Assembly: GCA_035536495.1 (NCBI GenBank)
Contig: DATLNY010000127.1
Coordinates: forward strand, 1 to 29,546
Length of the DNA: 29,546 nt
DNA from: Candidatus Saccharimonadia bacterium
GTDB taxonomy: Bacteria; Pseudomonadota; Gammaproteobacteria; Xanthomonadales; Ahniellaceae
Direction of reading: 5' to 3'
Shown: positions 1-29,546 of the stretch, piece after piece
Position numbering within the stretch: the first letter of the stretch is position 1
How the letters are laid out: each line of letters opens with the position of its first letter
Notes under the pieces: model-generated
The model's input: the letters and a program-made list of their open reading frames with translations, nothing else
Told to the model about the DNA's origin: nothing
Databases searched by the model: none
Position numbers and translations under genes: made by a program

Positions 1-3000
1 GCCGGCAACGCAATCGACAGCTCGAGATTCGAGGCACGCGCGCCGAGCTTCACGTCGGCGGTCCGTGCGGCGAGGCCGATCTCGCGCACCTCGCGCCATC
101 GCACGCGCGCGCGCTGGCTGCCCGGCTTGATCGGCAGGCTGAGGCCCCCCGCCTCGGGGCGCACGTTCAGCATGACGCCGTCGATCGACACCTCGAGCAC
201 CTCGGCGTCCCGCGGGATCGTCACGACGTGCTGCCCGCCCTGCGTCGTGCGCAGCGAGATCTCAAGCGTGTGCTCGACCGCGCGCTTGCCGACCTGCGCC
301 GACAGGGTCGCGCGATCGATCGCGACCGACGCGCCCGCGACGGCCTCCGGCCGCGCAACGGTGATCACGAGCTTCTCCCCCGGCAGCGGGTGGAACTCGT
401 GGATCCACTCGTCGCCCTCGGCGTGAACGGGCGGGACGCCTGCGAAGCGCACGTTCCAGGTCGGGTTCGCGTGCACGAACCAGACCTCGGCGTGGCGTTG
501 AAGCTCGGGCGCGGCGAGCTCGATCGTCGGCGCGCGCGCAAGGCGCGAGTACCACGACGTGCTGCGTGCACCGGCCTGCAACGCCGCGACCACGGTGCGA
601 TCGACGATCTCGAGGTCCTGCGTCAGCACCTGTTCGCCGGCGAGCAGCGGGATGCGCACCGAGAATGCGGCCGCGTCGGGCGCGATGCGCACGACCTCGG
701 TCGTGACCTGCCAGTCGATCCCGAGCGAAATCGTCCGCACGACGCGGACGTACGGCGCAAACTGCTGCGCCGCTTCGTCGTCGCCCGCGACTCCGGATCC
801 CGCGCGCACGCGCACGAGGCCGAGCGTGTCGGTCAGGAGGCGCCCGTCGGCGATGCCTTCGGCTTCCCAGCCAGTGCCGGCGAACGAAACCTGCGCCGGT
901 CGCAGGGGAAACCGCAATGCGAACCTGCCGGCGCTCGACGCCGCGTACTCGATCTCGACGCGGTGCACGCCGCGCGGAACGACGATCCACGCCTCGCCCG
1001 CAGCGCGGCGCAACACGCGCGCGCCCGCGACGCCGTCGATCGAGATCTCGCGCGGATCGAGCGCGCCCTCTTCGCCGGGGATCGGCACCGCGATGCGCTC
1101 GACCGCGTGCACGTCGAGCGTGACGCGTACCGTGGCGCCGTCGGCCGACACCTCGGCATTCGCGATGTGCCCGCAGCGCGGCGCGCATGCGGGCGCTTCG
1201 AGCAAGCGCTGCTCGAGCTCGGCCAGGATCTCCGGCGACGGCGCGGCCTGCGCGTGCGCGCCGAGCGGCAGCGCGAGCGACGCGGCGAACAATGCGGCTG
1301 CCGCTCCCGCCGGCAGGCGCAGCGCGCGGCCGAACAGGTGGCGGGCGAGCTGCGCGAGCAGCCCCGCGATCAGCAGCACGACGACGAGCCGCAACGCGCG
1401 CGTGAACCACGGCGGCGAGATCAGCAGCCGCATCGTCTGGCCCGCGAGCACCGGCCCGCTCCAGTGCAGCGTGTACTCGTTCCACTGCCAGCCCGGGTCG
1501 CCCGAGCCGGCCTGCAGGATCGTGTTCGCGGCGTAACGCTCCTTGAGCCGCTGCGTCGCGATCTGCGCGCGATCGGCCGCGTAGTCGGAGCGCTTCGCCA
1601 TCGAGCCCGAGACCGAGACGCGATCTTGGTCCTGGCGTTCCTCCTGCACCATCGGCGCCGACGCCGGCGGCGCGGGCTCTGCCAGCACCATCTCCGTGAC
1701 AACCTCGCCCCCAGCGGACTCGTCGTAGTACGCGCTCGACGCATCCGGCGAATGGCGCTCGAGCTGCGGATACAGCGCGAGCCGCACCTGCGCTGCGACG
1801 AACGGCAGCGCGAGCAGCACGAGCACGACGAGCGCGAAGTTGCGCGACCATCCCAGGACGCGCGACAGGCGCCCGGTCGCCGGCAGCAGCTGCGCGAGCA
1901 GCGCGAGCACGACCAGCACGAGCACCGACAGGATCGGCGCGGCGGGCTCGTGGTACGCGAGCACGAGATACGCCAGCACGAAGCCCGCGACGGTCCTGCC
2001 GGCGAGCCATGCCGCGAGCAGCGTCGTCAACGCGACGAGGAACACGTCGAGCAGGTTCCAGCGCGCGAGCCAGCTACCGGGCGCATGGTCGGCACCGAGC
2101 GCCGCGAACAGGCGATATGCGGGCGGCAGCGACAGCGTCGTCTGCACCGCGTCGAACGACTGCTGCCAGCCCGCGATTGGCAGCTCGCCGCGCACGGCCT
2201 CGATCCGCAAGCCCGCCGCGACGTCGACCTGGCGCGCGCGGACCTCGACGCCGCTCAGCGCCGCGGTCGCGCCGCGCGTGACGAGCAGGCCTTCGCCGCC
2301 CTCCGTCGCGCGCTCGAGCACGTAGGGCAGCGCGACGTCGAGCCGCCAGTCGCGCAGCATCGTGCCCTGCAGCCGGTCGCGCGCGTCGAAGCCGGAGCCG
2401 TCGAAGCGCAGCCACATCTGCCGCACGAGCGTGAGGCGGTTCTGGTCCTGCGGCGACATCCCGCGCGAGCGCTCCTCGAGGACGAGCTTTTCACCGCCCG
2501 CAAGGAGGAACGCCGGCAGCTGCGCCCAGTCGTCCGGCACGCCCGCCTGCACGGGATCGATGCCGCGCGCGGCACTCGCGCTCGTGACGCGCAGGCGCGC
2601 GTTGTCGGCGTAGCTCCAGACCTCGTCGACCGGCCACGGCGCCGCGATCGCGGGGCGCTCGATCGACGAAAGCGGCGCGTCGGCGCGCGCGACGAGCACG
2701 AGCACGTGGCTGCCCGGCCGCACCTGGACCACGAGCGCGCCGTCGCCGCCGATTTTCGCCGGCAGCGCACCGCCGAGCGAGGTCGGCGTGAAGCCGGCCG
2801 GCAGCACGCGTCCGAGCGACACTTCGCGTCCCTCGCCCGAGACATTCAGCACGATCCTCGTCGTCAGCATCGCCGGCACGCCGTCGTCGAGGCGGCGGTA
2901 CACCTCGAGCGTCAACGAATCGGCGCCGGCATCGACCGACGCCGCGCGACCGAACCAGAGCGTCGCGTCGTCGCGCTGCACCGGCGCGATCGGCGCGCCG

Positions 3001-3476
3001 TCGACGCTCAGGCGCACGAGCGCGACCGAGGCGGGCAGCGCGAGCGACTCGGGCCGCTCGGCCCAGTCGAAGCGCCCCTCGAGCACGTGCTCGCCGGGGT
3101 CGAGCCACGCAACGGGCCGCTGCGCCTCGTCGGGAACGACCGGCGTCGCCGCGCCGTTCGAGCGGACCGACTGCGGCCAGTGCGACGCATCCCCGGGCAG
3201 CGGCACCGCGGTGCGCGCATGCACGGTCCAGCGTTGCGTGAAGCGCGCACCGTCCGGCGCCGCATCGAGCACGAGCTCGCCGGGCCATGCGCACGAACGC
3301 TGCGTTTCCTCGCCGGGATTCGCGACGAGCATCGGACAGGCGCGCTCGTCGGCGTCGGCGAGGACCCAGCCGATCCAGTCGCGCAGCGACTCGGGAATTG
3401 CCGCATCCTGTGCCGCAACGGCACCGCACGCGGCAAGCAGCAACGCGCACGCGGACGCGCGAACGAACCGATTCAT
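1..3476 (-). CDS. Large conserved hypothetical membrane protein, >1158 aa, partial (3' end beyond window edge)
   Basis: Not in the ORF track, probably because there is no stop inside the window. ATG at 3476 gives MNRFVRASACALLLAACGAVAAQDAAIPESLRDWIGWVL (signal-peptide-like). Manual translation of several segments stays in the same frame: WNLLDVFLV (~2050), VAAQVRLALYPQLE (~1780), LQAGSGDPGWQWNEYTLHWSGPV (~1480), ADVKLGARASNLELSIALP (3-59). The + strand 228..3554 ORF is its stop-free antisense shadow in the same codon register. Confidence 0.88.
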   Translation of the reverse strand, partial: MNRFVRASACALLLAACGAVAAQDAAIPESLRDWIGWVLADADERACPMLVANPGEETQRSCAWPGELVLDAAPDGARFTQRWTVHARTAVPLPGDASHWPQSVRSNGAATPVVPDEAQRPVAWLDPGEHVLEGRFDWAERPESLALPASVALVRLSVDGAPIAPVQRDDATLWFGRAASVDAGADSLTLEVYRRLDDGVPAMLTTRIVLNVSGEGREVSLGRVLPAGFTPTSLGGALPAKIGGDGALVVQVRPGSHVLVLVARADAPLSSIERPAIAAPWPVDEVWSYADNARLRVTSASAARGIDPVQAGVPDDWAQLPAFLLAGGEKLVLEERSRGMSPQDQNRLTLVRQMWLRFDGSGFDARDRLQGTMLRDWRLDVALPYVLERATEGGEGLLVTRGATAALSGVEVRARQVDVAAGLRIEAVRGELPIAGWQQSFDAVQTTLSLPPAYRLFAALGADHAPGSWLARWNLLDVFLVALTTLLAAWLAGRTVAGFVLAYLVLAYHEPAAPILSVLVLVVLALLAQLLPATGRLSRVLGWSRNFALVVLVLLALPFVAAQVRLALYPQLERHSPDASSAYYDESAGGEVVTEMVLAEPAPPASAPMVQEERQDQDRVSVSGSMAKRSDYAADRAQIATQRLKERYAANTILQAGSGDPGWQWNEYTLHWSGPVLAGQTMRLLISPPWFTRALRLVVVLLIAGLLAQLARHLFGRALRLPAGAAAALFAASLALPLGAHAQAAPSPEILAELEQRLLEAPACAPRCGHIANAEVSADGATVRVTLDVHAVERIAVPIPGEEGALDPREISIDGVAGARVLRRAAGEAWIVVPRGVHRVEIEYAASSAGRFALRFPLRPAQVSFAGTGWEAEGIADGRLLTDTLGLVRVRAGSGVAGDDEAAQQFAPYVRVVRTISLGIDWQVTTEVVRIAPDAAAFSVRIPLLAGEQVLTQDLEIVDRTVVAALQAGARSTSWYSRLARAPTIELAAPELQRHAEVWFVHANPTWNVRFAGVPPVHAEGDEWIHEFHPLPGEKLVITVARPEAVAGASVAIDRATLSAQVGKRAVEHTLEISLRTTQGGQHVVTIPRDAEVLEVSIDGVMLNVRPEAGGLSLPIKPGSQRARVRWREVREIGLAARTADVKLGARASNLELSIALP

Positions 3477-3567
3477 GTGCCGGACCCCGCTCCAATCACG
3501 CCCGCAGCGAGCGTATCAGAGGGTCCAACGCGGCCGCGCCGCGCGCGGGGTTAACGCCGCGCGCCGG

Positions 3568-4119
3568 TCAGCCGACGAGCAGGCGCCAGAGCTGCGCGAG
3601 CGTCGCGAGCACGAAGCCCGCGAGGAAGAACAGGTACGACCAGCGCAGGTAGCGGTACTTGAAATGCGCGAGGTAGTAGCCGAGCGAATACAGATCCTTC
3701 GCCATCGTCTCGTAGATCGTCGAGCCCTCGGTCCGCATCTTCTCCGACACCTCGGCGAGGAAGCGCTCGCGCGGCAGCTCGGCGAAGTGCCCGAAGAACA
3801 GCAGGTTGAATTGCGGCGGCAACGGCGCGTCGGGCTTGAGGCGCAGCGGCCGGTACTTCGGCAGCACCGCTAGGATCGCGAGCAGCAGCGCGACGAGCGT
3901 GAAGACGGTCAGCGTGATCGCGCTGATCCGCAGGTCCTTGTCGTCCATGTTGCCGAACGACAGCGTCAGCACGATCGACGACACCGTGATGATGATGTTC
4001 GCCTTGACATCGGCCATCGCCGAAAGCTGCACGTGGTGCTGCTGGGCCGTGCGCAGGATGACGTCGGCGGTATTGCGCTCGGGGACCGTCCTGAACACGG
4101 GGCCGGGTTCGTCGCTCAT
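3568..4119 (-). CDS. Pycsar effector-family (DUF5706/PycTM-like) membrane protein
   Basis: Motif LRTAQQHHVQLSAMADVKANIIITVSSI, two TM helices, PxxxR...NLLFFGHF, and a C-terminal L...KYRYLRWSY followed by a TM helix. This is the pattern I recognise for DUF5706. Confidence 0.8.
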   Translation of the reverse strand: MSDEPGPVFRTVPERNTADVILRTAQQHHVQLSAMADVKANIIITVSSIVLTLSFGNMDDKDLRISAITLTVFTLVALLLAILAVLPKYRPLRLKPDAPLPPQFNLLFFGHFAELPRERFLAEVSEKMRTEGSTIYETMAKDLYSLGYYLAHFKYRYLRWSYLFFLAGFVLATLAQLWRLLVG

Positions 4120-4166
4120 GCGGGTTCGTCACGTGGATTCGACGCCGCATGATAGATAGGTGCGGC

Positions 4167-5036
4167 ATGACCGCCAAGCTCGTCGCGCACGCACGCCTGA
4201 TCGCGATCCCGTTCCTCGTCGTCGCGCTCACCGCCTGCCAGTCCGCGTTCTTCTCGGTGCTGAACGCCGCGGCGTCGCCGAACGGTCGCGTCGTCGCGTC
4301 GACCCATCGCTACGACGAGGCGCGCGAGCTGTCGCTCGACCGGTTCTGCCCGGCCGGCGGCTCCGGCGCGCCGCTCGTCGTGTTCTTCTACGGCGGCAGC
4401 TGGGAGAACGGGCGGCGCGAGTGGTATTCGTTCGTCGGCGAGAGCCTCGCTGCGAGCGGCGTCGCGGTCGCGATACCCGACTATCGGCGCCATCCCTCGG
4501 GGCGGTTCCCGGATTTCATGCACGACGGCGCGCGCGCGGTCGCCTGGGCGCGCGAGCATGCGCGCGATTGCGGCGCGGATCCGGCGCGCGTGTATCTCGC
4601 GGGTCATTCGGCCGGCGCGCAGATCGCGGGGCTGCTCGCGACCGATACGCGCTATCTCGCGGCGGCAGGCATCGCGCCGGGCGAGATCGCCGGGATGATC
4701 GGGATCGCCGGACCGTACGATTTCCTGCCGATCACGGACGCGACGCTCAAGACGATCTTCGGGCCCGAGGCCGAGCATCCGCGCTCGCAGCCGATCGCGT
4801 TCGTCGACGGCGACGAGCCGCCGTTCCTGCTGCTGCACGGCACCGACGATCGCGTCGTGTGGCTGCGCAACAGCGAACGGCTCGCGGCGAAGCTCGAAGC
4901 GGCCGGGGTTCCCGTCGAGCTGCACCGCTACCCCGGCATCGGCCACATCCGGATCCTCGCTGCGATCACGAACGAGGACAGCAGGGCTGCGCCGACGCTC
5001 GCCGACATCGTGCGGTACGTCAACCGCGATCGGTGA
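4167..5036 (+). CDS. Alpha/beta hydrolase (carboxylesterase), probable lipoprotein
   Basis: FFYGGSW oxyanion motif, GHSAG nucleophile elbow, LLHGTDD acid, C-terminal GIGH His; lipobox-like LTAC after a hydrophobic stretch. Start moved from 4149 to ATG 4167. Confidence 0.88.
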   Translation: MTAKLVAHARLIAIPFLVVALTACQSAFFSVLNAAASPNGRVVASTHRYDEARELSLDRFCPAGGSGAPLVVFFYGGSWENGRREWYSFVGESLAASGVAVAIPDYRRHPSGRFPDFMHDGARAVAWAREHARDCGADPARVYLAGHSAGAQIAGLLATDTRYLAAAGIAPGEIAGMIGIAGPYDFLPITDATLKTIFGPEAEHPRSQPIAFVDGDEPPFLLLHGTDDRVVWLRNSERLAAKLEAAGVPVELHRYPGIGHIRILAAITNEDSRAAPTLADIVRYVNRDR

Positions 5037-5070
5037 GGCTGCGGCGAATCCTGTGCCTTTGCGCCTTCAC

Positions 5071-5159
5071 AGGCGTCATCCCGGCGAAAGCCGGGATCCA
5101 GCGACTGTCGAGCGCGCGGTGGAAGACACTGGGTCCCGGCTTTCGCCGGGATGACGCCT
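5071..5159. repeat. REP-like doublet: two inverted GTCATCCCGGCGAAAGCCGGG(A/T)CCA units
   Basis: aggcgtcatcccggcgaaagccgggatccag (5071-5101) and its near-perfect reverse complement (5129-5159), between convergent genes. Each arm is itself a hairpin. Confidence 0.85.
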
Positions 5160-5220
5160 CCGGGGGCGATGGCCCCTCGAGGTGGCAATGGCGCCGCGAA
5201 GAGGCGACGGCGCTGTGCGG

Positions 5221-5787
5221 TCAGGCGGCAGCCGCCGCGCTCGAAGCACCCGCAGCGGCGTCGGCCTGCTCGAGCGCGACCGCGACGGCATGGATCGTCG
5301 CGGCGATCCGTATCGCGCTCTGCACGCCCTGCGCGCCGACGCCGTGCCCCCGCACCGTCTTCTCGTGCGAGTCGATGCACTTGCCGCAACCGTTGATCGC
5401 CGACACCGCGAGCGACGCGAGCTCGAACCCGGCCTTGTCGCTGCCGTGCGTCGCGAGCACGTTCATGCGCAGCCCGGTGCGCATCGTTTCGTACTCGCGC
5501 TCGGCGACGAGGTGGGTGAAGCGGTAGTAGACGTTCGTCATCGCCATGATCGCGGCGGCCGCGCGCGCGCCGTCGAGCGACCGGTCGTCGAGGGTGCCGC
5601 GCGCCCAGTCGACGACCGATTCGGTCAGCGGCGCATGGCGCGAGGCGATCGCGGACGCGACCGCGACCATCGCGAGCTGTTGCGGGGTAAGGCCCGGCGC
5701 ACCGGTGTCGGTCAACACCGACTCGAGGTTGAGTCGCAGGTCCTTCGCGTAATCGGGAAGGCGGGAACGCAGCTCGGCGAGCGTCAT
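5221..5787 (-). CDS. ahpD: Alkyl hydroperoxide reductase AhpD
   Basis: LPDYAKDLRLNL N-terminus, AAIMAMTNVYYRF, LRMN, and active-site AVSAINGCGKCIDSH (CxxC-x-x-x-H). Start at ATG 5787, downstream of ahpC. Confidence 0.93.
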   Translation of the reverse strand: MTLAELRSRLPDYAKDLRLNLESVLTDTGAPGLTPQQLAMVAVASAIASRHAPLTESVVDWARGTLDDRSLDGARAAAAIMAMTNVYYRFTHLVAEREYETMRTGLRMNVLATHGSDKAGFELASLAVSAINGCGKCIDSHEKTVRGHGVGAQGVQSAIRIAATIHAVAVALEQADAAAGASSAAAAA

Positions 5788-5863
5788 GTCGATCTCCGGT
5801 TTCGACCGCGCGGCGCGAACGCACCGCGCGACCGATGAAAGGGACATCCGTGTCGGGAGGATT

Positions 5864-5936
5864 CTTCCGTAAGGGTGCAGGCGGAAGGGGGGGATTCCGC
5901 CTGCGGGGGTACGGACGGAAGGGGGAGCTTCCGCCC
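5864..5936. other. Duplicated GC-rich hairpins in the ahpC-ahpD intergenic region
   Basis: gcaggcggaa-ggggggga-ttccgcctgc (5877-5904, perfect 10-bp stem) followed by a degenerate copy acggaagggggagcttccgcc (5915-5935). Confidence 0.5.
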
Positions 5937-6004
5937 GCGGGGCGCGCGCCGGGAGTGTGACGGCGCGCCCGTGCTGCGCGATGCCCCGCGGCACCGCAGG
6001 ATCG

Positions 6005-6544
6005 TCAGGCCGCCTTCAACGTCGACTCGCCCTGGTGCCAGTTGCACGGACACAGCTCGTCGGTCTGCAGCGCGTCGAGCACACGCAAGACCTCCTGCGG
6101 GTTGCGCCCGACCGACAGGTCGGTGACGTAGACGAAGCGGATGATGCCGTCCGGGTCGACGAGGAACGTCGCGCGCTGCGCGACGCCCTCGTTCCTGTCG
6201 AGGATGCCGAGCGCGGAAGTCAGCTCGCGCTTGACGTCGGCGAGCATCGGGAACGGCAGGCTGTTGAGGTCCTTGTGGTCGCGTCGCCAGGCGAGGTGCA
6301 CGAACTCCGAATCGATGCTGCCGGTGAGGATCTGGCAATCGCGATCGGCGAACTGCTGGTTGACGTCGCCGAAGCCCTTGATCTCGGTCGGGCAGACGAA
6401 CGTGAAATCCTTCGGATAGAAGAACACGCAGAGCCATTTGCCGGCCCAGGTCTTGTTCGTCACCTCGACGAACGCCTTGTCGAGCTCGTTCGCCACGGTT
6501 GCCTTGAGCTTGAACTCGGGGAACTTGTCGCCAACGCTCAGCAT
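6005..6544 (-). CDS. ahpC: Peroxiredoxin AhpC (2-Cys type with CPC resolving motif)
   Basis: FFYPKDFTFVCPTEI peroxidatic motif, RATFLVDPDG, and C-terminal ELCPCNW; GGAG RBS upstream. Confidence 0.95.
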   Translation of the reverse strand: MLSVGDKFPEFKLKATVANELDKAFVEVTNKTWAGKWLCVFFYPKDFTFVCPTEIKGFGDVNQQFADRDCQILTGSIDSEFVHLAWRRDHKDLNSLPFPMLADVKRELTSALGILDRNEGVAQRATFLVDPDGIIRFVYVTDLSVGRNPQEVLRVLDALQTDELCPCNWHQGESTLKAA

Positions 6545-6650
6545 GTCTGCACTCCTGGAGGTGGGTTATCGCGGGGGAACCGGCAACGCAACCTGCGGCG
6601 CGTTACCGGTCGACGTCGGGCATTCTCGGCGCGCCGGCCCGATTGTTCCA

Positions 6651-6676
6651 ATCAATTGATATGATGGCTGCGATAG
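6651..6676. promoter_or_regulatory. Putative OxyR/LysR operator in the ahpC-oxyR divergon
   Basis: ATC-aattgatat-GAT (ATC-N9-GAT, containing the T-N11-A LysR box) followed by GATAG, an OxyR ATAG-type half site, in the only AT-rich patch of the intergenic region. Confidence 0.6.
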
Positions 6677-6698
6677 CCGCCATGAATGGAAGAGCCGC

Positions 6699-7625
6699 AT
6701 GAACCTGCGCGATCTCCGATATCTGGTCGCGCTGGCCGATCACAAGCACTTCGGCCGTGCCGCCGCGGCGAGCTTCGTCAGCCAGCCGACGCTCTCGACG
6801 CAGGTTCGCAAGCTCGAGGACGAGCTCGGCGTCGCGCTGGTCGAGCGCTCGCCGCGCAACGTGCTGCTGACCGAAGTCGGGCGCGAGATCAGCGAGCGGG
6901 CGCGCGTGATCCTGCGCGACGTCGACGAGGTGCGCGAGCTCGCGCGCCGCACGCGCGATCCCGAATCGGGCAGCGTGCGCCTCGGGATGTTCCCGACACT
7001 CGGGCCGTACCTGCTGCCGCACGTCGTCAAGCGCATCCGCGCGCGCTTCCCGCGCCTCGAGCTGCTGCTGGTCGAGGAGAAGACGCCGGTGCTGCTGCAG
7101 CAGTTGTCGGAAGGCCGCCTCGACGCGGCGTGTCTTGCACTGCCGATCCACGACGAGCAGCTGCACGCCGAGCCGCTGTTCGAGGAACCGTTCGTGCTCG
7201 CGGTGCCGCGCGCGCATCCGCTCGCGAAGCGCGCGTCGCTGAAGCTCGCGGACCTCGAACACCAGAGCCTGCTGCTGCTCGAGGACGGCCATTGCCTGCG
7301 CGACCAGGCGCTCGACGTCTGCCAGCTCGCCGGCGCGCTCGAGCGCTCGGGCTTCCGCGCGACGAGCCTCGAGACGCTGCGCCAGATGGTCGCGGCGAAC
7401 GTCGGCGTCACGCTGCTGCCGATCCTCGCGGTGAGGCCGCCGGTGCCGGCCTCGGCCGATGTCGCGCTCGTGCGTTTCCGCGACCACGCGCCGAGCCGTC
7501 GCATCGCGCTCGTGTGGCGCAGGTCGTCGGCGAACGCGCCGTTCCTCGGGAACCTCGCGGCGCTGCTGCGCGAGCTGCCGCGCTCGCTGCTCGACCCGCG
7601 CGCCGATTTCCGCGCGCCGACGTAG
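6699..7625 (+). CDS. oxyR: Hydrogen peroxide-sensing LysR regulator OxyR
   Basis: LysR HTH (HFGRAAAASFVSQPTLSTQVRKLEDELG) and LEDGHCLRDQALDVC with both redox cysteines; divergent from ahpC. Confidence 0.95.
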   Translation: MNLRDLRYLVALADHKHFGRAAAASFVSQPTLSTQVRKLEDELGVALVERSPRNVLLTEVGREISERARVILRDVDEVRELARRTRDPESGSVRLGMFPTLGPYLLPHVVKRIRARFPRLELLLVEEKTPVLLQQLSEGRLDAACLALPIHDEQLHAEPLFEEPFVLAVPRAHPLAKRASLKLADLEHQSLLLLEDGHCLRDQALDVCQLAGALERSGFRATSLETLRQMVAANVGVTLLPILAVRPPVPASADVALVRFRDHAPSRRIALVWRRSSANAPFLGNLAALLRELPRSLLDPRADFRAPT

Positions 7626-7690
7626 GCGCGCCTCGCGTTCGGTGAACCGGAGTGCTGCAGCCGCCGGTGCCTGCTCGCTACCATTGCGTC

Positions 7691-8269
7691 ATGGTCCGCG
7701 TCCTCGTCGTTGTCTGCGCACTCGCGATCGCGATGTTCCCGGCACCGCGCGCGGCGCTGCAGCCGCCGGGCGTCGTCGTCGCGCGCACACCCAGGCAGGT
7801 CGCGACGTCCGCCGCACCGATCCGGCTGCAGTCGTTCACGCTGACGCCGCGCGCGCGCTTCGAGGCCGAGGCCCGTGTCCTGTCGCGCCGCGACTACTCG
7901 TACGACGCGGAATCCGGCGTCGCGCCGACCGACCTCGCGCTCGGCTGGGGCCGGATGTCCGATGCGCGCGTGCTCGACGCGATCGAGGTCCGCCAGTCGG
8001 CGCGCTGGTACCACTTCAGCTACCGGCGCGCGCCGATCCCGCACGACGAGATCGTGCGCTCGAGCGCGAACATGCACTTCATCCCGGCGACACCGGAGCT
8101 TGCGGCGCGGCTCGACAGCGTCCGCCCCGGCGATGTCGTCGTCTTCCGCGGCAAGCTCGTCGATGCACGGCGGCGCGACGGGTGGAACTGGCGCACGTCG
8201 CTGCGGCGTGACGACACCGGCGCCGGCTCCTGCGAGATCGTCTACCTCGAGTCGCTCGAACTGCGTTGA
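7691..8269 (+). CDS. Conserved hypothetical, probably exported protein
   Basis: Hydrophobic N-terminus; protein-like motifs PTDLALGWGRMSD, QSARWY, SSANMHFIPA, WRTSLRRDDTGAGSCEIVY. Start set at ATG 7691. Confidence 0.75.
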   Translation: MVRVLVVVCALAIAMFPAPRAALQPPGVVVARTPRQVATSAAPIRLQSFTLTPRARFEAEARVLSRRDYSYDAESGVAPTDLALGWGRMSDARVLDAIEVRQSARWYHFSYRRAPIPHDEIVRSSANMHFIPATPELAARLDSVRPGDVVVFRGKLVDARRRDGWNWRTSLRRDDTGAGSCEIVYLESLELR

Positions 8270-8276
8270 GCGCCGC

Positions 8277-8795
8277 TCAGCGGAAGCTCAGCACCCGCGC
8301 GAGCGGGAATCCCGGCGGCAGCCGGAAGCGGCCGTTCAACCCCGGCAGCTCGATCAGCACGGTCGCTGCGACCGGCGTCGCGCCGGCCCGCTGCACGAGC
8401 TCGATCGCCGCGGCCATCGTGCCGCCGGTCGCGAGCACGTCGTCGACGACCAGCACGCGCGCGCCGTGCCACATCGAGCCGTCGCGCGCCTCGAGCCGGT
8501 CGTTGCCGTATTCGAGCGCGTAGTCGACGCCGACCGTCAGGCCCGGGAGCTTGCCGGGCTTCCGCAACGGCACGAAGCCGCGCCCGATCCTCGCCGCGAG
8601 CGCGGCGCCGAAGATGAAGCCGCGCGCCTCGATGCCCGCGACGAGGTCGACCCCGCTCGGTGCGATCGCCGCCGCCATCGCATCGACCGCATGCGCGAAC
8701 GCGCGCGCGTCGGCGAGCAGCGGCGTGATGTCCCTGAACAGGATGCCGGGCTTCGGGAAGTTCGGGACGTCGTCGATGAAGCGCGTCAGGTCCAT
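8277..8795 (-). CDS. apt: Adenine phosphoribosyltransferase
   Basis: PNFPKPGILFRDITPLL, GIEARGFIFG, RKPGKLP, LEYG, and PRPP loop VVDDVLATGGT. Confidence 0.95.
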   Translation of the reverse strand: MDLTRFIDDVPNFPKPGILFRDITPLLADARAFAHAVDAMAAAIAPSGVDLVAGIEARGFIFGAALAARIGRGFVPLRKPGKLPGLTVGVDYALEYGNDRLEARDGSMWHGARVLVVDDVLATGGTMAAAIELVQRAGATPVAATVLIELPGLNGRFRLPPGFPLARVLSFR

Positions 8796-8813
8796 GCGCA
8801 GGCCGGAAGCAGG

Positions 8814-9296
8814 TCAGTCACGGAAATTGTCGAACTGCAGCGGCACCTCGAGCTCGGCCGAGCGCAGCAGCGCCATCGCCTGCTGCAGGTCGTCGCGCTT
8901 CTTGCCGGTCACGCGCAGCTTCTCGCCCTGGATCTGCGTCTCGACCTTGAGCTTCGCGCCCTTGATTGCCGCGACGATCTTCTTCGCGACCGCCTGCTCG
9001 ATGCCCTGCCTGATCGTGATCTTCTGCCTCGCGCGCGCGAGGTTGACCTCGGGCTCGCCGGCCTCCATCGCGCGCACGTCGATGCGCCGCGCCGCGAGCC
9101 GGCCGCGCAGGATCTCGAGCATCTGCTTGAGCTGGAAATCCGACGGCGCGGTCTGCGTGACGATGTAGCCGTCGAGCACGTACGCGGCGTCGGTGCCGCG
9201 GAAATCGAAACGGCTCGACAGCTCGCGGTTGGCCTGGTCGATCGCGTTCGTGAGCTCGTGCGTGTCGACTTCCGAAACGATGTCGAACGAAGGCAT
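8814..9296 (-). CDS. yajQ: YajQ family nucleotide / c-di-GMP-binding protein
   Basis: MPSFDIVSEVD...RFDFRG...QIQGEKLRVTGKKRDDLQ...LQFDNFRD is the canonical YajQ signature. Confidence 0.95.
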   Translation of the reverse strand: MPSFDIVSEVDTHELTNAIDQANRELSSRFDFRGTDAAYVLDGYIVTQTAPSDFQLKQMLEILRGRLAARRIDVRAMEAGEPEVNLARARQKITIRQGIEQAVAKKIVAAIKGAKLKVETQIQGEKLRVTGKKRDDLQQAMALLRSAELEVPLQFDNFRD

Positions 9297-9340
9297 GGAC
9301 GGTCCCGCGGAATCGTGGGGCGCGATGTTAGCGCGGCGAT

Positions 9341-9877
9341 TCAGACCGCGCGCCGCAACGCCTCGCTGCGCGCGGCCATCGCGACGCCGATCGCGGTCCA
9401 GTCGGCGTCGACACGATCGAGCCGCGGGAACAGGTCGTGCTCCTCCTCGCGCACGTGGTGCGCGACGCAGGCCTCGAGCGCCCCGATCGCGGTGTCGAAC
9501 GCGCCGGCGTCGGTGCCCGTAGCGGTCAGCTCCCCGATCCGCGCGCGGATGTCGTCGTGCTCGTGGCGCGCATGCCGCACCTCGGGGTCGAGCGCCGTCG
9601 CGCGTTCCACCGCGGGATAGAACAGCTCCTCCTCGACCTGCATGTGGATCTCGAGCGCTTGTGCGATCCGCCGCGCGGTGTCGAGCCGAAGCTCGGGATC
9701 GCGGCCCGAGTTCACCGCCCCGAACATCGCCTCGACCGCACGATGCTCGGCGGTCAGGAGCGACACCGCGTGCATCGCCTGGGGATCGAGCGTCGCGACG
9801 GATGCGCCGCTGTGCGGCGTCTGCGCGGCGGGACGGCCGGCATTTCCGAGCTCTTCCGGTTTTTCTGGCAGCGGCAT
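9341..9877 (-). CDS. Hemerythrin-domain (HHE) protein
   Basis: LTAEH, IHMQVEEELFYP, HEH, HHVREEEHDLFP ligand pattern; AAGGAG RBS before ATG 9877. Confidence 0.85.
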   Translation of the reverse strand: MPLPEKPEELGNAGRPAAQTPHSGASVATLDPQAMHAVSLLTAEHRAVEAMFGAVNSGRDPELRLDTARRIAQALEIHMQVEEELFYPAVERATALDPEVRHARHEHDDIRARIGELTATGTDAGAFDTAIGALEACVAHHVREEEHDLFPRLDRVDADWTAIGVAMAARSEALRRAV

Positions 9878-9968
9878 TGCACGACTCCTTGCGCTTGTCG
9901 ACCCGGCGTTGTCGACTCGGTGTGTTCGAACCTGCTTTGCAACGAGCGTGCCGCGGTCGCCGGGCCTG

Positions 9969-10625
9969 CTACTGGTCGAGGAACGGCAGGATCCGGATCG
10001 GGCGTGCCGCAAGCTCGATCTCGCGGTAAAGCGAGAGGTCGGGCTCGCGCATCACGATGACGCGCCCCTCGCGGTCGGGCACGAGCACGCGCTCGCCCGA
10101 GCCGCGCAGTGTCACGCCGCCGGTCTCGTCGTCGGCAAAGCGGAACTCGACGCCGCGCACGCGCGAGCGGGCGCGCTGCTGCACGAGCAGCGCGTCGGCC
10201 TCGGTGAGCGCGGTTTCGACATCGGCGGTCCGCACGATCGCGCCGCTCGGCTGGTGCAGCTCGACGCTGATCGTCAGCGTCAGCGATCCCTCGGGCTGGT
10301 TCGTCTCGACGACGGGATTCTCCGCGAGCAGCGCATCGTCCAGCGGCAGCGCGATCGTGCCGTCGTCGCCGACCGGAACCTCGATGCGTCCGCGCCGCGC
10401 GCGGATCGCGATGCCGATCGCGCGCGGCGCGACGCCGTCGCGCTTGCTCTCGATCCGCTGCACCGCGCGGAGCCTCGGGTACGCCGCGACCTCGCCCGCG
10501 GCGCCGAGCGCGCGGTGGATCACGGCGTATTCGATCTCGGCGGCGCGCACGACGCGCGCGTCGGCGATCGCGAGCGCGAGCGCGAGCGCGAGCAAGAGGC
10601 CTGCACCGATGCGCGGAGTCGACAT
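9969..10625 (-). CDS. Secreted hypothetical protein (DUF2987-like)
   Basis: Signal peptide (GAGLLLALALAIADA) and motif DGTIALPLDDALLAENPVVETNQPEG. The DUF assignment is from recall only. Confidence 0.65.
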   Translation of the reverse strand: MSTPRIGAGLLLALALALAIADARVVRAAEIEYAVIHRALGAAGEVAAYPRLRAVQRIESKRDGVAPRAIGIAIRARRGRIEVPVGDDGTIALPLDDALLAENPVVETNQPEGSLTLTISVELHQPSGAIVRTADVETALTEADALLVQQRARSRVRGVEFRFADDETGGVTLRGSGERVLVPDREGRVIVMREPDLSLYREIELAARPIRILPFLDQ

Positions 10626-10653
10626 GGACGAGGGGTCCCGATCGAAGGCTCGC

Positions 10654-10677
10654 ATTATGCCGCGCGGAGGTTATGAT
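10654..10677. promoter_or_regulatory. Back-to-back -10 elements for the divergent genes
   Basis: CATAAT on the minus strand (10654-10659) and TATGAT on the plus strand (10672-10677). Confidence 0.45.
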
Positions 10678-10713
10678 CCGCGCGGGCCCGTGTGGACGGG
10701 GACGAGGCACGAC

Positions 10714-11739
10714 ATGGCGCGCAGCCGCGGCATCGCAGAACCGTCCGCGCGCCCCGCCGACGAACCGGTCGTGCGCGCGCTGCTGCCGCGCCAGCTTTCG
10801 GACCCGGAGCTCGTGGTGTTCTCGCACGCGGGCGCGAAGCGCAACGTCGAGCGCGGCGAGCTGATCTTCCGCCGCGGCGAGCTCGGGCGCAGCATGTTCG
10901 TGATCGGGGACGGCCAGATCCGCCTCGAGTTCGGCAACGGCCTGTCCGACAAGGTGATCGGCGCGCGCGAATTCTTCGGCGAGCTCGCGCTGTTCATCGG
11001 CAACCACGCGCGCGTCGCGAGCGCGGTCGCGGTCGAGCGCTCGACCCTCTACGTCATCGAGCACGCCGCGTTCGAGCGGCTCCTCGGGCGCGAGCCCGGG
11101 CTGCTCGCGGCGTTCATGGTGCGCTCGTTCGCGTATCTCGTCGCGAGCGAACAGCAGCTGATCGCGAGCCTCAAGCGCCGCAACGAGGACCTGCTCGTCA
11201 CGATCGACTCGCTGCGCCAGACGCAATCGCAGCTGTCGGCGGCCGAGCGGCTCGTGCAGACCGACGAGCTGACCGGCCTGTGCAACCGGCGCGGCCTCTA
11301 CGGCTATCTCGATCGCCTCGCCGAGCAGCGCGTGCCCGGCACGCGGATCGGCCTGCTGCTCGTCGACATCGATCGCTTCAAGCAGATCAACGACAGCCAC
11401 GGCCACCTGATGGGCGACCAGGTGCTCCGCGCGATCTCGCAGGAAGTGCAGCAGGCGTGCTCGGCGTGCGACCTGCCGTGCCGGCTCGGCGGCGACGAGT
11501 TCGCGGTGCTCGCGCAGGTCGGCGACGCGGACGAGCTCGAGCTGCGGGCAGCGCAGCTCGTGCAGGGCGTGCGCTCGCTGCGGTTTCCGGAGCCGTTCCA
11601 GGACCTGCGCGTGACCGTCAGCGTCGGCGGCGCGCTCTGCGCGGAGTCCGGCGACTGGTCGGACTGGTACTCGACCGCCGACGTCTCCCTCTACCAGTCC
11701 AAGGGGACCGGCGGCGACGGATGGCGCGCCGATCGCTGA
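10714..11739 (+). CDS. cNMP-binding domain / GGDEF diguanylate cyclase
   Basis: cNMP domain with phosphate-binding cassette FFGELALF...HARVASA, coiled-coil linker, then TDELTGLCNRR, DIDRFKQINDSHGHLMGD and RLGGDEF. Start at ATG 10714 (GAGG RBS); the upstream part of the 10057 ORF is antisense to the neighbouring gene. Confidence 0.92.
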   Translation: MARSRGIAEPSARPADEPVVRALLPRQLSDPELVVFSHAGAKRNVERGELIFRRGELGRSMFVIGDGQIRLEFGNGLSDKVIGAREFFGELALFIGNHARVASAVAVERSTLYVIEHAAFERLLGREPGLLAAFMVRSFAYLVASEQQLIASLKRRNEDLLVTIDSLRQTQSQLSAAERLVQTDELTGLCNRRGLYGYLDRLAEQRVPGTRIGLLLVDIDRFKQINDSHGHLMGDQVLRAISQEVQQACSACDLPCRLGGDEFAVLAQVGDADELELRAAQLVQGVRSLRFPEPFQDLRVTVSVGGALCAESGDWSDWYSTADVSLYQSKGTGGDGWRADR

Positions 11740-11780
11740 GGATGCGCGGCCGGGCGGCGCGAAGGCGGCGTGCGACCCCG

Positions 11781-11853
11781 AGGCGTCATCCGGCTCGAGC
11801 CGGGATCCCGCGCCTCGAGTTCACTGGACCCCGGCTTGCGCCGGGCTGACGCC
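11781..11853. repeat. Degenerate REP-like doublet, same family as 5071-5159
   Basis: aggcgtcatccggctcgagccgggatcc ... ggaccccggcttgcgccgggctgacgcc. Confidence 0.7.
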
Positions 11854-11937
11854 GTTGTGGGTCAGGGCTGTGGCGCGGCGCGCGACCTTCACCCACAATG
11901 TCCCTGATCCGCTGCGGGCGGGACAAGGCCGCACAAG

Positions 11938-14607
11938 TTGAGCGCTGCGATCGCACCACTGGGTACTCCCGCGGCGCGCCCCGTGCCGGCGCCCGCGCTG
12001 CGCACGCTCGTCGTCTGCGACTTGGTCGACTCGACCGCGCTCGTCGAGCGCATCGGCGACGCGCGCGCGCTCGCGCTGTTCCGCCGGCACGACCGCGCCG
12101 CGCGCGACCTCATCGCGAAGCGCCGCGGCCAGGAGATCGACAAGACCGACGGCTTTCTGCTGCTGTTCGACCGCCCGATCGAGGCGCTCGCGTTCGCGCT
12201 CGAATACCAGCGGCTGTTGCGCGAGCTCAGTCGCGACGAGCAGGTCGCGCTGAAGGCGCGCGTCGGCGTGCACGTCGGCGAAGTCGTCGTGTTCGAGAAC
12301 GCCGACGACGACGTGTCGCGCGGCGCGAAGCGCGTCGAGGTCGAGGGGCTCGTCAAGCCGGTCGCCGCGCGGCTGATGGGGCTTGCCCTGCCCGGCCAGG
12401 TGCTCGTCTCGGGCGTGCTGTTCGGCCTCACCCAGCGCGCCGATCCGGAGCTGCGCGCGGCATTCCCCGGCTTCGTCTGGAAATCGCACGGCCGCTACGC
12501 GTTCAAGGGCGTGCCTGCGCCGATGCAGGTCTACGAGATCGGCGAGCGGCCCGGCGCGCCGATGCTGAAGCCGGTGTCGACCGACAAGGCGTGGCGCGCG
12601 CGCCCGCTGTGGCTGCGCCCGCGTGCGCTGCTCGCCGAGCTCGCGGTCATCGTATTCGCGAGCGCGGTGGTCCTCTACGTCATGACGCGCACCGAGCCCG
12701 CGATCGCGTTCGCCGAGCGCGACTGGGTCGTGCTCGGCCACCTGCGCAACCTCACGAGCGAGCCTGTCTTCGACGGCTCGCTCGAGACGGCGTTGCGGAT
12801 CAGCCTCGACCAGTCACGCCACGTCAACCTCGTCCCGGAGCTCTCGACACGCCGCACGCTCGCGCGCATGCGCCGCCCCGAGGACGCCGTCGTCGACCGC
12901 GAGCTCGGCTCCGAGATCGCGGTGCGCGAAGGCGCCCGCGCGCTGATCCTGCCGACGATCGCCGAGGTCGGCGGGCGGCTGCGCGTCAGCCTCGAGGTCG
13001 TCGATCCCGCGACGCAGGCGACGGTCTATGCCGAGACGGCCGACGGCACAGGCCTCGATTCGGCGCTCGAATCGGTCGACACGGTCGCCGAGCGCCTGCG
13101 CGCGCGGCTCGGCGAGGCGACCGCCTCGATCGAGCGCGATTCGGCGCCGCTGCCGCAGGTGACGACCGCGAACCTCGATGCGTTGCGTGCGTACGCGCTC
13201 GCCGTGCAGCAGCAGGCGCGCAGCCGCTTCGACGAGGCGATCGCGCTCTACCGCCGCGCGCTCGAGCTCGATCCCGAATTCGCGCTCGCCGAAATGGGCC
13301 TCGCGCGGATCCACTTCAATGCGGACCAGTTCGCCGAGTCGCGTGTCTACCTCGATCGCGCGCTCGCCCACCGCGCGCGCCTGACGGCGCGCGATCGTGC
13401 GTATCTCGACGCGTGGCGGCACAACTTCGGCAACCCCGCCGACGCGATACGGCAGTGGCGGCTGATGTCGCAGATGTACCCCGACTATTTCGGCGCGCAC
13501 TACAACTACGCGTACCACGCGAGCCGCGCGGACACGCGCTATGCCGAAGCGCTCGAGGCGGCGGTCCGCGCGACCGACGAGCGCAACTCGTTCATCGCGT
13601 CGGCGTGGTACCTGCGCGGCGCGCTCGCGCTCGTGCTCGATCGCCACGACGACGCGCGTAGCGCGTTCGAGCATGCGATCGCGAACGGTGTCGGCGGCAC
13701 CGTGCTGCAGATCGCGCTCGCCCATGCGGCGCGGCGCGACTGGAGCGCGGCCGACCGACACATGTCGACCGCCGACCCGTCGGGCCTCTCCGCCGTCGAC
13801 GTGTTCGACCGCCGCGGGGAGATCTTGCGCGCGCTCGACCACGGCGACCTCGCCTCGGCCCGCGCTGCTGCGCTTCGAATCGCGCCCGAGGCCGCCGCGA
13901 TCTCGACGCTGCACGGCGACGTGTTCGAGACGAGCGCGGTTTCGCTCGACGCGCTCGCGCCGAGCGATGCCGGATCGGCGCGCCTCGAAGCGCTGCTCGA
14001 TCGCCAGCTCGCCGCGCTCGCGCGCCGCGACGGGCCGGGCAGCAGCGATGCCGCGTTCGCGATCGCCTACCTCGGCTATCTCGCGGCGCGCTCCGACCGG
14101 CCGATGCTCGCGCGCCGCGCGCTCGCGAGCGCCGCGGCGTCGCCCACCGATTTCGCCTACCCGAACGCCGAGCGCATGCTCGCGATCGTGCGCGCGCAGC
14201 TCGCGCTCGCCGATGGCGACGCCGACGCCGCGCACCGACATCTCGCGCCGCAGCTGCGCGGCGAGCCGCTCTACCTCGCGCACCGCGTATCGCTCGAGGC
14301 GTGGGCGGCAGCGGGCGACGCGAAGCGCGCGCTCGAGGAAGCGGCGTGGCTCGTGTCGCACCGTGGACGCGCGTACGGCGAGACGGTCGCGCTCGCGGCG
14401 CCGGTCACGCTCAACGTCGCCGAGGCGACGCTCGCGCACCTGCGTGCGGCGGAGCTCGCGCTCGCGATCGGCGATCGCGAACGCGCATCGAGCGAGCTCG
14501 CCGAGTTCGACCGAGCATGGCCTGCTGCGAAGACCGAGCCCGCGTGGTCGGACCGGCGCGAGTCGCTACGCGCGCGCGTCGCCGGAAGCGGCACCGCGGC
14601 GCGCTGA
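11938..14607 (+). CDS. Class III nucleotidyl cyclase - TM - TPR protein ('putative peptide modification system cyclase'-type)
   Basis: N-terminal CDLVDST, GQEIDKTDGFLLLF, RVGVHVGEV and VAARLM cyclase motifs; one TM helix (ALLAELAVIVFASAVVLYVM); alpha/beta domain (DWVVLGHLRNLTSEPVFD); TPR repeats (FDEAIALYRRALELDPEFALA). TTG start is uncertain. Confidence 0.88.
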   Translation: MSAAIAPLGTPAARPVPAPALRTLVVCDLVDSTALVERIGDARALALFRRHDRAARDLIAKRRGQEIDKTDGFLLLFDRPIEALAFALEYQRLLRELSRDEQVALKARVGVHVGEVVVFENADDDVSRGAKRVEVEGLVKPVAARLMGLALPGQVLVSGVLFGLTQRADPELRAAFPGFVWKSHGRYAFKGVPAPMQVYEIGERPGAPMLKPVSTDKAWRARPLWLRPRALLAELAVIVFASAVVLYVMTRTEPAIAFAERDWVVLGHLRNLTSEPVFDGSLETALRISLDQSRHVNLVPELSTRRTLARMRRPEDAVVDRELGSEIAVREGARALILPTIAEVGGRLRVSLEVVDPATQATVYAETADGTGLDSALESVDTVAERLRARLGEATASIERDSAPLPQVTTANLDALRAYALAVQQQARSRFDEAIALYRRALELDPEFALAEMGLARIHFNADQFAESRVYLDRALAHRARLTARDRAYLDAWRHNFGNPADAIRQWRLMSQMYPDYFGAHYNYAYHASRADTRYAEALEAAVRATDERNSFIASAWYLRGALALVLDRHDDARSAFEHAIANGVGGTVLQIALAHAARRDWSAADRHMSTADPSGLSAVDVFDRRGEILRALDHGDLASARAAALRIAPEAAAISTLHGDVFETSAVSLDALAPSDAGSARLEALLDRQLAALARRDGPGSSDAAFAIAYLGYLAARSDRPMLARRALASAAASPTDFAYPNAERMLAIVRAQLALADGDADAAHRHLAPQLRGEPLYLAHRVSLEAWAAAGDAKRALEEAAWLVSHRGRAYGETVALAAPVTLNVAEATLAHLRAAELALAIGDRERASSELAEFDRAWPAAKTEPAWSDRRESLRARVAGSGTAAR

Positions 14608-14673
14608 TCCGGTCATCATCGATCCGGTGATCGTCGACGGAGCGCGGCGATCGGCGTCTCCTCTCGCGGCGGC

Positions 14674-15867
14674 TCAACGATCGCGGGCGTCCGGCTCCAC
14701 CGGCCACGCGCGCGCGAGCGGATCGAATTCCGCGGTCGTCATCGCGTCGGCGCGCCTTCCGAAGCCGCAGACGGCGATGACGCCCTGCTCGAGCGGATCG
14801 AGCCCGAATGCAGCCTCGAGCTCGACTTCGTTGATCGCCGCCGTCACGAACGCGCCGATCCCGCGCTCGGCGCACGCGAGGTAAAGCGTCTGCACGATGC
14901 AACCCGCTTCGAGCAGGATCACGCGGTACGCCTTCGCGTGGTTGCGGTACTTCCAGAAGCAGCGTTCGAACCGCGCGGCGAGCACGACGAGCACGTCGGC
15001 ATCGGCCAGGAACGCCTGTCCAGCGACCGCGGTCGTTGCGAGCGCGTCGATCGGCGCCGAGCCCGCTTCGACCGGCTCCAGCGCGTGCGCGACCGGGTGA
15101 TAGTGGTACAGCCCGGCCGCGAGTCCTTCGATACGCCGCACGATCAGATACGCCTCGACCGGATGCAGCCCACCGCCCGAGGGCGTGTTCTTCTTGAGGA
15201 ACGCATGCCCGGGCTCGATCTCGACCGATGCGTGCGCGCGCAGCGTCCGATCGACGACGCGCGCGAAGTCGGCGGCCGAGAGCGCACCGCGGGTGGCGAA
15301 ATTCCGGCAGGTCGCGCGCGCGTGCAGCGTCGCGTCGAGCGCGTCGCGCTCGGGCTCGGCGAGCGCGATGCGATCCGCCGCGACGCCGCGCTCGAGCACG
15401 GCGACGGGCGGCGGTCCGAAGCGCTCGATCAGCTCGGCGAGCGATCGGGGCTGCGCGGCGAGATCGGCAGGCGTCCCGACGCCGCGCCAGCGCGAATACG
15501 CGTGCGCGACCGCCGAGAGCGGGCGCCAGTGCTGCGCGCGCTGGCGCGCGTCGAGGTCCGCAACGGCGGGATCGACGAACGATTCGCCCTCGCGGGCGAC
15601 GACGAGCCCGCACGCGACGAGCCGGTCGAGCGCCGCGCGCTCGTCCGCGTCGAATCGCGAAGCCGGCGACCACGCGTGCACTGGCAATCGCCCGAGCCGC
15701 ACGACGTCGGACTCGTCGAGCTCGTGTTCGCCGCCGAGATGCGGCGCGTACGCGACCCATGTGCGCTCGAACTCGACACCATCCCCGCCGGCGAGCAGCG
15801 CCTCGAGCGCGAAGCGCGGACGCTCGCGGGGTTCGACGAAGAGGCCCGCGCAGCGCCGGTAGTCCAT
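14674..15867 (-). CDS. SagB-like nitroreductase-fold putative peptide maturation dehydrogenase
   Basis: C-terminal SagB motifs RATCRNF, KNTPSGGGLHPVEAY, GLYHYHPVAHALE, FWKYRNHAKAYRVILLEAG; N-terminal extension ending LDRLVACGLVV, resembling a winged-helix RiPP recognition element. Confidence 0.9.
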   Translation of the reverse strand: MDYRRCAGLFVEPRERPRFALEALLAGGDGVEFERTWVAYAPHLGGEHELDESDVVRLGRLPVHAWSPASRFDADERAALDRLVACGLVVAREGESFVDPAVADLDARQRAQHWRPLSAVAHAYSRWRGVGTPADLAAQPRSLAELIERFGPPPVAVLERGVAADRIALAEPERDALDATLHARATCRNFATRGALSAADFARVVDRTLRAHASVEIEPGHAFLKKNTPSGGGLHPVEAYLIVRRIEGLAAGLYHYHPVAHALEPVEAGSAPIDALATTAVAGQAFLADADVLVVLAARFERCFWKYRNHAKAYRVILLEAGCIVQTLYLACAERGIGAFVTAAINEVELEAAFGLDPLEQGVIAVCGFGRRADAMTTAEFDPLARAWPVEPDARDR

Positions 15868-15944
15868 CGGCCGAGGCTATGCATTGTCGCGCCGTTCGGC
15901 AAATCGCTTAGACTTGAGCCCCGGCACAGGGAAGGGAGACCGCG

Positions 15945-16253
15945 ATGGCAACCACGCCGTACCACGTCGAACCGGAAGTCGTCGACAAGCTGCTGCACGA
16001 GCTGTCGACCAACGAAGCGTTCCGCAAGGAGTTCCTCGTCGATTATTTCGGCGCGCTCAAGCGCCTCGGCCACAAGCCGCCGGCCGATCGCCTCGACGGC
16101 CCGCTCTGCAAGGACCCGGATCAGCCGCTAGCGCCGATGAGCGAGATCGCCGCCGCGCGCGAGATGCTGCGCACCGAGTACTCGGCGGGGCTCCAGTTCC
16201 AGCAGAACCTGCTCGTGTCGCCGGTGGGCCGCAAGCGCGACAGCGCGTTCTGA
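15945..16253 (+). CDS. NHLP-related putative RiPP precursor peptide (102 aa)
   Basis: VVDKLLHELSTNEAFRKEFLVDYFGALKRLG matches the nitrile-hydratase-leader pattern (L..L..D..FR..F..DP..AL..G), then LAPMSEIAAAREML. Strong GGAGA RBS and an upstream TAGACT -10; divergent from the dehydrogenase. Confidence 0.85.
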   Translation: MATTPYHVEPEVVDKLLHELSTNEAFRKEFLVDYFGALKRLGHKPPADRLDGPLCKDPDQPLAPMSEIAAAREMLRTEYSAGLQFQQNLLVSPVGRKRDSAF

Positions 16254-16332
16254 CATCGCGCCCCGCTGCGGCGGCGCTCCCGTTCCAACAGGGGCGTGCT
16301 CGAGTCGCGGGTGTGGACTGGCGTGATCTCTG

Positions 16333-16362
16333 CCGTCATTCCCGCGCACGCGGGAATGACGG
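16333..16362. repeat. REP-type hairpin, possibly a terminator between convergent genes
   Basis: ccgtcattcccgc-gcac-gcgggaatgacgg, perfect 13-bp stem, GTCAT(T/C)CCCG family. Confidence 0.75.
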
Positions 16363-16407
16363 GTCGGGGGGTGCAAGCGCCAGGTGACGCGAGCCTGTTC
16401 TGCCCCG

Positions 16408-16662
16408 CTACGCCGGCTTCAGCGCGAACGCCGCCTCGGCGAGCGCCGACGCGTCGCCGAGGAGGAGCTCGCGCACGAAGTCGGCCGCCTCGGCGTGTCG
16501 ATCGTCGGCGACGTGGACTTCGACGAGGCCGAACACCGGCAACTCGCCGATGCCGCCGGCGAGAAAGTCGCCGAACACGAACGCCGGGATCCCGTGGTGC
16601 TCGAGCGCGCCCCTGACGAGGTGCGCGTCGATCGAGTTCTCGGCCTGGTAGACACGGCGCAT
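16408..16662 (-). CDS. DUF2007-like putative signal-transducing small protein
   Basis: MRRVYQAENSIDAHLVRGALEHHGIPAFV...GELP...VEVHV; forms the true 3' end of the long 16408..18618 shadow ORF. Confidence 0.82.
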   Translation of the reverse strand: MRRVYQAENSIDAHLVRGALEHHGIPAFVFGDFLAGGIGELPVFGLVEVHVADDRHAEAADFVRELLLGDASALAEAAFALKPA

Positions 16663-16761
16663 GCGCGGGGACGCGATCGGACGCCTGCGTGGCGGTAAAG
16701 GCCGGGTGGAGCCGTGACCTCCATCACACAACGCGCCGCGCCCCGCTCGCACACTGCGGCC

Positions 16762-17070
16762 ATGGGGCGCCCACAGATGATCTCGATCGACACCGACGGC
16801 TTTGATGAAGGACGCATCGCGTCCTGCCTCGAGGCGAACATGATGCGTCTGATGCGCGGCCGGCGGCCGTGGGGCACGATCTGCCCGACCGAGGCCGCGC
16901 GCTGGGCCGGGGCCGAGCTCGGGCTCGATTGGCGCGCGCTGCTGCAGCCGGCGCGCGAGCTCGCCGTGGAGCTCGCCGAGCGCGGTGTCATCGAGATGCT
17001 GCAGCGTGGCCACACGGTCGATGCGCGCCACGTGCAAGGGCCGGTGCGCGTTCGCCTCAGGACCCGCTGA
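16762..17070 (+). CDS. DUF3253-like winged-helix small protein
   Basis: TICPTEAAR...DWRALLQPARELA..L...G.IEMLQRG..VD...GPVRVRL. Start is uncertain (16714, 16762 or 16777). Confidence 0.78.
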   Translation: MGRPQMISIDTDGFDEGRIASCLEANMMRLMRGRRPWGTICPTEAARWAGAELGLDWRALLQPARELAVELAERGVIEMLQRGHTVDARHVQGPVRVRLRTR

Positions 17071-17079
17071 CGCTCTTCT

Positions 17080-17115
17080 CCCCTCTCCCCCCGGGAGAGG
17101 GGCCGGGGGGTGAAG
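17080..17115. repeat. CCCTCTCCC...GGGAGAGGG-family intergenic palindromic repeat
   Basis: Minus strand reads CCTTCACCCCccggCCCCTCTCCCggggGGAGAGGGG, a recognisable intergenic repeat type. Confidence 0.65.
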
Positions 17116-17187
17116 GTCCGGGGGAAAATCCGATCGTCCGGTAAACTCGCGGTTTTTCCGCGCGCAAGCTGCGCGCCGCGAGTGCCG

Positions 17188-18909
<1,722 letters not shown>

Positions 18910-18920
18910 CGGCAATCCCC

Positions 18921-18944
18921 TGTAGGAGGGGCCTCAGCCCCGAC
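18921..18944 (+). repeat. GTAG-family REP
   Basis: tGTAGgaggggcctcagccccgac: GTAG tetranucleotide followed by a short imperfect palindrome (ggggc..gcccc), just after the glnS stop. Confidence 0.65.
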
Positions 18945-19081
18945 GCTCTCCAGTAAAAAGCGCACGCGCTCGCATCTCGCTGAACGGCCCCATCAGCCGC
19001 GCGAAGCGCCGCGGCGCCAAGGTCGCGTGCGTTCATCGCCGCGAGCGTAGTCTGGCAACCGATCCCTGCGGGAGGCACCGC

Positions 19082-19495
19082 ATGAAATATCCATCGCTAT
19101 TTTTCGCCGCGCTGTTCGTGCTCGGCTGCTCCGCAAATTCGCCGTCCCCCGACGCGGGCGATACACCAGCCGGCGCGATGCCCGTCTCCGAAACGCGTGC
19201 GGACACGCTCCTCGCGGATGCGAACCGTCGTGCCCCGGTGGAGGCTCGCGCACCTGCATCTGCCAAAGCCGAGGTCGACACCCGGTGCTCCCGCGACTCC
19301 GACTGCGCCGTCAAGAACGTCGGCAACTGTTGCGGCTATTTTCCCGCGTGCGTCAACAAGGACAGCCCGACGTTTCCCGAGCAGGTCAAGCTGCAGTGCG
19401 AGAAGGAAGGCACGATGGGCATCTGCGGCTTCCGCGAGATTGCCGGGTGCATGTGCGTCGAGGGACGCTGCGCCGCGAGCGACGGAGTCCAGTAA
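19082..19495 (+). CDS. Cysteine-rich lipoprotein of unknown function
   Basis: Lipobox LGC, Pro/Ala linker, then a C-terminal domain with 10 Cys; GGAGG RBS. Confidence 0.82.
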   Translation: MKYPSLFFAALFVLGCSANSPSPDAGDTPAGAMPVSETRADTLLADANRRAPVEARAPASAKAEVDTRCSRDSDCAVKNVGNCCGYFPACVNKDSPTFPEQVKLQCEKEGTMGICGFREIAGCMCVEGRCAASDGVQ

Positions 19496-19558
19496 CGCGT
19501 CGACCGCGCGTCGACGCACGTCGAGCCGTGGAACGCGCCGCTGCGGTAAATTGGCGGG

Positions 19559-20119
19559 ATGCTTTACGCCCAGCTGCACCTCACCCTGCCCCCCTGGGTC
19601 CACCAGGCGATCGACCCGACGGCGTTGTTCGCCGGCGATGAGGCGAAGCTCGCCCTCGCGATCGAGCTGTCGCGGCTCAACGTCGATCGGCGCACCGGCG
19701 GGCCGTTCGGCGCGGCGGTGTTCAACACCGAGGGCAGGCTCGTCAGCGTCGGCGTCAATCGCGTGGTGCCGCAGAACTGCTCGCTCGCGCACGCCGAGAC
19801 CATGGCGTACATGCTCGCGCAGCAGCGCCTGCAGCGCTCGCGCCTCAACGAGGACGGCTACCGCTACACGCTCGCGACGAGCGCGCAGCCGTGCTGCCAG
19901 TGCTACGGCGCGACGTTCTGGGCCGGCATCGACGAGCTCCTGATCGGCGCGAGCGCCGACGACGTGCACGAGCTGACCGAGTTCGACGAGGGCCCGCTGC
20001 CGGCGGACTGGGTCGGCGAGCTCGAGCGCCGCGGTATCGCCGTGCGGCGCGACATCCTGCGCGAGCAGGCGCGTGCGGTGCTGGCGATGTATCGCGATAC
20101 GGGTGGCGCGGCGTACTGA
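19559..20119 (+). CDS. Zn-dependent nucleoside/nucleotide deaminase (guanine-deaminase-like)
   Basis: GGPFGAAVF, AHAET (HxE) and QPCCQCYGA (PCxxC) motifs. Confidence 0.9.
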   Translation: MLYAQLHLTLPPWVHQAIDPTALFAGDEAKLALAIELSRLNVDRRTGGPFGAAVFNTEGRLVSVGVNRVVPQNCSLAHAETMAYMLAQQRLQRSRLNEDGYRYTLATSAQPCCQCYGATFWAGIDELLIGASADDVHELTEFDEGPLPADWVGELERRGIAVRRDILREQARAVLAMYRDTGGAAY

Positions 20120-20173
20120 TTCGCGCGGATTCGCGTTCGCCAGCCCACTCACGGCTGCGTCAGGATTGTGAGT

Positions 20174-20752
20174 TCAACTCGGTCCCTTGGCGATCCGGCC
20201 GACGATGCGGTCGAGCTCCGTCAGGAGATCGGAGCGGTCGAGAGCCTGTTCGAAGATCACAAGCAGATCCCGCACTTCGGCCAAGTCGACACCGCGCCTG
20301 CGGCGCAATACCGACTCGACGTCCTCCAGATCCCGTGGCCGTCCCGCGAGCATCTTCGAAGCGACCAGGTCTTCCGGGGATATGACCGGGACGTTCGTCC
20401 CGTCGAGATCGATCAGGTGTGCCCGCGCGAGAAACTCCTCCTCGATCCCCGCGCCGGCGAGCACTAGATCGACCGGAATCGCCGTGGGTCGGTGAACGAG
20501 CAGCAGGACGCGGGTTCGCGCGGCGAATTCGAGCGGCTCTTCGATTCGGGGATGAAAGCGCTCCATTTCGAGACGATGAAGCAGCCGCTCACGCTCGTGC
20601 TCGGGGATCGCGACCGAAGCATCCACATCGAGTGTCGCGCGGGTCGAGCCGTAGATCACCGCGGCTTGCGCGCCGATCAGGCACCAGCGCACGCCTTCCA
20701 GCGCGCGGCCAAGGTCAGCGACGAGACTGCTGACGCCGCTCGGCGATGGCAT
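20174..20752 (-). CDS. DNA polymerase beta-fold nucleotidyltransferase (DUF6036/AbiEii-like)
   Basis: LIGAQAAVIYGSTRATLDVD (G-x-x-A...R-x-T-x-D-x-D), PVDLV, and VISPEDLVASKMLAGRPRDLEDV. Start at ATG 20752 inside the 550-aa ORF. Confidence 0.82.
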   Translation of the reverse strand: MPSPSGVSSLVADLGRALEGVRWCLIGAQAAVIYGSTRATLDVDASVAIPEHERERLLHRLEMERFHPRIEEPLEFAARTRVLLLVHRPTAIPVDLVLAGAGIEEEFLARAHLIDLDGTNVPVISPEDLVASKMLAGRPRDLEDVESVLRRRRGVDLAEVRDLLVIFEQALDRSDLLTELDRIVGRIAKGPS

Positions 20753-20978
20753 CGAAGCTGCGAACGTGTGCGAGGTGGTGGGCGAGATCGTCCGCGCGAG
20801 ACGCCGACGACCCGCGACGCTCGCGGATGAATCGTGCGACAGCGTCGTTGATGGCAAGCAGCTGCGACGCGGTCGCGCGACGAAAACGCTCGTCGTCGGC
20901 AGCCTCGCTGGCGCGGGCGACCGCTTGCCACGGGCGCCCCGCGAATTCACGGATGGAATCGAGCAGGGATGCGGACAC
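20715..20978 (-). CDS. Small helical protein overlapping the nucleotidyltransferase (antitoxin-like partner)
   Basis: 87 aa, GTG start preceded by an extended -10; overlaps the NTase start by 38 nt; motifs FAGRPWQAV and RADDLAHH. Confidence 0.62.
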   Translation of the reverse strand: MSASLLDSIREFAGRPWQAVARASEAADDERFRRATASQLLAINDAVARFIRERRGSSASRADDLAHHLAHVRSFDAIAERRQQSRR

Positions 20979-20984
20979 CGTTTC

Positions 20985-20993
20985 ATTCTAGCA
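20985..20993 (-). promoter_or_regulatory. Extended -10 promoter (TGcTAGAAT), probably giving a leaderless mRNA
   Basis: Minus strand reads TGC-TAGAAT-gaaacg-GTG: 6 nt between the -10 hexamer and the start codon, and no RBS. Confidence 0.55.
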
Positions 20994-21082
20994 GTCATGC
21001 GTTCCCACCGAGCCCGTCGCCGAGACGGAAATCCGGTCTCTTTGCGGCCATGACGTCGCACTGCGACACGGTACGATCGGCG

Positions 21083-22114
21083 ATGCCCCCGATGCCTCAT
21101 CGAACGTTGAGTTATTGCCGCACCGGATTCGAACCCGAGTGCGCGCAGGAGCTCCAGGCACACGCCTCCGATGCAGGCGTCGCGGGCTTTGCGCGCACCG
21201 CGAGGGAAAGCGGCTACGTCCGCTTCGAAACAGACGTCGTGTTCGCACCGCCGACCTCGGCGTTGATTTTTTCCCGCCAATCCCTGGTCGAGATTGCGCA
21301 ATTCTCCGCGCTCGATCCTCGCGACCGGCTCGGTCCGGTTCTGGCCGCCCTTCCACCGGGCGCCTGGAGCGATGCCTGGGTCGAGTTGCCCGACACTTCG
21401 GGATCGGAGCCACTGACGCCACTGGCGCGGGCATTGGAGGCCGCGCTGGTGGGCGCCTTGCGCAAGCGCGCATTGCTCGATCCGTCGAGCAAGCGCCGCT
21501 TGCACCTCTACCTGCTTTCTGCCACGGACCTGCTCGTAGCGCAGGCTGACGTGGCGACGACATCGCCGTGGCGCAGCGGCATCCCGCGGCTGAGGTTCCC
21601 GCGCGAAGCACCGAGCCGGTCGACCCTGAAACTCGAGGAGGCTTTCCTGGTCCTGCTCAGCGACGCCGAACGCGAAGCCTGGCTCGCGCCGGGAATGACC
21701 GCGGTCGACCTCGGCGCGTCTCCCGGCGGCTGGACGTACCAGCTCGTGCGCCGCTCGATTCGCGTGACGGCAGTCGACAACGGCCCGATGGACGAGCGCC
21801 TGATGCAATCGGGACTGGTCGAGCACCGACGCGAGGACGGCTTCCGGTTCCGGCCGAAGAAGCCGGTGGACTGGCTCGTGTGCGACATGGTCGAGCAGCC
21901 GATTCGGGTTGCCGGGCTTGTCGCGGGCTGGCTGCGTGACGGCGTGTGCCGATATGCGATGTTCAACCTCAAACTGCCCATGAAAAAGCGCTTCCTCGAG
22001 GTGCAGCGTTGCCTCGAAACGCTAGGTGAGGGCGCGCAGGAGCCGCTCGATGCTCGTGCAAAGCAGCTCTACCACGATCGCGAGGAGATCACGGTGTTCG
22101 TCAGGCGGCACTGA
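21083..22114 (+). CDS. rlmM: 23S rRNA (cytidine2498-2'-O)-methyltransferase RlmM
   Basis: YCRTGFEPECAQE, GIPRLRFPREAPSRSTLKLEEAF, AVDLGASPGGWT, VDNGPM, WLVCDMVEQP, FNLKLPMKKR, QLYHDREEITV. Confidence 0.95.
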   Translation: MPPMPHRTLSYCRTGFEPECAQELQAHASDAGVAGFARTARESGYVRFETDVVFAPPTSALIFSRQSLVEIAQFSALDPRDRLGPVLAALPPGAWSDAWVELPDTSGSEPLTPLARALEAALVGALRKRALLDPSSKRRLHLYLLSATDLLVAQADVATTSPWRSGIPRLRFPREAPSRSTLKLEEAFLVLLSDAEREAWLAPGMTAVDLGASPGGWTYQLVRRSIRVTAVDNGPMDERLMQSGLVEHRREDGFRFRPKKPVDWLVCDMVEQPIRVAGLVAGWLRDGVCRYAMFNLKLPMKKRFLEVQRCLETLGEGAQEPLDARAKQLYHDREEITVFVRRH

Positions 22115-22385
22115 GAATCCGCCGGCGCATCGGCGTGATCGAGGGGCGGCAGCCGACGGCCCCGGTCGACGTGGAGGACGGGCGCGTCGCACCGCGTCGA
22201 TGCCGCGCGGGCGCAAGATCCCACGCGCCTCCAGTGGAAATCGCGAGCGGGCTCGACCATTAGCGGGGGCCGGCCATCGGACAACCGTTTGTAAACGCCT
22301 GTTGAAGCTAGAAATGCTGCTTGCGAAATTGCGGCACGAAATCGCGATGCCTGCCGCGGCGCGACATGTTCGCGACTCTCAAGGC

Positions 22386-22394
22386 TGATAGTCT
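22386..22394 (+). promoter_or_regulatory. Putative extended -10 promoter of the nuclease gene
   Basis: TGA-TAGTCT, 38 nt upstream of ATG 22433, with a GGGGA RBS-like sequence before the start. Confidence 0.4.
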
Positions 22395-22432
22395 CCGCGG
22401 GGCGCAGTCATTCGCTTTCCTGGGGATACCAA

Positions 22433-25400
22433 ATGTCAGTCCGTATCAACCGACTCGCCGCGGTCTGCGCGGCGATCACTGCTTTTTCTGCTTGGAACAA
22501 TGCCGCTGCGTTCACGGCCGGCAACCTGGTCGTGTTTCGGGCCGGCAACGGCGGATCCGCGTTGACGAGCGCCGCGACGCCGTTGTTCATCGACGAATAC
22601 ACGACCGCAGGCACGCTCGTTTCAACTGTCGCGCTGCCGACGGTGGGGTCCGGCTCGAATCGCCGCTGCACTGGCGCCGGCAGCTCGACGGCCGAGGGCC
22701 TCATCAGCCGGAGCGACGATGGGCGGTACCTGGTCGGCGGATGCTATGACGCTGGGGTGGGGACGCTCGCAGTCTCAGGCACCACAGGCGTAGCAGTGAA
22801 TCGTGTGGCGTTCCGCATCGACGCAGCGGGCATCGTGGATACGACCACGGCAACCCAGGATTTCAGCGCGGGCAACATCCGCTCTGCCGCAAGCACGAAC
22901 GGGACTGATCTTTGGCTCGCCGGGAGCAACAGCGGCGTACGCTACGCGACGCTCGGCGCCTCGACGAGTACATCGATTGCCACCACGGCACCGGGCCCAA
23001 CGACGCTCACGAACCTTCGCCAGCTGGCGGTGTTCGGTGGCCAGCTTTATGTTTCGACGCAGTCGGGTACGGCGGTGCGCGTCGGTACCGTCGGCATCGG
23101 CACACCAACCTCGGGGCCCCAGACGATCGCGCCCCTCCCGGGCGTTCCGACGTCGGGCGGCAATCCATTTCAGTACGTACTTCTCGATCGCGACGCGACT
23201 GTCGCGGGAGTCGACACGCTGTACGTCGCCGACGAGACGGCGGCGACCGGCGGCGTGCTCAAGTACTCCTTCGACGGAGCGAACTGGACCGCGCGCGGCA
23301 ACATCGCGTCGTCGACGCTCCGTGGCCTTACCGGATCGGTGGTTGGCGGAAATGCCGTGCTCTTCGGCACGACTACGGCCACTTCGGCGAACCAAATCGT
23401 CACCCTGACCGATACGGCGGCGTTCAACGCACCCATCTCGGGCACTCCCGTGTCCATCGCCACAGCGGGCTCGGACACCGCGTTTCGTAGCATCGTATTC
23501 GCACCGATCGCGCCTCCGCCCGCCGACTCCGCGCCCACCGTCACGGCCACCGTGCCCGGCAACGGCGCCATCAATGTCGACACGAGCAGCGACCTCCAGG
23601 TCACCTTCAGCGAGCCGGTGGTCGCCAATGCGACGTCCTTCACGATCGCCTGCGCGGTGACGGGCGCCCACAACGTCACCGTCACCGGCGGACCGACCGT
23701 GTTCGATCTGCGCTTGACGACGCCGCTCGGCAGCGATGAGCTGTGCGACGTGACCGTCGTCGCTGCCAACGTGACGGACGTCGACACCAATGATCCGCCC
23801 AATGCGATGGCGGGCAATTTTCCGTTCAGCTTCCGGACCGAAACGGTCCCGACGATGACGATCGCGGACAACTCGATCGTCGAAGGCAACGGCGGTACTT
23901 CGGTGCTGAACTTCGTCGTCACCACGACGGGCACGGCGACCCAGGACATTACTTTCCTCGCGAGCACCCAGGACATCACCGCGAGCGAAGTCGACGACTA
24001 CGACGGCATCACGAACGTCCCGTTCACGATTCCGGCAGCGAGTGTGCCGGGAGCGATCAACATTCCGATCACGATCAACGGGGACACGGCCGTCGAAGGC
24101 GACGAGACCTTCCAGGTCTTCCTGACGCAGGTCACGAACGCGCAGATCACCGATCTCAATGCGAACGGCACGATCACGAACGATGACGTCGCTGCCACTC
24201 CGACCGTCACGATCACCAGCCCGAGCATCATCGAGGGCAACGCCGGGCCGAGCCAGCTCGTGTTCGACGTGGCGGTACAGCCGACCTCGGGCACGGACAT
24301 CACGTTCTCCGTCAATACGGTCGACGGAATTGCGACGGATGCGGACAACGACTACGAGCCGATCGCGGCCGGCACCGGCACGATCGCTGCGAACGCACCG
24401 TCGACGACTGTTTCGGTGCCGATCAACGGCGACACGACCTTCGAGCCGAATGAAACGTTCGTGGTGCGCCTCGGCAACATCAGCGCGAACGCCGTGTTCC
24501 CCGGCGGTGCAGCCACGCTCGACGGTACCGGGACGATCACCAACGACGACGCAGCGCCGATCAACGTCAGCATCAACGACCCGTCGGTCACGGAAGGCGA
24601 TTCCGGCACGTCGACGCTTGCGTTCGTCGTAACGCTCTCGGCGCCGGCACCATCAGGCGGGGTCAGCTTCGACATCGCGACCGCGCCCGGCACGGCCACG
24701 ACCGGAACCGACTACGTTGCGCAGACGCTGACCACGCAGACGATCGCGCAGGGCGAGACTTTGTACGCGTTCAACGTCACGGTCAACGGCGATATCGAGA
24801 GCGAGGCCGCCGAAACGGTACTGGGCAACGTGTCCAACGTGAGCGGCCACTCCGGCGGGACGGTAGATACGCAAGGTACCGGCACGATCAACGACAACGA
24901 CGTTGCGGCGGCTATCGCCGAGATCCAGGGCGACGGCATCGCGTCGCCTCTCAACGGTGCGACGCGCACCACTACGGGCGTGGTGACGGCGGTCGTGTCG
25001 AACGGCTTCATCATGCAGAGCGAAACACCGGACGCCGACGTGGATACGTCCGAGGGCCTGTTCGTCTTCACCGGCGGCGCACCGCAAGTGACTGGCGGCG
25101 GCGCGCTGGCCGCGGGCGACCGCATCACGATCAAGGGCCGCATCATCGAGTTCGGCACGGCGGGTACGAATACGGTCACCGAAATCACGAACTCGAGCCC
25201 GACGCCGGTCATCGTGCGCTCGGCCCAGGGCGTGGCGCTGCCGACGGCCGTCGCGCTCGACGCCGTCGTGCCTTCGCCCGACCTCGATGCCGGCGTGCCC
25301 TGCAACGTCACCGGCGCGACCGGTTCGCAGCGGTACCAGGCCAATTTCGAATGCTTCGAGCATATGCGCGTCAGCGTCGCGGACGGCGTCGTCTCCGCTC

Positions 25401-27707
25401 CGAACCAAACCTTCGGCAGCGATCCGCAAGCCGAGATGTGGATGGCCGCCAGCGGGCCGCGACCTGCTCGCGAGACCGGCATCCGCTTCGACATCTACTC
25501 CGAACCAGGCCTCCCGGCCGGCCTTCCGCGCTGGGACGGCAATCCGCAGATCTTCGAGCTGGACGCCGACCGGCTCAGCGCGACGATCCCGAACGTCATC
25601 GTTCCGGGCAGCCGCTTCAGCGTCCCGAGCGGCATCCTGTCGGCCGAGTTCGGCGATTACGAGTTGTGGCCGGACACGCTGACGGTCACGGCAGCGGCCG
25701 CGGCGCTGCCCCGTCCGGTGTTGGCGGCGACAGCGACGCAGGTCGCCATAGGGTCGATCAACGTCGAGAACTTCTTCGACACGATTCAGATCGCGAGCGA
25801 CGGCACGGACGACGACATCACGCCGGCGGAATTCGCCGACAAGATGGACGAGTTCGTGGCCTACGTCTGCGACGTCATGCGCGCTCCCCACGTCGTCGGC
25901 CTTGTCGAAGTCGAGAACATGACCGTGCTCGACGCGATGGCGGCGGCGCTCAACGCCCGCGCGAACTGCCTGCCGAGCGGCGTCACGTACCGGTCGCGCT
26001 TCGGTGCGGCTGGGAACGGCCTTGTCGACGGCAACGATCCGCGCTACATCGACGTCGCTTTCATCGCGCGCTCCGACGTCAATGTCACTGCGATCACGCA
26101 GCTCGACGACGCACAGACGACCACGCAGTGCAGCGGCACCCCGCCCTGCGTGCTGCACGACCGTCCGCCGCTGCTGCTCGAGGGTACGTCGACGGCCGCG
26201 GGCGAGCCGCCCGTGGACTTCGCCGTCATGGTCAACCACCTGCGTTCGCTCAATGGCATCGACGACCAGTCCGACTTGACCGACGCGAACCGAATCCGCC
26301 GGAAGCGCCTCGATCAGGCGGTCAACGTCGCGCAGGAGGTCGTCACGTTCCAGGCGGCGAATCCCGGCGTCCCGCTGGTGCTGATCGGCGACTACAACGC
26401 ATTCGAGTTCACGGACGGCTACGCGGACGTGATGGGCGCGATCACTGGTACAGCGAACACGGCGACGGACGCGCTGCCTCGCGACAGCCAGTACGAGATA
26501 CAGGATCTCTATCCGGCGATCGTCGGGAATGTCGTGTCGCCGCCGATGACGAACCTGTCAGCTCTGGTCAATGCGCAAGACCGCTACTCCTACCTGTTCG
26601 ACGGATACGTCCAGGTGCTCGACCACGCGCTCGTCAACGCCGCCGCGCTTTCGCGCACATCCGGATTCGGTTACACGCGCGGCAACGCCGACGCACCGGA
26701 AGCGTTCGACGCCGATCCCGGTCCTGCGGTGGCCCGCGACTTCCGCCTGACGGATCACGATGGGTTCGTCGTGCTGCTCGAAGTGGGCGGTACGCCCGAC
26801 ATCAGCGACCTTGCCAATCAGTTCACCAGCGAGGACGTCGCCACCGCGCCGATACCATTCACCGTGACTGACGTCGAGACTGACCCGGCGGACCTGGTCG
26901 TGACGGCAAGCTCGTCGAACCAGGGCGTCGTCGCGGCCTCGGGCATCGCACTCGGCGGTAGCGGCAGTGACCGGACGATCCAGTTGACGCCTGTCGCGAA
27001 TGCGTCGGGCACGACGACGATCACGCTAACCGTCACCGATGGGGACGGCAACACGGCAAGCGACACCTTTGTGCTGACCGTGAGTCCGGTCAACGACGGC
27101 CCGACGATCTCCGCGGTCGCCGACCGCACGATCGACGAGGACACCACGACCGGCGCGATCCCGTTCACGATCTCGGACGCCGACCATCCGCTGACCTGCA
27201 ACGACGTCCAGTTCAGCTCGAGCAACGACCTCGTCGCGCCCGAAGCGAACATCGTCATCGGCGGCGGCACCGGCACGAGCTGCACCGTGACGGTCACGCC
27301 ACTGCCGAATGCGACCGGCAGCACCGTGATCGAGCTCAGCATCTCCGACGGCGCGGGTGGATTCGCGGCCGAGGCGTTCACGCTGACGGTCGATTCGGGC
27401 GCGGGCGGCAACGACGCGCCGACGATCACGGGCCCCGGCAACCAGACGCTCGCGCTCAACGGCACGACCGGCCCGCTGCCGGTCACGATCGGCGACGTCG
27501 TCGAACACGAACTTCGTGCCGAACGCGAACGTCGTGCTCGGTGGCAGCGGCGCGAACCGCACCGTCACCGTCACCCCCGCAGCAGGTCGCTCGGGTACGA
27601 CGACGATCACGCTGTCGGTCACCGACGGTGACGGCGGCAGCGCGGTCACGACGTTCACGGTGACGGTTGCCGGCGACCTGATCTTCTCGAACGGCTTCGA
27701 AGACTGA
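22433..27707 (+). CDS. Multidomain extracellular ExeM/NucH-type endonuclease (signal peptide, N-terminal beta-rich domain, Ig-like, 3x Calx-beta, OB-fold, EEP nuclease, 3x cadherin/Ig-like, IFxxGFE tail); frameshifted near 27500
   Basis: Signal peptide; Calx-beta signatures (SIVEGNGGT..TITNDD, three copies); IAEIQG..SPL..GVVTA OB fold; EEP motifs SINVENFFD, GLVEVEN, VNHLRS, LIGDYNAF, LDHALV, TDHDG. The natural C-terminus continues in the frame of ORF 27516..27707. Confidence 0.88.
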
Positions 27708-27731
27708 GGCCCGGGCTGATCCGCTAGTCTT

Positions 27732-27761
27732 ACGGCCCGCTTCGGCGGGCCGTTTTCTTTT
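27732..27761 (+). terminator. Rho-independent terminator
   Basis: acggcccgc-TTCG-gcgggccgt stem with a cUUCGg tetraloop followed by tttctttt, 25 nt after the stop at 27707. Confidence 0.85.
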
Positions 27762-27799
27762 GGGCCGCGCGGATTCGACCCGGCGGGAGGGTGCGAACG

Positions 27800-28717
27800 A
27801 TGGGCAAGACGAGTGGCCCGCCCGAGGAAGAGCGCCGCGCACGCGAAGGGCGCGGCGCGGACGACGAGCGCGACGAACGCGATGGCCACGGCGATCTCGG
27901 CGTGCGCGGGCGCGCTCGCGATGCGCTCGAGCGACTCGAAGGCGTGATCGAGGCCGACGTCGCCGAGGCACGCGCCGTCGCACCGCTCGTCGAGGATGCC
28001 GAGGCCGTCTCGCGCTCGTTGCGCGATCGCGCGATGCGCTGGCTGCCGGTCGCGGGAATCGCTCTGCTCGCGGCGATCGTCGTCGGCAGCGGCGCCTACG
28101 AGCAGCTCACGCTCGCGAACCTCTCCGAACACCATGGGCGGCTGCTGGCGTGGGTCAGCGCGCGTCCCGTGCTCGCCGCGCTCGCGTTGGTCGCGAGCAT
28201 CGCGACGATCCTCTCGACCGGCCTGCCGGGCGGCGTCGTGTTCACCGTCGCGGCGGGGCTGTTCTTCGGAACCGTCATCGGCGGGCTGCTCGCCGCGGTC
28301 GGCGACGTCATCGGCGGGACGATCCTCTACTTCGCGGCGCGGCAGTTCTTCGCGAGCGGGTCGAAGCCGCCCGCGATGGTCGATCGGATCCGCGCGGGCT
28401 TCGCGCGCAACCCGGTCAGCTTCGCGTTCTTCATCCGGCTCGTGCCGGTGTTTCCGTTCGGCGCGATCAGCGTCGCGCTCGCCTGGCTCGGCTGCCGCTT
28501 CCCGCTGTTCCTGGTCGCGACGACGCTCGGCGTGCTCCCGAGCTGCTTCGTCTACGCAGCGCTCGGCGCGGGGCTTTCGACCTCGATCACCGAGCGGCGC
28601 GACCTCGAGCTCTCGTTGTTCGCCGAGCCGCGCTTCGCGATCCCGCTGCTCGCGCTCGCGGTGCTCGCGCTGATTCCCGTCATGCTCGGTTTCAGGCGCG
28701 GCAAGCCTGCCGCGTGA
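27800..28717 (+). CDS. TVP38/TMEM64 (DedA/SNARE-associated) family membrane protein
   Basis: GLPGGVVFTVAAGLFFG, GDVIGGTILYFAAR, and FFIRLVPVFPF (RLxP motif); GGGAGG RBS 9 nt before ATG 27800. Confidence 0.88.
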   Translation: MGKTSGPPEEERRAREGRGADDERDERDGHGDLGVRGRARDALERLEGVIEADVAEARAVAPLVEDAEAVSRSLRDRAMRWLPVAGIALLAAIVVGSGAYEQLTLANLSEHHGRLLAWVSARPVLAALALVASIATILSTGLPGGVVFTVAAGLFFGTVIGGLLAAVGDVIGGTILYFAARQFFASGSKPPAMVDRIRAGFARNPVSFAFFIRLVPVFPFGAISVALAWLGCRFPLFLVATTLGVLPSCFVYAALGAGLSTSITERRDLELSLFAEPRFAIPLLALAVLALIPVMLGFRRGKPAA

Positions 28718-28742
28718 GTCCCGCACGGCGTCCGTAGCGACG

Positions 28743-29546
28743 TCACGACAGCCGACGCGACAGTGCCGGCACCCGCCCGGCGAATCCACTCGCCTGCAGC
28801 GCGAACTCGCGCCTCAGCGGCGCGATGCTCGCCGCGAGCGAAAGTCCCGTGCCGCGCAGCCACGCGATCCCCGGCGACTGCGAACGGAACAGTCGGTCGA
28901 GCAGCTCGAACGCGCGCGCTGCGAGCGCGTTGTCCGCTCGGCGCCAGCGCTCGTAGCGCGCGAGCGTCGCGGGTGCGCCGAGCTCGTCGCGGCCGGCGTC
29001 GGCGAGCACCTCGCAAAGCGCGGCGACGTCGAGCAGGCCGAGGTTGAGCCCCTGCCCCGCCAGTGGCAGCACGACGTGCGCGGCATCGCCGACGAGCACG
29101 ACGCGCTCGGCCGCGTAGCGCGGCGCGAGCATCGGCGCGAGCGGAAACGCCGCGCGCGCGGAGCACGCAACGATTGCACCGAGCCGATGCTCGAACGCGG
29201 CGCCGACGCAAGTCCTGAACGCGTCGTCGTCGAGCCCGAGCAGCTCGTCGGCGCGCGCATCGGCGAGCGACCACACGATGCTGCATTCGCCGTTCGACAG
29301 CGGCAGGAACGCGAGCGGTCCGTCGCTCGTGAATCGCTGCCATGCCGTCGATTCGTGCGGCCGTTCGGTCCGCAGGTTCGCGACGAGCGCGCGCATGCCG
29401 CTTCCAACGGCATCGACTGGTGGGTCGAGCCCCGACAACGCGCGCAAGGTCGACCGCGCGCCGTCGGCGGCGACCGCGAGTTGCGCGGCAAGCCGCGTTC
29501 CGTCGGCGAGCGCGAGCCGCGCGCGGCCGCGGTCCACGTCGACCGA
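28743..29546 (-). CDS. UbiH/UbiF/VisC-family FAD-dependent ubiquinone hydroxylase, partial (5' end outside window)
   Basis: VAADGARSTLR, AWQRFTSDGPLAFLPL, CSIVWS, RVVLVGDAAHVVLPLAGQGLNLGLLD. The frame stays open to the window edge. Confidence 0.9.
   Translation of the reverse strand, partial: SVDVDRGRARLALADGTRLAAQLAVAADGARSTLRALSGLDPPVDAVGSGMRALVANLRTERPHESTAWQRFTSDGPLAFLPLSNGECSIVWSLADARADELLGLDDDAFRTCVGAAFEHRLGAIVACSARAAFPLAPMLAPRYAAERVVLVGDAAHVVLPLAGQGLNLGLLDVAALCEVLADAGRDELGAPATLARYERWRRADNALAARAFELLDRLFRSQSPGIAWLRGTGLSLAASIAPLRREFALQASGFAGRVPALSRRLS

What the first reader, a model, noticed from the sequence alone, without database searches (positions are those of the whole stretch)
10714..16253. 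Candidate RiPP-gated second-messenger cascade: modified peptide -> TPR/cyclase receptor -> cNMP -> cNMP-GGDEF -> c-di-GMP
Seen: four adjacent genes encode a cNMP-binding diguanylate cyclase, a single-pass class III cyclase with an extracytoplasmic TPR region, a SagB-like dehydrogenase and an NHLP-like precursor. The GGDEF and cyclase genes are co-oriented. Established: TPRs bind peptides; class III cyclases make cNMPs; GE..R cassettes bind cNMP. From memory (verify): the cyclase/dehydrogenase/precursor trio is catalogued as an uncharacterised 'putative peptide modification system' (TIGR04509-04511), and a cyclase-TPR plus cNMP-GGDEF pair was separately reported as a cGMP pathway in Xanthomonas campestris. 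Inference: these are one system, in which a post-translationally modified peptide is the ligand (quorum-like or envelope signal) rather than an antibiotic. I know of no identified ligand or peptide product.
Basis: partly seen in the sequence, partly recalled or inferred. Interest (0 to 1): 0.85.

Follow-up and report, generated by a model that had tools for sequence, protein, structure and literature searches.

The report
Peptide cassette tied to cGMP cyclase
A membrane guanylate cyclase and its cGMP-activated c-di-GMP synthase, already known from Xanthomonas, sit in a conserved four-gene cluster with a small peptide gene and a peptide dehydrogenase, and the peptide co-varies with the cyclase's outer sensor domain, which makes it a testable candidate for the pathway's unknown input signal.

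Summary
All four genes are present and pass curated thresholds: cNMP-GGDEF (10714-11739 +), TIGR04510 cyclase-TM-TPR (11938-14607 +), TIGR04511 SagB-like dehydrogenase (14674-15867, minus strand) and TIGR04509 peptide (15945-16253 +). The first two match the Xanthomonas campestris XC_0249/XC_0250 cGMP to c-di-GMP pair. In about 119 loci, nearly all Xanthomonadales/Lysobacterales, the usual layout is GGDEF> cyclase> <peptide dehydrogenase>.

Evidence for one system:
- Cyclase, peptide and dehydrogenase are lost as a block and duplicated as cyclase-peptide modules.
- Paralogous cyclases in one genome keep 71-98% identical catalytic domains, except one pair at 58%. Their periplasmic TPR regions are only 26-38% identical and their peptides 20-41%.
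- Peptide divergence tracks TPR divergence best.

The claim that the peptide is the ligand remains inference:
- The co-fold was uninformative.
- No exporter or protease is linked to the cluster.
- Peptide-dehydrogenase pairs occur without a cyclase in actinomycetes.
- No YcaO partner exists, so the chemistry is unknown.

I found no paper that connects the cGMP pathway with the peptide cassette. This scan noted the same cassette earlier on another genome (e1-3937607). Verdict: real, partly supported, a new variant of known kinds, and directly testable.

The parts
10714..11739 (+). cGMP-receptor diguanylate cyclase (cNMP-binding + GGDEF), counterpart of XC_0249
   Evidence: Pfam PF00027 and PF00990. 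40-71% identical full-length counterparts lie directly upstream of the cyclase in 34 genomes. The cNMP domain matches PDB 5h5o at E 1e-24, and Xanthomonas loci encode peptides identical to stretches of that chain. FFGE, H and E of the cGMP site are kept; the N of the N-E pair is S here.
11938..14607 (+). Single-pass class III (guanylate) cyclase with periplasmic alpha/beta + TPR sensor, counterpart of XC_0250. Start is TTG 11938 or GTG 11983.
   Evidence: TIGR04510, 850 bits. Same length and domain plan as XC_0250, which is 886 aa with CYC at 32-191 and TPRs from 413. TM helix at about 232-252. AF2 model of residues 255-889 has pLDDT 89.
14674..15867 (-). SagB-like FMN dehydrogenase (TIGR04511) with the catalytic Lys-Tyr pair (K306-Y307)
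   Evidence: TIGR04511, 487 bits, and PF00881. K306 and Y307 are invariant in 10 family members and align with McbC K201-Y202.
15868..15944 (.). 77-bp divergent promoter region between the dehydrogenase and peptide genes, with a TAGACT -10-like hexamer at 15910-15915 and RBS GGGAGA
   Evidence: Sequence read directly. GCAATCGCTAGA-like strings recur upstream of the peptide gene in other loci. The promoter scan found no canonical sigma-70 site.
15945..16253 (+). NHLP-related peptide (TIGR04509), 102 aa: conserved N-terminal two thirds, variable C-terminal ~35 residues, one Cys (C55)
   Evidence: TIGR04509, 46.5 bits. In an alignment of 148 distinct homologues, all columns with 60% or more conservation lie before residue 66.

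Best explanation
The four genes form one signalling module. Step A rests on homology to experiments: the membrane cyclase (XC_0250 type) makes cGMP in the cytoplasm, and cGMP binds the cNMP domain of the adjacent GGDEF protein (XC_0249 type) and raises c-di-GMP synthesis. Step B rests on comparative genomics done here: the small NHLP-related peptide and the SagB-like dehydrogenase belong functionally to the cyclase, and specifically to its periplasmic TPR sensor region. Step C is inference: the dehydrogenase uses its intact Lys-Tyr/FMN site to oxidise the peptide, probably by an alpha,beta-dehydrogenation that does not depend on YcaO. It would recognise the peptide through the conserved N-terminal two thirds. 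The product, or a fragment carrying the variable C-terminal tail, would reach the periplasm by an unlinked route and bind the cognate TPR solenoid, setting cyclase activity. That would make a peptide -> cGMP -> c-di-GMP cascade with pherotype-like specificity. In this window the peptide-dehydrogenase pair is inverted as a unit but is otherwise intact.
For: Homology: family scores; XC_0250/XC_0249 architecture and biochemistry; PDB 5h5o match and Xanthomonas loci with the same four genes. Linkage: order sample of 201 genomes with TIGR04510 in 46, TIGR04511 in 42 (all within the 46) and the GGDEF counterpart in 42 of the 46. The dominant layout GG> CYC> PRE< DH> occurs in 56 of 119 loci, plus variants. 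All 10 antisense peptides tested pass the TIGR04509 cut-off. Block behaviour: G171 and G164 keep the GGDEF and identical flanks but lack cyclase, peptide and dehydrogenase. Arrays repeat CYC-PRE(-DH) behind a single GGDEF, some with two cyclases and two peptides but one dehydrogenase. Co-diversification: in 14 within-genome paralogue pairs the mean identity is 82% for the cyclase domain, 70% for the juxtamembrane region, 29% for the TPR region and 29% for the peptide. Over all pairs, peptide identity correlates with TPR identity at r 0.65; the partial correlation is 0.50 given the other cyclase parts (permutation p 0.001) and 0.38 when both dehydrogenase halves are also controlled. Enzyme competence: the K-Y pair is invariant and aligns with McbC K201-Y202. 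Relatives of the dehydrogenase fused to or next to TPR proteins exist elsewhere.
Against: There is no direct evidence of binding: the co-fold of full-length cyclase with the peptide gave ipSAE 0.00, which is uninformative. The peptide has no signal peptide and no double-glycine motif. No exporter or protease is conserved at the locus. C39 peptidase-ABC exporters were not found in 22 of 46 cyclase genomes, closed genomes included. Peptide-dehydrogenase pairs stand alone in Kitasatospora and Streptomyces, and cyclases without peptide or dehydrogenase occur in G060 and G069. The TPR-encoding 3' half of the cyclase gene lies next to the peptide gene, so exchange of one DNA cassette by recombination, or shared ancestry, could produce the co-variation without contact between the two products. 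The permutation test does not control for relatedness. The fold search gave only generic TPR solenoids. Cyclase product specificity rests on one paper and was not tested here.
Confidence: 0.5

Rival explanations
1. The peptide and dehydrogenase act in the cytoplasm. The roughly 100-aa NHLP-like protein, oxidised or not, would regulate the cyclase's catalytic domain or the GGDEF protein, for example as a redox-responsive partner. The periplasmic TPR region would sense an unrelated envelope cue.
For: No signal peptide, cleavage motif, exporter or protease. The TIGR04509 model spans nearly the whole protein, which is unlike a leader plus hypervariable core. The peptide also shows a weaker partial correlation with the cyclase domain, 0.23-0.27.
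Against: The peptide co-varies most with the TPR region, not with the cytoplasmic domain. Paralogous cyclases with 93-98% identical catalytic domains carry peptides only 28-41% identical. The co-fold showed no contact with the cyclase domain either, though that run is uninformative.
Confidence: 0.15
2. The peptide-dehydrogenase pair makes a secreted product, such as a bacteriocin or other RiPP, whose production or immunity is an output of, or merely co-regulated with, the cGMP pathway. The cyclase would not bind it.
For: The pair exists as a self-contained unit in actinomycetes. Relatives of the dehydrogenase lie in classical RiPP clusters with a PatG-like protease and methyl- or sulfotransferases. 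The peptide gene has its own divergent promoter region.
Against: An output relation does not predict one peptide gene per cyclase in arrays with a shared dehydrogenase, nor the specific TPR-peptide co-divergence. No immunity or export genes are linked to the cluster.
Confidence: 0.15
3. The TPR-cyclase is a maturation or scaffold component of the peptide system, as the NCBIfam name 'peptide modification system cyclase' implies. Its TPR region would hold the peptide for processing or export, and cGMP would be a side report of pathway load.
For: TIGR04510 is named as part of the modification system. TPR-dehydrogenase fusions and TPR-sulfotransferase neighbours occur in related systems. The co-variation results fit any direct TPR-peptide contact.
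Against: The dehydrogenase is cytoplasmic while the TPR region is predicted to be periplasmic. Actinomycete pairs need no such protein. XC_0250 mutants have signalling phenotypes that act through XC_0249.
Confidence: 0.1
4. There is no direct functional tie. The cassette is an old genomic neighbourhood inherited vertically in Xanthomonadales, and the co-variation reflects linked recombination only.
For: The cassette is almost confined to one order. The flanks are housekeeping genes in conserved synteny. The adjacency confound is real.
Against: The block is lost, duplicated and inverted as a unit while staying together across at least 25 genera. The GGDEF can move 92-230 kb away while cyclase, peptide and dehydrogenase stay together.
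Confidence: 0.1

Closest known systems
XC_0250 / XC_0249 cGMP -> c-di-GMP pathway of Xanthomonas campestris (An et al. 2013, EMBO J, PMC3770947)
   Same: Same two proteins: an ~886-889-aa class III cyclase with TPRs, and the adjacent co-oriented cNMP-GGDEF. Xanthomonas loci in the same family carry the same four-gene cluster.
   Different: The paper names no input signal, no membrane topology and no neighbouring peptide or dehydrogenase genes; the words XC_0251, XC_0252, transmembrane and operon do not occur in it. Here the N of the N145-E146 guanine-binding pair is Ser.
NCBIfam TIGR04509 / TIGR04510 / TIGR04511 'putative peptide modification system'
   Same: All three models are matched above their cut-offs by adjacent genes.
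   Different: The catalogue entry is uncharacterised and I found it linked to cGMP signalling in no paper. This window has a unique gene order, with the dehydrogenase-peptide pair inverted.
Azoline oxidases of azole RiPPs and NRPS products (SagB, McbC, CyaGox/ThcOx, BmdC)
   Same: Nitroreductase fold, FMN site and the catalytic Lys-Tyr pair.
   Different: There is no YcaO or E1-like cyclodehydratase at the locus, and none was found in 44 of 46 cyclase genomes. The peptide has no Cys/Ser/Thr-rich core. An extra ~180-aa N-terminal region is present.
NHLP / Nif11 leader-peptide RiPPs with C39 peptidase-ABC exporters
   Same: The N-terminal helices resemble the nitrile hydratase alpha / NHLP leader, with weak hits to TIGR03793 and to nitrile hydratase chains.
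   Different: Scores are below the TIGR03793 cut-off, there is no Gly-Gly site and no linked C39 exporter.
Peptide pheromone-receptor cassettes (agrD/agrC, comC/comD) and animal peptide-gated receptor guanylate cyclases (from general knowledge)
   Same: The ligand gene lies next to the receptor gene. The sensor half of the receptor and the peptide diverge together while the output domain stays conserved, and there are several cassettes per genome.
   Different: The output is cGMP rather than phosphorylation, the sensor is a periplasmic TPR solenoid, no dedicated processing or export gene is present, and binding is unproven.

Membership tests
XC_0250/XC_0249-type cGMP -> c-di-GMP pair | Class III cyclase domain followed by a TPR region, ~886 aa | tested here: met
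   TIGR04510 at 850 bits; 889 aa; CYC at about 20-200; TPR Pfam hits from residue 414
XC_0250/XC_0249-type cGMP -> c-di-GMP pair | Adjacent, co-oriented cNMP-binding + GGDEF protein with an intact GGDEF motif | tested here: met
   PF00027 and PF00990; the motif GGDEF is present; the gene ends 198 bp before the cyclase start
XC_0250/XC_0249-type cGMP -> c-di-GMP pair | cGMP-contact residues F73, E90, H98, N145, E146 of XC_0249 | tested here: inconclusive
   In the alignment to PDB 5h5o and to Xanthomonas homologues, FFGE, H and the E of the pair are kept, but N is Ser
XC_0250/XC_0249-type cGMP -> c-di-GMP pair | Guanylate cyclase activity and cGMP-stimulated c-di-GMP synthesis | not testable with these tools
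   Biochemistry is known only for the Xanthomonas proteins
TIGR04509-04511 cassette | All three HMMs above their curated cut-offs in neighbouring genes | tested here: met
   46.5/34, 850/400 and 487/240 bits
Azole (TOMM/LAP) RiPP system | SagB-type dehydrogenase with the catalytic Lys-Tyr pair | tested here: met
   K306-Y307 are invariant and align with McbC K201-Y202
Azole (TOMM/LAP) RiPP system | YcaO cyclodehydratase partner | tested here: not met
   No YcaO in the window or in G000. PF02624 was found in only 2 of 46 cyclase genomes, and far from the locus
Azole (TOMM/LAP) RiPP system | Cys/Ser/Thr-rich core peptide | tested here: not met
   One Cys and no heterocyclisable run; the tails are variable and often hydrophobic or charged
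NHLP leader RiPP with C39 export | TIGR03793 NHLP leader above its cut-off and a Gly-Gly cleavage site | tested here: not met
   Homologues reach at most 17.7 bits against a cut-off of 50.9, and no GG motif is present
NHLP leader RiPP with C39 export | Linked C39 peptidase-ABC transporter | tested here: not met
   None among the neighbours. PF03412 was not found in 22 of 46 cyclase genomes
Peptide pheromone-receptor cassette (works-like comparison) | Peptide gene paired one-to-one with the receptor gene, and co-divergence of peptide and sensor domain | tested here: met
   114 of 118 cyclase genes are followed by a peptide gene; paralogue and all-pairs analyses
Peptide pheromone-receptor cassette (works-like comparison) | Physical binding of the peptide to the sensor domain | tested here: inconclusive
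   Co-fold ipSAE 0.00, which the tool states is no evidence either way

The most novel reading that the evidence does not exclude
A ribosomal peptide, oxidised by a YcaO-independent SagB-like enzyme, is released and sensed by the periplasmic TPR solenoid of a receptor guanylate cyclase. Cognate peptide-sensor pairs would diversify like pherotypes. This would be the first bacterial peptide-gated receptor guanylate cyclase, a RiPP-type autoinducer system in Gram-negative Xanthomonadales, and the missing input of the XC_0250 cGMP pathway.
Probability: 0.35. Interest if true: 0.9.

Novelty: new variant of a known kind. Interest (0 to 1): 0.72.

Why it matters
The XC_0250/XC_0249 pathway controls biofilm formation and virulence in a crop pathogen, and homologues exist in Stenotrophomonas maltophilia, yet its input signal has never been identified. 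This analysis names a specific candidate encoded next door, and it can be tested with knock-outs, mass spectrometry and binding assays. If the candidate holds, it adds peptide signalling through cGMP to bacterial cell biology. It would also assign a role to an orphan RiPP-like family and point to a new SagB-type chemistry that needs no cyclodehydratase. If it fails, the tight linkage and the sensor-peptide co-divergence still need an explanation.

Tried and rejected
- Co-folding the full-length cyclase (889 aa) with the peptide, using family alignments, scored 0.00. The controls were not run, so the result counts neither way.
- A fold search of the periplasmic model against the PDB returned only generic TPR solenoids such as Ctr9, Ski3 and OGT. 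No RNPP-type peptide receptor came up.
- A word-based homologue search with the peptide found only two near-identical proteins. The peptide family had to be recovered by iterative HMM search on fetched loci.
- Context look-ups for distant dehydrogenase relatives mostly hit contigs too short to be useful.
- A CRP/Clp-like site in the peptide-dehydrogenase intergenic regions was present in only 12 of 119, so I dropped the idea.
- The promoter and terminator scan of 14400-16800 found nothing.
- No RNA-seq run holds the Xanthomonas-type locus, so transcription of the peptide gene could not be shown and read laying was not used.
- C39 export and YcaO-dependent azole chemistry were both considered and rejected as general features of the system.
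- I found no retraction notice for An et al. 2013 in the library.
Full report
**Observation.** The window has 70-72% G+C, so it carries many spurious ORFs, but profile searches pick out four real genes.
- 10714-11739 (+) has a cNMP-binding domain and a GGDEF domain. The GGDEF motif is intact.
- 11938-14607 (+) scores 850 bits on TIGR04510, cut-off 400. It has an N-terminal class III cyclase domain, one hydrophobic helix at about 232-252 flanked by basic residues on the N-terminal side, and a ~635-aa C-terminal region with TPRs.
- 14674-15867 on the minus strand scores 487 bits on TIGR04511, cut-off 240.
- 15945-16253 (+) scores 46.5 bits on TIGR04509, cut-off 34, and has a good ribosome-binding site.

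The dehydrogenase is convergent with the cyclase and divergent from the peptide gene. The flanking genes are ordinary: hemerythrin-like, phosphoribosyltransferase, LysR/AhpC, DUF2007, DUF3253 and glnS.

**Link to the known pathway.** An et al. 2013 (PMC3770947) described XC_0250 as an 886-aa protein with a cyclase domain at 32-191 and TPRs from 413. It is needed for cGMP synthesis and is active in vitro. The adjacent XC_0249 is a cNMP-GGDEF protein that binds cGMP and is stimulated by it. The window's pair has the same architecture. Its cNMP domain matches PDB 5h5o at E 1e-24. Loci of Xanthomonas hortorum, X. prunicola and Xanthomonas sp. Leaf131 encode peptides identical to parts of that chain, inside the same four-gene cluster. 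The paper never mentions a neighbouring peptide, a dehydrogenase or a membrane segment. No paper in the library mentions the three TIGR families or combines NHLP or SagB with this cyclase.

**Distribution and synteny.** I sampled 201 genomes of the window's order.
- TIGR04510 passes its cut-off in 46 genomes.
- TIGR04511 passes in 42, all of them among the 46.
- A full-length XC_0249 counterpart is present in 45 genomes, 42 of them among the 46.
- The GGDEF gene sits directly upstream of the cyclase in 34 genomes. In G052 and G156 it lies 230 kb and 92 kb away, and in six genomes it is on another contig.

In a class-wide sample of 401 genomes the dehydrogenase passed its cut-off only in the same order. 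A scan of one genome per prokaryotic species found more than 537 relatives of the dehydrogenase. The best 80 are almost all Lysobacter, Stenotrophomonas, Xanthomonas, Pseudoxanthomonas, Dokdonella, Tahibacter, Rudaea, Rhodanobacteraceae and relatives.

**Gene order.** An iterative HMM search on the fetched loci showed that the peptide gene normally lies between the cyclase and the dehydrogenase, on the opposite strand. Ten of ten such ORFs pass the TIGR04509 cut-off. Over 119 loci the dominant layout is GG> CYC> PRE< DH>, seen 56 times. Variants carry 2-5 peptide genes or repeated CYC-PRE(-DH) modules. The window is the only locus with GG> CYC> DH< PRE>, an inversion of the divergent peptide-dehydrogenase pair.

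**Evidence that cyclase, peptide and dehydrogenase work together.**
- Block loss. G171 and G164 keep the GGDEF gene and the same flanks (LysR, malate synthase and isocitrate lyase on one side; a ComM-like protein and PII on the other) but lack all three genes.
- Modular duplication. Many genomes carry two or three CYC-PRE(-DH) modules behind a single GGDEF. Several have two cyclases and two peptides but one dehydrogenase. 114 of 118 cyclase genes are followed by a peptide gene.
- Co-divergence within genomes. In 14 paralogue pairs the cyclase domains are 58-98% identical (mean 82%) and the transmembrane/juxtamembrane part averages 70%. The TPR region is only 26-38% identical and the paired peptides 20-41%.
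- Co-divergence across loci. Over all pairs of 113 modules, peptide identity correlates best with TPR identity (r 0.65). The partial correlation is 0.50 after removing the cyclase and juxtamembrane identities (permutation p 0.001). It is 0.38 after also removing both halves of the dehydrogenase, against 0.23 for the cyclase domain and 0.19 for the dehydrogenase N-terminal half.
- Rate. The TPR region and the peptide are the two fastest-evolving parts, with a mean pairwise identity of 29% each.

This is the pattern seen in receptor-pheromone cassettes. It also has a trivial alternative: the TPR-coding 3' half of the cyclase gene physically adjoins the peptide gene, so recombination of one DNA cassette, or shared descent, would give the same signal. 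The permutation test does not correct for relatedness.

**The peptide and the enzyme.** Among 148 distinct peptides (median 96 aa), every column with 60% or more conservation lies in the first two thirds. The consensus is roughly LLxxLxxDDxFRxxFxxDPxxAL...G, a Cys in 64%, then LAxK. The last ~35 residues vary and range from hydrophobic tails such as GMGWFLLK to charged ones. There is no signal peptide and no Gly-Gly site. The window's copy departs from consensus at several positions and scores low, but it is intact.

The dehydrogenase's nearest solved relatives are azoline oxidases: CyaGox, a SagB-type protein, BmdC and McbC. Its invariant K306-Y307 aligns with the catalytic K201-Y202 of McbC. 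No YcaO was found in 44 of the 46 cyclase genomes. So the enzyme is probably active, but on something other than a YcaO-made azoline.

**Evidence against, or missing for, the ligand model.**
- The co-fold of the cyclase with the peptide scored 0.00 and is explicitly uninformative.
- The periplasmic region folds confidently (pLDDT 89, pTM 0.87) into a small alpha/beta domain plus a long TPR solenoid, but it resembles only generic TPR scaffolds.
- No transporter or protease is conserved near the cluster. An S9 peptidase sits next to the dehydrogenase in two loci only.
- C39 exporters were not found in 22 of 46 cyclase genomes, closed genomes included.
- Outside the order, Kitasatospora and Streptomyces bambusae carry the divergent peptide-dehydrogenase pair at 47-48% identity with no cyclase or GGDEF nearby. 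A Pseudoduganella genome has the dehydrogenase alone.
- A metagenomic relative is fused to an AraC domain beside a PatG-like protease and a TPR-sulfotransferase.
- G060 and G069 have the cyclase without peptide or dehydrogenase.

So the peptide-dehydrogenase pair can work on its own, and its coupling to the cyclase is a Xanthomonadales innovation.

**Verdict.** The claim that the four genes form one system is well supported by comparative genomics. The step from peptide to TPR receptor is the best available reading, at about 0.5 for a direct peptide-sensor relation and about 0.35 for the full exported-autoinducer version, but it rests on inference. The components belong to known families, while their combination is not described in the literature I could search. 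I class it as a new variant of known kinds. This scan met the same cassette before on another genome (e1-3937607), and my tests agree with that note.

Noticed in passing
L038:10240-12357 (+) = G143:C1:419530-421332: A 'sensor-only' paralogue directly after the dehydrogenase. It matches TIGR04510 positions 206-810 (TM, juxtamembrane and TPR regions) but lacks the cyclase domain. It could be a decoy or co-receptor.
   Followed up: no
window 15896-15917; also L054 and L077 intergenic regions: A GCAA(A)TCGCT(T)AGACT-like string with a TAGACT -10-like hexamer recurs about 30 nt upstream of the peptide start in several loci. In L054 it is part of a palindrome. It may be a shared promoter or operator.
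   Followed up: partly
window 14417-14437 and 16422-16442: A 21-nt inverted repeat (90% complementary) brackets the segment holding the inverted dehydrogenase-peptide pair. It could mark the inversion, or it could be chance in G+C-rich DNA.
   Followed up: no
L011:3298-5451 (+) and L012:10191-12359 (-): An S9 prolyl-oligopeptidase-family gene lies next to the dehydrogenase in two Xanthomonadaceae loci only. It is a possible processing protease in that lineage.
   Followed up: no
L053 (metagenome contig, 9.2 kb): A distant relative of the dehydrogenase is fused to an AraC HTH domain. It sits beside a TPR-sulfotransferase, an 89-aa ORF, a PatG-like S8 protease and a methyltransferase, which looks like a classical RiPP cluster.
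   Followed up: no
protein atlas hit (structure row 3): A cluster of 84 proteins of ~875 aa, mostly Acidobacteriota, fuses this nitroreductase fold to TPR repeats. This hints at a recurrent functional tie between the dehydrogenase and TPR domains.
   Followed up: no
L061 (Kitasatospora sp.) and L070 (Streptomyces bambusae): The peptide-dehydrogenase pair is 47-48% identical to the window's enzyme, as close as many Xanthomonadales copies. That suggests transfer between phyla.
   Followed up: partly
window 16408-16737 (-), 16699-17070 (+), 9341-10051 (-): Small DUF2007 (PII-like 'signal transducing') and DUF3253 genes follow the peptide gene, and a hemerythrin-domain gene precedes the GGDEF gene. 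DUF3253 and glnS are also next to the cluster in G172 (L032). DUF2007 was not seen elsewhere.
   Followed up: partly
L068, L074 and many other loci (3' ends of the cyclase and peptide genes): The convergent cyclase and peptide reading frames (read stop to stop) end within a few bases of each other or overlap. Transcription of the peptide gene may therefore run antisense into the TPR-coding part of the cyclase gene.
   Followed up: no

What the first reader, a model, noticed from the sequence alone, without database searches (positions are those of the whole stretch)
12019..12375. Non-canonical active site in the class III cyclase domain
Seen, by manual alignment: both metal-binding Asp are kept (D28 in CDLVDST, D71), but the usual KxxGD is GQEIDKTDG. 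That is one residue shorter, with an acidic D68 at the purine-specifying Lys position. The second specificity position is E134, and the transition-state N-x-x-x-R is K140-P141-V-A-A-R145 (Asn replaced by Pro, Arg kept). Established: Lys/Asp selects ATP, Glu/Cys selects GTP, and pyrimidine cyclases of Pycsar carry other residues at these sites. Inference: this is not a standard adenylate cyclase. It may make cGMP or a pyrimidine cNMP, with K140 possibly compensating for the lost Asn.
Basis: partly seen in the sequence, partly recalled or inferred. Interest (0 to 1): 0.65.

Follow-up and report, generated by a model that had tools for sequence, protein, structure and literature searches.

The report
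Receptor-type guanylate cyclase, XC_0250 family
The odd active site is real, but it is the conserved signature of a known family: its Xanthomonas counterpart (XC_0250) makes cyclic GMP, which switches on the neighbouring c-di-GMP synthase.

Summary
In ORF 11938-14607(+), D28 and D71 sit at the metal positions. D68 sits at the purine-specifying Lys position, on a hairpin one residue shorter than usual. E134 is at the second specificity position, P141 replaces the catalytic Asn, and R145 is kept. Profile alignment to solved cyclases and a confident AF2 model agree.

These residues are not a local oddity. They are near-invariant in 262 homologues.

The protein is NCBIfam TIGR04510 ("putative peptide modification system cyclase", 849.9 bits, cut-off 400). 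It is colinear with Xanthomonas orthologues of XC_0250. An et al. 2013 reported that the XC_0250 cyclase domain converts GTP to cGMP and has no activity on ATP.

The upstream gene (10714-11739) is the XC_0249 counterpart, a cNMP-binding diguanylate cyclase. It keeps four of the five mutation-tested cGMP contacts (F73, E90, H98, E146). It occurs only in genomes that carry the cyclase (33 of 37 versus 0 of 114).

So the cGMP reading is supported by orthology. The pyrimidine reading is not. This is a new member of a known kind.

One point is left open. The published catalytic-residue map of XC_0250 (D41, A150, L157, A161) disagrees with the structure-guided map found here.

An earlier follow-up of this scan made the same family link on another genome (e1-3937607).

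The parts
11938..14607 (+). Whole gene: a single-pass receptor-type class III cyclase of the TIGR04510 / XC_0250 family. The start is the TTG at 11938 or the GTG at 11983.
   Evidence: TIGR04510 849.9 bits, cut-off 400. 43% identity over 843 aa to the X. arboricola XC_0250 orthologue P0371.
11989..12552 (+). Cytoplasmic cyclase homology domain (residues about 18-205).
   Evidence: AF2 pLDDT 95.5. Foldseek: Ma1120 TMt 0.89, Rv1900c 0.85. Profile versus PDB: Ma1120 7.7e-24. Pfam Guanylate_cyc scores only 14.6 bits, below its cut-off.
12019..12021 (+). D28, first metal-binding Asp (end of beta1).
   Evidence: Aligned to the 'FTD' Asp of Ma1120 and Rv1900c. Conserved in 261 of 262.
12139..12150 (+). 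D68-K69-T70-D71. D68 is at the Lys (first specificity) position. The beta2-beta3 hairpin is one residue short. D71 is the second metal Asp.
   Evidence: D68 261 of 262; position 69 is K in 234 and R in 27; D71 261 of 262. D71A abolished XC_0250 activity.
12337..12339 (+). E134, second specificity position.
   Evidence: Aligned to Ma1120 D157. 248 Glu, 11 Asp, 3 Asn of 262.
12355..12360 (+). K140-P141. Pro is at the transition-state Asn position, preceded by an invariant Lys.
   Evidence: P141 aligns to Ma1120 A164 and the Rv1900c His. K140 260 of 262; P141 243 of 262.
12370..12372 (+). R145, the retained transition-state Arg.
   Evidence: Aligned to Ma1120 R168. 262 of 262.
12505..12507 (+). 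K190 in the 'FKG' motif, the likely triphosphate-binding Lys of the beta7-beta8 region.
   Evidence: 239 of 262 Lys; G191 conserved in 261 of 262, the remaining sequence gapped. The role is inferred from the general class III pattern (own knowledge).
12625..12693 (+). The single transmembrane helix (residues about 230-252). The positive cluster before it puts the cyclase domain in the cytoplasm.
   Evidence: This is the only hydrophobic peak outside the cyclase domain (a weaker one, 1.81, lies in alpha4 at about residue 146); Kyte-Doolittle 19-residue window, maximum 2.47. K217, R220, R222, R227 and R229 lie upstream.
12694..14604 (+). Extracytoplasmic region with TPR repeats. It is the presumed sensor.
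   Evidence: Pfam TPR_1, TPR_19 and others from residue 414. Colinear with XC_0250 orthologues.
10714..11739 (+). XC_0249 counterpart: a cNMP-binding domain plus a GGDEF diguanylate cyclase. It is the likely receptor of the cyclase's product.
   Evidence: Pfam cNMP_binding 63.3 bits and GGDEF 113.2 bits. 5h5o (XC_0249 cNMP domain) 1.4e-24. F73, E90, L91, H98 and E146 are kept; N145 is Ser. Co-occurrence and adjacency.
14674..15867 (-). SagB-related dehydrogenase of the same cassette.
   Evidence: TIGR04511 486.9 bits, cut-off 240.
15945..16253 (+). NHLP-related RiPP precursor of the same cassette.
   Evidence: TIGR04509 46.1 bits, cut-off 34.

Best explanation
The gene encodes a membrane-anchored receptor-type guanylate cyclase of the Xanthomonas XC_0250 family (NCBIfam TIGR04510).

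Inferred mechanism:
- The N-terminal cytoplasmic class III domain works as a homodimer.
- D28 and D71 hold the two metal ions.
- R145 and K190 handle the triphosphate and the transition state.
- D68 (on a hairpin one residue shorter than usual) and E134 form an acidic pair at the two base-specifying positions. They accept hydrogen bonds from guanine N1-H and N2-H2, so GTP is used and ATP is not.
- P141 in place of the canonical Asn is tolerated, as Ala is in the related active cyclase Ma1120.
- The cGMP made binds the cNMP domain of the upstream gene product, the XC_0249 counterpart. That raises its GGDEF activity and c-di-GMP synthesis.
- The extracytoplasmic TPR region is the presumed input domain.

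Shown for the orthologue only: GTP-to-cGMP activity of residues 1-220, no adenylate cyclase activity, loss of activity in D71A, and cGMP binding and activation of XC_0249.

Inferred here: that this protein does the same, and the roles of D28, D68, E134, K140, P141 and R145.
For: - Family membership: TIGR04510 849.9 bits.
- Fold: AF2 pLDDT 95.5, and the best fold matches are class III cyclases.
- Orthology to XC_0250: NCBI Xanthomonas proteins P0352 (886 aa, the length given for XC_0250), P0371, P0384 and P0385 carry exactly D41, D71, L73, A150, L157 and A161, the six residues An et al. name.
- Colinearity: P0001 aligns to P0371 without a gap from residue 16 to 255, with identical numbering, and 43% identity over 843 aa. 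Stenotrophomonas and Xanthomonas orthologues keep D28, D68, R69, S70, D71, E134, E136, G137, K140, P141 and R145.
- Biochemistry of XC_0250 and XC_0249: PMC3770947.
- Partner gene, phyletic pattern: the XC_0249 counterpart was found in 33 of the 37 genomes of the order that have the cyclase, and in 0 of the 114 without it.
- Partner gene, adjacency: it lies directly upstream on the same strand in 26 of 36 genomes and in 55 of 75 further loci.
- Partner gene, residues: four of the five mutation-tested cGMP contacts are kept, including guanine-binding E146.
- Chemistry: in class III guanylate cyclases the acidic residue at the Lys position, binding guanine N1/N2, is the main specificity determinant (PMC7384201).
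- Purifying selection: the active-site residues are among the 21 most conserved of 188 columns.
Against: - No assay exists for this protein. The inference rests on one laboratory's study of an orthologue with about 57% identity in the cyclase domain. I found no independent replication in the library.
- The authors' own residue map (D41 as a metal ligand, A150 for specificity, L157 and A161 in place of Asn and Arg) differs from mine. Two of their positions differ here (L157 is Val, A161 is Leu).
- The receptor's O6-binding N145 is Ser in this clade.
- The nearest solved relatives are adenylate cyclases.
- No coordinates were available, so I could not see whether D68 or the invariant K69 faces the base.
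Confidence: 0.8

Rival explanations
1. It is an adenylate cyclase, or a cyclase of relaxed purine specificity, whose non-canonical residues are simply tolerated, as in Rv1900c and Ma1120.
For: The closest solved relatives by sequence and by fold are the mycobacterial adenylate cyclases Ma1120 and Rv1900c. Ma1120 is active without the catalytic Asn. Rv1900c carries Asn and His at the Lys and Asn positions in the alignment. From my own knowledge (Sinha et al. 2005), Rv1900c stays an adenylate cyclase.
Against: The XC_0250 domain had no activity on ATP. Two carboxylates at the base positions cannot donate to adenine N1. The co-inherited receptor's orthologue prefers cGMP about 60-fold, and its guanine-binding Glu is kept here.
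Confidence: 0.07
2. It is a pseudo-cyclase: a nucleotide-binding or dimerising module that signals without catalysis.
For: The Lys, Asp and Asn of the canonical hexad are all replaced. Pfam's cyclase model scores below its threshold.
Against: Both metal Asp, the Arg and the 'FKG' Lys are kept. The substituted positions are themselves near-invariant across 262 sequences and several architectures. The orthologue is catalytically active. A dedicated cNMP receptor is co-inherited.
Confidence: 0.05
3. It is a pyrimidine (cCMP or cUMP) cyclase related in function to Pycsar PycC, possibly feeding the PycTM protein encoded at 3568-4128.
For: The specificity residues are non-canonical. A PycTM-family gene lies 8 kb away (PF18967 80.7 bits; PADLOC PycTM).
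Against: The cyclase domain hits no PADLOC PycC model. No PycC structure is among the 50 best fold matches. The PycTM gene is separated from the cyclase by several unrelated genes (esterase, AhpC/AhpD-type genes, oxyR, apt). No PycTM gene appears in the gene tables of the three related loci fetched with gene calls. The conserved partner is a cGMP-type receptor.
Confidence: 0.03
4. As the NCBIfam name might suggest, the protein acts on the neighbouring RiPP-like peptide (a peptide 'cyclase') rather than on a nucleotide.
For: It is always found with TIGR04509 and TIGR04511.
Against: The only enzyme-like domain is a class III nucleotidyl cyclase fold with intact metal and phosphate ligands. The rest is a TM helix and TPR repeats. 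The name comes from homology to nucleotide cyclases, not from peptide chemistry (inference).
Confidence: 0.03

Closest known systems
Xanthomonas campestris XC_0250 guanylate cyclase with its partner XC_0249 (An et al. 2013, EMBO J 32:2430, PMC3770947)
   Same: The architecture is the same: N-terminal class III domain, then a TPR region. The proteins are colinear with identical numbering in the cyclase domain. The residues at all canonical active-site positions match. A cNMP-GGDEF gene lies directly upstream. The same peptide and dehydrogenase genes lie downstream in Xanthomonas and Stenotrophomonas relatives.
   Different: Identity is 43% overall and about 57% in the cyclase domain. Position 69 is K rather than R, 70 is T rather than S, and 73 is F rather than L. 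The published positions L157 and A161 are V and L here. The receptor has Ser rather than Asn at 145 and 'RVA' rather than 'RSA' in the phosphate-binding cassette. In this window the peptide-dehydrogenase pair is inverted relative to other loci.
NCBIfam TIGR04510 / TIGR04509 / TIGR04511 cassette ('putative peptide modification system')
   Same: All three models score above their cut-offs on adjacent genes.
   Different: The curated name says nothing about cGMP. NCBI records call the Xanthomonas XC_0250 orthologues 'putative peptide modification system cyclase'.
Mycobacterium avium Ma1120 and M. tuberculosis Rv1900c adenylate cyclases (PDB 4wp9, 5d0g, 1ybt)
   Same: These are the best sequence and fold matches. 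They share the 'EST/DST' phosphate loop, the 'ERIGD' motif, the lack of the canonical Asn, and the retained Arg.
   Different: Ma1120 has the Lys/Asp pair and makes cAMP. Its beta2-beta3 hairpin is one residue longer. The arm between beta4 and beta5 is shorter.
Canonical class III guanylate cyclases (Glu plus Cys/Ser/Thr/Gly; for example RhGC, sGC, Cya2)
   Same: An acidic residue sits at the Lys position. Both metal Asp and the Arg are kept. The fold is shared.
   Different: The acidic residue is Asp rather than Glu and sits on a shortened hairpin. The second position is Glu rather than a small or thiol residue. The catalytic Asn is replaced by Pro.

Membership tests
NCBIfam TIGR04510 (mod_pep_cyc) | Full-length HMM score above the curated cut-off (400 bits) | tested here: met
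   849.9 bits, model positions 2-813 of 814.
NCBIfam TIGR04510 (mod_pep_cyc) | Adjacent TIGR04511 dehydrogenase and TIGR04509 peptide | tested here: met
   486.9 bits (cut-off 240) and 46.1 bits (cut-off 34) on the next two genes.
XC_0250-type guanylate cyclase | Colinear homology to XC_0250 orthologues over the cyclase, TM and TPR regions | tested here: met
   43% identity over 843 aa to P0371, which carries the six-residue XC_0250 fingerprint.
XC_0250-type guanylate cyclase | Adjacent XC_0249-type cNMP-GGDEF gene | tested here: met
   Gene at 10714-11739, about 200 bp upstream on the same strand. Adjacency and co-occurrence are conserved.
XC_0250-type guanylate cyclase | The six residues shown by mutation to be needed in XC_0250 (D41, D71, L73, A150, L157, A161) | tested here: inconclusive
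   D41, D71 and A150 are identical. L73 is F, L157 is V and A161 is L here. In the family, position 73 is F in 225 of 262 and position 161 is A in 224 of 262.
XC_0250-type guanylate cyclase | GTP-to-cGMP activity with no ATP turnover | not testable with these tools
   Reported only for XC_0250 residues 1-220.
Canonical class III adenylate cyclase | Lys and Asp at the two base-specifying positions | tested here: not met
   D68 and E134.
Canonical class III adenylate cyclase | Two metal Asp and the Asn...Arg transition-state pair | tested here: inconclusive
   D28, D71 and R145 are present. The Asn is replaced by P141.
Canonical class III guanylate cyclase | Glu at the Lys position and Cys/Ser/Thr/Gly/Ala/His at the second position | tested here: not met
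   Asp and Glu instead.
Pycsar PycC pyrimidine cyclase | Match to PycC models and an adjacent effector gene | tested here: not met
   No PADLOC hit for residues 1-230. The PycTM gene is 8 kb away with unrelated genes between.

The most novel reading that the evidence does not exclude
The Asp68/Glu134 pair on a one-residue-shorter hairpin, with Pro at the Asn position, may be a distinct and so far unrecognised way of selecting GTP. It would define a large guanylate cyclase clade: 627 clusters at 50% identity with E<1e-30. That clade is also fused to Ser/Thr kinases and to NACHT/AAA-TPR modules. If so, the published catalytic map of XC_0250 would need revision, and bacterial cGMP signalling would be much more widespread than current annotation ('peptide modification system cyclase', no Pfam hit) suggests.
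Probability: 0.45. Interest if true: 0.55.

Novelty: new member of a known kind. Interest (0 to 1): 0.3.

Why it matters
For this gene the answer is ordinary. It is a further member of a family whose Xanthomonas representative is a proven cGMP synthase feeding a cGMP-activated diguanylate cyclase.

Two things are still useful. First, public annotation hides the function. NCBI calls these proteins 'putative peptide modification system cyclase', and Pfam's cyclase model misses them. Linking the name to the 2013 biochemistry lets hundreds of Lysobacterales loci be read as cGMP modules.

Second, the only published residue map for the family does not fit the structure-guided alignment. The true guanine determinants, probably D68 and E134, have never been mutated. 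They also recur in kinase- and NACHT-fused proteins of unknown function.

Tried and rejected
- Literature search for the TIGR accessions or 'peptide modification system cyclase' found nothing. A search on NHLP, SagB, adenylate cyclase and TPR gave one irrelevant paper.
- The Biol Direct 2016 paper on 'uncharacterized nucleotide cyclase-like proteins' concerns DUF2652, not this family.
- An exact search for the 'DKTDG' motif failed in Stenotrophomonas and Xanthomonas loci, because the motif there is 'DRSDG'. An alignment resolved it.
- I first read 'RRNED' as the N145-E146 diad of the receptor. Mapping through 5h5o (offset 22) showed the diad is 'SE' at residues 145-146.
- The Pycsar link was rejected: there is no PycC model hit and the PycTM gene is not adjacent.
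- Residue-level structural superposition was not possible, because the tools return no coordinates. Whether D68 or K69 faces the base stays open.
- Searches for an independent replication, or for a correction notice to An et al. 2013, found none in the library.
Full report
**What is there**

The window is 65-74% G+C. The ORF 11938-14607(+) encodes 889 aa counted from a TTG. The database gene call starts 15 codons later.

Pfam sees only TPR repeats above threshold. Its cyclase model scores 14.6 bits against a cut-off of 21.9. NCBIfam TIGR04510, 'putative peptide modification system cyclase', scores 849.9 bits against a cut-off of 400.

The protein has one transmembrane helix at about residues 230-252. 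A cluster of Lys and Arg before it places the N-terminal domain in the cytoplasm and the TPR region outside.

**Is the alignment right?**

phmmer, and a profile built from 141 homologues, both pick the mycobacterial adenylate cyclases Ma1120 (E 7.7e-24) and Rv1900c (2.2e-22) as the best solved relatives. The alignments give these equivalences:
- D28 aligns with the beta1 metal Asp.
- D68 aligns with Ma1120 K101 and with the Asn of Rv1900c. One gap falls before D71.
- D71-G72-F73 align with the 'DGF' of the second metal Asp.
- E134 aligns with Ma1120 D157.
- P141 aligns with Ma1120 A164 and with the His of Rv1900c.
- R145 aligns with Ma1120 R168.

The Ma1120 paper confirms that K101 and D157 specify the substrate, that A164 stands where the Asn usually is, and that R168 is the conserved Arg. 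It also reports that A164N drastically reduces adenylate cyclase activity and abolishes the guanylate cyclase side-activity (PMC4215837).

An AF2 model of residues 1-230 is confident, with pLDDT 95.5 and pTM 0.89. Beta2 ends at D68, the turn is K69-G72, beta3 is 73-77 and helix alpha4 is 139-149. Its best Foldseek matches are Ma1120 (TMt 0.89) and Rv1900c (0.85), followed by CyaB, CyaC, Cya2 and sGC. No PycC entry is in the top 50.

One thing could not be settled, because no coordinates are returned: whether D68 or the neighbouring, nearly invariant K69 points at the base.

**Is it a local oddity?**

No. In 120 close homologues, and then in 262 sequences that include cluster representatives at 50% identity, the counts are as follows:

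| Position | Conservation (of 262) |
|---|---|
| D28 | 261 |
| D68 | 261 |
| K69 | 234 K, 27 R |
| D71 | 261 |
| G72 | 262 |
| E134 | 248 E, 11 D, 3 N |
| E136 | 260 |
| G137 | 262 |
| K140 | 260 |
| P141 | 243 |
| R145 | 262 |

Only 21 of 188 domain columns reach 99% conservation, and D28, D68, D71, K140 and R145 are among them. K190 of the 'FKG' motif is kept in 239 of 262.

The exhaustive search found 627 clusters with E<1e-30. Some of them carry the same domain fused to Ser/Thr kinases or to NACHT/AAA modules with TPRs.

**Neighbours**

- Directly upstream, at 10714-11739(+), lies a cNMP-binding plus GGDEF protein.
- Downstream lie a SagB-related dehydrogenase (TIGR04511, 486.9 bits) on the minus strand and an NHLP-related peptide (TIGR04509, 46.1 bits).
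- The cNMP-GGDEF gene sits in the same place in Dokdonella soli and in two metagenomic contigs. Two of these loci carry tandem cyclase-peptide-dehydrogenase cassettes.

In 151 genomes of the order, 37 have the cyclase above cut-off. The cNMP-GGDEF orthologue (E<=1e-50) is found in 33 genomes, and all 33 are among those 37. None of the 114 genomes without the cyclase has it. It lies directly upstream on the same strand in 26 of 36 genomes and in 55 of 75 further loci. Several of the remaining loci are second cassettes of a tandem array. Related genomes are not independent samples, but the pattern is patchy across families.

**Identification with a characterised system**

This gene pair is the one studied in Xanthomonas campestris by An et al. 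2013 (PMC3770947). They reported:
- XC_0250 (886 aa) is a cyclase domain plus TPRs.
- Purified residues 1-220 convert GTP to cGMP and have no activity on ATP.
- XC_0249 (cNMP plus GGDEF) binds cGMP with Kd 0.29 uM, against 17.9 uM for cAMP, and is activated by it.
- A crystal structure shows contacts through F73, E90, H98, N145 and E146.

I tested the link by sequence. Stenotrophomonas and Xanthomonas genomes carry the same four-gene module. NCBI Xanthomonas proteins annotated 'putative peptide modification system cyclase' (P0352, 886 aa; P0371; P0384; P0385) have exactly D41, D71, L73, A150, L157 and A161, the six residues named for XC_0250.

P0001 aligns to P0371 at 43% identity over 843 aa. 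The alignment is gapless from residue 16 to 255 with identical numbering. These orthologues keep D28, D68, R69, S70, D71, E134, E136, G137, K140, P141 and R145.

The upstream protein aligns to PDB 5h5o. The contact residues named in the paper fall into register at an offset of 22, which identifies 5h5o as the XC_0249 cNMP domain. In its own numbering, the window's protein has F73, E90, L91, H98 and E146. N145 is Ser. GGDEF is intact, and the RxxD inhibitory site is absent ('SACD').

**Mechanism**

The most likely reading is a receptor-type guanylate cyclase. In class III guanylate cyclases, the acidic residue at the Lys position binds guanine N1/N2 and is the main determinant of specificity (PMC7384201). 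Here that residue is Asp on a hairpin one residue shorter, and a second carboxylate (E134) sits at the other base position. Two acceptors fit guanine's two donors and cannot serve adenine N1 (inference).

Loss of the Asn is not an obstacle, as Ma1120 shows. The product would act on the co-inherited cGMP-type receptor and so on c-di-GMP synthesis. The role of the TPR region, and any link to the neighbouring peptide and dehydrogenase, remain conjecture.

**Disagreement with the literature**

An et al. predicted the active site from an alignment with distant proteins. They named D41 and D71 as metal ligands and A150 as substrate-specifying, and they wrote that the Asn and Arg are replaced by L157 and A161.

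The profile alignment and the predicted structure instead place the first metal Asp at D28, the specificity positions at D68 and E134, and a conserved Arg at R145. D41 belongs to the 'ERIGD' motif that Ma1120 shares (Rv1900c has 'ALGD'). It is probably structural (inference). Positions 157 and 161 vary in the family, and they differ in this protein. D28, D68, E134, K140, P141 and R145 have not been mutated in any member.

**Alternatives**

- Adenylate or mixed-specificity cyclase: disfavoured by the orthologue's assay and by the receptor.
- Pseudo-cyclase: disfavoured by the retained metal and phosphate ligands and by strict conservation.
- Pyrimidine cyclase: no PycC model hit, and the PycTM gene at 3568-4128 is not adjacent.
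- Peptide-modifying enzyme: no domain for such chemistry.

**Caveats**

- The functional inference rests on one study. I found no independent replication in the library.
- The PDB code given in the paper (4KG1) does not appear in the copy searched, where the same sequence is entry 5h5o.
- This protein itself has not been assayed.

**Verdict**

This is a new member of a known kind, with modest interest. An earlier follow-up of this scan reached the same family link on another genome (e1-3937607).

Noticed in passing
window 3568-4128 (-): A PycTM-family membrane protein (PF18967 80.7 bits; PADLOC PycTM 54.3 bits) has no cyclase next to it. The genome holds two other class III cyclase genes, on contigs C280 and C341, that pass Pfam's threshold.
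   Followed up: partly
P0214, P0244, P0246, P0260, P0203, P0207, P0131 (representatives): The same cyclase-domain variant, with the D..D / E.EG..KP...R motifs, is fused to Ser/Thr protein kinases with TPRs, or to NACHT/AAA_16 with TPRs, in other bacteria. P0131 carries two copies. These may be unrecognised guanylate cyclases.
   Followed up: partly
L009 6001-14655; L010 336-10259; G052 and G046: Two or three cyclase-peptide-dehydrogenase cassettes stand in tandem behind a single cNMP-GGDEF gene. One copy in G052 has an in-frame TAG.
   Followed up: no
window 14674-16253: The dehydrogenase is on the minus strand and the peptide on the plus strand here. In Dokdonella, Stenotrophomonas and other loci the order is cyclase(+), peptide(-), dehydrogenase(+). 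The pair is inverted in this genome.
   Followed up: no
window 10714-11739, residues 145 and 100-102: The guanine O6-binding Asn145 of XC_0249 is Ser, and the phosphate-binding cassette reads 'RVA' rather than 'RSA', in this protein and the three Dokdonella-type orthologues aligned with it. The six Xanthomonas/Stenotrophomonas-type sequences aligned keep 'NE' and 'RSA'. The GGDEF inhibitory site RxxD is absent ('SACD').
   Followed up: partly
PDB 5h5o versus PMC3770947: The paper names PDB code 4KG1 for the XC_0249 cNMP domain. The PDB copy searched holds that sequence only as 5h5o. The entry may have been replaced.
   Followed up: no
NCBI records of Xanthomonas and Stenotrophomonas: Orthologues of the characterised guanylate cyclase XC_0250 are all named 'putative peptide modification system cyclase'. 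The cGMP function is not reflected in annotation.
   Followed up: yes
window 9969-10670 (-) and 10057-11739 (+): The long plus-strand frame upstream of the cNMP-GGDEF gene overlaps a minus-strand ORF with better codon statistics and a weak DUF2987 hit. The GGDEF gene most likely starts at 10714, as in its orthologues.
   Followed up: partly
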